In this document: piece by piece, positions 1 to 58,930 of the stretch
Position numbering within the stretch: the stretch's first letter is position 1
How the letters are laid out: each line of letters begins with the position of its first letter
Virus record (IMG/VR): IMGVR_UViG_3300029853_000009
Origin: a virus
Direction: 5' to 3' (one strand)
Length of the DNA stretch: 58,930 nucleotides
Notes under the pieces: model-generated
Database searches by the model: none
What the model was told of the DNA's origin: nothing
The model's input: the letters and a program-made list of their open reading frames with translations, nothing else
Made by a program: the position numbers and the translations under genes

Positions 1-88
1 TCGTGAAATTCAGATGTTTCTATCGGTTTGCCATCATCATCGCCGATATGTTTAACATTATCAATCTTTCTGAATGTTTTCTTATCAA
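1..88. repeat. Terminal direct repeat, copy 1 (identical to 58843-58930)
   Basis: Read directly: tcgtgaaattcagatg...ttttcttatcaa occurs at both window ends. Confidence 0.95.
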
Positions 89-194
89 TGCACAACACTT
101 TTTCGCAAACATCAATACATTCTTTTTTCTTTTCGTCATTGGCACACTTGCCATCCGCATTGTATCGGCAAGTGGTAAAATTACAATTATTCAT
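1..194 (-). CDS. Hypothetical Cys-rich protein, N-terminal part of a gene crossing the contig junction
   Basis: ATG at 192-194 (MNNCNFTTCRYNADGKCANDEKKKECIDVCEKVLC...). The frame is open to position 1 and continues in frame at 58842. Confidence 0.55.
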   Translation of the reverse strand, partial: MNNCNFTTCRYNADGKCANDEKKKECIDVCEKVLCIDKKTFRKIDNVKHIGDDDGKPIETSEFH

Positions 195-483
195 TTTTGA
201 TACACCCCATTCTGCCACATATGTAATGGCTTCTTGTATCAGCGATTGTTTTACAATCAATAACATTGCCCTTGTTAAGGCAAGTTTCAAGATATTCGCA
301 TTTATCACACTCTGTATCTTTTTCTCTATATTTTCTCGGCTTGTATTCCTTGAAATCCTTGCACTTGTAATTTAGGCTTGTATCATTCCCTTTGGCGCAA
401 GTGTAGACGGGATATTCTTCTCCTATTTCTTCGTCAAAAATATAATCTTCTTCGCTGAATTTACATTTTGAACAATCACTCAT
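187..483 (-). CDS. Hypothetical Cys-rich small protein
   Basis: 98-aa ORF with several C-x2-C pairs; its end overlaps the next start (ATGAATAA). Confidence 0.6.
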   Translation of the reverse strand: MSDCSKCKFSEEDYIFDEEIGEEYPVYTCAKGNDTSLNYKCKDFKEYKPRKYREKDTECDKCEYLETCLNKGNVIDCKTIADTRSHYICGRMGCIKNE

Positions 484-715
484 TCCTCATAAACCTCTCA
501 AAATCTTTTCTACACTTAGGGCATAATTCATATGTTCTTTCTAAAAATTTATATCTGCGAACGTTCTTGATTTCAAGACACATATCATTATCTTCAAAAG
601 TTGGAACTATATCTCCGCAGCATCCAACTTGCTTAAATCTAACTTCTTTCCAGCTCTTAGGCATTATCTCTTTTCCGCACCTGTCGCAAGTGTGCCATTC
701 TTTTATATATTTCAT
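476..715 (-). CDS. Hypothetical zinc-ribbon protein
   Basis: CDRCGK...CPKCRK pairs; tightly packed in the minus-strand operon. Confidence 0.6.
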   Translation of the reverse strand: MKYIKEWHTCDRCGKEIMPKSWKEVRFKQVGCCGDIVPTFEDNDMCLEIKNVRRYKFLERTYELCPKCRKDFERFMRNE

Positions 716-963
716 TATTCTTTCACTACTTTCTTATCGTTGTTTTTGTCATTGTAATACACCTTGAATCCTTTTAACTTATATTCGGACACGGATTTTC
801 TCAAATCTTCAACGTTGTTGTATTTTTCATTCAGCATAATAACCGTGCTTCCTTTTTCAACCGCATAAATGCCGCATAATATAGCTTTACTTGCTATTTC
901 AAGAAACAGCTTGAACTCTTTGCGTGACATTCCATATACATTATTTTGAATTTCTACTTTCAT
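715..963 (-). CDS. Hypothetical protein
   Basis: 82-aa ORF, start/stop coupled to its neighbour. Confidence 0.55.
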   Translation of the reverse strand: MKVEIQNNVYGMSRKEFKLFLEIASKAILCGIYAVEKGSTVIMLNEKYNNVEDLRKSVSEYKLKGFKVYYNDKNNDKKVVKE

Positions 964-973
964 TTACAAACTC

Positions 974-1156
974 CTAATCCATAAATAAATTGTCTGGGAA
1001 CTCCCCACCAGTTAATAATACACCAACATATTTGCGGAATGTTGGGTAACTCATGCCTGCTTCGTTTGCGGCTTTTACTATCGTAGTTTCTTTGTTTGCC
1101 CATCTATTATAAGCTTCTATAAATTTTTCTTTATCAACCGTATGAACTCCTCTCAT
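974..1156 (-). CDS. Small helix-turn-helix DNA-binding protein
   Basis: 60 aa; the AANEAGMSYPTFRKYV segment looks like an HTH. Confidence 0.5.
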   Translation of the reverse strand: MRGVHTVDKEKFIEAYNRWANKETTIVKAANEAGMSYPTFRKYVGVLLTGGEFPDNLFMD

Positions 1157-1183
1157 AATTATATAACTCCTTTATTTGATTAA

Positions 1184-1266
1184 CGTAGTGTATAGGACTC
1201 GAACCTATAAGCCGTTGCCGACCGAAAGTTTAGCAAACTTCTCCAATACCATTATGGGAACACTAC
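1184..1266 (-). tRNA. tRNA-Ser (anticodon GCU), type II with long variable arm
   Basis: Hand fold: acceptor GTAGTGT/ACACTAC; anticodon stem GAAGT/ACTTT with loop TTGCTAA; variable hairpin GTCG-GCAA-CGGC; T arm ATAGG-TTCGAGT-CCTAT. Confidence 0.8.
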
Positions 1267-1993
1267 AAATAAACAAATATGATTAGGGTTTCCCCTTATT
1301 CTCCATAAGTACAGTCATATTCAGCCACCATGATGATAAGTCTGAGCGTTTGGGTGCGACCCTTAGCTTCTTACCACTGTCGAGCATGAGCAGGAATGAT
1401 ACCTGCAAATTTCACGGTTCTTTCAGGATTTTATATATGCAATATTATTCTTTTCCAAATTTGCCATACCGCTACTTTAACAAGTGTCTTGTGTTATACA
1501 TCAATTTCTTGATTTCAAGGCAAACTAGCTTAATTGAAGTTCCTATCTATTTCGTAGTCTTTCACACCACAAACATCAATAGGTTATTCTCGCACTACGA
1601 GCGTCTATTATTCACCAGCCACAAGCACCTTGCTTTTGACTTCTTTATGATGATACACCACACCACTCTGTTGACAACTTTGTCATCTTCTCTATCAAAA
1701 TCACTTTTAACAGAAAGCCTATTACTTTCCAGTATCCCGAAAAGTCTTTGACTCATTTCAGTGTGTCCTAGCAAGGCTGAAAGACCTATCTACACTAGGG
1801 TAATCATATTTGTTAAATGCTGGCATAGGGATTGAACCTATGTTTTAGCCTAAATCTAACCAGCCTTAATTGCATACATTATAGTGGGTATGCAAGCCAC
1901 TTTGCTTAGAATACAATAAGGGGGAATAAGGGGAGACTACTTCTAAGCATACAAAATACATTAAAGAATTAGGGGGATTTAAAAATCCCCAGC
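1267..1993 (-). ncRNA. ORF-free block between two tRNAs; candidate large structured ncRNA (ROOL/GOLLD-like class)
   Basis: No minus-strand ORF of 60 aa or more across ~0.7 kb in an otherwise gene-dense genome. Several strong hairpins (GCATAC...GTATGC, CTTAGAA...TTCTAAG, GGGGATTT..AAATCCCC). tRNA genes on both sides. Confidence 0.3.
1818..1867 (-). other. tRNA-like minihelix (acceptor-like stem, one hairpin, T arm); not a complete tRNA
   Basis: Minus sense AGGCTGG-TTAG ATTTAGG CTAA-AA-CATAGG TTCAATC CCTATG-CCAGCAT. The T loop is canonical and there is no D arm. Confidence 0.4.
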
Positions 1994-2064
1994 GGGGTTA
2001 ATGGGACTCGAACCCATATTAACAGAATCAAAATCTGCTGCCTTTCCTTTAGGCTATAACCCTT
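1994..2064 (-). tRNA. tRNA-Gln (anticodon UUG)
   Basis: Hand fold: acceptor AGGGTTA/TAACCCC (1-72 mismatch); D stem GCCT/AGGC; anticodon stem GCAGA/TCTGT with loop TTTTGAT; T arm ATGGG-TTCGAGT-CCCAT. Confidence 0.75.
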
Positions 2065-2157
2065 TGTTTTGTAGCTATTCCCAGTTTTATTTACTACCGT
2101 CCCATTGTGCTATTCTTTGCAACCATTATATGCATTGCCTGACAGGACTTTTATTTT

Positions 2158-2349
2158 CTATTCACTGCCTATATATACATCTTTCTCTGCATTGAGAATG
2201 ATTACTTTTATTTCAGCGTTAATATTTCTTGTTTTATATAATTTTTCTTTTAACTCCTCTGCTTTTATGCTTTCTGTAAAAGCACCGAATGTATATATTT
2301 GCTGTTTTATTCCTTTTATCGTTGCTACAACTAAATATATTTGTTTCAT
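2158..2349 (-). CDS. Hypothetical protein
   Basis: 63-aa ORF on the main coding strand. Confidence 0.45.
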   Translation of the reverse strand: MKQIYLVVATIKGIKQQIYTFGAFTESIKAEELKEKLYKTRNINAEIKVIILNAEKDVYIGSE

Positions 2350-2602
2350 AATGTCTTTTTATTTTTGGAGAATATTTTAGGTGCTTAGTAGGGCGGCTTG
2401 GGCTAATTTTTGCAACCCCCACGCCCCCAATCTTAGCCGCTGCGGCATCATTTATAATTGTATTAACAATTACTCCTTTTTTAATACAATTTAAAACAAC
2501 TCATTGTACAACTTCGCTAATCCTAACTTTCGCGAATTTATTGTATAATATTATCGCCTACAGCCCCAGTACTTAAGGCATTCTTAATTGTGTCTAAATT
2601 GT

Positions 2603-3283
2603 CTATATCTCTTGTTGACTCTGCGTTAATAATTGCGTGTTATTATCGTTCAATTTAGCTCTTATATCTGCGGCTGTGATTTCCACCTTGCCTGTGCTCT
2701 CTCTGCTAACGCCGGGCATGTTCCACGAGTGACGGCGGTTTAATATAGCAAGGTACTTAACTGGATTGTTTCGCCTGTCCTTAAGTAAACTCACCAGCGA
2801 TTCCTCTGAATAGTTTCTAAGTTTTTTTACGATTTCCACAGCCGCCGTACTTAGTTCTTGTATATATTCCCCCTCTTGCATCTTAGCTATTTGCATATTG
2901 TTTAATATATTTCCCTGCAAGTCTTTATAAATAATAGTCCTATCCTCTCTATTATCCCACGAATATATTGTTGCATGTTTTATATTCGTAAATAAACAAA
3001 AACCAGTTATACTAATTTCTTGGTTGTACATAAAACATTTGTTTATATATATATTTAAAGCTTCATTAACGGCATCTAAATTATAACTTCCGTTTGTAAC
3101 TGGAGGTTTAAGAATATTTACATTAAGTTTAAAAGTATTATTATTAATATAAATCAACGCTGCGTTCCATTGTGCCGGGTATATATCGTATTTATCTTTA
3201 ATCTCATGCTCTAAACAGAACGAATCTATTAGATCATCAAACATATTATCTATCATCTCTATTGTTATTAATTCGTCTGACAT
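2603..3283 (-). CDS. terS: Putative terminase small subunit
   Basis: An HTH-like ISITGFCLFTNIKHATIYSW segment and C-terminal LLKDRRNNPVKYLAILNRRHSWN resemble Terminase_2-type TerS. A GGAGG lies 8 nt before the second ATG (3283). It is the first gene after the large AT-rich non-coding region. Confidence 0.5.
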   Translation of the reverse strand: MSDELITIEMIDNMFDDLIDSFCLEHEIKDKYDIYPAQWNAALIYINNNTFKLNVNILKPPVTNGSYNLDAVNEALNIYINKCFMYNQEISITGFCLFTNIKHATIYSWDNREDRTIIYKDLQGNILNNMQIAKMQEGEYIQELSTAAVEIVKKLRNYSEESLVSLLKDRRNNPVKYLAILNRRHSWNMPGVSRESTGKVEITAADIRAKLNDNNTQLLTQSQQEI

Positions 3284-3309
3284 TTCCCGCGCCTCCATTT
3301 TGTTTAAAT

Positions 3310-3353
3310 AAAAAAATCCACGAGCTAGAAATAAATAAATTCTAACTCGTGGA
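3310..3353 (-). terminator. Intrinsic terminator directly upstream of terS
   Basis: Stem TCCACGAG/CTCGTGGA followed, in minus sense, by T7. Confidence 0.6.
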
Positions 3354-3654
3354 CGAATAACTAATACTGCCCTTGTCCTGTATACCTACCCTTTACAGCT
3401 CTATAATCCCTCCGCAGTGCTGGGAGAACTTGACAACATTTATTGTTTTATTGCCGGGGTTCAGCTAAATTGTTATTAACAATATAGCACTATTATATTA
3501 CAACGTCAATATATTTTATGACAATTCAAAAAATATTTGCCATATATAAATATAATAAATATATATAAAAATAATAAATAATTATTATATATATTAATAT
3601 ACCTTATTAATTATTATTTAAAATAAATAATATATTTTATAATAAAAAATACAC

Positions 3655-3768
3655 ATTCTTCTTTATTTTCTCTTTTATTCTTTTACTTTTCTTTTACTTT
3701 TCTTTGGTTCTTTCTTTTCGTTTTCTTTTCATTTTCTTTTTTCTCTTTTTTTCTTCTTAAAAATAGGG
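3655..3768. repeat. ~110-nt near-pure pyrimidine (plus) / purine (minus) tract of T3-7-C/A units
   Basis: Read directly: cttctttattttctcttttattcttttacttttcttttacttttctttggttctttcttttcgttttcttttcattttcttttttctctttttttcttctt, inside a ~470-nt extremely AT-rich non-coding region (3480-3950). Confidence 0.8.
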
Positions 3769-3987
3769 TATCTATAGGTTATAAAAGTACCATCGTGTAG
3801 TACTTATGTACTATATGTACAAACAGCGATATAATTATAAAATTATTATTAAATTAATTATTTTGTCCATTTCTATTGACGAACCCCAGTATATATTAAT
3901 ATAATAAAGGGTTATAAAAAAATAAAAGCATTTAGAATATTAAATTTGTTTCTAAATGCTTTTATTGATTGAATTGTTATTTAGTTA

Positions 3988-4377
3988 TTATCTATCCCTT
4001 TCGATTTCTATTTGTCGAGCTCGTGCAGTATCAAGGCGCCGTTGTTCGTTCTCCTGCTGTATTTGGTGCAGCCAGTTATTTAATTCTGCCACATCTTCCG
4101 GCGTGTCAGTTTTTGTCTGTGCCTGCTCCGGCTGTTCTTCTTTTGCGGCTTCCGGCTGTGCCGTCTGCGGTGCTTCTGCTTCTAACCTTTCCAGCTCTGC
4201 CAATACCGCAGAATTTAAAAATCCGTTTACAGTGTAGCCCAATGCCTGTATACGGTCTTTTGTTCCCTTGGGCAGTGTTACGCTCGCGCGGTCGTAGTCC
4301 TGTTTTATTTTTTCATTTTGCCGTTTTATCCTTTGTTTGTACTTTTCTAACATTTCGTTGTTATCCATATTACCCAC
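3988..4377 (-). CDS. Ribbon-helix-helix (Arc/MetJ-like) DNA-binding protein with a Glu/Gln/Pro-rich tail
   Basis: YDRASVTLPKGTKDRIQALGYTVNGFLNSAVLAELERLE is typical of RHH proteins on Firmicutes mobile elements. Its upstream region carries GTAATgctATTAC-type palindromes. Confidence 0.55.
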   Translation of the reverse strand: MGNMDNNEMLEKYKQRIKRQNEKIKQDYDRASVTLPKGTKDRIQALGYTVNGFLNSAVLAELERLEAEAPQTAQPEAAKEEQPEQAQTKTDTPEDVAELNNWLHQIQQENEQRRLDTARARQIEIERDR

Positions 4378-4562
4378 CTTTCATTAATGTAATGCTATTA
4401 CATATAATAATACATATTGCAATAAAAAGTCAATTTTTTACATTAAATTAAATATTATTTTAATTTTATTGCAATTATGTATTAAATTTATGTAATACAA
4501 TATTATTATTTAAAGCTCTAAAGCTTCGGGGAAAGTTGTCCCGAAGCTTTATTTTTAAATAT

Positions 4563-4594
4563 AAAAAAGAAGTGGAGGGCTAAACCCTCCACTT
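4563..4594 (-). terminator. Intrinsic terminator
   Basis: Stem AAGTGGAGGG/CCCTCCACTT followed by a T-run in minus sense, immediately after the stop at 4597. Confidence 0.7.
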
Positions 4595-4596
4595 AT

Positions 4597-4884
4597 TTAG
4601 CTTATATAAATGTTTTTAATTTTAACATGCAACCGAAGTTGTTCGTCTTCGGTTAAATCCCTAATGTCTCCGCTGTAGACATCTGCCATCTGAATTTCAT
4701 AATATATATATTCATCGCCTGTCAGCCAATACGACGAACATCCATCACCCTCAGGGGCGATTGGACAATCTCCCTCCCCATTCCAAATATCATTAAGTTC
4801 GACGATATCGCCGATTTCTACGTCTGGAATTTCTCCGGCTAAATATTCTTTCATTTCTTCGGCCATTCTTACAACGTTATTCAT
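4597..4884 (-). CDS. Small strongly acidic hypothetical protein
   Basis: AAGGGA RBS 8 nt before the ATG at 4884. The sequence is Asp/Glu-rich (EIPDVEIGDIVELNDIWNGEGDCPIAPEGDG). Confidence 0.55.
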   Translation of the reverse strand: MNNVVRMAEEMKEYLAGEIPDVEIGDIVELNDIWNGEGDCPIAPEGDGCSSYWLTGDEYIYYEIQMADVYSGDIRDLTEDEQLRLHVKIKNIYIS

Positions 4885-5005
4885 TTTCAATTCCCTTTGC
4901 AATATTAAATATTTTTAATATTGCCCTTTCTTTATATTATAAACACATTATACGCTTAATATATCACTTTGTAATTTCTAATATTAGAGTATTATCAAGT
5001 GGATT

Positions 5006-5233
5006 TTAATAATATTTTATTTTTTCATCATCTGTTGGGATAACTTCTATTATATCCCCAGGTTGCATTTTAAGCATAATGCATATTTTATTGAGTGTTT
5101 CCAATGTAATACTTTTTCCGGCTCTAATATTCTGCATGGTCTGCCGCGGTAAAAGATTATCTCTTTGTATCTTGGCTTGATTGTATCCCCTATCTTTCAA
5201 CGCTTTAAATACGTCTATCTTATAATTAATCAT
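5006..5233 (-). CDS. XRE/Cro-type HTH transcriptional regulator
   Basis: LPRQTMQNIRAGKSITLETLNKICIMLKMQPGDIIE fits the HTH_26-like pattern; strong RBS AAAGGAGGAG. Confidence 0.7.
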   Translation of the reverse strand: MINYKIDVFKALKDRGYNQAKIQRDNLLPRQTMQNIRAGKSITLETLNKICIMLKMQPGDIIEVIPTDDEKIKYY

Positions 5234-5264
5234 GTTTGTACTCCTCCTTTGCTTTCATATATAT

Positions 5265-5293
5265 AATATAACATTGTAAACGGAATATGTCAA
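5265..5293 (-). promoter_or_regulatory. Sigma-A-type promoter for the HTH gene
   Basis: Minus sense TTGACA-17 nt-TATATT. Confidence 0.6.
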
Positions 5294-5327
5294 TTTAAAA
5301 TTAGTCTAAAATTTGTATATTTTACTA

Positions 5328-5356
5328 TTGACATTATACTAATATTAGTGTATATT
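5328..5356 (+). promoter_or_regulatory. Sigma-A-type promoter for the plus-strand accessory operon
   Basis: TTGACA-17 nt-TATATT, back-to-back with the minus-strand promoter. Confidence 0.6.
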
Positions 5357-5457
5357 ATAACCATAGCAAAGAACAAAATAAAAAAGGCGGTTCGCCCCCA
5401 ACCAAGAAAAACGAACCGCCACCAATCAAAAAGAAAGGTAAGCCGATTATATCACAG

Positions 5458-5679
5458 TTGGCGAAATGGTGCAAGATTATGAGGTTTGAAAATTTATTCA
5501 ACACAATGCATTGTGATTTTTTTGAAATTCAAAAAAATGGGGAAATAGAAAAAATCGAATACGAAACTAGCGGCGTAATGTTAGCCGCTTCTAAGAGGTA
5601 CTTTGATTGTATAGTTAAAGATTTCTATATAATCAGGGCAAAAAATTCTAATGAGTTAGGATTAATGATTATATTATAA
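5458..5679 (+). CDS. Hypothetical protein (start uncertain)
   Basis: 73-aa ORF with an alternative start codon and a weak RBS. Confidence 0.35.
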   Translation: MAKWCKIMRFENLFNTMHCDFFEIQKNGEIEKIEYETSGVMLAASKRYFDCIVKDFYIIRAKNSNELGLMIIL

Positions 5680-5694
5680 AGAGGGGGCGGAAAT

Positions 5695-5859
5695 ATGAAA
5701 ATAGGGGACAAACTTGTTTACGGCTTTAATGATCGCAAACATTCTATAAAATGTACTTTTAAAAAGTACAAAATAACAAAAAGCGGAGAAGTTTTAATAT
5801 ATGCCGCTTCCCAAGGCGGCATGATTGTAGCACCTTGGGAAATGTTTAAAAAAGCATAG
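5695..5859 (+). CDS. Hypothetical 54-aa protein
   Basis: RBS GAGGGGGCGG; ATG at 5695 (MKIGDKLVYGFNDRKHSIKCTFKKYKITKSGEVLIYAASQGGMIVAPWEMFKKA), stop TAG at 5857-5859. Confidence 0.5.
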   Translation: MKIGDKLVYGFNDRKHSIKCTFKKYKITKSGEVLIYAASQGGMIVAPWEMFKKA

Positions 5860-5865
5860 AAAACA

Positions 5866-5910
5866 GGCATAGCGAACAGGCGCATGGGCGGTTCGATTCC
5901 GTCCAATGCT
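5866..5910 (+). other. tRNA-like element 1 (acceptor-like stem plus T arm), doubles as a terminator-like hairpin
   Basis: GGCATAG...GGCGG-TTCGATT-CCGTC-CAATGCT followed by TTTT, starting 7 nt after the stop codon. Confidence 0.45.
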
Positions 5911-5940
5911 TTTTATAAAAAATAAAAGGAGGTCTATGTT

Positions 5941-6210
5941 ATGAATAATATAGAATTAATAAAAAAAATTGAAGAATTAGAGCAGCTGGAAAAAGCCGCC
6001 GACAAGGCACAACAGGAATACGAAGCCGAGCCGGAAAACATAGAAAAAGAACGCGCATTTGACAGCGCGTATAAAAAAGAGTTTTCCGCATATATAAGCG
6101 CCGCTAAAGAGTTAGAACGCTTATCCGGCGAAAAGATTAACTTCTGCACCGCAAAGAAGCTAATTCAAACGCGACGCAGTGAGCTTGTAGGGCTTTTAAA
6201 AGCTCTATAA
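5941..6210 (+). CDS. Hypothetical acidic coiled-coil protein
   Basis: Strong RBS AAAGGAGG; 89 aa, Glu/Lys-rich. Confidence 0.6.
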   Translation: MNNIELIKKIEELEQLEKAADKAQQEYEAEPENIEKERAFDSAYKKEFSAYISAAKELERLSGEKINFCTAKKLIQTRRSELVGLLKAL

Positions 6211-6215
6211 CAACA

Positions 6216-6265
6216 GGCAAGCGGCAGACGGTGCCAGCTTCCGGGGTTCGATTCCCCGGTTTGCT
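6216..6265 (+). other. tRNA-like element 2, paralogous to 5866-5910
   Basis: Acceptor-like GGCAAGC/GTTTGCT; hairpin GGCA-GACGG-TGCC; T arm CGGGG-TTCGATT-CCCCG; then TTTT. It starts 6 nt after the stop codon. Confidence 0.45.
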
Positions 6266-6333
6266 TTTATCCAAATTTCGGATAAATAAAAAAAGAAAGG
6301 AGTAGTGCGGCAATTGCCGCACTAAAGAAAATT

Positions 6334-6795
6334 ATGGAAATAAAATATTATAGCAGTTTTGAAACCCCTGCCAATATGGTAACATGTAAATACATCGGCA
6401 ATGGATTTGCTGGAAATATTTATAACAAGGGCGAAGTTATCGGTGAATATGAAGCCGATGACTTTGAGGAAATTTTAGAAACATTTGCAAATTTATCAAT
6501 AAATGATAAGTTTGAAAAAAACAACTGCATTATTCAAGAGCGTGATGTTTATGTTCTTGGATATTGTGGCTTCTTACGAAGTGAAGCCATTGCCGCGTTA
6601 GAACGCGGCACAACTGTATATGATGAGGTTGAACTTGAAAATAATTTAGAAAATTATTTTCAAGAATGGCAACTCGAAGATGGAGACGCTAATGAAATTT
6701 GTGAGATGGTATCATCTCACGGTAAAACATGGGCTGATGGCTGGTCAGCCGTTAGCGTTAATCACAAATATTATTATATTTGTGAAGTGAATTAA
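6334..6795 (+). CDS. Hypothetical strongly acidic protein
   Basis: 153-aa Asp/Glu-rich ORF, preceded by the perfect palindrome GTGCGGCAATTGCCGCAC (6304-6321). Confidence 0.6.
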   Translation: MEIKYYSSFETPANMVTCKYIGNGFAGNIYNKGEVIGEYEADDFEEILETFANLSINDKFEKNNCIIQERDVYVLGYCGFLRSEAIAALERGTTVYDEVELENNLENYFQEWQLEDGDANEICEMVSSHGKTWADGWSAVSVNHKYYYICEVN

Positions 6796-6807
6796 AAGAA
6801 TCTAGTT

Positions 6808-6836
6808 AAATAGCCGCCAATTATGGGCGGCTATTT
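6808..6836 (+). terminator. Hairpin ending the plus-strand operon
   Basis: AAATAGCCGCC...GGCGGCTATTT. Confidence 0.5.
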
Positions 6837-7530
6837 AAAATTATGAGTCACAATCTTTAGGTTTTGTAAAGTGTGCAAATAAAAGCAATTGCTATTAAGC
6901 TTAATAGCAGTTGCGAATAATAAACTTGCTTCTAAAGCTGCTACTTTACGCCCCAATATAAAGAAGTTGCTTTACTCATTGTATGATGGAACCTGTGTGT
7001 TGTGTATCGTAAGTGCTATATTTTTTGATATAAAAAAGGGGAAAAGCTGCCCCTTTTCATGTTTTCATGTTTTCATGTTTTCATATTTTGTGCTATAATT
7101 TTATATTATTTTCGGACATTGAAAATTTAATATAAACATGATATTATTAAGAATAACATAGTTTATTAGTGTACCTTATTTTGTATATTATAAAATAAAT
7201 TATTACATTATACAAACAGATGATTATGATAAGTCAAGATATAATAAGTCACTATGTTTTCAAACTGTGTGCAAATGTCAATATAAAAATGTCGAAAAAC
7301 CTACATTCTTATATTAGCATTTGCAGCCGTGAATATTTTTTCAATTCACGGCTGCAAATTGTGGCTCATATTTTGAGAGCAGAATACATTTAACCAGGAC
7401 ACAACTGGCTTTTGTGCAGTTATATGGTGCGCGGCTGTAAAGGCATAATCTTAAAGAACTGAACCATATGCACTTTAGTGAACTAAAGTTTTTAACCTGT
7501 TTTCACAGGGGAATTTGTTCAAAATTCAAT

Positions 7531-7568
7531 CAAAAACCCCGACTTTTTTAAAATGAAAAGTCGGGGTT
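7531..7568 (-). terminator. Strong (bidirectional) terminator after the 522-aa ORFan
   Basis: AACCCCGACTTTT/AAAAGTCGGGGTT stem with T-runs on both strands. Confidence 0.7.
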
Positions 7569-7631
7569 AATTTTTAAAATGTGGGGGGGTATAAAAATTT
7601 TCCGAATATTTTCCCCTGCCTTGCTAATAAT

Positions 7632-9200
7632 TTACAAAAAATATCCTATCAAAATTCCTAACTCATTAGTATGTTTTGATTTACAGTCGTATTCTTTAAT
7701 ATCAGAATATAATTGTAATATTTTATCAGATTTGATTTTATAATTATATTTTAAGAACATTCTGTCTAGCTGCTTTAACATTACTGAAAGCTTAGATATC
7801 TTCAACATCTTATTTATTGAATCACGTTCATGGCCTTTGCATATACTTGAATAAAATCGGATTAATTTCCCAATATCAATCCAATATTTATCGTCAGCTT
7901 GATTTGTGATTGAATCATTGAAATACAAATCAAGAGATTGTACAAGATTTAACGCCAGTAAAGCCCTTGAAATAAAGCCATTATCAATTTGCTGGTAAAT
8001 GCAGCCAATACCTATTTTGTGCAATATTTCATTTATATTTCCACTATTATTAAATATCCAGTCGATAATATTATTTCTGTACATTATAAGATTGCATTTG
8101 ATATTCATATCTATATGTAATGTATCAATTTCGTTAAACATATTATATTTTAGATATTTATTAAAAAATACATTATCAATAATATCTAAAAATTCTTGCT
8201 TATTATTATAAACACTATAATATTGCTCATTCTTATCATCTTGCAGATATTTTTTTAATTCAAATGGCTTCTTAAGCTTATAATTATAATTAACTAAATT
8301 TGAATACTTAATAATTGCGGACAGATTATTCTGAATGAACAGCATGTATCCAGAAATATTGCACTGCGGCAACTCACCATTTTGGCATGAAATAATATTA
8401 TCTTTCCATGTATCAAAAAATATTAAATTTTTACCTTGAGTCGCATTTTTTAAAAAAAATTCAAACAATTCTCTCTGTCCTAATGCTTGTTCAATATCAA
8501 TCAACGTAGGAATAGAAAGCTTTCTCGTTCTGTGTTCTAAATAAGGTTTCTTTAAATTTAACACCATATTATCATTTGGCAACCCATAAATATTATCATT
8601 CATTTTTATATTAAAATCATTTTTTAAAAATATATTAGGGATTAAATATCTATTTTCTTCATTAATATATACTTCCTCATCGTCTTCAAAAAATATTTTG
8701 AGATAATTCTTTTTCTGCAAATTCACACCTAGTTTTTCCAAGCAGAAAATGTGGTCTTTAATCCATTTTTTATTCTTTTCAAGTCGAACTGTATTAATAT
8801 CGCCTGCGACTTTATACGCAAGTTCATACAATGTTTTTTCCGCTTTTTTGCAGTTCTCACCGGGATTAAGCAGTTTATTAAAATAATTGTCAATAATCTT
8901 CGCTGTCAACTTACCGCTATCAATATTTTCATATTTTACCCAAAATGACATATAATTATTAGAATGAATTATTTTCTTATTATCTTGAGCCTTATTCATA
9001 TTTATAAGACTACTATGATAATCATAAAAACAAATACTCTTATATAGTTTGTCGTTTTTATTTAATCTTGTGCCTTTCTTAAAAGAAACAAAATTAACAG
9101 TATCATCCTTATTTACAACAATATAATCCCCCACATCATGGATATCATGCACTATGTCCGGGGGATTTTTTTTAAATACTTTCATACATTCATCTATCAT
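7632..9200 (-). CDS. 522-aa ORFan of unknown function; very AT-rich, Asn/Lys/Ile-rich
   Basis: A long uninterrupted ORF whose composition clearly differs from the flanking phage genes. It is insulated by hairpins on both sides. I recognised no catalytic motif. Confidence 0.75.
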   Translation of the reverse strand: MIDECMKVFKKNPPDIVHDIHDVGDYIVVNKDDTVNFVSFKKGTRLNKNDKLYKSICFYDYHSSLINMNKAQDNKKIIHSNNYMSFWVKYENIDSGKLTAKIIDNYFNKLLNPGENCKKAEKTLYELAYKVAGDINTVRLEKNKKWIKDHIFCLEKLGVNLQKKNYLKIFFEDDEEVYINEENRYLIPNIFLKNDFNIKMNDNIYGLPNDNMVLNLKKPYLEHRTRKLSIPTLIDIEQALGQRELFEFFLKNATQGKNLIFFDTWKDNIISCQNGELPQCNISGYMLFIQNNLSAIIKYSNLVNYNYKLKKPFELKKYLQDDKNEQYYSVYNNKQEFLDIIDNVFFNKYLKYNMFNEIDTLHIDMNIKCNLIMYRNNIIDWIFNNSGNINEILHKIGIGCIYQQIDNGFISRALLALNLVQSLDLYFNDSITNQADDKYWIDIGKLIRFYSSICKGHERDSINKMLKISKLSVMLKQLDRMFLKYNYKIKSDKILQLYSDIKEYDCKSKHTNELGILIGYFL

Positions 9201-9272
9201 TTTTTCTCCAATTATTAAATAATTACTCTATAAAATGACCCCATGAGATATAAATAATCCTATAGGGTCATT

Positions 9273-9542
9273 TCAAATCAATTCATTTTCTTTTTCTAAC
9301 AGAATCAATAAAGCCGTCATAGACATTGTTCTTAGATATTCTCCATCTTCCAACTCTCTTTCTTTAATCGGAATATCATTTATAAAATCATAGTTGGTAT
9401 AAAGTTCGACACCCTTATATTTTTGGCACCATACACAAACAATCGTATCGCCACCAAATTCTGCAATATCACGTTTTAATTCTCCTATTAGCTCTGAACA
9501 TTCAAAACTAACGCTTTCCCCATTTTTATTTATAAACGCCAT
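9273..9542 (-). CDS. Hypothetical protein
   Basis: RBS TAGGAGT before the ATG at 9542 (MAFINKNGESVSF...). Confidence 0.55.
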   Translation of the reverse strand: MAFINKNGESVSFECSELIGELKRDIAEFGGDTIVCVWCQKYKGVELYTNYDFINDIPIKERELEDGEYLRTMSMTALLILLEKENELI

Positions 9543-9595
9543 AATTACTCCTATTTTATATATTTTATTTAGTATATCATAAAAATTTACATATT

Positions 9596-9748
9596 TCAAA
9601 TAATATTGTTAATGCTATTATTATTTGCTGTAAAAATAAGTGATTTGCTAGTGTAATCGTGCTGTTTAAGCTCATAAATCAACTTTTCTTTAGTCATCTC
9701 TGGATTAGTTTTCTGTATATATTCAAGCAATTCATCTAATTCACACAT
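9596..9748 (-). CDS. Hypothetical 50-aa protein
   Basis: ATG overlaps the upstream stop (TGATG); MCELDELLEYIQKTNPEMTKEKL... Confidence 0.4.
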   Translation of the reverse strand: MCELDELLEYIQKTNPEMTKEKLIYELKQHDYTSKSLIFTANNNSINNII

Positions 9749-10077
9749 CAAGATGCACTCTCACTTTCTTTCTTAATTCCTGCCATTAAATAATCCAACA
9801 AATAAATTAATTCTGAACCATAAAGGCTTATCCAGTCTGCCATAAATTCTTCCTGCTCTATAGGTATATGTATGCCGTAAGAAAAACAAAAACAGTGGCA
9901 CAGCTCATGTGCTATTATTTTACGCAAATAAGCCCCTTTTGGCTTGTTGGATACATATATAGTCTTGTCGTTCCAATCGGTCACAGCAAGGCTTATAGAG
10001 CCGTCAGAACGTGTCAAATTATTGTTTGTGCCGTGAACAAATTCAATTTTCCACTCAATACCATTTATCAAAAACAT
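9748..10077 (-). CDS. ImmA/IrrE-like zinc metallopeptidase
   Basis: HExxH motif (IIAHELCHCF) in a ~110-aa protein with an ImmA-like N-terminal pattern. Confidence 0.55.
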   Translation of the reverse strand: MFLINGIEWKIEFVHGTNNNLTRSDGSISLAVTDWNDKTIYVSNKPKGAYLRKIIAHELCHCFCFSYGIHIPIEQEEFMADWISLYGSELIYLLDYLMAGIKKESESAS

Positions 10078-10151
10078 ATTTCACCTCAAAAAAAAAGAAA
10101 TCACCAGCTAAATATCAGCCAGTGATTTCTAAATTTGAAATTATTATTTTT

Positions 10152-10805
10152 TCACTCTTCAATTAACAAGTAATTAACATATCTTGTTGCTGTTTCGGCA
10201 AGTTCTTCACTGTAATCCAGCAAATTCATCTTGTACTCCGGTTTGTGTCCGTATGCAACGGTATAAAGCTTTTCTACAAGCTCTAAATTGTGCAAATCGG
10301 ACAGTTCAACAAGAATTTTGTGGTATAAAAATTTTCGTGTCCATTTGAATCGGTCACAGATTATTTTAAGCTTCCAGTTATTCTTGTTAAACCACTTGCC
10401 GCTATCCGGCTTTTCTACAATACCATAACGTTCAAGTGACTCTTTCTCCGGGATTGCCTGCCGTGATTTTTTCAATGCCTGCTCCATATCGTGGAAGCGT
10501 TTCACGTACAGGGCGGTAAAAACAATTCCCTTTTCTCCGGTAAACTTATTCGCAAGAAACTCACAGCCCATGCGGGTTACTTTATAACATTTGTTTTCTT
10601 TTCCGCTATCGTCTTTATATGTAGACGGAATAAAATAATCACTGACCACGAAATCGTGGTGAGTTAAAGTTTCAATAACTCCCTTTGTTTTGCCGTCTTT
10701 TGTACCCTCTAATTTTTCAAGTAGCTTATAATGTTTCATTTCTAGCATATTTGCAATTTCTAATGTAGTTATTGTAGTATTTTTATTTATTACTTCTCCA
10801 TTCAT
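10152..10805 (-). CDS. Rha-family phage regulatory protein / antirepressor
   Basis: TTLEIANMLEMKHYKLLEKLE...KCYKVTRMGCEFLANKFTGEKGIVFTALYVKRFHDME matches the Rha pattern. RBS AGGAGGTG before the ATG at 10805. Confidence 0.65.
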   Translation of the reverse strand: MNGEVINKNTTITTLEIANMLEMKHYKLLEKLEGTKDGKTKGVIETLTHHDFVVSDYFIPSTYKDDSGKENKCYKVTRMGCEFLANKFTGEKGIVFTALYVKRFHDMEQALKKSRQAIPEKESLERYGIVEKPDSGKWFNKNNWKLKIICDRFKWTRKFLYHKILVELSDLHNLELVEKLYTVAYGHKPEYKMNLLDYSEELAETATRYVNYLLIEE

Positions 10806-10816
10806 AACAGCACCTC

Positions 10817-11059
10817 CTAGTATGTTGGAACAAAGGTTCCGTCCATAATGCCAATCGCCAGTTGCATACCCGTAACTGCATAGAAGCTGTTGTTTTGAGC
10901 TGCACAAGTATTGAACAATTCTTCTAGTTCTTCATAAAGGCTGTCACTCAAGATTTCTTTAAGCCTATCCATAAATGGTTCAAAGATTTTAAAATACTCA
11001 TCACCAATTTCCGTCTTTTCTATTTGATTCGTATACACTATTTGCAAAAATTCTTTCAT
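10817..11059 (-). CDS. Hypothetical protein
   Basis: 80-aa ORF, first gene of the antirepressor operon. Confidence 0.5.
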   Translation of the reverse strand: MKEFLQIVYTNQIEKTEIGDEYFKIFEPFMDRLKEILSDSLYEELEELFNTCAAQNNSFYAVTGMQLAIGIMDGTFVPTY

Positions 11060-11086
11060 AAATTATACCTACCTTTCAATTTTTTC

Positions 11087-11185
11087 TTGAAAAGAGATAC
11101 TCTCTATGATAAAATATTTCACAGAGAGTTATCTCGGTTTTAGAGCAGTTGCATGACCGTCAAATCATGGGCAACTGCTCTTTTT
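11087..11185 (+). ncRNA. Candidate ~60-nt plus-strand sRNA with its own promoter and terminator
   Basis: TTGAAA-17 nt-TAAAAT (11087-11115), then an 11-bp stem AGAGCAGTTGC/GCAACTGCTCT followed by T5 (11142-11185). There is no plus-strand ORF here. Confidence 0.35.
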
Positions 11186-11187
11186 GC

Positions 11188-11412
11188 TTAATTACTGATT
11201 TCTTCATCAACCTTGTTGTCAAGCCATTCCTTTTTAGTTATCCCTTTTTCAGAAAGTTTTTTTTCTAGCTTCTCAAACTTTTCTCTGTCAAGTTCAGCAC
11301 TAAAATTTCTTGTCTTTTCTCTACGCTGTTTCATGTAATCAGCTCTGCTCTTAGGTGCGATTTTAACCACCTCCTTGTTACGAGTTACATTATATAATGT
11401 TACGTGTAACAA
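11188..11412 (-). CDS. Small basic hypothetical protein (start uncertain)
   Basis: The RADYMKQRREKTRNFSAELDREKFEKLEKKL pattern is common in small mobile-element DNA-binding proteins. Confidence 0.45.
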   Translation of the reverse strand: MLHVTLYNVTRNKEVVKIAPKSRADYMKQRREKTRNFSAELDREKFEKLEKKLSEKGITKKEWLDNKVDEEISN

Positions 11413-11518
11413 GTCAATGCCTTTTTGAAAAAATTTTTAAAATCCACAAATCACTAGCCAATATTTAGTTGTCAATGTTCAAGAAAGCAGGGACATTTCT
11501 GCCCCTGCCATTACATTA

Positions 11519-12154
11519 TTACATTTTACTTACAAGCGTTGAAAGCTTGCTTTTCAGCATTGTACGTTCTTCTGCCGTCATGTCTGTAAGCAGTTCTGTA
11601 ATATCGCCGGACAACTCTTTCATGTAGTTTTCAAGCGATTTCATCTTATGTTCTTTGTCCTCTGCGGTATTCGCTTTGTGCATTTCTTTGGTTTCTGTAT
11701 AATGCCGCTTCGCTTTATCATAGCCGCTTTCGGTCATATTCATGCCGCTTACCGCCGGTTCTGTGTAATACATTCTGCCATAATTGCGGTCAATATCCCT
11801 GTCGTGTTCCATTCCGCTGTACATTTCCGGTGTCATGTGGAAATACGGAGGTTCATCGTATCCCCGGCGCGTTCCTCTGCCTTTTGGCGCAAATCTGCCG
11901 TTTGCATAGCGGTAGTTATCATAAAATCTTCTGCCGTCACCAAACCGCTCAAACATTTCCATTGTTTCATCTGCGCTCGATTCTTCCATTGCTTTCATCA
12001 ATGTACGATAATACATTGCTTCTGCAAGGTCTTTCATCATATCTGTAACCTGTCCCATTTCACACGGGTCTATATTTTCAATTCCTTTGTCAATTTCGCA
12101 TTTAGCACATTCAGACAGTTTTTCAATCATGTCGTGCATTCTAATAATATCCAT
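11519..12154 (-). CDS. Cargo protein, Met/Tyr/Arg/Glu-rich low complexity
   Basis: 211 aa; RRFYDNYRYANGRFAPKGRGTRRGYDEPPYFH... Confidence 0.6.
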   Translation of the reverse strand: MDIIRMHDMIEKLSECAKCEIDKGIENIDPCEMGQVTDMMKDLAEAMYYRTLMKAMEESSADETMEMFERFGDGRRFYDNYRYANGRFAPKGRGTRRGYDEPPYFHMTPEMYSGMEHDRDIDRNYGRMYYTEPAVSGMNMTESGYDKAKRHYTETKEMHKANTAEDKEHKMKSLENYMKELSGDITELLTDMTAEERTMLKSKLSTLVSKM

Positions 12155-12169
12155 AAAACCGCCCCTCCC

Positions 12170-12592
12170 TTATGCTTCCCGAACTGCAATCAAATTGCTG
12201 TTCTGAACTTCAATTGCCTGTGCAGATGTATTCTGTACCGCCGCCGCAACGCAGCAACCGCGTGGAACGTCCACATATGCCTGTGCCGAAACATTAAAGA
12301 AGTTCTCTACTGCCGCCGGTGTAACAATCATACGAGTTGATTGCAACGGCTCACCATCAATTGCAATAGCAAGAGAAATAGCTTCAACTGTTCCGCCGGT
12401 AGGGATTTGGATGTTTCCAGAATAAGACACTAAAAATCTTGCCCGGCACTGATTTGTAAGCCCTCTTAATTTAACAATACCGCTTCCCTGTCTGTGCGTA
12501 ATGCAATTTGAACAAGCAACCGGTGTTTCTGTAAATGCAACATCTTCTCCCTGCGCAACAGTTTGAAGTGCAATTCCTGTAAATTCTGCCAT
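12170..12592 (-). CDS. Cargo protein with a BclA-C/TNF-like jelly-roll-type pattern
   Basis: MAEFTGIALQTVAQGEDVAFTETPVACSNCITHRQGSGIVKLRGL...FLVSYSGNI; start chosen at the internal ATG 12592. Confidence 0.55.
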   Translation of the reverse strand: MAEFTGIALQTVAQGEDVAFTETPVACSNCITHRQGSGIVKLRGLTNQCRARFLVSYSGNIQIPTGGTVEAISLAIAIDGEPLQSTRMIVTPAAVENFFNVSAQAYVDVPRGCCVAAAVQNTSAQAIEVQNSNLIAVREA

Positions 12593-12738
12593 AAAATAAT
12601 ACCTCTCTTTCACAAAATAAAGGGCAAACTGTTTCAGCCTGCCCTTGTTCTCCCGGCTCAAATGCCGGTAACATCATGTAACACTGCTTTTGCAGACATA
12701 ATCTTTTTGATTAAGATACATTATTAATTTGTGCTTTA

Positions 12739-13509
12739 TTAGCAACCGCACCCTGCATTGCAACCGCAGTATACATTAGGGTTCGGCACCTGATATGCCG
12801 GAATCGGCGCCGGATTGACTGCATTAATAATCTGCTGTGTCTGCGAAGCCATTGCAGTAGTAAGTAATGCGCTCTGTCTATCCTGTGAAGCCGCTCTGCG
12901 TAAATCGTTGTTTTCTGCCTGTAAGCTGGAAATTTTCTCATTGCAGAGATAATCAAGAATGGCTCTTGTCCCTGCATTTTGGCTGTCGATAATATCTCGT
13001 GTATTACTATTCATTGTATTCTGTAATGCACAAGTATTCTGTGCCATGTTGTAATTTACGCCTTGAATTGCTTCTCTTGTTTCGCAGCAGCAATTAGCAA
13101 GCTGTGATTGTAATGCATTTGTATTCTGCATATTTGCTACAGTGTCCGCATTAATAGCTTGCTGAATACCAAACCCAGTCTGTAAGATATTGGTATTAAT
13201 GCCATTAAAGCCTGTGAGCATACCGTTATTGACAGCATAGAAGCCATCACACAATCCGTTGGTAATTCCGTCAAGCTTTGACACAATAGCTGAATTATCA
13301 AATCCTCTTTGAATATCAGCCTGTGTTGCATATCCCTGTAATGCTCCTCCATTTCCACCGAAACCACCGAAGCCGCCGCCCCAGCCGCCAAATATTGCGA
13401 AGATTACGACAATAAACCAAAGCCAACCGCCATCTCCCCAGCCGTTGTTATTGCTATTGCCATCAATATTAGCCACTAATGGCACACTAGCACAATTTGA
13501 ATTAAACAT
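12739..13509 (-). CDS. Cargo membrane-anchored Gly/Asn/Gln-rich protein with a Cys-rich C-terminus
   Basis: N-terminal TM (WLWFIVVIFAIFGGWGGGFGGFGG), a CCC motif, and a C-terminal YCGCNAGCGC. Confidence 0.65.
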   Translation of the reverse strand: MFNSNCASVPLVANIDGNSNNNGWGDGGWLWFIVVIFAIFGGWGGGFGGFGGNGGALQGYATQADIQRGFDNSAIVSKLDGITNGLCDGFYAVNNGMLTGFNGINTNILQTGFGIQQAINADTVANMQNTNALQSQLANCCCETREAIQGVNYNMAQNTCALQNTMNSNTRDIIDSQNAGTRAILDYLCNEKISSLQAENNDLRRAASQDRQSALLTTAMASQTQQIINAVNPAPIPAYQVPNPNVYCGCNAGCGC

Positions 13510-13580
13510 ATTATTTGCCTCCTAAAAATATATTCATAAAGAGGTTTCCCGGATATTATGCATAAACCTCTAATATGCTG

Positions 13581-13811
13581 TTACATGTTAAATTTACTTT
13601 TTAACTTACTCATTACTTCATCAGCGTTTAAGCCTTTTTCTTTACATAAGTTTCTTGCCATCTGTTCAACGCCTTGCATATCGCCTTTTTGAGCCATTCC
13701 TACGACATTTTTCATCATAGGGTTCGACATCATCTGGTTGTTTCCTACAATCTGTTGCAAAAGCTGTTGAGGTCCACCTCTCATCATTTGAATAATGTTA
13801 ATTGGATTCAT
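13581..13811 (-). CDS. Cargo Met/Gln-rich 76-aa protein
   Basis: ORF start/stop coupled to its neighbours. Confidence 0.55.
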   Translation of the reverse strand: MNPINIIQMMRGGPQQLLQQIVGNNQMMSNPMMKNVVGMAQKGDMQGVEQMARNLCKEKGLNADEVMSKLKSKFNM

Positions 13812-14347
13812 TCTTTCTCACTCTCCTTGCTTTGTGTTCGTGAAGATTTTTTTGGTGAACTTAAAGTCTTATCAAATCTATCCTCTAATTGTTCAATTTT
13901 CCCAAATAATTCATCTAGTTTATTCATAATACCCTCTGTAGCTTTCTCTGATAGGTCTATTTTGAGATTTTCTGCGTTAGGTATAGAATTTATTGTCTGA
14001 TTGTCTTTTGGCTCTATATGGGGCGTATACAGAACTGTTTTTATCGTTCCATCTGCGTTCCATCCCTTTACATAAATTTCTGATAAATCCTGTTTTGGGA
14101 AAAAAGCAACGCTACCATCCATTGGTACTTCATTGGCATTAATATTTTCAACGGCAGCTACAACTCGCCCATTAATTCCAGTTGCCTGCTGTGGCATAAC
14201 CTGCTGATTTGCCACTGCTATTCCTGCCTGCGGCAATTGCTGTTCCTGCTGTATCCTTTGCATATTAGCCATAGGATTGTATTGATAAGCCGCATACCCT
14301 GGATTAAAATTCATAATCGGTTGCTGATACGGATTGTTTATCTGCAT
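13808..14347 (-). CDS. Cargo protein with a Gln/Pro/Asn-rich N-terminus
   Basis: 179-aa ORF in the same operon. Confidence 0.6.
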   Translation of the reverse strand: MQINNPYQQPIMNFNPGYAAYQYNPMANMQRIQQEQQLPQAGIAVANQQVMPQQATGINGRVVAAVENINANEVPMDGSVAFFPKQDLSEIYVKGWNADGTIKTVLYTPHIEPKDNQTINSIPNAENLKIDLSEKATEGIMNKLDELFGKIEQLEDRFDKTLSSPKKSSRTQSKESEKE

Positions 14348-14468
14348 TGTTCTTCTCCTCTTCTAACACTTTTTGAATTGCGTATATCATAATTGATTGA
14401 TACACCAGCGGAACTTTACCAACTTCTTTTTCAGCAAAAATTTTTTCTCTGACTTCATCTGAAAACAT
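14304..14468 (-). CDS. Hypothetical 54-aa protein, first ORF of the cargo operon
   Basis: RBS AAAGGGGGA before the ATG at 14468; overlaps the next gene in another frame. Confidence 0.4.
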   Translation of the reverse strand: MFSDEVREKIFAEKEVGKVPLVYQSIMIYAIQKVLEEEKNNADKQSVSATDYEF

Positions 14469-14503
14469 TGCCGTTCCCCCTTTCTGTAATTATATTTTTG
14501 CAT

Positions 14504-14536
14504 AAAAAAAGAGAAGAACGTTATCATGTTCTTCTC
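14504..14536 (-). terminator. Intrinsic terminator after the integrase gene
   Basis: GAGAAGAAC/GTTCTTCTC stem followed by T7 in minus sense. Confidence 0.7.
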
Positions 14537-14833
14537 ATATTTTTGTCATGCCACGGCTATTATTTTGTTGTATGTGTGTATATCATATCTTACACACTAT
14601 TTACACACTTTTGGTGTAAAAATACGTGATATTTTGTGAAATTTTATAATTTTATCAATCTTACTTGAAATGCGTGATTACAGCTAAAATATGCTATTTA
14701 CTGCCAATCATACGGAGTTACCTGATACACATAGTAATTTTATCAGTTCCCACATAAAATTGTCCGTGAAACCGCTTATTTACTGGATTTCTTTTTGAAA
14801 TTGATGTGTAAATTACACACTATTTACACACTA
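14537..14833. other. Probable attP region with arm-type repeats
   Basis: Non-coding stretch next to int. A perfect 20-bp direct repeat TTACACACTATTTACACACT occurs at 14590-14609 and 14813-14832, with inverted GTGTAA copies. Confidence 0.55.
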
Positions 14834-16021
14834 ACATACTTTCAATCCAAAATCTATTACATTATTCCTATCATTTTCAACGATACGTTCAATGTCATTT
14901 GCAGATTTTTCTTCTGTTACGTGTGTATATAAATCCATTGTCATTTTAAGTGTTGCATGGCCTAAATATGATTGAACAACTTTCGGCTGTATTCCAACTT
15001 CAAAACATCGTGTAGCAAATGTATGTCGGAATGTATGCCCACTAAAAACCGGAAATTCGTCTGCAAATTCTCTTGTAAGATTAATCTGCTCAACAATTCT
15101 TTTAATTGAATCAGAATAAATTTGAGAATTTATCGGTGTATTAAATTTAGTAACAAATAAAAAATCATTCTGCTGTTTAGGCCGTTTTTTGCTAATAACA
15201 TCTTTCAAGACAAATTGCTTTTCAAGATATTTGCGGCATTTGCGATTTATAGGAACTTTTCTATAACTCTGTTTCGTTTTTGGCGGTTCGATATGAAATG
15301 TCTTACACTCATCATCAAGATATTTTTGATAAACCAGCGTTTTATTTACACTAATATATCCATTTTCTAAATCAACATCTTCTTTTGTAAGCGCAAATAA
15401 TTCACCCGGTCGCAATCCGGTATTAACTGCAACGTTGTACATGTTGTCATAAAAAGTGCCGCTACAAACCTCAAAAAAGATGTCCTGCTGTTCGAGCGTT
15501 AATGTCTTTGCATTAAACTCTTTTTCTAACCTCAATTTAACACCCTTTGCCGGATTCTTTGTCATTAATTCATCTTCTATTGCTCTTTCAAACATATCAG
15601 ACAAAATAACTTTGATTTTATTTTGGCGTTCATGTTTATATCCACTGTCATTAGCAGTATCAATAAGTTGCTGTATATCCGATTTGACAAGTGAATTTAT
15701 CTTGCTATTCCCTAAAAAAGGTGATATATTTTTGTTGTAAACATGAGTGTATTCCCTAAGCGTGTTAGGGCGTACACTTTTCTTTTTATATAATTCCACC
15801 CATTTTTTAAACCACTCATCAAGAGTAATTTCATTGCGAATACTCAATAGATTTTCGTTGTCAGCAATTGCAATCGCAAGTTCTTTGCGTAAATCAGATA
15901 ACTTGCGATTGTAAATCGTCTTTACATTTCCGAATCTATCTTTGTATCGTCCTTGATATGTTCCATTTTTACGCTGGGTAATTCCTGCTCCCAATTCTTT
16001 GCCTTTCAAATCTTTTCCCAT
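14831..16021 (-). CDS. int: Tyrosine integrase (Tn916/phage type)
   Basis: C-terminal HTFRHTFAT...LGH...DLYTHV catalytic pattern. N-terminal GKDLKGKELGAGITQRKNGTYQGRYKDRFG arm-binding-like domain. RBS AAAGGAG. Confidence 0.9.
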   Translation of the reverse strand: MGKDLKGKELGAGITQRKNGTYQGRYKDRFGNVKTIYNRKLSDLRKELAIAIADNENLLSIRNEITLDEWFKKWVELYKKKSVRPNTLREYTHVYNKNISPFLGNSKINSLVKSDIQQLIDTANDSGYKHERQNKIKVILSDMFERAIEDELMTKNPAKGVKLRLEKEFNAKTLTLEQQDIFFEVCSGTFYDNMYNVAVNTGLRPGELFALTKEDVDLENGYISVNKTLVYQKYLDDECKTFHIEPPKTKQSYRKVPINRKCRKYLEKQFVLKDVISKKRPKQQNDFLFVTKFNTPINSQIYSDSIKRIVEQINLTREFADEFPVFSGHTFRHTFATRCFEVGIQPKVVQSYLGHATLKMTMDLYTHVTEEKSANDIERIVENDRNNVIDFGLKVC

Positions 16022-16102
16022 GTATATAGCTCCTTTCAAAAAAAGAAGCCGTGACATAACAATCACATATTACTACATCACGGCTCATATTTCAACGTAT
16101 GA

Positions 16103-16504
16103 TTATATTTCTCTTGTTTTATCAATAAATTTTTCAAATTCCCTACGTTTAACAAGGCATTTCCCTTTGCCTACAAAAAAGGCAAACGTACAGCCGGGTT
16201 GATTCAGTAATTCTCTAATTTTATTAAGTCCAATGTTGCTATATTCTGCTGTTTCTTCAACCGTCAACAATGCTTTCTCCCAAATTGGGATTGTTTTATT
16301 CATGTTATCAGTCCTTTCTATTTTGTTTTTTATGTCAACTATGCGGCGAGAAACCGTGGCTTTTGATAATAATATTTTTTGACTTATCTGTTCCAAGCTC
16401 TTGCCGCAAGCTAACATTTTAAATATTTGCATTTCCTCTTCTGTGAAGTTGGCATTTTCGATAATTTTTTCAAGCTCCGGCTTAGTTAATTCCGAAAAAT
16501 TCAT
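16103..16504 (-). CDS. Fusion-like sigma-70 region-4/LuxR HTH plus excisionase-type HTH protein
   Basis: N-terminal half EEEMQIFKMLACGKSLEQISQKILLSKATVSRRI; C-terminal half LLTVEETAEYSNIGLNKIRELL (Xis/MerR-type HTH); adjacent to int. Confidence 0.6.
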   Translation of the reverse strand: MNFSELTKPELEKIIENANFTEEEMQIFKMLACGKSLEQISQKILLSKATVSRRIVDIKNKIERTDNMNKTIPIWEKALLTVEETAEYSNIGLNKIRELLNQPGCTFAFFVGKGKCLVKRREFEKFIDKTREI

Positions 16505-16521
16505 AAGCCGTTTCCCTTCAA

Positions 16522-16659
16522 TTATTTGTTTTTATGCTCCGGGCATTTACCAGTACGGTTCTTACAACCGTAAATTGCCGCGCCTTGCTTATTTGTGCCT
16601 AAATAAAACTTATGCTTGCATTTATCACAGCCTTTGTCAATTGCGCTATTTATGTTCAT
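16522..16659 (-). CDS. Hypothetical 45-aa Cys-containing protein
   Basis: MNINSAIDKGCDKCKHKFYLGTNKQGAAIYGCKNRTGKCPEHKNK. Confidence 0.35.
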   Translation of the reverse strand: MNINSAIDKGCDKCKHKFYLGTNKQGAAIYGCKNRTGKCPEHKNK

Positions 16660-17311
16660 TTTTAGTACCTCGATTCCATTTAAAAACTATGTTATTGTCC
16701 TGCTGCCAGTATGTATTATTATGTGGGCTTTTTAATCCATTTTCACGGCATTTATCCCAACACGATTGACACAACTGGCCTGTTTCACGGTCTATAGGAT
16801 TGCCGCAGTGGTAGCATAGATTATTAGCTTTGCGATACTCTTTTATATCTATTTTGTCGTAATATTGCTTTTTATGCGCTTGAGCGTTCTTTTTTAAGCA
16901 TATTGCACATTTGGCTTTAGGCTTTGCCGCTGGACGTTTACCACAACGGGTACAAATACCTTGTTCTTTTCGTTGTTGGTACAGCGCCCGCTGCTGTTTT
17001 TTGAATCTCTCATTGTATTGTTTTTGTTTTTCATCAGATATGGGATGGTTTGCACGGTATATAGCTTTTTTTGCTAAACATTCCGGGCAAATATGTTCAT
17101 CGCCAAAAAGTTTGTTTTTTTTGCATTGCGGACAAATTTTGTGTTCTTTGCACCACTCACGAAATTCTTTTTCACGTTCGTTATTTTTCTTTAAACAATC
17201 CGAACAGTAGTAACCAGTTCTGTCAAGCGGCTTTCCGCAACGTGGACATAATCCATTATTTTTCCGTTTTATATAAAAATTGTGACTTATTTCTTTTTGT
17301 GTCAATGGCAT
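16646..17311 (-). CDS. Protein made of repeated zinc-ribbon units
   Basis: Four CxxC(n)CxxC units: CPRCG..CSDC, CPQC..CPEC, CTRCG..CAIC, CYHCG..CQSC. Confidence 0.6.
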   Translation of the reverse strand: MPLTQKEISHNFYIKRKNNGLCPRCGKPLDRTGYYCSDCLKKNNEREKEFREWCKEHKICPQCKKNKLFGDEHICPECLAKKAIYRANHPISDEKQKQYNERFKKQQRALYQQRKEQGICTRCGKRPAAKPKAKCAICLKKNAQAHKKQYYDKIDIKEYRKANNLCYHCGNPIDRETGQLCQSCWDKCRENGLKSPHNNTYWQQDNNIVFKWNRGTKNEHK

Positions 17312-17376
17312 TTTTTACTATTGAGTAAAACCGGTTTTAATGTGCGCACAAACCTCATTACTCCTTTTAATAAATT

Positions 17377-17991
17377 TTATTTCCCAATATTGGTTATCTT
17401 ATCTTTTAAATACACTGGCATCGGAATAGCCTTATATTCTAATTCATTTTCTTTTGAAGTTTCAATAACTTTAACATCTGAACTCTTACAACTATTACTA
17501 AAATATAAAGATTTTATATCTCCCGGCAAACTAATTAATTCTTTCTGCCTTGACACCTCCTCTCTATAAGCCCTCATAAAATTACTGCTCACAACACTCT
17601 CATTAAAATGTTCATCTGTAGCCCATGTTAATAACATACTCGGTGAACCTACAGCATTTTTTATAGCTGTAGGAAACTTGCTAAATTCTTCCTCCGCTCC
17701 ATATGTACCATTTCTAAGTGCTTTGCTAACAATACTCCACGCCTCTAGTTCATTTAATTCTCGTGGTTTCGAGAGTGTGTTAATGTTTTCTATTATCTTA
17801 CCTAAACTTGGTGCAAATCCTGTTGTGTCTGTTACTATATATTTTCTTATAGCTGAGTCACATAATGTATATGAATAATCTTTTAGCATCGAAAAATATA
17901 ATTTAATTGTAGCTTCTGCGTCTACCACCTTAAAATTAGGATATGCAATTGTTATTGTTGTAAGTATTTTAGCCGTTTCTTCCTCTGTCAT
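17377..17991 (-). CDS. G39P-like replicative helicase loader
   Basis: N-terminal TAKILTTITIAYPNFKVVDAEATIKLYFSMLKDYSYTLCDSAIRKY fits the SPP1 G39P-type pattern; follows the replisome organiser. Confidence 0.5.
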   Translation of the reverse strand: MTEEETAKILTTITIAYPNFKVVDAEATIKLYFSMLKDYSYTLCDSAIRKYIVTDTTGFAPSLGKIIENINTLSKPRELNELEAWSIVSKALRNGTYGAEEEFSKFPTAIKNAVGSPSMLLTWATDEHFNESVVSSNFMRAYREEVSRQKELISLPGDIKSLYFSNSCKSSDVKVIETSKENELEYKAIPMPVYLKDKITNIGK

Positions 17992-18802
17992 TAACCTCAT
18001 CTCCTCTAGCTTTTTTCAAAAACACATTCAACTGGTCGGCTTGCGTGTTAATAGTGTTAATATAAGTGTTTCTCGTTATAATTTTCTGATTTAGGTAACT
18101 TTCAAATTTGTTACCAAACAACGTCTCTGGCCGCAGAAATTTCTCCATATCTGTCCCTCGCCATTCGGACGTTTTTTTATCAATTACAGTCTTAAAATCA
18201 TCCAATGCAAAGCCGTCTTTTATTCTTGTTTTTATTAGCCTTTTAGTTTTTTCAGACGTTGATTTATAGTTGGTAGCCGCAGCTATGTTCAAATAGTCAA
18301 TAACATCTTTAACAATTTGACTATTATTCTTTTCATCATCATCAGTGAATTCTTCTATATTCGTAGACTCTTCTGTGACGTCTTGCCTAACATATTGACA
18401 TGGTTGTTGGTCATTCTTATAACATTCTATTTGTCTAAAAATGTAATCCTTAAAGTTTTCGCTTGCTATCTTATTGGCAATTGTTTTAATTCCCGTCAAT
18501 ATTTTTTCAGATGAAGTCCAATTGTATTTATGCCAATTAAGCAATAAAATTTCTCCTGTGGCTTCGTCAAATTTTAATACATCGTGAACTTCATCAAAAC
18601 GCTTTATCAGCCTAATAATAGTATCTTTGCTATATCCAGTATCTTTTACCATTGTTCCATAACTAACTTTGTAGCATCCACTTATATTTGTTTGCGGATT
18701 AGTTAAAAGATATAAGTAAAAATATTTATCCTCTGGCGTAAATTCCTCTTCGACTTTTGAATCGCTCCAGAAGGACAATCTAACATTTCTGTACATTGCC
18801 AT
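17969..18802 (-). CDS. Phage replisome organiser (DnaD-like N-terminal domain plus conserved phage C-terminal domain)
   Basis: FWSDSKVEEEFTPEDKYFYLYLLTNPQTNISGCY, and C-terminal VIDYLN...KSTSEKTKRLIKTRIKDGFALDDFKTVIDKK. Confidence 0.7.
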   Translation of the reverse strand: MAMYRNVRLSFWSDSKVEEEFTPEDKYFYLYLLTNPQTNISGCYKVSYGTMVKDTGYSKDTIIRLIKRFDEVHDVLKFDEATGEILLLNWHKYNWTSSEKILTGIKTIANKIASENFKDYIFRQIECYKNDQQPCQYVRQDVTEESTNIEEFTDDDEKNNSQIVKDVIDYLNIAAATNYKSTSEKTKRLIKTRIKDGFALDDFKTVIDKKTSEWRGTDMEKFLRPETLFGNKFESYLNQKIITRNTYINTINTQADQLNVFLKKARGDEVNDRGRNG

Positions 18803-18806
18803 TCAA

Positions 18807-19094
18807 TCACTCCCTTAATATAATCATCTTCTTAGCTAATGCGTACCCGTATTCACGATTAGCTCCTGCGGACTTATGCCATCCTTTAAGCATGTAAATA
18901 TTGTCGCATATTCTTAACAAGTCCATGCACATATCCATGTATTCTTCATATGTTGCACTCTTTGGCATAATATTATTTAATCTTGTCGGATTAACAACTT
19001 CAAATCCCAGTGCCTTAAGCTCATGTTCAGCATTAAGAAACTGTGCAATATAATTCTTATTGCCTGTAATCGCCCCAGATATATAAACTCTCAT
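18807..19094 (-). CDS. DUF4406-like (nucleoside deoxyribosyltransferase-fold) protein
   Basis: MRVYISGAITG...NP...CDNIYMLKGWHKSAGANREYGYA pattern. Confidence 0.5.
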   Translation of the reverse strand: MRVYISGAITGNKNYIAQFLNAEHELKALGFEVVNPTRLNNIMPKSATYEEYMDMCMDLLRICDNIYMLKGWHKSAGANREYGYALAKKMIILRE

Positions 19095-19309
19095 TTATTT
19101 TCCCCCAATTCTTCAATAAGTTCATCCATATTTTTATCAAATTCAACAACCTTTTCTAGCAAATCCATAACCTCTGCTTCTTTATTTACATTGCGTGACC
19201 CTGTATGTATCATTTCGCTACCATCGGGTCTGCGGATTATCATGGAGCTTTTACCATAAAGTACAGCAGAATATCCATTGGAATGTTTAAATGTCTTTTG
19301 TTCTTCCAT
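19091..19309 (-). CDS. Hypothetical protein
   Basis: 72-aa coupled ORF. Confidence 0.5.
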   Translation of the reverse strand: MEEQKTFKHSNGYSAVLYGKSSMIIRRPDGSEMIHTGSRNVNKEAEVMDLLEKVVEFDKNMDELIEELGENK

Positions 19310-19313
19310 AAAA

Positions 19314-19505
19314 TCACCTCACTAAATCCTTAATATTAATTCCACATCCGTCAAATTTATTACCGCCACTCTTAACATAAGTGCCAGTATCAAAAAACAT
19401 AAGATTGCCATTTTTATCCGTCGCAATTGACACTCCATTTCTTATAAGAATACTCTTTAACAAGTCAAGGGCTACTGTTATTTCGTGTTTTGTATCATCT
19501 GTCAT
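19314..19505 (-). CDS. Hypothetical protein
   Basis: 63-aa coupled ORF. Confidence 0.5.
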   Translation of the reverse strand: MTDDTKHEITVALDLLKSILIRNGVSIATDKNGNLMFFDTGTYVKSGGNKFDGCGINIKDLVR

Positions 19506-19774
19506 AGCTTACTTTCCTTTCGCAAATAATCCATGTATCCAATCGACTGATTAAGAACATAGACAGAAACTGCATTTGTTATTCTGTCGATAAGTTCAAA
19601 CTCTGTTTCTACATTGCTTTTATAAAAGTTGTACGCTTTTTCTACAACTTTGGCTATTTGACTATATTGTACTTCCCCCTGGTTGTTTATCCAACTGGTT
19701 AAGCTCATTACGGATTTTCCCTCAATTTTTTCCCTTAAAAAATCAGATATTTCAAACTGTCCATTCTTTTCCAT
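19502..19774 (-). CDS. Hypothetical protein
   Basis: 90-aa coupled ORF. Confidence 0.5.
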   Translation of the reverse strand: MEKNGQFEISDFLREKIEGKSVMSLTSWINNQGEVQYSQIAKVVEKAYNFYKSNVETEFELIDRITNAVSVYVLNQSIGYMDYLRKESKL

Positions 19775-19794
19775 GTCATGCTCCTTTTAACTAC

Positions 19795-20643
19795 TTAAAC
19801 ACCAGTTAAATCAAAAATGCTCATCTGTGGGTCTTTATGGAAGACAAGCATTTCATCCTTTGCTCTCTGGTAGAAATTTCTGTCAATTTCAAATCCGTAA
19901 GCACTTCTATTAAGTTCTGCGGCAGCCCTTAATGTACTACCGCTTCCACAACAAGGGTCAATCACTATATCTCCCTCGTCTGTAAATATTTTTATTAATT
20001 TTTTAAGGACTGCTACGGGTTTTTGAGCTGGGTGAATCTTTGGGATGTCTTTCCCGTCTTTCTCCCAATTAAACCAATTAAATACCATATGTCCAGTCCC
20101 TCTGATGTTCTTTCCGTTTTCGTCTACCTGTAAGCCATTTCTGAATTTCGGTAACTTATTTCGATATAACACAAGTGCATATTCCGTAGCACCTACAATA
20201 CGCATATTTGCCTTAAGTACCTGTGGACTGTAATTTTTACAGAACACAAGCGGTATGTAATTTACAAATCCGTGTTTCTTCGCTGCTGCAATTAATGTTG
20301 ATAACTGCTCAAATGAACAGAATACAATCATACAAGGGCTGTTGCTACTTCTGCCCCTAGCGATAGGCTTTGTATCTTCTTTCTTTAACATCTTTGAGCA
20401 AAAGTGAAAGTATTCATAGAGATTAAAGTTAAAATCCGAATTGAAAGCCGCTTTTTTTGCAAGTTTGCTTTCTCCGTTCTTATTATCACCGCCGTTATAC
20501 CACATAGGGTTACTTCCATAAAAGTTAGTTCCGACATTGTAAGGAACATCAGCTATAATAAGTTGCGCTGGTGGTATTGTATATTTTTTGTAATTCTGCA
20601 TAGAATCACGATATATCTCACATTTAATCTTCTTTTTATACAT
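19795..20643 (-). CDS. DNA N6-adenine/N4-cytosine methyltransferase (beta class)
   Basis: Motif IV DVPY, then HPAQKP, then motif I IDPCCGSGST. Confidence 0.85.
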   Translation of the reverse strand: MYKKKIKCEIYRDSMQNYKKYTIPPAQLIIADVPYNVGTNFYGSNPMWYNGGDNKNGESKLAKKAAFNSDFNFNLYEYFHFCSKMLKKEDTKPIARGRSSNSPCMIVFCSFEQLSTLIAAAKKHGFVNYIPLVFCKNYSPQVLKANMRIVGATEYALVLYRNKLPKFRNGLQVDENGKNIRGTGHMVFNWFNWEKDGKDIPKIHPAQKPVAVLKKLIKIFTDEGDIVIDPCCGSGSTLRAAAELNRSAYGFEIDRNFYQRAKDEMLVFHKDPQMSIFDLTGV

Positions 20644-20710
20644 TTTAAATCTACCAAAAGGAAACCTCGGTTTTATGTCGCGACAACCTATTCCTTTCTT
20701 TGATTTTTAG

Positions 20711-21223
20711 TTAGTACATACCCATACTTCCAAAATCTTTTAATGGGTAATCACACTTATGATTATTGGCAAAAACTTTAACCGAACATCTTCCGTCACT
20801 CATTTCAAATTCACAGCCTTTGCAACGAAATACTAAATCTTTCTCGGCTTCTGTTTTCTCACAATCCATACACCAATTTTTAGTAAAAACATCTAATCCG
20901 TGTATCGCTTCTGTTATGTTATCAGTGTTTCCTCTTGTAATCTTCATTCTGAACCACCTGCTTTCAAGCATATCCGCCTTAATAAGTTCGTAGATAATAT
21001 CAAGATATGTCCTGTGGTCCCTGTATTGGCAATTTGCGTCTTTGTGTATTCTTGGGTCATTATCTCTCCAATCATTAACATCAAAAAGCACATTACTCAC
21101 AAAAAGCATTTTCACGCCTTTTGCAACACAAAGGTAATAGCAACCATTCTTACCATATTCGCCCTTACATTTCTTAAATCCAAATTTTTCAAACTCTTTG
21201 GCTTTAACTTTCGGAATTAGCAT
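20711..21223 (-). CDS. Hypothetical Cys-rich protein
   Basis: RBS AGGTGAG before the ATG at 21223. Confidence 0.5.
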   Translation of the reverse strand: MLIPKVKAKEFEKFGFKKCKGEYGKNGCYYLCVAKGVKMLFVSNVLFDVNDWRDNDPRIHKDANCQYRDHRTYLDIIYELIKADMLESRWFRMKITRGNTDNITEAIHGLDVFTKNWCMDCEKTEAEKDLVFRCKGCEFEMSDGRCSVKVFANNHKCDYPLKDFGSMGMY

Positions 21224-21818
21224 TGTTCTCACCTACTTTCAATAAATCCATAAATTTCTCATACTGCTTCTGCGATACCTTGTTATGCTTCTTATCATCT
21301 CTAATTTCGATTTTAAGGTGCTTTTCTGCGATAGATGATAATTCCCTTGCTAACACCTTTTTACCTTGCTGTATGCCTTGCATATAGCCTTTAGGTGCTT
21401 TTCTCTCGCCTATTGAACCACTAGCACGATTTTCTCCTTGACCGCCTAAACTGACATTTCTAAGCTGATAGCCTTTATCGGCATATAGCTTGATGTAATA
21501 CTTCTCTTTCTCGTCAAGCCGGCTTTCAGGAAAATTCAGAAATTCAACTCGCCAACCATAAGGGTTTTTCTCTTTGTCATACAGCTTGTGGCGTTTCAAA
21601 CTAAGGTCTATATGCTGTTCATATCCTACAAGGTGGCTTGCCAATCTACTAAGTGTATGTACCGCCTGTCCGATATAAGCGTACTTGAATCCGTTTTCAT
21701 CTTCTCGGAGCAAGAAATATATTCCACTTTTGTCATTCAGCTTTGGATTCAGCTTCAATAGTCGCTTTTTGTTTTCCTGTTCAATCGCCTTGGCTCTTGC
21801 TATGTTTTGATAATTCAA
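21204..21818 (-). CDS. GIY-YIG nuclease (free-standing homing-endonuclease-like)
   Basis: GIYFLLREDENGFKYAYIGQA...E(K)YYI pattern. Confidence 0.7.
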   Translation of the reverse strand: MNYQNIARAKAIEQENKKRLLKLNPKLNDKSGIYFLLREDENGFKYAYIGQAVHTLSRLASHLVGYEQHIDLSLKRHKLYDKEKNPYGWRVEFLNFPESRLDEKEKYYIKLYADKGYQLRNVSLGGQGENRASGSIGERKAPKGYMQGIQQGKKVLARELSSIAEKHLKIEIRDDKKHNKVSQKQYEKFMDLLKVGENNANSES

Positions 21819-22288
21819 TCGTTATCACTCCAATCAATTTTTTGACCGCACTCATTGCAGTAATTACATTTTCTTTGGTCGTGTGAATGGTTTTGAGACC
21901 GATTATATCTCTGTCCGACAAACCAACCGCAAATAGGGCATACCCAATCTTGCCATTTTGTTACTCTATATTCTCCGTGTCCATTCTCATAATCAACAAA
22001 ACTCCCGGTTTCTCCATTTTTTAAAATAGGTTTCTTCGGTATCTGCTTTTCTCTCGCTGTCCTGCACTCTTCCAAAGTCCCAATCTTGCGATATTGACGC
22101 CAATCGCTTAATGCTTCAAAATAATTGCTTTTCATATCCTGTAATTCTTCCGGTGTGCCAATTTCCCGGTACTGTTGTACTTTTTCAAGTGCCTGTATTG
22201 CAAGACCAAGCGCTTCTGCAAAAATTGAACACTCTGGATGATGTACTATCTCTGCTTTCAAGATTGTGTTTGCTTCACTCTCTGTCAT
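21815..22288 (-). CDS. Hypothetical protein with a C-terminal zinc finger
   Basis: CPICG...CNYCNECG. Confidence 0.5.
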   Translation of the reverse strand: MTESEANTILKAEIVHHPECSIFAEALGLAIQALEKVQQYREIGTPEELQDMKSNYFEALSDWRQYRKIGTLEECRTAREKQIPKKPILKNGETGSFVDYENGHGEYRVTKWQDWVCPICGWFVGQRYNRSQNHSHDQRKCNYCNECGQKIDWSDND

Positions 22289-22300
22289 ACTTACACCTCT

Positions 22301-22732
22301 TTAATCAAATGGTAATCCCTCATCAGCTACGCCATCTGGAATTGACATAAAGCTGTCTGAACTAGCATTACCGCCCATAATTCCGTTACTGTTATTATTC
22401 TTCTGATTAGAACGACTTTCGCAAAATTCGTGTTTTTCAACAACACAATCATTAGTGTAGACTTTCTGTCCGTCCTTGTTAATGTAGTTGCCTGTCTGCC
22501 ATCTACCCTCAACGATTATCTTAGTTCCCTGGTGCAAATACTTCTCTGCAAACTCTCCATTCTTGCCAAATGCGATACAGTTAATAAAGTCTGCTGCCTG
22601 TTCGCCCTCTTTCTTGAAAGCTCTGTCAACAGCTAATGTGTACTTTGCTACTGCCATACTTCCGTTTGCTGTCTGTGAATATCTTACCTCTGGCTCTCTA
22701 GTCAGTCTGCCACATAAAATTACACGATTCAT
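22301..22732 (-). CDS. ssb: Single-stranded DNA-binding protein
   Basis: MNRVILCGRLTREPEVRY OB-fold start and an acidic C-terminal tip DEGLPFD. Confidence 0.9.
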   Translation of the reverse strand: MNRVILCGRLTREPEVRYSQTANGSMAVAKYTLAVDRAFKKEGEQAADFINCIAFGKNGEFAEKYLHQGTKIIVEGRWQTGNYINKDGQKVYTNDCVVEKHEFCESRSNQKNNNSNGIMGGNASSDSFMSIPDGVADEGLPFD

Positions 22733-23193
22733 TGCTTTTCCTCACTTTCTACTAACTCAAATCTGTATTTCTGTTCTGTATTAGGATATTTCTCCTTATC
22801 AACCTCGCTCATAAATATTTCAAGAGGTCTGTTCCAGATATGCCCCTCATATTCATACACGACTGATATTTCTTCTGTTTCTGTATGCCTTGAAATACCG
22901 ATAATAGTAACAATCTTGCCTAGCTTGAAATGCTTATATTTCTCGCCTTTCTGTGGTAAAGGTCTGTCAAATTCTGTACTGATGTTATCTGCCTTAAAAT
23001 GCCTTGTGAGTAACGCAAGGTCACAGTTTGACTTATCTTCGCCATCAAGATTAAATTCTTCCGACTGTTCGATATGTAACTGTTGCCAATTTTCGTCATA
23101 TCCTACATCACTTATCACATCATATATATCTTCGAGTGAAATATTTTCACGATTGGAAACTAAATAGCCGCTAAATCTAAATATTTTTGCCAT
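22729..23193 (-). CDS. DUF1653-like protein
   Basis: KYKHFKLGKIVTIIGISRHTETEEISVVYEY...WNRPLEIF. Confidence 0.5.
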   Translation of the reverse strand: MAKIFRFSGYLVSNRENISLEDIYDVISDVGYDENWQQLHIEQSEEFNLDGEDKSNCDLALLTRHFKADNISTEFDRPLPQKGEKYKHFKLGKIVTIIGISRHTETEEISVVYEYEGHIWNRPLEIFMSEVDKEKYPNTEQKYRFELVESEEKQ

Positions 23194-23194
23194 A

Positions 23195-23614
23195 TTATTC
23201 CTCACTTTCTAATAAATCTTTATTGTCAAAAATGTTGCCGCACACTTCAAAATGTTCTCTGTCAAATTTGTCAATTGGTGCTATATCTTCGCTTCCATTT
23301 TCTTTTGAGCAAAATTCACTTCCACGCCACAAAATTCTTATATAAGTCTCATCTTCTGGATATTCATCATCTAAATGTGCAACCATGATGTCATTTTCCC
23401 AAATCAGCTTACCATTCTTATCTTTTAAGCCTGTGCATTGGCAGATGGTATCTTTCTTTACTTCTATAATATTTGATGTTGAAAACCAACCGGCTAATAT
23501 TTTGATTGCATGATTCGGAATAATCAAATAAGTGTCATTTACTTCAACAAGTTGCCCTTTAACCCATCTGCCGGAATCATCAAACTTACCCTTGAATAAA
23601 TATCTATCTTCCAT
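23195..23614 (-). CDS. YopX-family protein
   Basis: TGLKDKNGKLIWENDI...EVCGNIFDNKDLL. Confidence 0.7.
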   Translation of the reverse strand: MEDRYLFKGKFDDSGRWVKGQLVEVNDTYLIIPNHAIKILAGWFSTSNIIEVKKDTICQCTGLKDKNGKLIWENDIMVAHLDDEYPEDETYIRILWRGSEFCSKENGSEDIAPIDKFDREHFEVCGNIFDNKDLLESEE

Positions 23615-23622
23615 ATTTTCTC

Positions 23623-24003
23623 CTATTCTGCTTGAAGCCATTCAAGCCACTGCTTTTCACTTGAAAATTTAGTGTTATGGTAGTAAATCCATTCTGCTAA
23701 CTCTTCATCCGACATATTCCTGATTCTGTCGGCATTGGTCTTTTTTCTACCACATTTGCAACAAGGCTCATTATCTCTCGAATTGCTGTTGTGCTGGCAG
23801 TTACAAGTGTGATTAGTTTCATAATTTTGTATGCTTGCCACTTCTGTAAAAGCCACGAGCATATCGGCGTAGTATTTCAGCATACTATCTCTGTCAATGT
23901 TATGCTTATCCGCCATAGCGCATATACTTGCTAATGTGTCAGTTACTATGCTCTGTAAATCTTTCATTCCTTTGTCTGTAAGATTGCTCTGCTTATCACT
24001 CAT
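23623..24003 (-). CDS. Hypothetical protein
   Basis: 126-aa coupled ORF. Confidence 0.5.
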   Translation of the reverse strand: MSDKQSNLTDKGMKDLQSIVTDTLASICAMADKHNIDRDSMLKYYADMLVAFTEVASIQNYETNHTCNCQHNSNSRDNEPCCKCGRKKTNADRIRNMSDEELAEWIYYHNTKFSSEKQWLEWLQAE

Positions 24004-24601
24004 TTTCTCTACCTCTCAATTCTTTCAGTTTTGCTTCGGCTTCGGATTTTGTGAGGAATACTGTTTTGCCAAAATCTGAAATGTCTGGTTCTATTTCATC
24101 CAAACATTCACTTGGGCAGTCTCCAATAGGTTCAGAATATGCACTGCATTGATATGTGATATGTTTGTCTATAACAATACTGTCTACCTCATATTCTAAT
24201 ATCCCAAATTCGTTGCAATAGGCATAGACCACATCTCCCACTTTACAAGGTAACTTAATTAGTCTGCCCTGTTCCTCTAAATCCTCATATTCTTTTAACT
24301 TCTCCCTTAACTCAGCCATGGCCCATAAATTACGATAAAATACAGCTAATAATCCTATCTGACTATCTATTTCAACTGACAGCATTTCAGACACGTATTC
24401 GTCAAATTCTTCATCTGACATATAAGATAAATCTTCTTTACATATATCTTTAATAAGTTTTCTTACAAGTTCCCTGCTGTCGATATCTAATTCGTAATTC
24501 CTGTATCTCGCATTACATTTTTCATCTGCATAACAGCTGTTATATGCCAATTCAAGCATATTCATATCAGATGTTGTCTTGTTACTTGTTAATCTCTCCA
24601 T
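23996..24601 (-). CDS. Hypothetical protein
   Basis: 201-aa ORF. Confidence 0.55.
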   Translation of the reverse strand: MERLTSNKTTSDMNMLELAYNSCYADEKCNARYRNYELDIDSRELVRKLIKDICKEDLSYMSDEEFDEYVSEMLSVEIDSQIGLLAVFYRNLWAMAELREKLKEYEDLEEQGRLIKLPCKVGDVVYAYCNEFGILEYEVDSIVIDKHITYQCSAYSEPIGDCPSECLDEIEPDISDFGKTVFLTKSEAEAKLKELRGRENE

Positions 24602-24618
24602 TACTGCTCCTTTCCCTC

Positions 24619-24771
24619 TTAATCATCTTCTTTCTCTTTCTTCTTGGCTTCTACAAGACAATCGGCAATAGCTTCTTTAATAATCAAAGTATTGTATCTT
24701 TCAAGGCTGATTGTTATTGTTTTATCCTCATATTCTCTTATATTTCCTAAAATATCTTTGTATTTAGCCAT
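24619..24771 (-). CDS. Hypothetical 50-aa protein
   Basis: RBS AAAGGAG; MAKYKDILGNIREYEDKTITISLERYN... Confidence 0.45.
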   Translation of the reverse strand: MAKYKDILGNIREYEDKTITISLERYNTLIIKEAIADCLVEAKKKEKEDD

Positions 24772-24783
24772 ATAATCTCCTTT

Positions 24784-25516
24784 CTAAAACGGACATTCAT
24801 TTCCTTTCCTTAAAACCCATTCCTTGTTACGCTCTGCAACATCTACATTTGCCCCACAAGCGACTTTTTTCATCTTCTCGATAAAACTATCACTATCAGA
24901 ATTTTCGCTCGATAAATGGCACATTATGACATTCTGCAAGTTATCCGAATAATTCGCCTTAACAAAGTCACAAGCTGTGTCAATGGATAAGTGACCTCTG
25001 AAAACGTGATTGGCTTTGCCTGTGTTATCCCTGTCGATTAAATCCTTGTCATAATTCACACCTAAGAGAATGTGGTTTATGTCTTTAAACTTCCACTTGA
25101 TTAATTCACAATCGGTTATGTAAAGCATTCTCCCCATTTCCTTGTGTGTAATCAGAAAGCCGAATATCGGGCAAGGTGTTCCATCTGCATTTGTGTGTGT
25201 CCAGTTTCCGTCTATCGTTGTTAAATCAAAAGGTTTTACTGTAAATTCGCCCATATTCATTGATTTACAGCTATCCCCTAAATATGGGGCAAGTATCGGT
25301 ATTCCCATTGGCTTAAAATCGTTTAATGACCTTGAATGGTCGTCAATAATGCTCGTGTGAAATAAGGCAGCCTACTATATTTTTTACATTCCAATCACAC
25401 ATCTTTTTTATGTCTTTAATTCCCATTCCTACATCAAGAATAAGTGTTTCATTCTCTGACATAAGAGCGTAAGAATTTCCTTTGCTTCCAGTTCCGCAAC
25501 ATTTCAATTTGAGCAT
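24784..25516 (-). pseudogene. Metallo-beta-lactamase-fold hydrolase gene split by a frameshift inside the HxHxDH motif
   Basis: The N-terminal frame (25343-25516) ends ...GCLISHEHY-stop. The +1 frame continues IDDHSRSLNDFKPMGIPILAPY... to 24784. The break lies in cacgagcattattgacgaccat (~25346-25367). Confidence 0.6.
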
Positions 25517-26103
25517 TACATCACCTCGCTTTCATCTGCAAGTTTCCAAATATATCCGCCCGCCTGTTTTCTAATACCGCCTTTATTATTAAAAGGTTCT
25601 TTATTGGCTACTTGTAAAATATTTCTCCGACATATTCCTGTCATCCTACTTGCAACTTCTCCATTTACATATGTAGCGAGTAATACTCCATCCCTAGTGT
25701 ATTGGCATATTTTTCTTGGTTTCTCATATTTGTTATAATTAACAATTCCTGTAACCACTTGTGGGTGCGTTTTTTCCGTTTCTTTTCTGTGCCTCTTTGG
25801 ATGAATATATTCCAAATTTGAGACGATATTGTTTTGCTTATTTCCGTCTTTATGGTGTACTTGATATCCTTGTAATCTATCTCCTATAAAATGTTCTGCA
25901 ACCAATTGATGTATTGCTATTGACTTGTTTTTGTTAGTTACAGAATTTCTTAAAACAATGCGAAGATAATCTCCTGTTGCATTTTGATTTGATAGAATAT
26001 ATCCGCCCTCTGTCTTTTTAAAACTCTTTACTCTTCCGTAATTGGAAATCTGATATTGCCCCTCAAAGCCTTTTATCCACTTCCATTCTTCATCCATACT
26101 CAC
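25516..26103 (-). CDS. HNH homing endonuclease with a NUMOD4-like N-terminus
   Basis: WKWIKGFEGQYQISNYGRVKS, plus HHKDGNKQNNIVSNLEY. Confidence 0.8.
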   Translation of the reverse strand: MSMDEEWKWIKGFEGQYQISNYGRVKSFKKTEGGYILSNQNATGDYLRIVLRNSVTNKNKSIAIHQLVAEHFIGDRLQGYQVHHKDGNKQNNIVSNLEYIHPKRHRKETEKTHPQVVTGIVNYNKYEKPRKICQYTRDGVLLATYVNGEVASRMTGICRRNILQVANKEPFNNKGGIRKQAGGYIWKLADESEVM

Positions 26104-26474
26104 ACCTCGATTTCATCATCCTGTGGGAACTGAAAGATAGTATTGCTAACACACTCTACTTTTGACGGCTGATTTTCAGCTCGTACCATAACGCCGCATT
26201 TCTTTAATCTTTCAAATTCCTTTTTCACATCGTCTGAAATATCAACATTCTGCATTACAATCGGCATACCGATATATACTTCTCTAAGCATTTCCATAGC
26301 CTTAATTGCTTTTGCTTTGGTGGAATATTCAGCTAACTTTGTGCCATTCGGCGATGATAAATTACAACAATAGATATATGCTACTTCTACATCTTCATAT
26401 TTCCCACAAGCCATAGATAACGAAAAATAATCATAAGGAACATCTATTGTTCCGTCCTGTGAAACTACTCTCAT
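26100..26474 (-). CDS. Hypothetical protein
   Basis: ATG at 26474 overlaps the upstream stop (ATGA). Confidence 0.5.
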   Translation of the reverse strand: MRVVSQDGTIDVPYDYFSLSMACGKYEDVEVAYIYCCNLSSPNGTKLAEYSTKAKAIKAMEMLREVYIGMPIVMQNVDISDDVKKEFERLKKCGVMVRAENQPSKVECVSNTIFQFPQDDEIEV

Positions 26475-26475
26475 A

Positions 26476-27555
26476 TCAGCTCTCCTCACTCTGCATAAAT
26501 GGCGGTAATGTGCTATCTTCTGCCTGTTTTTCGGTTGCTTCTGTTGTCGTGGTATCAACTACATCAGCCTTATCTTCTATAAACTCAACAGTATTAGCAT
26601 TTTCGGCAATTTCAGCCTGTGCAACTTGATATACCTCATCCATTTCAACCTGTGCCTGTCTTGCCATTGGGTCATAGTTCTTAGGGTATTTTCTTGTTGC
26701 ATTGTTGCACATTTTTCTCTGTATCATACTCTCTGGAGTATCAAGCCAAGCACCGCTTATAAAAGGCCTTGCAAGCTCACATTCAAGCATTTCATCTACT
26801 GTCTTGCACGCTCTTAAAGCATTAAGTATCTCGTCTTTCTTAGCCTTAATTTCGGCTTTCTGCTTTGGTGTTGCGTGGTATCTATCCTCACAAATGCCAA
26901 AAGTCTCATTCATTATGTTTTGCTTAACATGAGCTAAAAGATTTACCTTAACGCTGTCTCTATCAGCAGAAAGATATGTTACTGTTCCGTCTAGCAGCTT
27001 AACAGGATATACAACTCTTACCGCTTTATTAGATAATCCGCTTTCTTCCCACTCCGGCTCTGTGACTGTAAGACCTTTATGCTTAGGTGGTATGTACTTG
27101 TCGCCCTCTTTAATTACCCAATACGGATATACCTGTTTAACATCTTTTCCATAGTTGGCGAGCAAAGAGTCATAACCTGTACCCTCAATTCCCATTTCAA
27201 CCTGTTTCTGCCATATATCCTTGTTTGTCTGCGGGTCAGTTCCCACCTTTACATTTCTTAACTGAAAATAACACTCTCTTGGATATGCACTAGCATTTAA
27301 CTTAAGACTTGCACAACGCTTAACAATGCCCCTTAAATTACTTGTATCAAGGTTTCCCATGTTAATCTTAGGGTCACTCTTAACAAGATTAAATATGCTT
27401 GTCATAGCTTCCATAGCGCACTCTTTTGCGTAATCGTCCATATCCATTCCAACAGCCTTATAATCATTGATAATAAGTCCTGTCATTGTGTTGCTCCACT
27501 CACTTAAAGAGGTGGTAAACGCTTTCTTTTCTACAACTGCTGTATTCTCTGCCAT
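26476..27555 (-). CDS. RecT-like single-strand annealing protein (tentative)
   Basis: Size, position next to SSB and the nucleases, and central ECYFQLRNVKV...GIEGTGYDSLLANYG...VIKEGDKY resemble RecT. RBS AGAGGAA before the ATG at 27555. Confidence 0.45.
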   Translation of the reverse strand: MAENTAVVEKKAFTTSLSEWSNTMTGLIINDYKAVGMDMDDYAKECAMEAMTSIFNLVKSDPKINMGNLDTSNLRGIVKRCASLKLNASAYPRECYFQLRNVKVGTDPQTNKDIWQKQVEMGIEGTGYDSLLANYGKDVKQVYPYWVIKEGDKYIPPKHKGLTVTEPEWEESGLSNKAVRVVYPVKLLDGTVTYLSADRDSVKVNLLAHVKQNIMNETFGICEDRYHATPKQKAEIKAKKDEILNALRACKTVDEMLECELARPFISGAWLDTPESMIQRKMCNNATRKYPKNYDPMARQAQVEMDEVYQVAQAEIAENANTVEFIEDKADVVDTTTTEATEKQAEDSTLPPFMQSEES

Positions 27556-27560
27556 TATCT

Positions 27561-28616
27561 CTATTCCTCTCTTTCTAATAATTTTTTTACATATAAATCC
27601 ATTGAACGGCACAACTTTATGCAATTCCCATGCAACGCATGATTCTTCCACGCATTGTATCTTTCATAAAACTTCTTCTCTGTCATTCTTCCTGTTTTAA
27701 CCAACTCACACCACTTACGCAGTTGCTTTCGGATTCTGCGCTTATTAGTACTCGTTAATTTTCTTATGCACTTTCCGTCTTTTGTGACATAATGATGAAA
27801 GCCTGTAAATAAAATCCCACTTTTAAACGGAATTATTTGCGTTTTACCGTTTAGTGATAGTCCAAGGCTTTCCACAAACCGCCGAATACATTCAAGACAC
27901 CATTTCAAATAATCTTTGCTCGGCGCTATCAAATAAAAATCGTCCATATATCTGCCATACAGCTTCACTCCTAACTCACCTGTTACAAAATGGTCTAATC
28001 CATTCAGCATAAGTAATGCGTATACTTGCGCTACTTGATTGCCAAGCGGAAGCCCCAAACCGTCAGTACTGTCAATGTATAGATTATTCAGCCACACTGT
28101 ATACTCATCATTAAAATAGTAATCAACTACGTCTTTCAGAATATCGTGGTTTATTTGATAGAAAAACTTCGTAATATCGCATTTCAAAATCCAACCGTCA
28201 AGCCCGTGCTGGTTGTAAAATTCAAGCATTTGCTCTTCCAAACAGTCCATTCCAAAATGTGTGCCTTTTCCTGTCTGACCGGCATAATTCGTTCTAATAA
28301 ATTCACCGGATAATTGTGGGTGCAACACATTGTCGCACAAGCAATGCTGTACTACTTTATCTTTAAAAGAACACGACTTAATCACTCTTTCCTTTGGTTC
28401 ATAAACCTTAAATTCATTGTACGGATTCACTCTATATGTTTGATTTTCAAGTTGTTCTTTTAACATATGTAGTCCCTTAAGGCTCATCGCCTGAAACCTA
28501 GCACTGCTTCCATTGAAGCCTTTGCCTACTTTAGCTTTTTTATAAGCCTTATACAGATTTTCATAATTACAAACAATCTCTTTATCCATAATAAAAATTC
28601 CTTTGTATTTACCCAT
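27561..28616 (-). CDS. DGR reverse transcriptase
   Basis: YMDD box (GRYMDDFYLI), DGR-type LGNQVAQ motif, and location immediately 3' of the TR. The start may be the internal ATG at 28589. Confidence 0.9.
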   Translation of the reverse strand: MGKYKGIFIMDKEIVCNYENLYKAYKKAKVGKGFNGSSARFQAMSLKGLHMLKEQLENQTYRVNPYNEFKVYEPKERVIKSCSFKDKVVQHCLCDNVLHPQLSGEFIRTNYAGQTGKGTHFGMDCLEEQMLEFYNQHGLDGWILKCDITKFFYQINHDILKDVVDYYFNDEYTVWLNNLYIDSTDGLGLPLGNQVAQVYALLMLNGLDHFVTGELGVKLYGRYMDDFYLIAPSKDYLKWCLECIRRFVESLGLSLNGKTQIIPFKSGILFTGFHHYVTKDGKCIRKLTSTNKRRIRKQLRKWCELVKTGRMTEKKFYERYNAWKNHALHGNCIKLCRSMDLYVKKLLEREE

Positions 28617-28687
28617 TCAGGGAAGGTTACACACTTTTTTGTATCTTTCTCTGATTTCGGCTTATTGCCTACTCTTACTGTCTGTAT

Positions 28688-28764
28688 GATACAGAATGGG
28701 CGAACACCGTTGTTGTTGTTACAGTTGTTGTTGTTGATATTGCCGGACGGCGAAACAACGGTTT
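28688..28764 (-). repeat. DGR template repeat (TR)
   Basis: Non-coding. The coding-sense core is AAT ATC AAC AAC AAC AAC TGT AAC AAC AAC AAC. It aligns without gaps to both VRs. Confidence 0.9.
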
Positions 28765-28788
28765 ATACAGTGCGTAACCTATAATGTT

Positions 28789-29160
28789 TTATCTTCCTCT
28801 GTCTTTGGTTCTCCAAGCAATCGCCATGTGTTTAATGTCAGAAACCATCTTAGACCAGTATTCCATACTCTTAATATTGATGATATTCAGCTTCATTGAT
28901 AACTCAATATAAAATAGCAATTCATCGCAATGTGTTATTGCTTTGGTCTGCAACTCTGACCGTTCTCTGCGATATAATTTCAAGTCTGTCCGATTGGCTT
29001 CATATATGTATTCATAGATTTCTAATGCCTTATTCTGCATTTTATCTATCAATGAAAATCTGTATTTTTTCGGGTATCGGTTACAATTTGAAGTTATTCG
29101 CAAAGTATGTTCTGCCAGTTCTTTTGCTTTTAAAATAACTTTTAATTCTGTTTCTGCCAT
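28789..29160 (-). CDS. avd: DGR accessory variability determinant (Avd, four-helix-bundle type)
   Basis: 123 aa, basic, helical; RYPKKYRFSLIDKMQNKALEIYEYIYEAN pattern; sits between target and TR. Confidence 0.8.
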   Translation of the reverse strand: MAETELKVILKAKELAEHTLRITSNCNRYPKKYRFSLIDKMQNKALEIYEYIYEANRTDLKLYRRERSELQTKAITHCDELLFYIELSMKLNIINIKSMEYWSKMVSDIKHMAIAWRTKDRGR

Positions 29161-29163
29161 TTA

Positions 29164-29778
29164 CTAATCCTCTGATTCAAAGATTGAAGAGGAAAAGATA
29201 CAAAATGGGCGAACACCGTAGTTGCGGTTACAGAGGTTGAGGTGGATATAGCCGTACGGCGAAACAACGGTTACTGACGATTTATAGCCATTACGCTTTG
29301 TGCTCCAAGGCGTACAAGTCCACCACCAATAATTATCCGTGTTAGGGATAAATCTTCTGTACTTGCGGTAGTCATCTATAGTCAGCAGAGATACTTTGTC
29401 TTCGCAGTTTCCATATTCATTTTGCCCGTCAAGTGAAAACAGACTGCGATTAAACGAAATAATATTTTCTTCTCCTAATTCATTAATAACCCTTTGTATA
29501 AATTCTGTGTTGAGATATTCTCTTAACTGACTTCCAATCCAATTATTCGATTCACTATCAAACTTCATTGAATTTTCCAATCTGTCAGCAAGACACATAT
29601 ATCCTTTATCTGTAATATCAAGGATTGTCCATTTAAGCCCAGCAAGTTTAAATGTATCTCCCGTGCTTAATCCGGCTGGAATCTTTCTTGTTTTTTCAAC
29701 TGCTTTTAAAACAGCAACTTCATTTCTTAATTCATTAATTTGCTCCTGCAAACTTTTCATTGTCAATGTCATAATCAT
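29164..29778 (-). CDS. DGR variable protein 1 (C-type-lectin/FGE-like C-terminal domain)
   Basis: WWWTCTPWST...VVSPYGYIHLNLCNRNYGVRPFCIF; VR1 lies at its 3' end. Confidence 0.85.
   Translation of the reverse strand: MIMTLTMKSLQEQINELRNEVAVLKAVEKTRKIPAGLSTGDTFKLAGLKWTILDITDKGYMCLADRLENSMKFDSESNNWIGSQLREYLNTEFIQRVINELGEENIISFNRSLFSLDGQNEYGNCEDKVSLLTIDDYRKYRRFIPNTDNYWWWTCTPWSTKRNGYKSSVTVVSPYGYIHLNLCNRNYGVRPFCIFSSSIFESED
29197..29273 (-). repeat. DGR variable repeat 1 (VR1)
   Basis: Offset +509 from the TR. Nine core differences, all at TR adenines (coding sense). Confidence 0.9.
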
Positions 29779-30380
29779 TCTCCTTTTGATACAAAGATAT
29801 TAGATTTTAAGATACAAAAAGGGCGAACACCGTAGAGGCCGTAACAGCGGTTGTTGCAGATATCGCCGGACGGCGAAACAACGGCGATTTCATATTTCCA
29901 ACCTCTATCAGCAGTAGACCAAGGCGTACAAGTCCACCACCAATCGTCAAATTCTTTATTAACAAGCAAATTATTATACTTTCTTGCTTCGTCAAATGTT
30001 ATCGGTCTTACCTTGCAATAACAAGGCTTAAATTCATCTTGCATATCAACAGATGTTAAATTAACAACCTGTTCAATAATGTTTCCTGCTCCAACCTCTG
30101 CTTCAATGACCGGCTGAATCTTTTCTTCAATAACCCTTTTAAGATTAGAACTTTTATAATCTCTTGTATCGTTGTCAAAAACAACGTTCTTTGCCATAAA
30201 GCTTTTAGATATTACATTTGTTGTGCCACTGCAACCGTTTTGCTCAAGAACGATAAAATTATGTTCTCCGATTTTAAACGTTTCTCCAGGCTGTAATTCT
30301 GATAACTGTACCTTATTAGTCTTTTCTGCTTCTTCTAACTTTCTCACAAGTTCTCTTGCAAGTTCCAATTCTCTACTCAT
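29775..30380 (-). CDS. DGR variable protein 2 (paralogue of target 1)
   Basis: WWWTCTPWST...VVSPSGDICNNRCYGLYGVRPFCIL. VR2 lies at its 3' end, and its stop overlaps the start of target 1 (ATGA). Confidence 0.85.
   Translation of the reverse strand: MSRELELARELVRKLEEAEKTNKVQLSELQPGETFKIGEHNFIVLEQNGCSGTTNVISKSFMAKNVVFDNDTRDYKSSNLKRVIEEKIQPVIEAEVGAGNIIEQVVNLTSVDMQDEFKPCYCKVRPITFDEARKYNNLLVNKEFDDWWWTCTPWSTADRGWKYEIAVVSPSGDICNNRCYGLYGVRPFCILKSNIFVSKGE
29811..29887 (-). repeat. DGR variable repeat 2 (VR2)
   Basis: Offset +1123 from the TR. Eleven core differences, all at TR adenines. Confidence 0.9.
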
Positions 30381-30701
30381 TTAATTTTCCTCACTTTCTT
30401 CGATTATCTTTAATTCCATTTCTTCTCTTTCAAGTCTTTCTTTTGCCTGCGCAATCCTTGATTCTGCTCGGTTCTTAAATTTCTCCTTGGCATACTCAAA
30501 ATTAGGTTCTGTAAGAAACAACTGATTAAAATCAGTTATTCGCCCAACATCATCTTTCCTTGCTGTACTACAGTAGTTTGGAAAAACTCTATCAACAGAC
30601 TTGTATGTCTTAGGCTTCTCTTCTGCTTCACAAACCTGTACTGTAATTCCTGTTTTTTCGTATTTTCCAGCTGTATTCAATTCGTAAAAATAAAGTTTCA
30701 T
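30381..30701 (-). CDS. Hypothetical protein
   Basis: RBS GGAGGG before the ATG at 30701. Confidence 0.5.
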   Translation of the reverse strand: MKLYFYELNTAGKYEKTGITVQVCEAEEKPKTYKSVDRVFPNYCSTARKDDVGRITDFNQLFLTEPNFEYAKEKFKNRAESRIAQAKERLEREEMELKIIEESEEN

Positions 30702-30702
30702 A

Positions 30703-32646
30703 TTATCCCTCCACAATCTCTAATTTCTCACTATTATTAACAATCAGCATAATCAACTGACTATCAACCATTTCAGCAACTTTTTTCTGATTATCTGTAC
30801 TAAGGCTTTCAGAATCATCCAAGATAATAGGAACTGATATTCCACTAATCTTCTGTATTGAGTTGCATATATCAACTCTTCCTAAAATCCTGTTGCCCTT
30901 GTTGCTCATAGTTGTTAAAATGCTCTTCCCGTCAACTGTAGGTATGCAACAACTCTTGTAATTGCCATTCTTGGCATATTCAAACAACTGCCACTTAATT
31001 AACCCAAAATGACTATTTACTGCTTCTGTCAAGGCTTCATTCTTTGCTTTGTCTAATTCATCAAGTAAATCAAGGATTTTCTCCGCATTAGCCTTATTCT
31101 GTTCAGAATCAATCCTTGTCTGCTTTAATTCCTCAAGTCGCTGTTCGTCTGCTGCCGTATCAGACTTTACAATCCGGCTTTCGCATTCTGCTAACTGCTG
31201 CCTTAAAGCTGTTTCCTGTGCCTTTAATTCTGCCTTAACTGCCGAAATATCGTTAGCCTTGTGCATAGCTTCTTCTTTTTCAGTTATCTTCTGTTCAAGT
31301 GCCTTGTATTCTTCGGTGGCTGTTACATCAATTTCCTGTGGAAGTTCTGATAACTGCTTCTTAAGGTCTGCAATGGCTGTATTCAGCATTTCAAGACTTT
31401 CTTTATGCTGTGGCAGCTCTGACACGAGTTCTGTAAGCACTTTCCTCTCTTTCTTTAATCGTTCACTGTACATATTGCCATTGTCAGTAATTGTCTTTAA
31501 GTTATCAGCCTTATGTTTTTCAAAATCAGCCTTTAACTGTTCTTTCTTATCTTCCTTATATTCATTGCCACAATAAGGACAAATAAGGCTATTCTCGTCA
31601 AACTTACGCTCATTCTCTTCTTTCCACTTGTTACGCTCTGTTTGTAAATATCCTTTAATGCTCTCGATAGTCTTTTCAGAACTAGCAATGCAACTTTCTG
31701 TATCGGTAATAGTCTTTTCTGTCTGCTTAACGAGAAACTTCTTATCAGAAATCTTGTCCTCAATCTCCCTCCTAGCCTTAACATTATCTTCATTAGCCTT
31801 GCGTGATAAATCTCCCTGCTTAAACTTCAAATCAAGAATATCAGCACTAGCCTTGTCATATTCAGCTAACAACTTGTCATTGTCTGTCTGCTTTGCCACA
31901 CAATCAGCAATCTGTTCTTTAAGGCTGTTCTTCTGCAATTCAAGGTCAGATACATCAATGCCCTGTTTAATCTGTACATCACGCTCTTTCTCTTCAATCT
32001 GCCCTTTCAGCTTTTTGGCATTATCATCAACATCTTTTTTGATTTCATTGTTCATAGCGCGTATTTCTTCGTATGTGTATTTTTTAAAAAGTGGTACTAA
32101 TTCAGCAAGTTCGCTTTTAGACTTTGCCATATCAAGGTCGGTTGTTTTCTTTACTAAACTGAAAAGATATTCTCTCATTTCCTTTGGCTTCTGCGTAAGA
32201 AATACATTGATATTGCTACACATTTTGAAAATGTTCATATTAACATCAAGATATTCATTGAATGCCTTTAATGTCTTTGAAACGCTGTTGATATAATATG
32301 AATTAGGGTCTTTTACAGTTGTTATAGCAACTCCGTCCTTTATTACTTCTTCATAAGTACGCTTCTGCACTTTCTTCATAGTGATTTCTTTTCCGTCAAC
32401 ATCAAAAGTAAGTTCAACAGATACATCCATATCATCAACGGATTTTCCGTCAATCTCTCGTCTTACAACCGGATTATCCTTTAACGAATAATCACAGTTA
32501 AACAGACACCAGTTGTATGCCGTAGCAATACTGGATTTTCCTTTGCCGTTCATTGCAAAGATTTTTGTTAAATCAAAGAAGTTAAATTCTTCATGTGCAT
32601 AACACATAAAATTTTCAACTGTTATCTTTAAAAGCTTAATTTTCAT
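30703..32646 (-). CDS. Rad50/SbcC-like SMC-type ATPase with a zinc hook
   Basis: Walker A NGKGKSS, a long coiled coil with a central CPYCG (CxxC hook), and C-terminal PIILDDSESL (Walker B/D-loop). Confidence 0.75.
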   Translation of the reverse strand: MKIKLLKITVENFMCYAHEEFNFFDLTKIFAMNGKGKSSIATAYNWCLFNCDYSLKDNPVVRREIDGKSVDDMDVSVELTFDVDGKEITMKKVQKRTYEEVIKDGVAITTVKDPNSYYINSVSKTLKAFNEYLDVNMNIFKMCSNINVFLTQKPKEMREYLFSLVKKTTDLDMAKSKSELAELVPLFKKYTYEEIRAMNNEIKKDVDDNAKKLKGQIEEKERDVQIKQGIDVSDLELQKNSLKEQIADCVAKQTDNDKLLAEYDKASADILDLKFKQGDLSRKANEDNVKARREIEDKISDKKFLVKQTEKTITDTESCIASSEKTIESIKGYLQTERNKWKEENERKFDENSLICPYCGNEYKEDKKEQLKADFEKHKADNLKTITDNGNMYSERLKKERKVLTELVSELPQHKESLEMLNTAIADLKKQLSELPQEIDVTATEEYKALEQKITEKEEAMHKANDISAVKAELKAQETALRQQLAECESRIVKSDTAADEQRLEELKQTRIDSEQNKANAEKILDLLDELDKAKNEALTEAVNSHFGLIKWQLFEYAKNGNYKSCCIPTVDGKSILTTMSNKGNRILGRVDICNSIQKISGISVPIILDDSESLSTDNQKKVAEMVDSQLIMLIVNNSEKLEIVEG

Positions 32647-32747
32647 CCTCGAACCCCATAACCTTTCCGTCATTCAGAATAACTGTCTGACCTTTCATTT
32701 CCTGCATTTCAATACAATCCTGAATTGTTATTTTCTCTCTGTTCATT

Positions 32748-32921
32748 TTAATTGCTCCTTTTCCTAGTAAATTTATCAATTGTTCTGCGGCTTCCAGTCG
32801 CCTTATTTATGAGTTTCAAATAAAACTCTGTTTCCTCTACTAAAAGCCAATGTTCAGCATTTAAGTGGTGTGCCGAACACGCTTCCTTTTGAGAACGTGT
32901 AAGTTTTTTAGGTTGTTTCAT
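32748..32921 (-). CDS. Hypothetical small basic protein
   Basis: Internal ATG at 32921 (MKQPKKLTRSQKEACSAHHLN...). Confidence 0.45.
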   Translation of the reverse strand: MKQPKKLTRSQKEACSAHHLNAEHWLLVEETEFYLKLINKATGSRRTIDKFTRKRSN

Positions 32922-33030
32922 ATCAACCTCTCTTTCTTTTGTTAGTATCAATTCTAAAAAGAATTGCGGCAATGGCTTCAACAACTATTGCTATACTAAC
33001 CATAAATATAAATAAATCCATGTTATCTCC

Positions 33031-33756
33031 TTAAAAGCTCATCTGTGCATTAGCACAGGTTATTCTTTCCGTCAACACTGTTGGCGGTATATAACAGTCG
33101 ATGCAATCATGCAAGTCTGCTATATATCTTCTTTTAATGCTCTTGTATGTTGAAACGCAGCCATATTCTCGTTTCAACTGCCTGTACATGTCGGCAAATA
33201 CCGACCCTCTAAGGCTTCTGTCTTTGTATGCCTCAGCGTTTTTACCGCCGAGGACCTCAACAGCCTTCCTCTTTATATGTTTCTGTACTTCGTCAATCTC
33301 ACAGCCGTACAGCGGCATATCATTTTCAAGGGAAGATATTTTATCTTCGACCTTGTTAATTCTTTCATTCAGCTTCACATTGCCTTTTGCAATAAGCTGA
33401 ATTTTTTCCTCATCTGTCATATTCATGTTGTAGTTTCCCGTCTTTCTGATTGACGGAAGAACCTCTGATGTTACCCAGTCAGTAAATCTCTCTGCACTTG
33501 CCTTACGGCTCTGAAATATTGTTTTGTACAGGTTGGCTTCATTCACGTAAATAAGCTTCTGATTTCCACCTGCCGTAAGGGTAGGAATACTATTCACACC
33601 CTTTGAGTTCAGCCGTTCCTTTACCTTTGACGGCTGTGTTAATTCCAATGCCCGGCACACATCAGCCAAACAAAACATTGGCTCGTCATTTACGATTACC
33701 GTTCTGACGTTTCCAAATTCTTCTGAATTAAAAACCTGTAAATTTGTATCTGCCAT
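33031..33756 (-). CDS. Bro-N-domain antirepressor-like protein
   Basis: FGNVRTVIVNDEPMFCLADVCRALEL...ERFTDWVTSEVLPSIRKTG; RBS AAAGGAG before the ATG at 33756. Confidence 0.75.
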   Translation of the reverse strand: MADTNLQVFNSEEFGNVRTVIVNDEPMFCLADVCRALELTQPSKVKERLNSKGVNSIPTLTAGGNQKLIYVNEANLYKTIFQSRKASAERFTDWVTSEVLPSIRKTGNYNMNMTDEEKIQLIAKGNVKLNERINKVEDKISSLENDMPLYGCEIDEVQKHIKRKAVEVLGGKNAEAYKDRSLRGSVFADMYRQLKREYGCVSTYKSIKRRYIADLHDCIDCYIPPTVLTERITCANAQMSF

Positions 33757-33872
33757 TTCTTCTCCTTTCTGTGATATAATCCTCTTATCTTTATTAAAGG
33801 AAAGAGGTGAATGGTACATAGCCGATAAAGGGTTATGTTCTATTACCTGCATTGCTCAAAGCACAGGTGATA

Positions 33873-34079
33873 TCAGTGTTCTTCCTTTGGCTTTTCAGTA
33901 TTTAAAAGATACCCAAAAGAATCAGCTATTCGACAAATAGCTGATGAAAGTTCAACCAAACTAGGTTTGTACCCTCTGTCGTTAGGTTTAACTTTCTTAC
34001 TTTCCTCTGCCAACAGCTCCATCTGCTGACAGAGGATTTCTAAAACGTGTTCTTTTTTACTCTCCATTTTTAGGTTCAT
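33873..34079 (-). CDS. Hypothetical protein
   Basis: 68-aa ORF. Confidence 0.45.
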   Translation of the reverse strand: MNLKMESKKEHVLEILCQQMELLAEESKKVKPNDRGYKPSLVELSSAICRIADSFGYLLNTEKPKEEH

Positions 34080-34206
34080 CCCTTTCGCTCTCCCTAGCTA
34101 TCGCCATGCCATCAGCAACGCCGAGGATATAATTTTTTTTGTTATCATCGAGCTTTGCTATCGTATCCGATAGTTTCTTGACAATTTCTTTTTCCTTTTC
34201 ACTCAT
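34057..34206 (-). CDS. Hypothetical 49-aa protein
   Basis: MSEKEKEIVKKLSDTIAKLDDNKKNYILGVADGMAIARESERDEPKNGE. Confidence 0.4.
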   Translation of the reverse strand: MSEKEKEIVKKLSDTIAKLDDNKKNYILGVADGMAIARESERDEPKNGE

Positions 34207-34232
34207 TCAATTCACTTCCTTTCTGTTACTGA

Positions 34233-34991
34233 TTATCTTTCAATCAGCGGATATATTTCGTTCTTTTTGAGCAACTCATACAAGAACAATCTACCTTTCT
34301 GTGTCCACTCGGTCTGCATAACCACATCAGCCTGTCCATTTGACCTTGTAATATCAATAGTCTTGCTGTGAACATACCCAAGCCCTTGATACTGCCTGTA
34401 TAAAATCCACTGACCGCCAACCTTATGTTGAACGTCCAAATCTTTCAGCACCTTATTAAAAGCCTTAGCGGATATTCCGTAATCTTGTGCTATCTGTGTT
34501 ACTAATACTGTCGATTTACTATTTAAAATTAAATCAACATAGTTGGCTTTCGGTTGCATTTCTGAAATGGTGTTATTCATTTCAACAACTTCTGTTTCAA
34601 GTGCCTGTATCTGCTTGTCTTTCTGCTCAAGCATTTTGTGGGCTTCGATAACAGCAAGTGCAATCAAATCATTTCCCTGTGGAAGTTGTGTTTTTATCAC
34701 ATCTTCCATTTCGTGAAATCTGTTTATGTACTTCGCTGTGAACTCTGTACCTTTAACACCTGTCAACTTGTGTGCGATAAATTCGCATCCTTTCTTTGTG
34801 ACAAGGTAACAAGGTAGCACTCGTCCTGTGCTGTCTTTATATGTGCTTTCTGTAAAGAAATCACTCAACGCAGTTTTGCGTTCAGCTAACTGCTCTGAAT
34901 ATCTGCGAATATCTCGCATTAAATCAGTGTGTCGTTTGCCGACCATTTCAGCTACTTCTCTGCTGTCAATGTACTTCTGTTCTAAATCCAT
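34233..34991 (-). CDS. Rha-family regulator fused to a KilAC antirepressor domain
   Basis: N-terminal [24 protein letters not shown]...[18 protein letters not shown]; C-terminal [37 protein letters not shown]. Confidence 0.8.
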
Positions 34992-35044
34992 TGTTATCAT
35001 CTCCTCTCTATGTGGTATAATGTTTAAAAAAGTTGGAGGTTATT

Positions 35045-35410
35045 ATGCAATACATACCAAATCACCTGAATATGGATAACTTATTTCCGCAGCCCAAAAT
35101 TCTTAACATTGAAGTGCCTACATATGAACAAGGCAAATCTCCATATGAACTTTGGGAAAGCCAAGCCATTTATCTTGAAAAGACGAGTAAAGAACTTCAC
35201 GATATGGCTCAATCTGCCCAATCCCAAGCAGATTCTGCTAAAGAGATTGCTGAAAGTTCTAAAATGCAAGCTGATATTGCATTGAAGACATCAAGCAAGG
35301 CGGATATTAAAGGTTGGATTTCTGTGATTGTTGCTATAATCTGTGCTTTCATGGAATTCGCTGTACATCATTCAGAAATAATTGATTTTGTCAAAACTTT
35401 GGTAAAATAA
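35045..35410 (+). CDS. Lysogeny-island membrane protein (C-terminal TM)
   Basis: GGAGG RBS, an extended -10 TGgTATAAT at 35013-35021, and the TM segment WISVIVAIICAFMEFAV. Confidence 0.6.
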   Translation: MQYIPNHLNMDNLFPQPKILNIEVPTYEQGKSPYELWESQAIYLEKTSKELHDMAQSAQSQADSAKEIAESSKMQADIALKTSSKADIKGWISVIVAIICAFMEFAVHHSEIIDFVKTLVK

Positions 35411-35502
35411 AGTGACAAAAAATCTGAAATAGCAAAACAAGTATTGAAAGTACTAATGCAACATCTGAAACAGACGTTTTTTTCATTTTTTCAGCTCCTT
35501 TC

Positions 35503-35598
35503 TGTTGACCTTGTAAGCATACAATATCATACTGTGTTAGCAATGTCAATACTTTTTAATCATTTTTTGTTGACTTTGTTAGCATCAAATGTTATATT
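35503..35598 (+). promoter_or_regulatory. Repressor promoter/operator region
   Basis: Two ~23-nt direct repeats, TGTTGACCTTGTAAGCATACAAT (35503-35525) and TGTTGACTTTGTTAGCATCAAAT (35568-35590). The second contains TTGACT-17 nt-TATATT. Confidence 0.55.
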
Positions 35599-35623
35599 TG
35601 TTTTACAGAAAAGAGGTGAGACG

Positions 35624-35986
35624 ATGAATGAACGCTTAAGAGCTTTAAGAGAACTCTTAAATAAAAGTCAGGATGAATTTGGAAAAGATTTGGGGCTGTC
35701 CAGAAATTACATATCTTTATTAGAAAACGGACAACGAAATCTTTCAGAACAATCTATCAAAGTTTTATGCAACGAATTTTCAGTTAATGAAGATTGGCTG
35801 CGTACTGGTCAAGGGGATATGTTCAAACCACGAACCAAGAATGAAGAACTTCTTAGTTTCGTTAATGATGTGATGGAGCTTGAAGATGATAGTTTCAAAA
35901 AGAAACTTGTCAATGCGTTGGCAAAATTAGATACTAAAGACTGGGAATGTCTGGAAAACATCGCTAGTAAACTATCAGAAGAGTAA
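35624..35986 (+). CDS. CI-like XRE-family repressor
   Basis: MNERLRALRELLNKSQDEFGKDLGLSRNYISLLENGQRNLSEQSIKVL; RBS AAGAGGTGA; opposite orientation to the lytic genes. Confidence 0.8.
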   Translation: MNERLRALRELLNKSQDEFGKDLGLSRNYISLLENGQRNLSEQSIKVLCNEFSVNEDWLRTGQGDMFKPRTKNEELLSFVNDVMELEDDSFKKKLVNALAKLDTKDWECLENIASKLSEE

Positions 35987-35989
35987 AAA

Positions 35990-36016
35990 AGAGAGGGGAA
36001 AAATCCCCTCTCTTTC
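35990..36016 (+). terminator. Terminator hairpin after the repressor gene
   Basis: AGAGAGGGGA/TCCCCTCTCT. Confidence 0.55.
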
Positions 36017-36032
36017 CATTAATAGCTGATAA

Positions 36033-36149
36033 TCAGCTCTTTTCTTTATTCATGTTATTAATAAGTCTTAATATCTGATATAACAGCCATGTATTATCCA
36101 TTTCTGTTATCAGCCTTATAATTTCTTGTTTGCACTCTTCGTTATTCAT
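36033..36149 (-). CDS. Hypothetical 38-aa protein
   Basis: RBS AAGGGGAG; MNNEECKQEIIRLITEMDNTWLLYQILRLINNMNKEKS. Confidence 0.35.
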   Translation of the reverse strand: MNNEECKQEIIRLITEMDNTWLLYQILRLINNMNKEKS

Positions 36150-36551
36150 ACTTCTGTACTCCCCTTACTCTTACCCAACACGTTTACAGTAGCGATAAAA
36201 ATATTATAGAACAAATGTTTGCTTCCGTCAAGATTGGAACAAAAATTCTGATGTAAATTAAGGTTATGTAATAGGGCGGCGGCGCAATGCCAAATAGCAC
36301 AGCCGCCCACCGGAACTTGAATCGCCCAATCTTTTGGACAATTTAATTTTACAAAAATTACCAATTTTTCACAAACGGTTTAAATCGCAAAAAACGACAT
36401 TTACTCTAATATTGTCTACATTTTATAGCGTATGCTGTCACTTAATGTCGGATTGCGGTATGTATAGTACTAATTTACCATTTATCAATTCGACAAAAAT
36501 CAGATTATATGCTATTATTATTCAAAAAATAAAAAGCAAGGGAGAATTTTT

Positions 36552-37061
36552 ATGAAAAAGAAATTATTATGCTTATTAATGTCGGTATGCCTTTTAGGGC
36601 TTGCGGCTTGCCAAAATTCAACTGCGGATAATTCTACCACCGCAAACAGCACGGAAACAGTAACGGAAACGCAAACTGAAACAGAAGCCCCTACAGAAAA
36701 AGAAACACTGTTATCAAGGGACAGAATGACATACACTGGAGATATTACATATGATACTCTTGCAAGATACCCGGACAAAAATATTGATAAGCCTGTGAAA
36801 TTTGACGGAAAAGTTATACAGATGATTGGTGTGGTTGACAGCAATTACACTGCTATAAGAATGGCTGTAGATGATGACTACAATCACGTGTTGCTTGTTG
36901 TTTACGCAAACGATGTAATTGACGGTAAACTACTTGAAAATGATAAAATCACAATTTATGGCGGTTATGTCGGTCCGTATTCATACACATCTACATTGAA
37001 TAAACCGATAACAATTCCACAAGTTGAAGCTGTTATGATTGATTTGCATGATAATAATTAA
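36552..37061 (+). CDS. Prophage lipoprotein (candidate superinfection-exclusion/moron gene)
   Basis: Signal peptide with lipobox MKKKLLCLLMSVCLLGLAAC; plus strand, between the lysis and lysogeny genes. Confidence 0.75.
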   Translation: MKKKLLCLLMSVCLLGLAACQNSTADNSTTANSTETVTETQTETEAPTEKETLLSRDRMTYTGDITYDTLARYPDKNIDKPVKFDGKVIQMIGVVDSNYTAIRMAVDDDYNHVLLVVYANDVIDGKLLENDKITIYGGYVGPYSYTSTLNKPITIPQVEAVMIDLHDNN

Positions 37062-37067
37062 AATATC

Positions 37068-37093
37068 ACCGGGAGTATTCGCTCCCGGTATTT
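37068..37093 (+). terminator. Terminator after the lipoprotein gene
   Basis: ACCGGGAG/CTCCCGGT followed by a T-rich stretch. Confidence 0.6.
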
Positions 37094-37159
37094 CTATGTT
37101 TAAATTACTCGGCAATTGCTAGATTGGTAATTTCTTTTTATATTAAAAATCAAGTGTTT

Positions 37160-38140
37160 TTAATTTTCATGTAAACTTTTATATTCCTCTGACCTTAAAA
37201 TATCAGCCATTATCATTCGCAAACTTGGATAATGTCTTCTAGCTATTACAACCTCATCATTCTCCGGCTCACGATTCAAATATAATCTGTATGCTTTTCT
37301 TGTAAAGTTATCATAATATTCATCGCTGTTAATCATTGCGTTATCTACGTCTGATAAATCACAGCTTTCAAAATCTCTGTCGATTATAGCATTTATATAA
37401 GCTTCCTTTCCTTCCGGATCTGCCGGTCTGCCAAAATGCTGGCAGTAGCATGTTTCAATGCATATTCCTGCTTCTTCTCTTGTCATATTATTTTCCTCAC
37501 TTTCATTATTGCTATTATTGTCATCATAAAACATTGACACATCCAAATGATGTGGTGCGCCATTAATATTTCCATTTGTAGATGTATATTGCCAGCCCAT
37601 TATATTCCAGCCATCCATCGCAAATGGTTCATCAAGATTGGGATTATCCAAATACATTGCTACCCATAATGGATACTGTGTAAGCCTACCATCAAAATAT
37701 TCATATATAAAACTCTCATTTGCATACAACATAGTATTATATCCATGCTCTGCCATTCTGCCAGCAAATGCAATCGCTATATCACTTATCAGCTCACTTG
37801 TTGCTTCAATTCCGTTATCATTCATATAACGGACTGTATCTCCTTCAATATCATATACAACAGGATAATCAAGACTCATTCCATTTAAAACCTCTGCACA
37901 TGCATCGGCTTCTCTTACAGCTTCTTCTGCGCTTCTTGCATAACAGAACCAGTATACTCCTGTTTTATGTCCTGCCTGTTTTGCCTGTTCAATAAAATAG
38001 TCAAAATTAATATCCTTTTGTTCAGCTGAATTGCCATATCCGGCTCTTGCTATAACTCCTTGTATATTACTTTCTTTTATTGCTTCAAAGTCAATTGAAC
38101 CAATTGTCTGATTACAAGATACATCAATTACTCCGTACAT
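37160..38140 (-). CDS. Endolysin: GH25 muramidase with a C-terminal repeat domain
   Basis: MYGVIDVSCNQ...YWFCYA...VVYDIEGD is GH25-like. RBS AAAGGTGGA before the ATG at 38140. The C-terminus shows two DUF4214-like repeats. Confidence 0.85.
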   Translation of the reverse strand: MYGVIDVSCNQTIGSIDFEAIKESNIQGVIARAGYGNSAEQKDINFDYFIEQAKQAGHKTGVYWFCYARSAEEAVREADACAEVLNGMSLDYPVVYDIEGDTVRYMNDNGIEATSELISDIAIAFAGRMAEHGYNTMLYANESFIYEYFDGRLTQYPLWVAMYLDNPNLDEPFAMDGWNIMGWQYTSTNGNINGAPHHLDVSMFYDDNNSNNESEENNMTREEAGICIETCYCQHFGRPADPEGKEAYINAIIDRDFESCDLSDVDNAMINSDEYYDNFTRKAYRLYLNREPENDEVVIARRHYPSLRMIMADILRSEEYKSLHEN

Positions 38141-38241
38141 ATTAATCCACCTTTCATTAAATAAATATATAAAAACGCACAGCAACACTAAGTTACTAGG
38201 CGTTTTAAGCATAAAAATAAGAAGCCAATTAATTAATCTAA

Positions 38242-38391
38242 CTAACCAACTTCTTCAATAATCTTATTTTTTTGTTCGTCTGTAATCCACTTTTTCGCAA
38301 CTGCTTTATATAGAATTAACAAATTATATTCTTTTGTTTGCGGATTGTACGACTTTTTATAAATTCTCTTTATAGTGCTATACATAATCAT
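38242..38391 (-). CDS. XkdX-like small protein
   Basis: 49 aa; ...YKAVAKKWITDEQKNKIIEE; located after the tail-fibre genes as in PBSX. Confidence 0.5.
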   Translation of the reverse strand: MIMYSTIKRIYKKSYNPQTKEYNLLILYKAVAKKWITDEQKNKIIEEVG

Positions 38392-38729
38392 TCCTCACTT
38401 TCTCCAATTCCCATGTCTGACAATACTAATGCGTCTATCGTATCTTCAAGCGCCGACAATCTCTGTTCGGTTTTATCAATGTCATCTAAAACAAATGTAG
38501 CAACTCCATTCTCATATTCTAAACTTTTTTTACATTTGTTTATGAATACATTCATAATATCATCGTTTTCACTTAAAGTTTCTATCCTTTCAAGTGCTTC
38601 ACTTGTTAGCATATTATCGAAAATTTTTACTGCCTCTGTTGCATTTTCGACTTGTACTTTTATATAGCAATCACATGCTTCTATTACATTTTCTAAAATA
38701 TTTTCATTGTTAAGTTTAATTTTTTCCAT
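38388..38729 (-). CDS. XkdW-position acidic hypothetical protein
   Basis: 113-aa ORF between the fibre gene and the XkdX-like gene. Confidence 0.5.
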   Translation of the reverse strand: MEKIKLNNENILENVIEACDCYIKVQVENATEAVKIFDNMLTSEALERIETLSENDDIMNVFINKCKKSLEYENGVATFVLDDIDKTEQRLSALEDTIDALVLSDMGIGESEE

Positions 38730-38746
38730 GTCTAAAATTCCTTTCT

Positions 38747-40540
38747 TTAAGTTATTGTGAATAAACTGCGTGGAAACATTGCAGTTAGATTAAGTACAAC
38801 ATTACTTAAAGCTTCTGTAGGTCTTAAAGTTACATTGCGTGTATTATAATTTATATTGCATAATACTAATTTATTTAAAGGCACCCACGCCGAATTTAAA
38901 GCAGCTATAACACCAAGATAAATACCTTTAGTTGGTGTTACATTAGTTGGCAGTACTACAATAGTTTTGTTTGTTGCTGTTCCACCATATTCTGTTAAAT
39001 TAACACCTTGTGCAGAAATTTCTAAGTATACAGCAACTTCGTTATACCATAAAGTGCAATTTGTTCCAGTAAGTTTATTCCATGTACCACTGGCATACGC
39101 AAGTGTATTAAGTCCTTTAACTTTAACATCTGCAACAGTACCATTTGTATTAACTGCAACACTACCATTTGTAGAACCTGTAGCAATACTTCTTACACCC
39201 GCATTGTAAAAAGTTGTGTTAGAAAGTCCTATTCCGGTGCCAGCACTATATGTAGTGTTGGTATCTGTAAACTTAGCATTTGCCGGAACGTCTGCATTTA
39301 CAGTATGTCCATTAACTGTAGAAGCATTGCCAGTTAAATTTCCTCGTATGCCCTCTTTTGCATTCACATAATCAGCTTCTAGTGCATGTGTCCATACATT
39401 ATCCCATTTTTTATCTTCATGTCCTAAATCAATGTATTCATTTGTATGTGGGATAATATCACCAGTTATAACTCCACCTGTAGTTGCTAATGCTCCAATA
39501 TTATCAGGTGTTAAATTAACATTTCCTGTGCGGTATGTACTTTCTGCGTTTCCTTTAACTCCTGTAACTGCACCACCTACCGCTTCTTTCGCTTTTTCAT
39601 AATAATATTTAGCGCTTTCCGTATTTCCTACTGCATAATTTTTAGACTTAGTGGCATTACTTTCAGCCGTAGCCGCTGCTGCACTCGCAGAATTAGCACT
39701 TTCATTAGCGATTTTTGCTTTTTCCGTAGCCGTAGCTGCATTTTGCATTGTTACATTTTCACTTATTTTAGCTGCTTCTGCACTTTTAGCTGCTTCATTT
39801 GCTTTTAAGATGGCTGTATTTGCATTGCTAGTTGCTATGTTCTGTTTTTCGGCCGCTTGTTGACTGTAATACTTAGCATTATCCGTGTTTTCTCCTGCAC
39901 GGCTATTCGTGCCGCCAACAGCGTAGCTTTGTGCTTTAGTGGCACTAGCAGATGCATTATTGGCATTATTTTTAGAATTTGTTTCACTTGTTTTAGCATT
40001 ACTTTCAGATGTCGCCGCCGCTTTCTGACTAGCCGCGGCTTTTGCTGTTTCAACCTTAATATCAGCAAGATAATTTGGTTGTAAATGTTTTTCCTTAATA
40101 CTTGCTTCCTTAACAATTGCAGACACTTTTCCAGCACTGTCAATCGAAAATGCCACCGTGTCACTGTCCAAAAACTCATACTGCGTAATCAGTGCTGCCA
40201 GGTCTATATATTGCTTTGTGCCGTCAATAAGCGTTAATATAATCTGCTGTGTTCCGGCATTATATGAAAAATTCACAGCAATCTTTTCCATTTGCGTGTC
40301 AATCGTTATTTTTGAACCGTTTTTCTTTACAATCGTGATAATACCTGTCTTTTCTTCAAATGTAACGTCCTGTACCAGTGTTGAAACTTCTTCTTTAGTC
40401 GCTTTTGTAGTGTCCAGTGTAATTACCCTATTGTCAATTTCATCTGTAGCCACATCTATTTTATTAAGATTACGTTCATTCAGTGGTGTTTCATCACTCG
40501 GATAATTTTCCCAATTTATACGACCATACGTTTTATTCAT
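38747..40540 (-). CDS. Tail fibre / receptor-binding protein
   Basis: Ala/Ser/Asn-rich helical repeats (AKAAASQKAAATSESNAKTSETN...AEAAKISE) followed by a beta-rich C-terminal domain; last large tail gene. Confidence 0.75.
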   Translation of the reverse strand: MNKTYGRINWENYPSDETPLNERNLNKIDVATDEIDNRVITLDTTKATKEEVSTLVQDVTFEEKTGIITIVKKNGSKITIDTQMEKIAVNFSYNAGTQQIILTLIDGTKQYIDLAALITQYEFLDSDTVAFSIDSAGKVSAIVKEASIKEKHLQPNYLADIKVETAKAAASQKAAATSESNAKTSETNSKNNANNASASATKAQSYAVGGTNSRAGENTDNAKYYSQQAAEKQNIATSNANTAILKANEAAKSAEAAKISENVTMQNAATATEKAKIANESANSASAAAATAESNATKSKNYAVGNTESAKYYYEKAKEAVGGAVTGVKGNAESTYRTGNVNLTPDNIGALATTGGVITGDIIPHTNEYIDLGHEDKKWDNVWTHALEADYVNAKEGIRGNLTGNASTVNGHTVNADVPANAKFTDTNTTYSAGTGIGLSNTTFYNAGVRSIATGSTNGSVAVNTNGTVADVKVKGLNTLAYASGTWNKLTGTNCTLWYNEVAVYLEISAQGVNLTEYGGTATNKTIVVLPTNVTPTKGIYLGVIAALNSAWVPLNKLVLCNINYNTRNVTLRPTEALSNVVLNLTAMFPRSLFTIT

Positions 40541-40552
40541 GTCTGCTCCTTT

Positions 40553-42835
40553 CTAGTTCCACGGAACTTCCCAATCGCCTGTCAAAGTAATACGGCGTTC
40601 AGCCGCATTAATTTCGAAAACGCCTACTTCTTCACCGTCTTCTTTGGCAGCAATTCGGATCATTGTTGGATACAGTCTTATTGCCGCGACAGCATTACTT
40701 AATATTATTGTGTCGTAATTTAAGTATGTTTGTTCATCTTCTCCAACAGCATATTGCAAGCCCTCTGCACTTATGTTCCATGGTCCGATTTTGCCATTGG
40801 GCATTTCCGCACTGCCATCCAAACCGATTTTAAAATTCTGATTAGCCGTCACAGCGCCGTTCAGGTTTATTTTGTTTGCTTCAATCGAAACGTTTTCGGC
40901 AGATTGGTTAATTTTTGAAATAATTTCATCACCATTTACTTTTTTTGATACTTCTGTATTAATGCTATCTGCTGTCTGCTTTATGGCACTATTCATCTGT
41001 TCTGTAGTGCTGTAGCTTTGCAGTTTTCGGCTCACCTCTGCCGAAATTCCCTCTGCTGTAGCATTGATTCGGGTATTCATTTCCGTTGTTGTACTGTAAT
41101 CCTTTAACTTATCTGCTGTGTCCCGTTTTGCATTACTTTCAGCCGTTTCAGCGGCAGATTCGGCATACTCTTTAGTTTCTGTTACCTTTTTAGACAACTC
41201 TGCTGAAATTCCCTCCGCCGTCTGCCTTATTGAAGTTTGTAGCTCTGTCTTTGTATTTGTAGCATTTTTTTTTGTTTCATATTTTTTGCCGACTTCTGAC
41301 ATAATTGATTCAGCAGTCTGCGTAATTTTAGAAGATAATTCTTCTTCACTTTGCTTTGCTCGTTTAACTTCGGAAGTAATACTTTCGGCGGTCTGCGTAA
41401 TTTTTGTTGATAAACTACCCTCGGCTTCACTCGCCCTCTTTACTTCTGATGTAATGGATTCTGTGTTTTGCTGTATACTACTGGATAAGTTGTTTACTGA
41501 ATCGGATACCTCGCTTCGGATACTGTTTGCAGTCTGCTTAATACTGCTTGACAAGCCGTCAGCCGTGTTTTTAACTTCTGCTCTTATATCCGTTGCTGTC
41601 TGCTTAATTTCAGAACTTAATCCGCTTTCAACGTCCGTAATCTTACTGTTTGTTTCTTCGATTGTCCGTGTCAGTACATTGGTTTTACCTTTAAGCTGTA
41701 TAATGCTTTTATGCACGCTATTTACCTGTGTAGAACGGTATTCTTCACCAGTAGACTCAATGTCATCTCTTAATGCTTGTATACCGCTTATTGTTCTTTT
41801 TAATATGTAGCTTTCTATTAGCTCATATTTTGTTGGTAATCTAACAGCGTCACCAACTTCAAGGCAAGGATTGCCTTTACAATCCGCCGAAAATGGTCTA
41901 TAAATAATTTTCGTTATTTTCTTGTATACATTACTAGCAATTCCTTTTAATTCTTCGCTACCTTTTCCATATACAAGAAAATTATCTTGTATTATATAAG
42001 TATTTGTACCAGCACCGACAATTACACCAATGTCATCTTCTTCTTGTCGAATTTGTAATTTATCAATGCTTTTAACGAGATAATCTTCATATTCTGCCGT
42101 AATATACATACTTTTGCCAATTTGAGTACTTTTAGGGTCTTTTGGATATAAAGTATTAGATGGGTATAAATCATTTCTAGGATATAAGCCTTGTATTTCT
42201 TGCTCTAAATAGATATAGTGGAATTTTCCATCTCTACCAATGTGACCAAAACAACCATTAATTTCACAAATACAATTAATCACTGTTGCACCACTCAATT
42301 CTTCAGGTTCGATAGTCTTTTCAATTTTCATATTGTCGTTTACAAGTTCTATATCAGCTTGTACTACATTAAAATGCTTAAAAAAGCTATTTCTAAAATT
42401 TTTCATTGTTGTAGTGCTGTTTTTATTAGGAAGTATTGTATTGTACCAGCTAACAACATCAGCGTTTATAATGTCATACAGCACATCATAGGCAACAATA
42501 TCTCTACAAGTTCTATCTGCTGTCGGAGTATCGGAAAACACTTTATATCTGCCCCATAAGAATGGTTTATTTGTATTATTATTTAATGTAGTTTTTACTG
42601 TTATCCATTTATTCTTCATTGGAAGAAAAATGTTAGATACTGTGAATTTTATACAAGAAGCTTCACAACACCCAAAAGTTAATTCATTTTCAGAGCATAA
42701 ACTTTCTGTTAATTCAAATTGCTCCTGATGTAATTCAACATTTGTTATATTGGTGGTTTTATCATCGGTCATTATATTTAATTGTTTATTTATACTATTC
42801 TTTTTAAACAAATCAATTAAGTTATAGTTAATCAC
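40553..42835 (-). CDS. Tail-tip (Tal-like) minor structural protein with internal coiled-coil repeats
   Basis: Repeated xIxQTAxSIxSEV units (KITQTAESITSEVKRA occurs twice); follows the TMP and the Dit-position gene. Confidence 0.7.
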   Translation of the reverse strand: MINYNLIDLFKKNSINKQLNIMTDDKTTNITNVELHQEQFELTESLCSENELTFGCCEASCIKFTVSNIFLPMKNKWITVKTTLNNNTNKPFLWGRYKVFSDTPTADRTCRDIVAYDVLYDIINADVVSWYNTILPNKNSTTTMKNFRNSFFKHFNVVQADIELVNDNMKIEKTIEPEELSGATVINCICEINGCFGHIGRDGKFHYIYLEQEIQGLYPRNDLYPSNTLYPKDPKSTQIGKSMYITAEYEDYLVKSIDKLQIRQEEDDIGVIVGAGTNTYIIQDNFLVYGKGSEELKGIASNVYKKITKIIYRPFSADCKGNPCLEVGDAVRLPTKYELIESYILKRTISGIQALRDDIESTGEEYRSTQVNSVHKSIIQLKGKTNVLTRTIEETNSKITDVESGLSSEIKQTATDIRAEVKNTADGLSSSIKQTANSIRSEVSDSVNNLSSSIQQNTESITSEVKRASEAEGSLSTKITQTAESITSEVKRAKQSEEELSSKITQTAESIMSEVGKKYETKKNATNTKTELQTSIRQTAEGISAELSKKVTETKEYAESAAETAESNAKRDTADKLKDYSTTTEMNTRINATAEGISAEVSRKLQSYSTTEQMNSAIKQTADSINTEVSKKVNGDEIISKINQSAENVSIEANKINLNGAVTANQNFKIGLDGSAEMPNGKIGPWNISAEGLQYAVGEDEQTYLNYDTIILSNAVAAIRLYPTMIRIAAKEDGEEVGVFEINAAERRITLTGDWEVPWN

Positions 42836-43244
42836 TTGCTACACCTCCAATAAACGCTAGTCGAATTGCGTTGTAATAGATAGTTCCTCTAAAAATGCCG
42901 TAAATAGTGGGTTCAAAATCAGCTAAATAGCCATATTGTGTGACATAGTCGTCATACTCTGGAATGTAAGCTGTTATATAAACACCTCTTTCAGTTGCAT
43001 TTACATAATTTGCTTGAATATTTCTCATTAAGTCTGTAAATGTATTATTTGTAAGCATTGCGGGGGTTTCAAATTCGATTTTTTCAGCTTTTAATTCAAC
43101 TGAGTTTCGATGTTCATAGCCGTTAGCGTCTGTGTAATCATCAATATCTTGCATATTTACATACGCACTATAACTTTCAGCTTTAATGTATTTAGTTGGT
43201 ATTATGTAATCTCCTATTTTGATTAAAAAGCCACTGTACGCCAC
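42828..43244 (-). CDS. Distal-tail-position protein (start uncertain, GTG at 43244)
   Basis: Lies immediately downstream of the tape measure gene. Confidence 0.5.
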   Translation of the reverse strand: MAYSGFLIKIGDYIIPTKYIKAESYSAYVNMQDIDDYTDANGYEHRNSVELKAEKIEFETPAMLTNNTFTDLMRNIQANYVNATERGVYITAYIPEYDDYVTQYGYLADFEPTIYGIFRGTIYYNAIRLAFIGGVASD

Positions 43245-43277
43245 ATTTTCACCTCGCAATTCTTAAAATTTAGTAAC

Positions 43278-43314
43278 AAAAAAGCACCTACCGAAATCAT
43301 TATTCGATAAGTGC
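43278..43314 (-). terminator. Intrinsic terminator after the tape measure gene
   Basis: 12-bp stem GCACTTATCGAA/TTCGGTAGGTGC followed by T6; paralogous to the terminator at 54130-54164. Confidence 0.65.
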
Positions 43315-43344
43315 TTGATGAGCTATATTTAGTTTTCTATAAAA

Positions 43345-46300
43345 TTAATAATCAAAAGCTGGTCGACCAGTTCTCTGAAAATACTCTTTAGCATACTTCC
43401 TAGCACTGTTACCTATTTCATTTTGGGATATTCCAAATTTTTTATTAAGTATTCCTTGCAGTAGTTCATTTTGTTGTCTTAACAACGCTACTTCTTGCTG
43501 TGATGTATCATATACTGCTTCTCTAATACCTGTAATTTCTGCACCACCAGCAACAGCAGTTTTACCACCAACTGTACCAGCAATTTCAGGAACTCCATTT
43601 TCACCAGCCATAAAAAGACTGTATTTTTGCGGATATCCGCCATCTGCAAATCCTTTAAATCTTAATTTCATAAATCCTGTGGACATTGGGTCGCCTGTGC
43701 TATATGGTTCTCCCTCTATTTCTGCTGTATAACTCGATGAAATAGCGTTGGTAAGAGAATCATGTATTCTCCAAGCATTGCTATCTATAGTGTCAGACAG
43801 TCCGTTCATAAGGTCACTTCCCATATCTGCACCAATATTTCCAGAATTTACCGCATCAATTATTGACAGAAACGCAACAGCCGTAGTATTAGGAACACCA
43901 TCAACTTTATCCCTGTAATTACTTACAAGACTTCCACCAGCTTCCGCACCAGTCTGCATAGCTTCTGCAACAGCTTTTAAATGCACATCATTAAATAAAT
44001 TATTGCTATATCCCGGTAATCCGCTAGTGCTTTCTTTAAAAGCATTAGACATTTTTGTGCCGCCGTTAGAACCAACCTCTTCTAATTTGTCAAATGTGTT
44101 ACTTGTATTTTCAAAAAAATCGTTAATACTTTCCTGCGATTCTCCTGTTTTTTCGCTTATGGTATTTTCGATTTTTTCAAAAGATTCTTGCGTAGCCCTT
44201 GACATTCTTTCATTATCGACCTCATAAGCCGATGCCAATTCATCCGCACTCTGCCTTGTGCTATCCTGTTCCCCGGTCAGTCTGTTGTATTCATTTTTAC
44301 AAGTTGCCGCCTTTTCTGCCGCATTAGCTATTTCCTGATTAACCTGTTTCACTGACTGATTAAGTTTATCATTGTCATTTGCCAATCGGCGTACTTCATC
44401 AGAATTTAAACCGACTTCTTTCCTCAAATCAGTTGAAGATTTTGTAAAACCATTAGTACGTTCTTTTGTCTGGTCTAATAATGTTGTCAATACATCAAAC
44501 GCATCACCTAAGCCGCTAATTTCATATGTTGCATTAAATGTATCCTTTGACATTCCAGTAAGTTTTTGTGCATAATCATATATTATATTTTCAGCATTTG
44601 TATAACGCTCGTTGTTGTCCTTTAACTGGTTCCCTATGTCAAATTCCTGTTTATATAATTCCTTTAATACATCTTCCATAGCCGCCGCTTTGGCATACGC
44701 TTCTAATGCATTTATTGTGTTATACACTTCGTCTTTCTGTCCAATAAACTGACCAGTAACACTATCAATACTGCTTGCAAGCTCTGGACATTGTTCAACC
44801 AGATAATCAGCGTAAGTTATTAACATTTCACGTTGGCTGTCTGTTAAGCTATCAAAATTGTCGGCTAATTCAAAATACTTATCCGCAATGCTTCTAACGC
44901 CAGCATATGTATCTCCGATAGAATTAATCTGTTCCTTAGATTTTTCCACAGTCTGATTAAGATTATCTGCGGCTTGTTTTACAGACTCACTTAATAGATT
45001 TGATTTGTATGTCAAATCATCTGTTCCTGTTATAACACCTGCTATTGCTGATACTACGCCAACTGCTCCTACAGCAAGGGCTGTCCATGGGTTTAACAAA
45101 CCTATAAGCTGCAATGCACCTAATGCCACACCTGCTCCTGCGGCTACTTCTGCTAATGTACCGACTGTAAATTCTGCTCCCTCTCCGATTTTGTGAAATG
45201 CATCATATATCAGCAATGCTTCGGAAGCAAAACCAGCTATTCCTATAGCACTTTTTAAGGCTACGGCAAACTTAGATGTAAACGACTGTGCACTGACATT
45301 GTAATCAATCTTACTAAACATTTTATTGATTCCGCTTGCAATTGCATCTTTTAATCCTGCGTTTTCCGCCAATTCAACGCCCATTTTAGCCGCAAGTGAC
45401 TTAGCGAGGGATTGTGATATTTTAGTTGCAATAGCTTTTAAGATGTTCTTAGCAATTTCCAGCTTAAAATATTTTTTTAAAAGGATTGCTCCTATTATAA
45501 TTGCAACTGTCTTTAGCTCTATATCGCCTATCAGTTCAGATATTCCATCAAATACCTTTGACCATTTAATGTTTTTAATTGTGGTCTTAACAGTGGTATA
45601 TATTCCCTGCACCCACACATTAATAGCCTTAGCCAACGATTTGAAATCAAACGTTGCAAAAAATTCATTAATCCCTGTTGCAATAGATAATCCAAAATCT
45701 TCCCAGTCAAACCTTTCTCCAAATGCTAATGCTGCATAAATAGCAGTGTTTAAAGCCCCTGCAACAGTTCTACCTACTGCTCCGAACAATTCCGGACTAA
45801 TCAGTCCATTAAGGAAATCCGCTAATCCTGTGCCGAAATTCCTAGCTCCTGCATAAACTTTATCCCAGTCAATGTCATTCATTGCATTAGTAAGAACATT
45901 ACCAATATATTCTCCTAATTCATATAGACTATTAATCTGGCTTTCATAATCTTTAAAAATTGTATCAACCTGTACAAGGTTGCCATCTAATGTGTTCCCT
46001 ACACCCCCACTGTTAGTTCCTTTGCCACCAGTACCTTTTTTATTGCTTCCACTATCACTATCGTCAGGTGTTGTTATCAGTTTTAATTCATCAAACTGCC
46101 TTGCACCCTTGTTCATTTTTTCAATATTTTTAGCAGCTTGTGCCGTATTGTCTGCGGCTGTACCTGTATCATCAGCCACATCCCCTACGCTATCTGCGAT
46201 ATTACTCCAATTATCAGTGATACCTTTATCCGTCACTTCAAATTTCCAGCCAAATATATGCCCTAATGCATTGGTAACAGTTTCTGCAAAAGAAATCACT

Positions 46301-47673
46301 TTCCCCATTACAAAATTCAAGCCACTAACAAACGGTTTTAAAGCATTTATTAATGACGAACCTACAATAGCAGCTAATTGTTCGAAAGATTGTTTTAAAA
46401 TTACAGTCTGATTATGCCATGTGTCTGCCGTTCTAGCGAAGTCACCTTGTGCAGCGGTTGTGTTTGCCATTACATATTGGTAGCGTAACATTGTTTTTTC
46501 AGCCTGTGACATTGATTTTATATCTGCATCCAGTCCTTGCTTTAACGCCCACTCTTTCAACGTCGCCTGCGTTAAATCCAATCCATATTTCCTCAAAGGT
46601 TCTGTTTCGCCAGTAAATATAGCTTGTAAATTTCTTGCAACATCTGATTGGTCAATGTCATAAAAAGAAGCCATGTCCGCGGTCAATTTTGTCAAATTCA
46701 TTGACATATCTGCTACACTGTTTGTAGCTGAATATGCCGTATTTTCTGTTTTTGACAGCTTATCATTTATAAGATTAGCACCCTTGACTACCTGTTCAGA
46801 GCTAATACCCATAGCTGTTCCCATCGCTTGAAATCTACTAGCAAATTGTTTTACAGATAGTTCAGACATACCAAAATCCTGTATAGACGTTTTAGCCATA
46901 TCATCTACAAGACTCTCATATTGCCCAAATGTTGTTCTTACAACATTTTCCACCTCTGTTAGTGATGATGCAATATTTATTGCATCTCCGAGTTTGTTAA
47001 TTCCTCTAAATAACAACCAGTAAGAAGCATACAATTTACCAAACGCAGACGCTAAACTCCAACTACTTTTGCTAGCAGCACCAGCAGATGTAGATACATC
47101 AAATAAACTTGTTTTAAGTGAACTTGCTGCCCTTCCACTTGATGCACCTGTACGACTTAATTGTGCTAATGCATTAGTCATATCTATAATGTTTTGACTT
47201 ACCCTCGGTGCTTTAGAAAGTTCCTGCATTAATTCTTTCATCGCTGTTGCAAGCTTAGGGATATTCTGAACAGCATTAATAGAACTTTTATAGCCTAATT
47301 GTTTTATGCCATCAGCTAACTTTGTAATCTGTTCAGCCGCTTTATCTGTAGTTTCTAAGTTGTTAAATGCCTTACCCAAATAAGTCATTGCCGTAGAAGC
47401 TTTGTTAATAGATGTAACATCTATCCTGCTTATTTTTTCTACGCCCTTTGAAATCCTTGTAAAATCTGCTGTACCTACACTTTTCATTCCCTGCATTGCA
47501 GATACAATGTTTTTAACCCCTGTTGCAAAGCCATTAAAATTCGCATTACCAACAGTTCCCAAGGAGGTTGCCAAATTGCCTAAATTTTTTACCAATCTAT
47601 CAATTGCATTATTAGCTTGTGTTGCTGTTGCTTTTATTTTCAATTCCAAGCTATCTAATTCTTCATCAGCCAT
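43345..47673 (-). CDS. Tail tape measure protein
   Basis: 1442 aa, helical, with hydrophobic Gly/Ala-rich central segments; follows the chaperone pair. Confidence 0.9.
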   Translation of the reverse strand: MADEELDSLELKIKATATQANNAIDRLVKNLGNLATSLGTVGNANFNGFATGVKNIVSAMQGMKSVGTADFTRISKGVEKISRIDVTSINKASTAMTYLGKAFNNLETTDKAAEQITKLADGIKQLGYKSSINAVQNIPKLATAMKELMQELSKAPRVSQNIIDMTNALAQLSRTGASSGRAASSLKTSLFDVSTSAGAASKSSWSLASAFGKLYASYWLLFRGINKLGDAINIASSLTEVENVVRTTFGQYESLVDDMAKTSIQDFGMSELSVKQFASRFQAMGTAMGISSEQVVKGANLINDKLSKTENTAYSATNSVADMSMNLTKLTADMASFYDIDQSDVARNLQAIFTGETEPLRKYGLDLTQATLKEWALKQGLDADIKSMSQAEKTMLRYQYVMANTTAAQGDFARTADTWHNQTVILKQSFEQLAAIVGSSLINALKPFVSGLNFVMGKVISFAETVTNALGHIFGWKFEVTDKGITDNWSNIADSVGDVADDTGTAADNTAQAAKNIEKMNKGARQFDELKLITTPDDSDSGSNKKGTGGKGTNSGGVGNTLDGNLVQVDTIFKDYESQINSLYELGEYIGNVLTNAMNDIDWDKVYAGARNFGTGLADFLNGLISPELFGAVGRTVAGALNTAIYAALAFGERFDWEDFGLSIATGINEFFATFDFKSLAKAINVWVQGIYTTVKTTIKNIKWSKVFDGISELIGDIELKTVAIIIGAILLKKYFKLEIAKNILKAIATKISQSLAKSLAAKMGVELAENAGLKDAIASGINKMFSKIDYNVSAQSFTSKFAVALKSAIGIAGFASEALLIYDAFHKIGEGAEFTVGTLAEVAAGAGVALGALQLIGLLNPWTALAVGAVGVVSAIAGVITGTDDLTYKSNLLSESVKQAADNLNQTVEKSKEQINSIGDTYAGVRSIADKYFELADNFDSLTDSQREMLITYADYLVEQCPELASSIDSVTGQFIGQKDEVYNTINALEAYAKAAAMEDVLKELYKQEFDIGNQLKDNNERYTNAENIIYDYAQKLTGMSKDTFNATYEISGLGDAFDVLTTLLDQTKERTNGFTKSSTDLRKEVGLNSDEVRRLANDNDKLNQSVKQVNQEIANAAEKAATCKNEYNRLTGEQDSTRQSADELASAYEVDNERMSRATQESFEKIENTISEKTGESQESINDFFENTSNTFDKLEEVGSNGGTKMSNAFKESTSGLPGYSNNLFNDVHLKAVAEAMQTGAEAGGSLVSNYRDKVDGVPNTTAVAFLSIIDAVNSGNIGADMGSDLMNGLSDTIDSNAWRIHDSLTNAISSSYTAEIEGEPYSTGDPMSTGFMKLRFKGFADGGYPQKYSLFMAGENGVPEIAGTVGGKTAVAGGAEITGIREAVYDTSQQEVALLRQQNELLQGILNKKFGISQNEIGNSARKYAKEYFQRTGRPAFDY

Positions 47674-47720
47674 TTGTCACACCACCTTTGCTATTAACAT
47701 AAAAGTAGTGCATTAAATCA

Positions 47721-48532
47721 TTATTTCGGACTTAATGCACCACCTTCTTTTTCTAATATTTTCATTCTTTGTTCCATTTCAAACATTGCTAACAATTCAT
47801 TGTTACCTATGTCTTTCTTATTGTTATTTCTCATAATCGTAATTGGTTCTTTCAAGTATTCACTTTTTGCTTTTTTGCCAGCAAGGCAATGTTCAACTGC
47901 ATAAATAACAGCAGAAATTCCATAATTTCCCCACCAGCTCCACATATCTATATCTTGCCTTTGTCTTTTCAAATTATAACCTTTAATACAATAGCCTAAT
48001 TGTGCGGGTGTCATGTGTTTAAATTGTTCTATATTTATGCCAATTGCAAACGCCGTTGGGAAATATTCTTCCCATATTATTTTGTGCCAGTTGATTTCCT
48101 GTTGTTTTTCTTTGTCACTGCCGGACTCTGACTCCCATACATCTGTATCATCATGTCGTCCAGACCCGACAGGGCGAAAAAACCATCGTCTTCCATCATC
48201 TTTCTAAGCTCATCATTAAGCTTTTTATAAGATAATTTCCTGCTCTTCATATATTCTCGCATAACTTTTACAGCAGCTTCATAAGTCAATGGATTATGTT
48301 CTAATAGGGCAGCATAAAACGCAGTTTTACAAACATCAGCAGTATCTCCTATCATGTTAGCTGTGCCGTTTATAATTTCCATAGAAGTAGGGTTATCCAT
48401 ATCCTTAGCTTCTTCTACGATATATGCACCTGATATTACCTTAAACATCTTTTGCACAATATCCTTGTATTCGGCGGCTTCAAATGAAAATTCTAATTTA
48501 TATTCTTTATTATTTACTGTAATTGTTTTCAT
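47721..48532 (-). CDS. Tail assembly chaperone G and G-T fusion (-1 programmed frameshift)
   Basis: The zero frame 48077-48532 gives the G-like product. The -1 frame is open from the slippery site to 47721 and runs into the MTPAQLGYCIKGY... ORF. Confidence 0.75.
48176..48182 (-). promoter_or_regulatory. Slippery heptamer T_TTT_TTC for the -1 frameshift
   Basis: Minus sense GGT TTT TTC within ...DDGFFALS... Confidence 0.65.
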
Positions 48533-48669
48533 GTTTATTGTCCCTTCCATCCTTAAGTGACAGAAAGTGGTATAACTATCACTTCCTGTCACATTTTCTT
48601 AATAATTCAAATTGGCTGCATTTAATTCTTCGTCAACCGTTACAGCCTTATTATATTCAACCGGTTGAC

Positions 48670-49170
48670 TTACGATTTTTTTGACAATGTAATTGAAGTC
48701 GGATAACCATTATCATCCTCCACTACAGCAACATCATAATCCTTATGTATCCATCTTGGTACAGTTGAGATTGCAATATTACAAGTTCCCGTCAAATGGT
48801 CGTCTGTGGCTTCGTCAGGTGCGAATGACTCTGACCCAATAAATCCACAGATACCTTCCTTGCCCTTGCCATCTGTACCATACAATACAACGATGTCTAA
48901 TGTTTCATCTTCAATTTCAACTAAATTATCAAGATATTGGCGTTCAAATGCACCGCTCACAGCCATTGAACCCGCTGCACGTCTGCCCGGTTCTTGAGTT
49001 TCAACCAAATCTTCTAATGTAGATGTGTCTACCATGTTTCGCTCTCCGACTGGCGATGGTATACTTTTTGCTCTAATAAGCAAACTATATGTACCAGCCC
49101 AATAATCTGCTTCGCTGCTTTCTTTTTCCTTTTTTCTGTAGATAATTCTACTTTTTAAGCCTGTTGCCAT
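48670..49170 (-). CDS. Major tail protein (TP901-1/phi13-like)
   Basis: IRAKSIPSPVGERNMVDTSTLEDLVETQEPG fits the family pattern; positioned before the chaperones. Confidence 0.75.
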   Translation of the reverse strand: MATGLKSRIIYRKKEKESSEADYWAGTYSLLIRAKSIPSPVGERNMVDTSTLEDLVETQEPGRRAAGSMAVSGAFERQYLDNLVEIEDETLDIVVLYGTDGKGKEGICGFIGSESFAPDEATDDHLTGTCNIAISTVPRWIHKDYDVAVVEDDNGYPTSITLSKKS

Positions 49171-49196
49171 GTGTTATACCTCCTTGAATTGCAAAT

Positions 49197-49225
49197 AAAA
49201 AAGGAGCTGTTTCAGCTCCCTTTTT
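49197..49225 (-). terminator. Hairpin terminator in front of the major tail gene
   Basis: GGAGCTG-TTT-CAGCTCC with flanking A and T runs. Confidence 0.55.
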
Positions 49226-49241
49226 CTCATCGTATTTATTG

Positions 49242-49652
49242 TTATAAAATATCATTCCATCCGAACTTACGTTTTGCTCTGAAAGTAGCAGTCCATAATT
49301 TATCCTCTTTTCTTGCAAAAGGCATTGGTTTTATTTTAAACATTTTCTGTTTATAAATATCCGCTATTACACTTGCTATTTGTAAAGCTTCACTTCTGCC
49401 GCCATTAGTTGTCACTATTACTTGTGCTGTAAAACTAATAGTATTTATTCTGTCAGCTTCTAAATCTTCATTCATTTCCGTTGGTTCAACCGATTGTATT
49501 AATACAGTCGGGAATACTGGTTCATCGCTTATTTCCTCTTCTGTTGTAAAAAAAATGTCGGGATAATCCTCTTCTAAATAAGCCATTGCATTGCTCTTAA
49601 CTACAGAATACAAATTTGTTTCAAGATTGTAAGCCCATTCATTGTTAATCAT
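49242..49652 (-). CDS. Tail completion / tail terminator-position protein
   Basis: 136 aa; call based on position. Confidence 0.45.
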   Translation of the reverse strand: MINNEWAYNLETNLYSVVKSNAMAYLEEDYPDIFFTTEEEISDEPVFPTVLIQSVEPTEMNEDLEADRINTISFTAQVIVTTNGGRSEALQIASVIADIYKQKMFKIKPMPFARKEDKLWTATFRAKRKFGWNDIL

Positions 49653-50191
49653 CCGAACACCCTCTTTGCTATACCCATATAATCCTCAATTATTCTTTTT
49701 TCTGCTTTTAAAACAGGCATTGTAGCTTGTACACCATGTGTAAGTATTAAGTTGTTATTATCATCGTAATAACCCCACACTTTCTTCTGTCCGTTCCCTT
49801 TGCCATATGAACCTATCAGAAAACCAAACTCTTCGCCTTTAGGATGAGGGCTTGAACCAACTCCACTATCGTTGTAATAAACACCAGCTCCAAATTCAAT
49901 GAACAGTATTTCTTTTCCACTTACAATCAACTTAGCTTCCGCTGTTGATTTGTCTGTGTTAAGTTTTACATATGTATTATGGGTTGTATCCGAGCCACTT
50001 CTAATCCCTTTTTCATCATATTTATACTGTGCTTCTGCCATGTTGCTATCAATTACTGTAATACCTGCATTAGCTAATTCTGTTACAAATTGCTCTAACT
50101 TTCTATGAAATTTAGTTTTATATTTTTGCAACTGCTTTATGGCATTTTCAACAGATTTTTTAGACAATGTTATTACTATTTGTTCAGCCAT
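49649..50191 (-). CDS. HK97 gp10-like head-tail joining protein
   Basis: IEFGAG motif, plus size and position. Confidence 0.5.
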   Translation of the reverse strand: MAEQIVITLSKKSVENAIKQLQKYKTKFHRKLEQFVTELANAGITVIDSNMAEAQYKYDEKGIRSGSDTTHNTYVKLNTDKSTAEAKLIVSGKEILFIEFGAGVYYNDSGVGSSPHPKGEEFGFLIGSYGKGNGQKKVWGYYDDNNNLILTHGVQATMPVLKAEKRIIEDYMGIAKRVFG

Positions 50192-50201
50192 ATATACACA
50201 C

Positions 50202-50642
50202 CTACTTAACATTTTTTTGCAAGAGAAATAAATCTACTGTCAATCCCTCATCAGCCACGCCTTTTACAACATAATCACAACTGGTATCATCAATTATTGT
50301 TTTATCTTTATCTTTATACTTTACCTCTGACTTTTTCCAAACAAGTGAACCGACTTTTAATGGAAGCCTGCCTTTATCTGCTACAATTTGGACAAAATTT
50401 GTTGAATTATCGACACCAAATTCCTTTATTAAAGCTTCGCTTAACTTATTGCTTATAGAGGAAAAAAATACCACAGGCGTTTTATATCCTGTGGTATATT
50501 CTCCGGTCTCAACTGGTGTCGGTTTCCCATCTACTTCAATATATTTAATAGCGCCATCCTTGTTTAATTTATAAACCGGAACTCTTTTATTCTTATCCTT
50601 AATTGCGTATGTCATTTTTTGCTTGTTGATACATAGCGACAT
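50202..50642 (-). CDS. Head-tail module hypothetical protein
   Basis: 146-aa ORF. Confidence 0.5.
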   Translation of the reverse strand: MSLCINKQKMTYAIKDKNKRVPVYKLNKDGAIKYIEVDGKPTPVETGEYTTGYKTPVVFFSSISNKLSEALIKEFGVDNSTNFVQIVADKGRLPLKVGSLVWKKSEVKYKDKDKTIIDDTSCDYVVKGVADEGLTVDLFLLQKNVK

Positions 50643-50643
50643 A

Positions 50644-50970
50644 TTAATTCACATCTTTCCCGAATCGTTTCCATAAATCGGATAATTTTTCCCAGCCGTA
50701 CATTGCTACAAATGCTACAACAAATCCAGCTATAATAGCAGCTAATACCATGTACCACAATATGGTCATTTGTATATACTGCATATAAGCTGCAAATGCA
50801 GCAACTGTAATTCCTATGGACAGCACAAAAACAAGAATATCTGTGGGTACTCTTGCAAAAATACCTATTCCCTTAATTACCTGCGTAATTAAAGATACAA
50901 AAAATGCAAGTGTTCCTATAATTGCTAATATGATTGTCATATTGGCTATAATCGTTTCCATAATGTTCAT
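50644..50970 (-). CDS. Putative holin (3 TM)
   Basis: Three hydrophobic helices plus a charged C-terminus (EKLSDLWKRFGKDVN). Confidence 0.6.
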   Translation of the reverse strand: MNIMETIIANMTIILAIIGTLAFFVSLITQVIKGIGIFARVPTDILVFVLSIGITVAAFAAYMQYIQMTILWYMVLAAIIAGFVVAFVAMYGWEKLSDLWKRFGKDVN

Positions 50971-50972
50971 GT

Positions 50973-51296
50973 TTATACCTCTTTTCCTTCATTCAATCGG
51001 TCTTCAATTCCATCAAGTCGATGATGAGCTGACTTTACGCTTTCTTCAACCTTAATAATCCTGTTATCGTGAGAATTAAGTTCTTTTCTCATTTCTGTAA
51101 CTTCCTTCTTTATCTCTGTTGTGTTGCTTGATATTGTGTCAAGCTTCATATTTATGCGTGTATTTTCCTTTACACGCTCCGTAAGTTCTGCTTTGTCAGA
51201 CTTTTTGTTGTTCTTAAGATTAAGTCCTAAGGTAAACAGTCCAAAAAAGACGGAAAAAGCAACTGAAATAATGCTTATAATCACTGCTATTGGCAT
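50973..51296 (-). CDS. BhlA/UviB-like membrane protein (N-terminal TM plus coiled coil)
   Basis: MPIAVIISIISVAFSVFFGLFTLGL followed by a heptad-rich tail. Confidence 0.5.
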   Translation of the reverse strand: MPIAVIISIISVAFSVFFGLFTLGLNLKNNKKSDKAELTERVKENTRINMKLDTISSNTTEIKKEVTEMRKELNSHDNRIIKVEESVKSAHHRLDGIEDRLNEGKEV

Positions 51297-51386
51297 AATA
51301 TACCGCCTTTCATATTTTTATAATGGCACACTACCCACCACCCTTAATGTGTGCCGCCTGCTACCATATTGGTAACGCACAATCTT

Positions 51387-51764
51387 CTATAAAACCTTAG
51401 CAAAAGGGAATACCCCAACAAATAAGCTGTCTCTATCTCTCCAAGTTCTGTTGACGCCATTCTCATTGTAGCTTGCCATAAATGCTTCACCTGCTTGTGA
51501 ATGGTCGTAGACAGCCAGATTAACAATAACACTCTCAAATTTCTTCAAGTCTTCGGTTATCATTTCATCTGTATAGCTGTCAGGGTAATTTCTTCTTGCT
51601 TTTACATCTTCTGTAGCCTGTTTAATAAGCTGTTCGATTACTGGATTATCTTCTTTGTTATCGAACACTACCACATCAGATGTTGTTTCATCATCATTCG
51701 TGACTGTATCAATATGAAATTGTTTAAGTCTGATTTTAACTTGCTCTAATGTGGTGTATTCCAT
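51387..51764 (-). CDS. Head-tail connector/adaptor (gp6/gp15-like)
   Basis: N-terminal LEQVKIRLKQ... and IEQLIKQATEDVKARRN pattern; position after the capsid gene. Confidence 0.6.
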   Translation of the reverse strand: MEYTTLEQVKIRLKQFHIDTVTNDDETTSDVVVFDNKEDNPVIEQLIKQATEDVKARRNYPDSYTDEMITEDLKKFESVIVNLAVYDHSQAGEAFMASYNENGVNRTWRDRDSLFVGVFPFAKVL

Positions 51765-51775
51765 AATTTCAACTC

Positions 51776-52003
51776 CTATAACCCTAATTTCTCAATTAAC
51801 AACTTCTTTAACTCTGCTCCTGTAAGTTTTTCTGCGTTATCTATACCTTGTTCTACGGCAAAAGCCTGTAAATCAGATGTAGACATGCGATTAATGGTTG
51901 TCTTGCTATAATCAAAAGAAGCCCCAGAATTATTATTTTCCGGAACTTCTTCGCCTGCGTTATACCATTTTCCATTATGAATTACTATATATGGATATTT
52001 CAT
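51776..52003 (-). CDS. Hypothetical protein with a C-terminal HeH/SAP-like motif
   Basis: ...LTGAELKKLLIEKLGL. Confidence 0.45.
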   Translation of the reverse strand: MKYPYIVIHNGKWYNAGEEVPENNNSGASFDYSKTTINRMSTSDLQAFAVEQGIDNAEKLTGAELKKLLIEKLGL

Positions 52004-52014
52004 AGTTGCACCCC

Positions 52015-53088
52015 CTACTCTTCGCTATGAACCTCATATACGAATGTGCTATCCATATTCTCATATGACGGAAGAACAACCTCGGAAGCAAATGTTGACA
52101 TCTTCATAGGTGGTCCGTACTCTGTCTTTGTAGCAACTGTAATACCTGTGCCGTGTACTGTTACATCAACATCAGCTACCTGCCTTGCAGTTCTTTCTTC
52201 CGGTGTAGTGCCAAACCAAGTGCTGCCAAGGATGCCTTCTGGAAGAAGCGTAACCTTGTTATCTGGGTAGAAGTAATGGTCTTTGCCATCATCGCCAGTG
52301 TACATCTTATCGTAAAGTACGATAGTGAGCTTTGTTCTCTTCTGTACTACTGAAATAACAGTATCATCATCAACCTCAATGGTTGCTGTAAGGTTCTGTG
52401 CAAGGATTGAGTTTCTTATCTGTGCATTATCAAGTAAATACTGGAATGTATTGCTGTTCATAAGCGCATATCTAGCAATCTTGCCCTGCTTCTGTAACTT
52501 CTTTCTTGCATTGTTAAGGTCTGTAAGTGGCTTTGAATTAGCTGTGTCGCTCCACATGCTTGTGCCTGATAACTTTGCATAATGCTCTTTTGCATACGAA
52601 CCATCTTTATCATAATCGTAAGCATACTGAGTGCCATCACTTACAATGGCAATTACCGGATGACCTGCACTTGTGGCAAGAAGTGACATTCTCATACGCT
52701 CTGGCACAACTTCTGCGCCACTTACAAGGTTGTTAGTATCGTCATATACGCTTGATAAAGCACTTGCAAGGTAAGGGTCGTCTGCTGATTGGATACGCTC
52801 GATTTCAAGCATTTCCTCTTCACCGACTGTCATTCCCTCGCGAAAAAATGCCATCTGTGTTTTTTCCTTGCTTAATCCCTCTCTAGCTCTAATTGTTGGG
52901 ATTGTGTCAAAGTTGGATGGTGCAAGTGATACTGGAAGTCCTTTATGTGTCTTAATCCAGCTTAAATCAAGCCCCTGTTTCTTTCTTTCAGGAAACCACT
53001 GTAAACCAAGATAAGGTATTTGGTTACTAGCGTTTTCTGTTGCTGATAATGCGATAGACTTACTGTCTAATACTTCATTAATTAACAT
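52015..53088 (-). CDS. Major capsid protein (gpE-like family)
   Basis: 357 aa, follows the scaffold and decoration-position genes; N-terminal ...YLGLQWFPERKKQGLDLSWIK pattern. Confidence 0.8.
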   Translation of the reverse strand: MLINEVLDSKSIALSATENASNQIPYLGLQWFPERKKQGLDLSWIKTHKGLPVSLAPSNFDTIPTIRAREGLSKEKTQMAFFREGMTVGEEEMLEIERIQSADDPYLASALSSVYDDTNNLVSGAEVVPERMRMSLLATSAGHPVIAIVSDGTQYAYDYDKDGSYAKEHYAKLSGTSMWSDTANSKPLTDLNNARKKLQKQGKIARYALMNSNTFQYLLDNAQIRNSILAQNLTATIEVDDDTVISVVQKRTKLTIVLYDKMYTGDDGKDHYFYPDNKVTLLPEGILGSTWFGTTPEERTARQVADVDVTVHGTGITVATKTEYGPPMKMSTFASEVVLPSYENMDSTFVYEVHSEE

Positions 53089-53105
53089 CTGTTTACCTCC
53101 TGTTA

Positions 53106-53459
53106 TTATTCAAATACAATCATTGGAAGAGCTGTCTTAACTGTTGCGTCGTATGTAACGCCTGAGTGTGCTTCTGCTACCTTTGTGTTAAGATATGCCT
53201 TCTTAAGCAGTACTCCCTGTGGTCTGTCCTCTGTTACATCAAACCTCAAAATACCTACTACTGTGGCTGTGTTGTCAGCCTTACCATTTGCTCCGATTGG
53301 AGTACCTGCTTTAACAATCTTCTTGCCCTGTGCGTTTTTAGTTGTTACGCCATCAAAATCAAGTGTTAATGGGATTGCTTCATTAGGCTCTCTCTTTAAA
53401 ATCTGAACATCTCCTGCGTATGAAGTTTTTTCATACTGCATATTCATTTCCTTTGCCAT
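53106..53459 (-). CDS. Putative head decoration protein
   Basis: 117 aa, between the scaffold and capsid genes. Confidence 0.45.
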   Translation of the reverse strand: MAKEMNMQYEKTSYAGDVQILKREPNEAIPLTLDFDGVTTKNAQGKKIVKAGTPIGANGKADNTATVVGILRFDVTEDRPQGVLLKKAYLNTKVAEAHSGVTYDATVKTALPMIVFE

Positions 53460-53472
53460 TTCTTACCTCCTG

Positions 53473-54045
53473 TTATTGTTGAATGTAATGTGATAAAACG
53501 TCATTGTTCTTAGGTGCATTAGATATAAGGCTTTCTGCTATCTTTTCAGCATTTGTCTTATTGTCTGCACCACCTTTATTACTGCCGCCGCCTGGAATAT
53601 CCTGATGTTTAGCAATCTCCTGTTCCTTAGCCTGTGCTGCGGCGGTCTCTTTTTCGGACATAATCTTGCCAAGTTCGGCTGTATCAAAGCTGCCATCTTC
53701 TTTTATAATTGTTTTTGCCTGTTCTGCGGTTACTTTGAAATCAGTCATAGCTTTTTCACGCAAATCTCTAATAGCATTATCTTTCTGTAAATCTGCTATC
53801 TGCTGATTAGCTGTCTCTAAGGCTTTATTTGCCTTTTCAAGTTCTGTCAGATTGCCAGCCTGTAGTTCGTCAAGCTGCGTCTGTAACTCATCTGCCTTGT
53901 CAGCTTTAGACTTGTAGCCGTCTGCTCTGTCTTTTTCTTTCTTTGTCTCGCCATTGACCTGATTCAGATAATTGCTTACCTGTTCATCTGTCGGCTTTGC
54001 TACTCCGATTGAAATAAGATTCTGTTTTGCCTGTTCTCTTGTCAT
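53473..54045 (-). CDS. Scaffolding protein
   Basis: Helical and charged (QLDELQAGNLTELEKANKALETANQQIADLQ); lies after the portal gene. Confidence 0.75.
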   Translation of the reverse strand: MTREQAKQNLISIGVAKPTDEQVSNYLNQVNGETKKEKDRADGYKSKADKADELQTQLDELQAGNLTELEKANKALETANQQIADLQKDNAIRDLREKAMTDFKVTAEQAKTIIKEDGSFDTAELGKIMSEKETAAAQAKEQEIAKHQDIPGGGSNKGGADNKTNAEKIAESLISNAPKNNDVLSHYIQQ

Positions 54046-54129
54046 AATTACCTCCGATTCACTACGCTTTTTTACGTTGGTTGCTCAACTTGTGACTTCT
54101 CCTATTTCACGCATAGGTGCAAAATGTAT

Positions 54130-54164
54130 AAAATAAAAGCAGCTACCGATTATTCGATAACTGC
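54130..54164 (-). terminator. Intrinsic terminator overlapping the portal stop codon
   Basis: 11-bp stem GCAGTTATCGA/TCGGTAGCTGC followed by TTTTATTTT. Confidence 0.65.
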
Positions 54165-55586
54165 CTTATTTGGCTGATTATTATTAAGTTGATTAGCTAT
54201 CTCTTGTGCTTTCTTTTCTTGTTCTTCCTCATCATCAATAGTCTTGTATATATTATCAAGATATGGTTTTGATAGCAGGAATGTTTTTTCCGCATCCCCC
54301 CATAAGCCAACTGTCTTAATTGCTATAAGTGGATGTATGCCGCTTTGAAGCAATACTGTGAGTGTCTGTGCCTTGGTGTACATATTGTCCTGTGGACTGT
54401 GATTTATCTGTACATCAAAGTCTCTGACTGACAGCTTTAAATCTTCTCCGGCAAGTCTTAATATGTTAAGAACAACTATTGCTAATCGTTTTTCACACGA
54501 TTTAACAACAGGGTCCTTCAACTTTGCCCTTGTCTTAGAGAAGTCCCATCCGTTTCTCAATTGAACCGCCCCTTGCGTATCTCCGCCGGTGTTACTTTGT
54601 TTTGTCGGAATAGCTAATATGGATAATGTGTTATCCCATAAATCTTCTTTGGCAACTTGGCATTGTGTCTGATTAAGCTCCTGTGTCATAATTTCAACAT
54701 CCGACTTATTGTCTTTGTTGATAGACTTAACTGTAAGGGCATGGTTCATTTTCATTTTTTCAAATGTTTCTGGGTCAACTTCACAATTAACAAACTTGAC
54801 CCAATACTCAACAAACTGCTGTATGCTATCCATTCTGTTAGACTGCATGTTATTAATAGCATCCAACATCCCGATAACAAGCTCAATATCAGATATTCTT
54901 TCATGGTTATTAGGAAACTCTACAATAGGGATTTCGCCATAAGTATGTAATTTAGTTTCTGCTACTTTGCTGTCAACAATTCTAAATGACATAGTATCGG
55001 AAAATGCCATCTTGTACCAGTTTCCATCCTCGTCTTTAAGTTCTTGTACGACAAGCATAGGTTCTTCTGTACTTTCATTGTAAACAACGTAAGTATTCAT
55101 TGGTGTAGGTGCTACAATTCTGAATGGTACATCTCCATTTTTAGGTTGAACCGCCTTAAATGATGTTCCTGTTGCCGACTGCCACTCTCCAGCTTTAATG
55201 TCTTTCTCCTGCTTATTGGCATCCGCCATAAAATCATTAAGTATATCAACAGCTTTGTTAATAGCTTCATCATCTTTACGGCTAATAAACTGGATTGGCT
55301 CGCCATATGTCTGTCCTACCTTAAACTGAACAACTTCATATGCATGATTTTCAACAATCTTGTTTGTAATATCTTCATTAGTTAGCTTGTGTCTGTACAA
55401 TATTGGCTGGTCGCCCTTGTAGTAATGCCATAAATACTTAATAGCTGGCTTATTCCAATAAAATACACCAATAGTATCCCCAATAACCTTTACAATGTTG
55501 TCAGCCGTTATCATATCTACATTTGTATATGCAATTTTTCTACCATAACAACCTCTGATAAGGTCCTGAAAATATATGCTATTCAT
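54150..55586 (-). CDS. Portal protein (SPP1 gp6-like)
   Basis: 478 aa; N-terminal ...ITNKIVENHAYEVVQFKVGQTYGEPIQF pattern; position downstream of terL. Confidence 0.85.
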   Translation of the reverse strand: MNSIYFQDLIRGCYGRKIAYTNVDMITADNIVKVIGDTIGVFYWNKPAIKYLWHYYKGDQPILYRHKLTNEDITNKIVENHAYEVVQFKVGQTYGEPIQFISRKDDEAINKAVDILNDFMADANKQEKDIKAGEWQSATGTSFKAVQPKNGDVPFRIVAPTPMNTYVVYNESTEEPMLVVQELKDEDGNWYKMAFSDTMSFRIVDSKVAETKLHTYGEIPIVEFPNNHERISDIELVIGMLDAINNMQSNRMDSIQQFVEYWVKFVNCEVDPETFEKMKMNHALTVKSINKDNKSDVEIMTQELNQTQCQVAKEDLWDNTLSILAIPTKQSNTGGDTQGAVQLRNGWDFSKTRAKLKDPVVKSCEKRLAIVVLNILRLAGEDLKLSVRDFDVQINHSPQDNMYTKAQTLTVLLQSGIHPLIAIKTVGLWGDAEKTFLLSKPYLDNIYKTIDDEEEQEKKAQEIANQLNNNQPNKAVIE

Positions 55587-55601
55587 ATAATTAATACCTC
55601 T

Positions 55602-55811
55602 TTAAAAAAACCTCATTCCACTCGAGGTCCTTATATCTGGGATTTCTTTTACTTTATTTTTATCATCGTCACTTGGGTAATACCAAATCCATTTATTGCA
55701 GTTCATACAAGCCTTTTTATGTACATTAGGGTCGTCTTTATCAGCATACGCTAACAGCTTGCCGCAATTTGGACACATTACAGCTTTATTTTTCTTTTTA
55801 TAAAACTTCAT
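55602..55811 (-). CDS. Mu Com-like zinc-finger protein
   Basis: CPNCGKLLAYADKDDPNVHKKACMNCNKWIWY has the same CxxC..CxxC layout as Com. Confidence 0.5.
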   Translation of the reverse strand: MKFYKKKNKAVMCPNCGKLLAYADKDDPNVHKKACMNCNKWIWYYPSDDDKNKVKEIPDIRTSSGMRFF

Positions 55812-55928
55812 AAGCCACCTCTTTGTGCATAGAAAAAGCACTATTATATTTCTACAATAGTGCTTCGCCTAGGGTTTTATTATTTTTTATTTTGTCATCA
55901 TAATAATAACACAACATTAATATGACAT

Positions 55929-56360
55929 TCAATGACACGACAGATATTCATTTCCATATTTTTCTTCAAATCTTTTTAATGCAGCTCCATGTAATCGTAT
56001 TGTTTGTCGCCATGATTTTTCAATTTCAACCGCAATATCTTCAAATCGTTTTTTTGCTATGTATTTTAAAAACAAAACATCATATAGATTTTCATCTTCT
56101 ATACTTTCAATCTGTGTAATAATCTTTTCTTTTTTATCAACGTAATCATCAATCATTCTATCAATTTTTTGTTCCATCTCTTCAATCTTGACATATGCAC
56201 AGCCTATTCTATCTGGGTCGCTTGAAGACATCACATGCTCATCTGTATTCATAGCTTTAATACTATATGCCATTTCTTTCATTTGTGTCAGTTCAATCAT
56301 CTTATTGTTAATCATTTTATTTAATTTACCAATTTGCTGTAAATATTCTTTTGTCGTCAT
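55929..56360 (-). CDS. Sigma-70 region-4-like late transcriptional regulator (ArpU/RinA/DUF1492 type)
   Basis: YDVLFLKYIAKKRFEDIAVEIEKSWRQTIRLHGAALKRFEE. Confidence 0.55.
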   Translation of the reverse strand: MTTKEYLQQIGKLNKMINNKMIELTQMKEMAYSIKAMNTDEHVMSSSDPDRIGCAYVKIEEMEQKIDRMIDDYVDKKEKIITQIESIEDENLYDVLFLKYIAKKRFEDIAVEIEKSWRQTIRLHGAALKRFEEKYGNEYLSCH

Positions 56361-56365
56361 ATAGA

Positions 56366-58099
56366 TTAATACCTCCTGCTACTAAACGGATTTATTGCCG
56401 CCTCCACTTTAGCCACTTTATTACCCTGTGTTATGCGTAAAGCAAAATTTGAAAAGACATCCGGTACATCATCCAATTGCTTTTTCCCTGATACGGAATA
56501 TTGCTTTAATAATGACATCATCACCCCGTATGGTTCATTAGGTTTATAAAGTGATGGGTCTTTAAAAATAATATGCTGCAATATCCAGTTAGAACATTGG
56601 AATATCCTTGCTTCCTTATTCGTTTCCGTTGGTGTATCAGTGATATTGCATATCCAGCCTACACTCTCAACACGCTTATTAACTTCCATTGCAACTCTGT
56701 CACCGCCAGCATTACGTTCAAACTCACACTCTTGTACTTTATTATTCACAAGCACTCCTGCGGCATTTCTGTATTGTTCTTCGTAATCCGCTGTGTTATC
56801 GCATACGCAATCAATGCAGTAATAATCTTCTCCGTGTTTTTGCAATACCGGTAGTACAAAGTAATCCGTACCTTTGCCCTTAGTATCGCATTGCGCTGTA
56901 ATAATTTCCGGTTCTCCGTGTGGCAAATTGAGGTATCTGCGGATTTTATCATCTGGGAATAATAATCCCTCACGCTCGATAGGTTCTTGCTTGTATAAAC
57001 ATCTATAAGAGATTTCATCCATTAAAAGTTGTTGGTCCTCAAAAAACTCTTTGGTAAAGCCGCTATACTCATAATCAAAATTGCTCTCGCCTGTTACTGG
57101 GTCTACATCTGGCACAGCAATGACCTTAACTCTTTTATTCCCTGCGTACATATTCTGTATTCTACCGATAACATCATGTACGCTCCAACGTGTAGCAATA
57201 TGAATTTCTTTGCAGTTATGTCCGTCTGTATCTTGAATTTTTCTTTGTCTAGCGTCTACCGCATATTTATCCCACAGCTTATCAAGTACCATAGGGTTAA
57301 GTGCTTCTTCAATACCGCCTATCATATCATCCACAAGCAAAAATTTACTTGCACGAACTTTACCAGCATTTTTACTACCGACAGATGTACATTGCACGCT
57401 TGGAAAGGGCTTATACTTGCCGATATTAAATTGTTCTAACTTTGCGTTAGTGCTTGTAACAGCAAGGCTAGGGAAGATTTCACTCCACGTATATTCATCT
57501 GTATTTGTAACAATATCATACACTCCATCGTAGTACATTCGTGTAATGTCGCCAGAATGAGAATAAAAAAGGCTAAAATCATTAGGAAACCAGCCAGCAA
57601 CTAACGCATTAAACATTTTTTCGATTGTTGTTTTACCTGCTCCGGGGATTAGTGACACACAAAGTATGTCGTACTTATCATCAATCATTCCTTGCAATGC
57701 GTCTATTAATCCCATTTTGAGAAATTGTCTTCGTCGGGGCATATAAAAACGTTCTCTGGGTTCTCTGTTTTTTTCTAAATATCTAAATCCACTATCAACA
57801 ATTCTATTCTTTGCTTCTAGCAATAATAAACTATAATATTTATTAAGCAGGTGAAAAGAGCTACCATTTTTAAATATAAACTTCTCTATATCCCACATAG
57901 ATTTGCCTATTTTATTCATGCAAAAGATCTCTATGAGTTTTTTCGCCCTATTAGTACACATAAGCATGGTATCAATTCTTTTCTTGCCATACGCCAATTG
58001 ACACACTTCACAATATGCATTTATCACATTTTCATTAATTCCATTTTGGGAAATATAATTTTCACAATCAGATATCAACTGCTTTAATTCAGTTTCCAT
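56366..58099 (-). CDS. terL: Terminase large subunit
   Basis: Walker A LIPGAGKTT, Walker B FLLVDDM, and a C-terminal nuclease-size domain. Confidence 0.9.
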   Translation of the reverse strand: METELKQLISDCENYISQNGINENVINAYCEVCQLAYGKKRIDTMLMCTNRAKKLIEIFCMNKIGKSMWDIEKFIFKNGSSFHLLNKYYSLLLLEAKNRIVDSGFRYLEKNREPRERFYMPRRRQFLKMGLIDALQGMIDDKYDILCVSLIPGAGKTTIEKMFNALVAGWFPNDFSLFYSHSGDITRMYYDGVYDIVTNTDEYTWSEIFPSLAVTSTNAKLEQFNIGKYKPFPSVQCTSVGSKNAGKVRASKFLLVDDMIGGIEEALNPMVLDKLWDKYAVDARQRKIQDTDGHNCKEIHIATRWSVHDVIGRIQNMYAGNKRVKVIAVPDVDPVTGESNFDYEYSGFTKEFFEDQQLLMDEISYRCLYKQEPIEREGLLFPDDKIRRYLNLPHGEPEIITAQCDTKGKGTDYFVLPVLQKHGEDYYCIDCVCDNTADYEEQYRNAAGVLVNNKVQECEFERNAGGDRVAMEVNKRVESVGWICNITDTPTETNKEARIFQCSNWILQHIIFKDPSLYKPNEPYGVMMSLLKQYSVSGKKQLDDVPDVFSNFALRITQGNKVAKVEAAINPFSSRRY

Positions 58100-58120
58100 A
58101 GAAAAGCACCTCTACTTTCC

Positions 58121-58152
58121 AAAAAAAGCAAAGGCACTTTCAGACCTCTGCC
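58121..58152 (-). terminator. Intrinsic terminator ~20 nt upstream of the terL start
   Basis: Minus sense GCAGAGG-tctgaaagtg-CCTTTGC followed by T7. Confidence 0.6.
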
Positions 58153-58313
58153 AATAATTTTTGTTGGTTAGCGACTGATCCTATTTGTCAGCCGGTAATT
58201 TGATTATTTTGTTGTCATTAATCTCGGTTTCCCTCCCACCCTCGAAATCGGGTTTGCCGACAGCGTAACGTCCTTTTACGCTCTACCTGTGTTTTTATTA
58301 CAACACATCAATT
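58153..58313 (-). promoter_or_regulatory. Structured leader upstream of terL (candidate attenuator or riboswitch-like element)
   Basis: G+C-richer non-coding 160 nt with hairpin AGCGTAA/TTACGCT and the segment GGCAAACCCGATTTCGAGGGTGGGAGGGAAACC. Confidence 0.35.
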
Positions 58314-58565
58314 TTAATTGTTGTAGCTTTTTAATTCATTTGCCGTAACTATATGCAACACCCCATAATTGCCGCTGTCAAATATATTTCTCGCACTATC
58401 ATGGCAACGCAAACGCAAATCCATAAGTTTATTTTTATAAAACAATCGTTCTCTTTCAATCGCTTTTAATTCATCACAAATGCACTCTGCAATATCATAA
58501 AAAGGTTGTGGGTGTTCCACTCTGTCTAATGCTTCTTCAAAGGTGCAATCTTCCTTGTAGTCCAT
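58314..58565 (-). CDS. Hypothetical protein
   Basis: 83-aa ORF. Confidence 0.5.
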   Translation of the reverse strand: MDYKEDCTFEEALDRVEHPQPFYDIAECICDELKAIERERLFYKNKLMDLRLRCHDSARNIFDSGNYGVLHIVTANELKSYNN

Positions 58566-58682
58566 AATAATTCCTACAGCTTCATACTTTCCAAGATTAA
58601 CTCCTAAAAATCGGTCTGTAGCTGTGTTCCTATGGCATATAAGTTATCTACATCATCTTGTAATGCAACTATCAACATAATC

Positions 58683-58930
58683 TCACTCCTTTTTCTCATT
58701 ATTCGCTAATGATTTTGTTTCCTCTAGAATTTTCATTGCTAATGCTCTTGAAAATTCATAATTATTTTTCGGGTATCTGCCTAGAATTGATTTTGCGTAT
58801 TCATTGACTGCATCAACTGAAACATCAATACCAATAGTCATATCGTGAAATTCAGATGTTTCTATCGGTTTGCCATCATCATCGCCGATATGTTTAACAT
58901 TATCAATCTTTCTGAATGTTTTCTTATCAA
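58683..58930 (-). CDS. C-terminal part of the junction-spanning gene (N-terminus at 89-194)
   Basis: ...SEFHDMTIGIDVSVDAVNEYAKSILGRYPKNNYEFSRALAMKILEETKSLANNEKKE, stop TGA at 58683-58685. Confidence 0.55.
   Translation of the reverse strand, partial: DKKTFRKIDNVKHIGDDDGKPIETSEFHDMTIGIDVSVDAVNEYAKSILGRYPKNNYEFSRALAMKILEETKSLANNEKKE
58843..58930. repeat. Terminal direct repeat, copy 2 (identical to 1-88)
   Basis: Same 88 nt as the window start. Either an assembly overlap of a circular or circularly permuted molecule, or true terminal redundancy. Confidence 0.95.

Follow-up and report, generated by a model that had tools for sequence, protein, structure and literature searches.

ROOL is among the few natural RNAs known to form a protein-free cage larger than the ribosome. 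Octamers built only of RNA, with a size of ~28 nm, were described for ROOLs from a cow-rumen metagenome, E. faecalis and Firmicutes bacterium CAG:227 (PMC12286853, PMC12515178, PMC12990946). The ROOL of L. salivarius is a hexamer, and ROOL complexes are stable at nanomolar concentrations (PMC12286853, PMC12515178, PMC12990946). As for the function of these cages, the literature offers encapsulation hypotheses only. In terms of genomic location, ROOL is described as being “nearby”, “often near” or “within” tRNA arrays, with which it is possibly co-transcribed (PMC12286853, PMC12990946). For the ROOL of L. salivarius, the promoter is located 225-450 nt upstream of the 5' end determined by RACE (PMC5643018). 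Since this promoter is so far from the mature 5' end, ROOL is processed there too. Our literature search on ROOL together with RNase P returned no proposal of tRNA-type processing, and an earlier mention in the structural papers is possible.

A second group of known systems concerns the ends of long RNAs. In MALAT1/mascRNA, MEN-beta and mitochondrial tRNA punctuation, tRNA-shaped elements that do not work as tRNAs recruit RNase P and RNase Z and define the ends of the neighbouring RNA, itself not a tRNA. The module recognised by both enzymes is the minihelix formed by the acceptor stem and the T arm. In Firmicutes, RNase Z cuts precursors that have no CCA right after the discriminator base (PMC8549757).

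The window analysed here is a stretch of viral DNA of 58,930 nt, with nearly all of its genes on the minus strand. Large terminase, portal, major head, tape measure and integrase genes were found with PHROGs, and a Rha regulator with Pfam. The phage is temperate, siphovirus-like and of gut Clostridia, and it is related to prophages of Lachnospiraceae and other Clostridia. Because related contigs have 57-59 kb, the window is probably the whole genome, of ~59 kb. The same ROOL clade is present in genome contigs from Lachnospiraceae, Dorea, Roseburia, Ruminococcaceae and “Clostridium sp.”, from the human gut.

A first-pass annotation of this DNA had proposed a large structured RNA of the ROOL or GOLLD type in the ~0.7-kb block between a tRNA-Ser and a tRNA-Gln, and had pointed to Infernal searches with Rfam models, ARAGORN and covariation across related phages as ways of checking it. 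We scanned the whole window with Rfam 15 at the gathering threshold, and the region 1100-2200 a second time, on both strands, with 4227 models at E up to 10. At the gathering threshold, ROOL (RF03087) is the sole non-tRNA match in the window. It lies at 1823..1265 (-), covers positions 1-574 of the 574 in the model with no truncation, and scores 362.6 bits against a gathering score of 99.1 (E = 3.1e-83). Most of the highly conserved (upper-case) consensus positions, 161/191, are identical in the window copy. The ROOL RNA encoded at 1823..1265 (-) is complete and, as a full-length copy, an ordinary member of its family. Its setting is the typical one, a phage or prophage near tRNA genes, given the structural and integrase genes and the tRNAs on both sides.

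The ROOL part of the proposal was therefore confirmed by a match over the full model, and the GOLLD part was not. The GOLLD, tmRNA and group I intron models have no match in 1100-2200, on either strand, at E up to 10. Beyond ROOL, the permissive scan of this region returned the two tRNAs and three matches at chance level. A phage location beside tRNAs is common to GOLLD as well, but with these results we give practically no credit to another class of large RNA, be it GOLLD, a group I or II intron, tmRNA or an unknown class.

The RNA does not fill the block as had been suggested. The outer 6 and 2 nt of the Rfam match 1265-1823 belong to a tRNA-like element and to tRNA-Ser, respectively, and the predicted mature form is 1267..1817 (-), based on the full-length RF03087 match, the pairing and the covariation. 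ROOL takes up about 551 of the 727 nt, and the remainder is composed of a minihelix and a spacer.

Related loci were collected in several ways. With BLAST, the region 1100-2200 gave only tRNA-Ser look-alikes among the INPHARED phages and no match among the PLSDB plasmids. A 21-mer specific to the window ROOL was not found in the metagenome and genome contigs. Two IUPAC patterns from conserved ROOL segments retrieved 78 IMG/VR loci, and a third retrieved 9 genome contigs and 120 metagenome contigs. A full-length ROOL was present in 15/15 loci tested with Rfam, and the IMG/VR phage copies have 69-73% identity to the window copy. One gut-metagenome contig reaches 98% identity to the window ROOL. 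The locus L118 has 98.4% identity to the window over 1,100 nt, with 21 differences. Ten of these fall in the spacer (8%; within 1868-1991, including an indel of 2 nt), 6 in ROOL (1.1%), 4 in tRNA-Gln and 0 in the minihelix, and the remaining one is at 2075, just upstream of tRNA-Gln. The nearest distinct relative is L142, with 82% ROOL identity.

As aligned by cmscan, 124/153 model pairs are canonical in the window copy. This alignment is one base off in the closing helix P1 and in five other helices, so the raw mismatch counts overstate non-pairing. After re-registration of the six helices by +/-1, the canonical pairs amount to 145/153. The 5' strand of P1 is at 1802..1816 (-) and pairs with the 3' strand at 1270..1284 (-), which is followed by U1269-1267 and then by G1 of tRNA-Ser at 1266. 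At shift +1, 14/16 pairs of P1 form, in a register that was set by hand and then confirmed.

For covariation we used 36 distinct aligned sequences from gut phages, representing only about 4-5 clades, with the Rfam structure projected from the window sequence and P1 re-registered. Among these sequences, 83.4% of the cells form standard pairs. Sliding the 3' partners by 1-3 columns lowers this to 34-46%. Changes on both sides are seen at 59 pairs, compared with 7-21 after sliding, and 6 pairs of this kind are in helix 1. The observed pairing values were reached by 0/500 column shuffles. The helices that score poorly are those with the register offset. Together with the Rfam match, these results establish both the family membership and a conserved, covarying secondary structure, whose stems are maintained by compensatory changes in related phages. 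A scan for non-nested covarying runs, such as pseudoknots or kissing loops, gave too many candidates, phylogenetically confounded and from few clades.

The variable linker of ROOL is a loop of 47 nt at 1420..1466 (-), in the part aligned to the model's long unpaired loop. Its length and sequence differ among the homologues (alignment columns about 372-440). Its counterpart in the solved structures of homologues is disordered and lies inside the cage (PMC12286853).

In terms of coding potential, the only ORF of at least 60 aa between the tRNAs is on the plus strand, at 1350-1751 (133 aa). Those on the minus strand have 41, 59 and 31 aa, so the earlier statement that this strand has none of 60 aa or more is correct. 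The ROOL of L. salivarius was formerly annotated as the hypothetical protein LSL_1885, and the 133-aa frame or the small minus-strand ORFs could be taken in the same way. The frame 1350-1751 had already been judged unlikely to be real, and our results agree. It has no Pfam match and is not conserved, with a longest open frame on the antisense strand of anything between 68 and 154 aa across the 36 homologues. Substitutions track base-pairing rather than codons, and the 31-aa ORF at 1866-1961 is frameshifted in L118 by the 2-nt indel. That the block encodes a protein instead of an RNA is hardly credible.

ARAGORN finds two tRNAs in the whole window, both on the minus strand, and Rfam agrees with this, so the block does lie between tRNAs of the same strand as had been described. 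tRNA-Gln, with anticodon UUG (ttg), is at 1993..2063 (-), with 63.3 bits for the Rfam tRNA model at 1993-2063 and an ARAGORN call at 1992-2063. tRNA-Ser, with anticodon GCU (gct) and of class II, is at 1184..1266 (-), with 49.4 bits at 1184-1266 and an ARAGORN call at 1183-1267. All the elements of the cassette are on the minus strand, in the order tRNA-Gln, a spacer of 126 nt, a tRNA-like minihelix, ROOL and tRNA-Ser. By the direction of transcription, tRNA-Gln is the first RNA. The 5' end of tRNA-Ser abuts ROOL.

The minihelix, which had been placed at 1818-1867 from its tRNA-like look, was found at 1865..1818 (-), directly 5' of P1. It has 48 nt (GGCUGGUUAGAUUUAGGCUAAAACAUAGGUUCAAUCCCUAUGCCAGCA). 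An acceptor-type stem of 6 bp (1864-1859 with 1824-1819) encloses a small hairpin, UUAG-AUUUAGG-CUAA, and a T arm, AUAGG-UUCAAUC-CCUAU, at 1841-1825, which has a stem of 5 bp and the canonical T-loop UUCAAUC. The unpaired terminal base, A1818, is in the position of the discriminator. There is no D arm and no proper anticodon arm, with 19 nt in their place. The element is not called as a tRNA by ARAGORN, nor by the Rfam tRNA model at E up to 10, and an exact-pattern scan for it in IMG/VR found none. Its acceptor stem appears in the minimum-free-energy fold.

Most of the close relatives have a tRNA-Tyr of 92 nt at the same position, and others have a tRNA-Glu or a tRNA with a UUA anticodon. The T arm of the minihelix is clearly derived from the T arm of the relatives' tRNA-Tyr, with a local alignment score of 32 against 15.2 +/- 3.1 for shuffles. 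The fold of the minihelix alone has a z of only -1.4, which is not significant. Both observations would suit a decayed tRNA, a scar of recombination in the tRNA array that has no role, with ROOL expressed from a promoter of its own within the spacer and the ROOL ends set otherwise. Neutral decay, however, is not expected to produce the acceptor stem seen here. Both of its strands were replaced when compared to tRNA-Tyr, from GGGGAAG/CTTCCCC to GCUGGU/GCCAGC, and yet they pair. Furthermore, the minihelix is identical in L118, whereas the adjacent spacer differs at 8%. An origin of the tRNA fragment as attP was rejected, with the integrase 13 kb away and both acceptor strands present.

The spacer between tRNA-Gln and the minihelix (1866-1991) is poorly conserved. 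Directly 3' of tRNA-Gln, at 1973..1990 (-), there is a hairpin, GGGGAUUU-UU-AAAUCCCC, followed by CUAAUUCUUU. It is weakly terminator-like and probably a leaky terminator or none. A terminator scan of 900-2700 gave this one site, with a chance expectation of 1.0, and one pair of the stem is broken in L118. The following part, 1868..1972 (-), is specific to the lineage, has two hairpins and a fold z of -2.9, and is found by BLAST only in L118. In one hairpin, 1948-1940 is paired with 1912-1904, and the loop contains two copies of the repeat CCCCUUAUU. In the second, 1895-1888 is paired with 1877-1870, and a TATAAT at 1883-1878 is part of the loop. Taken as a whole, the segment 1868-1995 (128 nt) folds into three hairpins and no others, with -26.9 kcal/mol and z = -2.9, and 2/200 shuffles are as good.

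These hairpins contain the three stems that the first-pass annotation had listed for the large RNA. All three exist, with GGGGATTT/AAATCCCC exactly where it had been placed (1973-1980/1983-1990), and CTTAGAA/TTCTAAG (1905-1911/1941-1947) and GCATAC/GTATGC (1872-1877/1888-1893) each one base away. As parts of the large RNA they do not stand, since 1872-1990 lies outside ROOL.

The TATAAT at 1883-1878, located 13 nt before the minihelix, might be part of a separate promoter. This site, the terminator-like hairpin after tRNA-Gln and the existence of ROOL loci with their own promoter and no tRNA would all favour a role-free scar and a ROOL with independent transcription. Against it, TATAAT has no acceptable -35 element alongside. 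A sigma-70 promoter scan gave 9 sites where 7.3 are expected by chance, none of them upstream of the minihelix and none convincing for the cassette. L142 has a different hairpin at the corresponding site, only about 25 nt before its own minihelix, which leaves no room for a separate promoter.

The flanks of ROOL were surveyed in 122 distinct full-length loci with at least 100 nt of flank, using an nhmmer profile for the boundaries and ARAGORN for the tRNAs. A T arm was defined as a stem of 5 nt with at least 4 pairs and a loop T[TG]C[AG]ANN. Such an arm ends at -2..+1 of position 1 of the Rfam model in 112/122 loci, compared with 0/122 shuffled controls. These 112 elements include 86 tRNAs called by ARAGORN, with at least 15 anticodon types. 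The other 26, among them that of the window, are tRNA-like and keep the acceptor and T arms, with an anticodon region that is deleted, expanded or carries insertions. That these uncalled elements are scars of 3' tRNA halves, lacking the 5' acceptor strand, was considered and rejected, as this strand is present in them. A CCA after the discriminator was found in 0/112, and a U is present at +1 in 108 and at +2 in 112. At the other end, 61/122 loci have a tRNA, in most cases tRNA-Ser, no more than 5 nt away from the 3' end of ROOL.

Four minihelices with no relation to each other are found at this position, those of the window, L142, L006/L012 and L035. The one in L142 folds as acceptor stem, hairpin and T arm (z = -2.8), and the one in L035, a locus with a distant ROOL, has z = -3.0. 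A canonical T arm is absent in 10/122 loci. In several distant ROOLs, a promoter-like site and a longer P1 take the place of the tRNA joint, and the RACE-characterised ROOL of L. salivarius pMP118 shows no tRNA-like flank, which limits the claim to a clade. Within this clade, ROOL is butt-joined in a fixed register to a tRNA or a tRNA-like element.

The survey also bears on the decayed scar. The four unrelated minihelices, together with several tRNAs with a ruined anticodon region, all keep the acceptor and T arms in one register. The acceptor/T-arm module is the only part to survive in the decayed upstream tRNAs, which argues for its retention as a processing handle. We consider a minihelix with no role, beside a ROOL with its own promoter, to be unlikely.

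Our preferred reading is release by tRNA processing. A longer transcript, from tRNA-Gln to tRNA-Ser, would be cut by the tRNA-processing enzymes of the host, and ROOL would be excised from it. The minihelix would act as a putative RNase P / RNase Z handle that sets the 5' end of ROOL. A cut by RNase Z after the discriminator of the CCA-less minihelix would give a 5' end at about U1817, and a cut by RNase P at G1 of tRNA-Ser would give a 3' end at about U1267. The mature ends predicted in this way would be 1-3 nt from the closing helix P1. From the anatomy of the locus we infer this excision by RNase Z and RNase P. Some observations speak against the processing model: the acceptor stem has 6 and not 7 pairs, the minihelix fold has the low z given above, the TATAAT could belong to a separate promoter, and the butt-joint is not universal.

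The fixed register would equally suit an architecture in which the tRNA-like element stays on, so that the mature RNA is a chimera of minihelix and ROOL, perhaps with the tRNA as well, and tRNA-shaped arms stand outside the cage. In the cages, the ends of P1 point outward, and 3' fusions, including a tRNA precursor, still allow octamers (Ling et al., summarised in PMC12515178). On the other hand, most of the loci are flanked by ordinary tRNAs (Met, Tyr, Trp, Ser and others) that can function only once released, and this argues against a chimera. A CCA-less end with a U after it is characteristic of RNase Z substrates, and P1 is where both the Rfam seed and the L. salivarius RNA mapped by RACE have their ends. 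A retained tRNA-like element thus appears quite improbable, below even the decayed scar.

The RNA of ~551 nt would fold into the flat multi-junction monomer of ROOL and assemble into a hollow, protein-free, homo-oligomeric cage, as the solved homologues suggest, with the 47-nt linker located inside. As this ROOL belongs to the same family as the solved nanocages, the same monomer fold and RNA-only self-assembly are expected, and cage formation by the window RNA is expected by this analogy.

We are highly confident in the explanation as a whole, in which a full ROOL in a co-oriented cassette would form a cage like that of its homologues and be released by host tRNA-processing enzymes. A more general claim is that ROOL would be tRNA-punctuated across the clade, with a tRNA or a purpose-kept minihelix in fixed register to P1, exact ends given by RNase Z and RNase P, and the minihelix serving as a handle of the mascRNA type. 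This claim we favour only slightly over its negation. In its bolder form, an obligatory coupling of this kind would tie the output of cages stoichiometrically to the phage tRNAs, and would hint at the tRNAs, or their processing machinery, as partners of the cage.

On the fold of ROOL this locus adds nothing new. What it adds is the minihelix and the joint to tRNA at the level of the register, and with them a testable account of maturation. This account predicts ends at about 1817 and 1267, which would be useful for expression and structural work. Mutation of the acceptor stem of the minihelix would be a possible way to knock down ROOL while sparing the neighbouring genes. A link between cage production and phage tRNA arrays would also leave fewer hypotheses on function.

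Finally, the locus can be set against the known systems. GOLLD is alike in being a large ornate phage RNA that is found with tRNA arrays and forms a cage, but its sequence and structure are unrelated and it has no Rfam match in the window. Some GOLLDs have a tRNA inside their linker.

The systems of the MALAT1/mascRNA type resemble the role proposed here for 1818-1865 together with tRNA-Ser. They differ in being eukaryotic or organellar, with proven cleavage, whereas the host here is a Firmicute, the element is 5' of the long RNA, and cleavage is deduced from the locus. The minihelix substrates of RNase P and tRNase Z (mentioned in PMC3714273) also have an acceptor stem retained in coaxial arrangement with the T arm. 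Their stack has 7+5 bp, and that of the window minihelix has 6+5 bp.

The solved nanocages, namely the env-120 octamer 9MDS, the E. faecalis octamer 9J3T and the L. salivarius hexamer 9J6Y, were determined by cryo-EM. The L. salivarius ROOL has no tRNA flank, unlike the window copy. With the ROOL family in general (Weinberg et al. 2017, PMC5737381; the L. salivarius “lncRNA”, Cousin et al. 2017, PMC5643018), the window copy shares the structure, the conserved nucleotides and the linker. The family has a mean length of 581 nt, to which the about 551 nt here come close. Nothing essential differs, and the particular trait of this locus is its 5' neighbour, a cut-down minihelix and not a tRNA.

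Several of the elements directly 5' of ROOL, the large phage RNA (RF03087), in the related loci are unusual tRNAs or tRNA-likes. The 'tRNA-Tyr(gta)' preceding ROOL in locus L004 (4965-5056) is 92 nt long, with the anticodon at position 39. This atypical tRNA recurs as the same element in approximately 14 distinct loci of the closest ROOL clade; the Rfam scores listed for it, those of L001 and L011, are just 39-41 bits. At L010 (13282-13365), a tRNA with a UUA ('stop') anticodon abuts ROOL, while in L112 and L175 the position directly 5' of ROOL is taken by tRNA-likes with an expanded anticodon loop, called 'tRNA-Pyl(cta)' by ARAGORN. They may have a suppressor role or else be decayed tRNAs. 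Finally, around 150 nt upstream of ROOL, eight loci (L184, L178, L188, L200, L149, L095, L197 and L169) carry a tRNA fused directly to it. The acceptor, D and T arms of this tRNA are intact, but roughly 95 nt are inserted into its anticodon/variable region; this could represent an intron or a degenerate tRNA.

On the 3' side, one phage contig (L068) has a tmRNA gene (5381-5722, 102 bits) 22 nt 3' of ROOL; the 3' neighbour is once more a tRNA-like RNA.

Other structured RNAs are found in the ROOL-bearing phage contigs. Type II hammerhead ribozymes (RF02276) were matched by Rfam at 49-68 bits in L004 (719-787), L007 (13934-14002), L011 (3872-3941), L013 (3931-4000) and, in two copies, L014 (3992-4060 and 4763-4831), with no match to this family in an Rfam scan of the whole window. 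Skipping-rope RNA (RF02924, 59-63 bits) is present in L019 (4296-4438), L043 (1558-1697), L050 (2126-2266) and L071 (3696-3835), flanked by tRNAs, in the same arrays as a more distant ROOL clade.

The tRNA-Gln of the window (1993-2063) was compared with that of a near-identical relative, L118 (805-1898), which differs from it by four changes. Among them are a compensatory replacement of the acceptor pair U5-A66 by C5-G66 and a change that breaks G3-C68. In the spacer, the middle hairpin carries two tandem copies of CCCCUUAUU in its loop (1914-1933, minus strand). This repeat is not intact in L118, which is 98% identical, and is therefore probably without function.

Elsewhere in the window, an ORF of 522 aa (7632-9200, minus strand) has no match in PHROG or Pfam. 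It lies partly within the lowest-GC stretch (8001-10000, 27.6% GC) and is a candidate moron or accessory gene.

As for the experimentally studied ROOL of L. salivarius pMP118 (L208, 2264-2806), its score with the Rfam model is just 130 bits, and a search for a tRNA or tRNA-like flank found none at this locus. Therefore, the maturation of ROOL is not alike across clades.

Follow-up and report, generated by a model that had tools for sequence, protein, structure and literature searches.

The stretch of DNA analyzed here (the window, 58,930 nucleotides; IMG/VR virus record IMGVR_UViG_3300029853_000009) belongs to a phage whose host is Lachnospira, a gut bacterium. Between an SbcC/Rad50-like ATPase gene and a RecT-like gene, its minus strand carries a diversity-generating retroelement (DGR) in the order target2, target1, avd, TR, RT, as the first-pass annotation had read it. 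The genes and repeats, following the direction of the minus strand, are these:

30703 to 32673, minus strand: SbcC/Rad50-like AAA_23 ATPase, the upstream flank (Pfam AAA_23, E = 2e-15; PHROG 77 SbcC-like, E = 6e-57)
30381 to 30716, minus strand: orf111, an ORF with no assigned function that immediately precedes T2 in their shared operon (context)
29775 to 30380, minus strand: target2 (T2), ORF of 201 aa with an N-terminal helix and a DUF6273 lectin-like domain
29811 to 29884, minus strand: VR2, in the 3' end of T2; aligns with the TR without gaps at offset +1123
29164 to 29778, minus strand: target1 (T1), ORF of 202 to 204 aa (likely start 29772), built like T2 from an N-terminal helix and a DUF6273 domain
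29197 to 29272, minus strand: VR1, in the 3' end of T1; aligns with the TR without gaps at offset +509
28789 to 29160, minus strand: avd, accessory variability determinant, 123 aa, pI 9.4
28688 to 28763, minus strand: TR, non-coding, AAT ATC (AAC)4 TGT (AAC)4
27561 to 28589, minus strand: DGR reverse transcriptase (RT), 342 aa; ORF also open from 28616
26476 to 27555, minus strand: RecT-like single-strand annealing protein, the downstream flank (PHROG 2185, E = 4e-88; Pfam RecT, E = 9e-5, below cut-off)

The TR follows the avd stop codon and precedes the start of the RT gene, and the VRs finish 10 to 11 codons ahead of the stop codons of their targets. Two gene starts were revised. The RT frame is open from 28616, as first annotated, but the ATG at 28589 (342 aa) is the most likely start, since relatives lack the upstream ATG, which falls within a conserved RNA stem-loop. 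Instead of overlapping target2 at an ATGA, target1 probably starts at its second ATG (29772), located 8 nt after a GGAG and leaving a 2-nt gap behind the target2 stop. The unannotated 111-aa ORF between the ATPase and target2 (orf111) is present in most relatives and had no match in family searches (Pfam, PHROG and NCBIfam among them).

Comparison of the repeats reproduced the ungapped alignment of the TR to the 3' ends of both targets, together with the mismatch counts reported for the 36-nt core. There, 9 differences separate VR1 from the TR and 11 separate VR2 from it; all 20 are at adenines in the coding sense, and none of the 17 non-adenine core positions has changed. The non-adenine difference at 28746 is also real (C in the TR, A in VR1). 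Over 63 nt, adenines account for 9 of the 10 mismatches of VR1 (hypergeometric p = 3e-5). The repeat described as 77 nt long does exist, but without such sharp limits; a size of about 74 to 76 nt fits better, as clear homology begins at 28763 for VR1 and at 28761 for VR2. A TR-derived pattern in which every A was replaced by N matched exactly three sites in the window and nothing in 100 shuffles; the same search of the window found no remote VR in the tail genes.

The GC-rich block CGGTGTTCGCCC is identical in all three copies, in keeping with its earlier description as IMH-like, and is followed by bases that tell VR from TR, which is the 3' boundary of IMH/IMH* type. These 4 nt read ATTC in nearly every TR seen and ATTT, TTTT, GGCT or GTTC in almost all VRs, VR2 of one relative (L009) being the single VR with ATTC after the block. 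The transferred part of the TR reaches the end of GGTGTTCGCCC (28698), and positions 28688 to 28697 (ATTCTGTATC) are TR-specific and IMH*-like. A C-to-T variant within the block co-varies between TR and VRs, indicating that the transfer boundary lies just after it. The hypervariable codons correspond to residues 177, 179-182 and 184-187 in VR1 and to residues 173, 175-178 and 180-183 in VR2. Each target has nine NNY codons plus one NTC codon around an invariant Cys, with a potential diversity of about 1.5e11 peptides per target.

The same signature was found in 12 TR-bearing genomes (the window and 11 IMG/VR relatives), where 200 of 205 mismatches fell on TR adenines, and in 35 more (544 of 556), with A>G leading the spectrum, then A>T and then A>C. 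Throughout these 47 genomes the TR is nearly invariant and the VRs are almost all unique; the VR1 copies in TR-bearing genomes were distinct in 30 of 30 cases. Non-adenine variants of the TR are mirrored in the cognate VRs (in relatives L026 and L024, and CGTCC in L031), and an extra AAC codon in the TR of L007 and L012 has been copied into their own VRs. As judged from these sequences, information flows one way, from TR to VR. Among 240 homologues, the positions of highest entropy coincide exactly with the TR adenine codons, the residues found there being encodable by NNY in 2,176 of 2,178 cases (2 are not), and the ATC position is occupied only by I, F, V or L. At 90% identity, the protein clusters matching the two targets number 1,982 and 4,779.

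Similar repeats could also arise if the 3' end of a gene had been duplicated or converted in the ordinary way, next to an RT derived from an unrelated retroelement (group II intron, retron or defense RT). T1 and T2 are indeed paralogues (36% identical), and the RT has sub-threshold matches to group II intron, retron and Drt models. However, mismatches are 97 to 98% adenine-specific in 70 TR/VR pairs, and variation is seen in the VRs against an invariant, non-coding TR; this mismatch spectrum refutes ordinary gene duplication as the source of the similarity. The RT carries the YMDD and LGNQVAQ motifs pointed out in the first-pass annotation, both invariant in 16 relatives. DGR RTs have the motif [I/L/V]GxxxSQ; LGNQVAQ keeps the Leu, Gly and Gln, with Ala where DGR RTs usually have Ser, and the VRs associated with 16 related RTs that carry LGNQVAQ all show adenine mutagenesis. 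The best solved relative of the enzyme is PDB chain 8ub7_A, which we take to be the DGR RT of Bordetella phage BPP-1 (bRT), alignable over about 300 residues (E = 2e-34) and ahead of group II intron RTs (1e-13) by 20 orders of magnitude. Matches to PHROG 1423 (E = 4e-103) and Pfam RVT_1 (E = 2e-15) were also obtained. A group II intron or retron RT was rejected because the profile scores stay below the cut-offs (NCBIfam group_II_RT_mat, 96.7 bits against 300; retron model, 35 against 235) and a Rfam search of the window found no group II intron or retron RNA. The RT thus seems to belong to the DGR clade. The adjoining avd gene matches PHROG 3206, "Avd protein of DGR" (E = 8e-23); its hits to NCBIfam DivGenRetAVD (E = 3e-12, 46.8 bits) and Pfam bAvd (E = 4e-5, 24.5 bits) are below the curated cut-offs. 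We therefore consider duplication beside an unrelated RT to be extremely improbable.

RNAalifold on 12 genomes predicted conserved structure around the TR:

28769 to 28780, minus strand: upstream strand of a duplex that brackets the TR (cPRT-Stop-like), AGGUUACGCACU
28624 to 28635, minus strand: downstream (spacer) strand of the duplex, AGUGUGUAACCU
28601 to 28622, minus strand: stem-loop CCC/GGG of 3 bp, then an A-rich tail and the RT ribosome-binding site
28659 to 28695, minus strand: two small spacer hairpins close behind the TR (UCUGU/ACAGA, 28695-28681; GGC/GCC, 28669-28659)

The 12-bp long-range duplex is paired in 99% of cells, with compensatory changes at 3 pairs; adding 2 of the 3 pairs of the stem-loop, there are 5 compensatory pairs (9 distinct sequences). 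None of 500 shuffles reached the observed score, and slid controls dropped to 27 to 51% paired. The hairpin downstream of VR1 is weak (z = -2.1) and there is none downstream of VR2 (z = +0.9). A hairpin or cruciform in this position is not universal among DGRs. The two spacer hairpins are invariant and hence show no covariation; by analogy with the published system, they may play a role in Avd binding (10.1101/2023.10.23.563531). The published cPRT Stop consists of a duplex between upstream and spacer RNA, then a stem-loop and adenosines (10.1101/2023.10.23.563531); the covarying duplex that brackets the TR, with the stem-loop and A-rich tail behind it, makes this a structured RNA of the same kind. 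Altogether, the RT, the Avd, the adenine-only signature, the transfer from TR to VR and the RNA duplex bear out the original proposal of an adenine-directed mutagenic retrohoming element of BPP-1 type.

Loss of the TR and RT is common in the lineage, having taken place in 16 of 27 relatives by three different deletions, and a cultured Lachnospira intestinalis isolate has a prophage with both deleted. Identical VR cores, in gene bodies at least 95% identical, occur almost only in genomes with such deletions. The cassette in the window might itself be an inactive relic, with VRs that were once written and have since been frozen, as is the case in the RT-less relatives. Besides the frequency of RT loss, the one non-adenine difference between VR1 and the TR speaks for this, and so do three public contigs of a related TR-bearing phage, from different samples, that are 100% identical including both VRs; either turnover is not fast everywhere or the three contigs are the same strain. 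The sole other copy of this exact contig is identical. On the other hand, the RT, avd, TR and RNA duplex are intact here and evidently constrained, with invariant motifs and compensatory duplex changes, both VRs have the length of the TR with the GC block preserved, and both are unique among all genomes compared. A relic is consequently improbable, and the cassette is very probably a complete DGR, active over evolutionary time, in a widespread temperate Lachnospira siphophage of the human gut.

The location between the SbcC/Rad50-like ATPase and the RecT-like gene, inside the early operon, was confirmed and is kept in all 27 relatives. As for the distance of about 9 kb given to the nearest tail gene, the cassette does lie far off, but at 8.4 kb from the closest tail-like gene (40540-38747). 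A divergent HTH repressor supports the early-operon context, as do the replication genes downstream, the conserved gene order and the lack of any terminator-like site on the minus strand from 33921 to 26453. The cassette is probably co-transcribed with the early genes. The remarkable feature is this placement of the two targets, and of the entire cassette with them, in the early operon between the SbcC-like ATPase and RecT.

We take T1 and T2 to be diversified ligand-binding proteins. T1 matches Pfam DUF6273 with E = 1e-10 (42.2 bits) and PHROG 9958 with E = 4e-46; for T2 the values are 23.6 bits against a cut-off of 23.5 and E = 4e-29. Their architecture is that of nd4 tgt2, with a single DUF6273 domain, short flanking helices and the VR at the C-terminus of the domain, and T1 is 30 to 34% identical to nd4/nd12 tgt2 and to the Lelie and Toutatis proteins. 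The N-terminal helix is predicted at residues 2-30 (AF2 model, pLDDT 82-91). Overall, the AlphaFold models of the two targets are poor (pLDDT 66 and 53, below 50 in the VR region) and fold searches with these low-confidence models gave no significant match, so that the lectin fold rests on the Pfam match and on the literature, where DUF6273 is described as C-type-lectin-like (PMC10743442).

Regarding where T1 and T2 act, we lean, at roughly even chances, toward soluble early proteins off the virion, which seems somewhat more likely than virion adhesins. Against this, wherever the location of a DUF6273 protein is known or has been proposed, it is extracellular or on the virion. The targets may instead be virion-associated receptor-binding or adhesion proteins (cf. 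Mtd and accessory lectins) encoded far from the tail genes, a role proposed for nd4/nd12 tgt2 (PMC10743442), in which case the DGR would serve to widen the host range or the adherence to mucus. DUF6273 domains of known setting are in tentaclin/Hoc-like proteins and at the N-terminus of a secreted IgA protease (PMC10743442, PMC12402451, 10.64898/2026.05.08.723808); both targets have weak PHROG matches to "Hoc-like head decoration", and their best PDB match by sequence and fold is 9qa6, the IgA protease (the fold match is not significant). Phage DGR targets are mostly tail proteins (PMC8144416), and the modeled N-terminal helix could serve oligomerization or docking. Nevertheless, the target genes are found in the early operon, 8.4 kb from the tail-like gene, in 27 of 27 relatives, nd4 and Toutatis, which are unrelated phages, likewise carry small DUF6273 targets in early or replication regions, and the tail genes have no remote VR. 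Searches of Pfam, PHROG and NCBIfam found no virion-attachment domain, Ig-like domain or tail-fiber similarity in T1 or T2. No signal peptide was found in either protein. A virion location is possible, if the less probable of the two.

By the mechanism that we propose, the avd-TR-RT region would be transcribed, and the RT and Avd would bind an RNA whose TR is enclosed by the 12-bp long-range duplex, with the small stem-loop and adenosines after it. The TR would be reverse-transcribed with misincorporation opposite adenines, and the cDNA would take the place of its homologous VR in T1 or in T2, at the 3' end of the gene, up to a boundary just after GGTGTTCGCCC. The priming chemistry is presumably that of BPP-1. 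Two separate readings go further on the basis of gene position, and jointly we regard them as rather unlikely. In the first, the targets would be early cytoplasmic binders and the DGR could be an antibody-like generator of intracellular specificities, with variable host defense or takeover targets, or competitor phage, as candidate ligands. In the second, the position next to the SbcC-like and RecT genes would be functional, and phage single-strand annealing might place the antisense cDNA of ~70 nt in the VR, perhaps at the replication fork in the manner of a natural recombineering. If true, this annealing-based installation would address the unsolved cDNA-integration step of DGRs.

The DGR machinery is textbook and the target domain is already in the literature. 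The claim that the arrangement was unusual had been overstated, as DUF6273 targets, including small single-domain ones in gut Firmicutes phages (PMC10743442, PMC11792537), two-target phage DGRs (PMC11792537) and a non-structural phage target (PMC8008677) had been published. The value of the locus is that of a clean natural system for the role of small DUF6273 targets and the benefit of continued diversification. Such targets recur in early regions of several unrelated gut phages and are the sole targets here; the published proposals are of receptor binding and do not remark on the encoding position. Genomes with and without the RT occur naturally in this very common lineage, so that one can compare directly what diversification brings and what becomes of frozen VRs. 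From a Firmicutes phage, the covarying duplex bracketing the TR also lends the cPRT-Stop model independent support of a comparative kind.

The BPP-1 DGR (mtd-avd-TR-brt) shares with this one the order target, avd, TR, RT, the VR at the 3' end of the target, the adenine-only mutagenesis and the GC-rich block at the 3' end of VR and TR followed by bases that distinguish them. It also has the duplex between upstream and spacer RNA, then a stem-loop and adenosines, the cPRT Stop (10.1101/2023.10.23.563531). The TR is shorter here (about 75 nt versus 134 nt), as is the spacer (about 95 nt versus about 140 nt), and the RT motif is LGNQVAQ instead of IGSLTSQ. Unlike BPP-1, there are two tandem targets, DUF6273 proteins of about 200 aa without the beta-prism and beta-sandwich domains of Mtd, located in the early recombination module rather than at the tail-fiber locus, and no convincing cruciform follows the VRs.

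The closest targets are those of nd4/nd12 (tgt2; PMC10743442) and of the Faecalibacterium phages Lelie, CP11 and Toutatisvirus (PMC11792537; 10.1101/2024.10.15.618418), which likewise are DUF6273 proteins with a C-terminal VR. The small ones have a size similar to T1 and T2 and short flanking helices, and those of nd4 and Toutatis are encoded in early or replication regions. RT loss with retention of the targets is also already published: it has been noted for Toutatisvirus that the DGR was lost and the targets kept, like in 16 of the relatives here (PMC11792537; 10.1101/2024.10.15.618418). In those phages, however, which have other host lineages than Lachnospira, the small protein is a second, often remote target and the RT adjoins a large Ig-domain "tentaclin"/Hoc-like one, whereas the present cassette lacks a large target and has two small ones in tandem, with avd-TR-RT embedded beside them in the recombination module. 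The second target of the Quimbyviridae DGR (PMC8008677) also lies away from the structural module, among DNA-metabolism or defense-like genes, and has been read as non-structural; yet these are Bacteroidetes phages with another target family, and their DGR has in addition a structural target beside the tail fibers. Lagaffe_CP and other two-target DGRs (PMC11792537) resemble the present one in having one TR, two homologous targets and a population signal at both VRs, but the proteins that they diversify are Mtd-like, with an FGE-type C-lectin fold, and form part of the structural region.

The ORF map of the window bore out the minus-strand order target2, target1, avd, TR, RT claimed for this diversity-generating retroelement (DGR) in the first-pass annotation, as follows (T2 and T1, the targets carrying variable repeats VR2 and VR1; avd, accessory variability determinant; TR, template repeat; RT, reverse transcriptase):

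30380-29775, minus strand: T2, 201-aa ORF
29778 or 29772 to 29164, minus strand: T1, 202-204-aa ORF
29160-28789, minus strand: avd, 123-aa ORF
28688-28764, minus strand: TR-containing stretch, non-coding, between avd and RT
ORF ending at 27561, likely start ATG 28589, minus strand: RT, 342 aa

For T1, the second ATG (29772) is the more likely start, favored because of its better Shine-Dalgarno spacing. The RT start is more likely ATG 28589, which is preceded by AAAGGAA and yields the 342-aa RT called in related contigs, than ATG 28616, where gene callers place it (351 aa); the latter lies inside a conserved stem-loop that follows an RNA duplex (see below) and is missing in relatives. The ungapped alignment of the TR (28688-28764) to the 3' ends of T1 (+509) and T2 (+1123) was reproduced, although its 77-nt limit did not stand, with clear homology beginning at 28763 for VR1 and at 28761 for VR2. 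Within the 36-nt core, VR1 has 9 mismatches and VR2 has 11, all of them (20/20) at coding-sense TR adenines, with 0 of the 17 non-adenine positions altered; the lone non-adenine difference at 28746 was found as originally described. A TR-derived pattern with every A changed to N matched exactly three sites in the 58.9 kb (TR, VR1, and VR2) and none in 100 shuffles. The three occurrences of CGGTGTTCGCCC in the window were confined to the same repeats, and neither search found remote VRs elsewhere in it. The observation of a DGR cassette is confirmed, and its interpretation as a DGR is supported.

The RT matched Pfam RVT_1 (E value of 2e-15) and PHROG 1423 (4e-103). Its best solved relative was 8ub7_A (2e-34, with ca. 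300 residues aligned), which, from the sequence of the chain, we take to be the Bordetella phage bRT, while group II intron RTs reached just 1e-13 and, in NCBIfam, the scores for group II, retron, and Drt fell well under the respective model cut-offs. The motifs YMDD and LGNQVAQ, the latter with Ala where the usual DGR motif has Ser, were unchanged across 16 related RTs. Avd, a basic protein of 123 aa (pI 9.4), matched PHROG 3206, "Avd protein of DGR" (8e-23), as well as the NCBIfam and Pfam Avd models, in these cases under the model cut-offs; it had no sequence match in PDB.

Homologues of T1 and T2 formed 1,982 and 4,779 clusters, respectively, at 90% identity, many of them on 55-to-59-kb contigs. 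Among GenBank phages, neither the cassette nor the 23-kb structural arm had a megablast match; the lineage is without an annotated close relative there. We compared 27 IMG/VR loci found via T1 (L001 to L027) and 35 more found via the exact TR core. In the TR-bearing genomes, 200 of 205 TR/VR mismatches in the first set and 544 of 556 in the 35-locus set were located at TR adenines, with A>G the most frequent substitution, A>T next, and A>C the least. TRs were almost invariant across these genomes, and VRs were nearly all unique. Non-adenine changes in a TR recurred in its own VRs, as seen for GTTGCCCCGGCTGGC...TGC (L026), GTTGCGCC (L024), AATTGT (L015, L017, and L023), an additional AAC codon (L007 and L012), and CGTCC (L031). 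Such mirrored variants are the footprint expected of one-way transfer from TR to VR. The 4 nt located 3' of GGTGTTCGCCC are ATTC in nearly all TRs. Almost all VRs have ATTT, TTTT, GGCT, or GTTC there instead (the VR2 of L009 is the one VR with ATTC), a difference that marks the transfer boundary and resembles the distinction between IMH and IMH*, the 3' boundary elements of VR and TR.

At the protein level, the column entropy maxima of 120 + 120 homologues coincide exactly with the TR adenine codons (residues 177, 179 to 182, and 184 to 187 in T1 and 173, 175 to 178, and 180 to 183 in T2). The Cys from the TGT codon was invariant in all of these homologues, the position of the ATC codon held I, F, V, or L only, and just 2 of 2,178 residues at TR adenine codons could not be encoded by NNY. 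One locus, L013, has three tandem VR-bearing DUF6273 genes, not two; in L038, no third VR copy was found ca. 1.76 kb upstream of the TR.

The 200 nt that separate the avd stop from the start of RT had a mean column identity of 92%, above that of the flanking genes. Here, RNAalifold predicted a 12-bp duplex in which AGGUUACGCACU (28780-28769), immediately upstream of the TR, pairs with AGUGUGUAACCU of the spacer (28635-28624); next come a stem-loop of 3 bp (28622-28612) and an A-rich tail. In a small but consistent sample of nine distinct sequences, 99% of cells were paired and five pairs showed compensatory changes, a score reached by 0 of 500 shuffles, and the signal collapsed when the partners were slid by 1 to 3 columns. 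We also considered a local hairpin at the 3' end of the TR as the main RNA feature but dropped it in favor of the duplex, since covariation was seen for the latter only. The predicted architecture is the same as that of the cPRT Stop, the published structure bracketing the TR, in which an avd:Sp duplex (mean of 13 bp in other DGRs) is followed by a stem-loop and adenosines (Handa et al., 10.1101/2023.10.23.563531). No convincing 9-bp Avd-binding stem-loop was found in the DGR RNA, only two short invariant hairpins, and hairpins 3' of VR1 and VR2 were weak or absent.

TR and RT are gone, with T1 and T2 intact, in 16 of the 27 relatives and in the prophage of the cultured Lachnospira intestinalis CLA-AA-H89B, which retains avd. 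Three different deletions (around 6600-6760 in L001 to L027 and at 5209-5660 in the related contig L034) left remnants of 63, 150, and 446 nt:

Junction 1: avd codon 5 joined to the final 13 RT codons
Junction 2: avd codon 31 joined to the final 13 RT codons
Junction 3: entire avd plus 12 nt joined to RT slightly further upstream

The first two junctions lie at (A)CAGATTT short repeats (microhomology). Among genome pairs with target gene bodies at least 95% identical, a small sample of non-independent genomes, VR cores were identical in 7 of 25 (VR1) and 4 of 29 (VR2) pairs when both members lacked the RT and in 0 of 11 and 0 of 5, respectively, when both had it. In three exceptions that paired an RT-bearing with an RT-less genome, VR length no longer equals that of the local TR. 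These comparisons fit VRs that would keep changing with the RT present and freeze once it is lost. In several genomes, VRs are at least one codon longer than the local TR, and such VRs were unchanged between the genomes sharing them. Three loci, L031, L032, and L033 (a TR-bearing relative with the same T2 protein), from different public data sets (one NCBI assembly and two SRA runs), were 100% identical over 3.5 to 5 kb, both VRs included, reflecting either the same strain or low DGR turnover in that lysogen. Live variation was found neither among these three nor between the window and the other contig with its T2, which were identical.

Annotation with PHROG and Pfam placed the cassette in the following context:

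Minus strand: terminase, portal, capsid, tape measure, tail proteins, and endolysin (38212-37160)
35444-35986, plus strand: divergent HTH repressor
Minus strand: first part of the early operon (two anti-repressors, SbcC-like ATPase, orf111, T2, T1, avd, TR, and RT)
Minus strand: early operon after RT (RecT-like, HNH endonuclease, MBL-fold protein, methyltransferase, replication initiator and loader, and integrase)

No minus-strand terminator-like sites were found between 33921 and 26453, and a promoter scan gave no enrichment over shuffles. The early-operon position between the SbcC-like ATPase and the RecT-like gene held, with the nearest tail-like gene 8.4 kb away rather than the ca. 9 kb first claimed. 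The order Ant, SbcC-like, orf111, T2, T1, (avd-TR-RT), SSAP (single-strand annealing protein) was found in 27/27 relatives and in the prophage of a 2.75-Mb contig. The host is Lachnospira, on the evidence of L. intestinalis CLA-AA-H89B and a Lachnospiraceae MAG. In L001, L003, L005, L014, and L018, a different RecT-family gene (MAENTQLVEYESNGEMVKISPTMIRRYLV...) occupies the RecT-like slot downstream of T1 (ca. 6690 onward), an SSAP swap within an otherwise collinear module. The RT adjoining RecT and the SbcC-like ATPase invites the idea of cDNA integration by phage single-strand annealing, against which stand the two SSAP families found at this position in relatives and the other DGRs without such neighbors.

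Elsewhere in the window, the HNH endonuclease ORF (25516-26103, minus strand) is missing in 27/27 relatives, and the adjacent MBL-fold gene is apparently split into ORFs of 57 and 174 aa (25343-25516 and 24784-25308), as it also is in a relative without the HNH gene. A 522-aa ORF (7632-9200, minus strand) matched PADLOC Cas8b, the type I-B large subunit (5e-110, model positions 1-428/559), and had no match in Pfam, NCBIfam, PHROG, PDB, or GenBank phages; local GC is low (0.28), with no other cas genes or CRISPR array nearby. Solitary viral cas homologues have been shown to act as anti-CRISPR (10.1101/2023.06.24.545427), and this ORF, its Cas8b label being uncorroborated, could be of that kind. 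A full-length ROOL RNA (1265-1823, minus strand; Rfam RF03087, 363 bits, 3e-83) is flanked by tRNA-Ser (1183-1267) and tRNA-Gln (1992-2063).

T1 and T2 are paralogues (36% identity) that both matched PHROG 9958; Pfam DUF6273 recognized T1 (1e-10) and, barely at threshold, T2. AlphaFold models (pLDDT of 66 for T1 with 80 sequences and 53 for T2 with 93, and <50 in the VR region) were of too low quality for the fold to be confirmed. In Foldseek, no match in PDB or BFVD had an E value of ≤1e-3, and the top sub-significant matches were 9qa6, the DUF6273-bearing IgA protease, and phage proteins without a name. The target alignment, used as a profile against PDB, returned 9qa6 alone (0.003), the sole solved structure giving any signal. 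PADLOC and NCBIfam defense models found nothing for T1, T2, or orf111. An extracellular or virion role is favored by the fact that every DUF6273 protein of known setting is extracellular. An off-virion role is favored by the small size of T1 and T2, by the search for an attachment domain, which found none in them, and by the early-operon position of small DUF6273 targets, which recurs in three unrelated lineages. Judging from gene position only, we lean slightly toward T1 and T2 acting off the virion.

DUF6273 has been described as a C-type-lectin-like DGR target, in tentaclins and in the small single-domain tgt2 of phages nd4 and nd12 (Baykov et al., PMC10743442). Large and small DUF6273 targets are described from Faecalibacterium phages Lelie and CP11 in a study that also describes two-target DGRs (Gulyaeva et al., PMC11792537), and a non-structural second target was reported for Quimbyviridae (Benler et al., PMC8008677). 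In a preprint on hotspots, Toutatisvirus is described as having two DUF6273 targets, one of which is separated from the TR by 17 kb, and phages without the DGR yet retaining the targets are noted (10.1101/2024.10.15.618418). The small targets of nd4, nd12, Lelie, and Toutatis are 30 to 34% identical to T1, and those of nd4 and Toutatis likewise lie among early/replication genes, a placement not discussed in the literature cited on them. The element described here belongs to this known DGR class, and what distinguishes it is its arrangement: it has two tandem targets, each of the small type, and no structural target, and the whole cassette, targets included, lies inside the recombination module.
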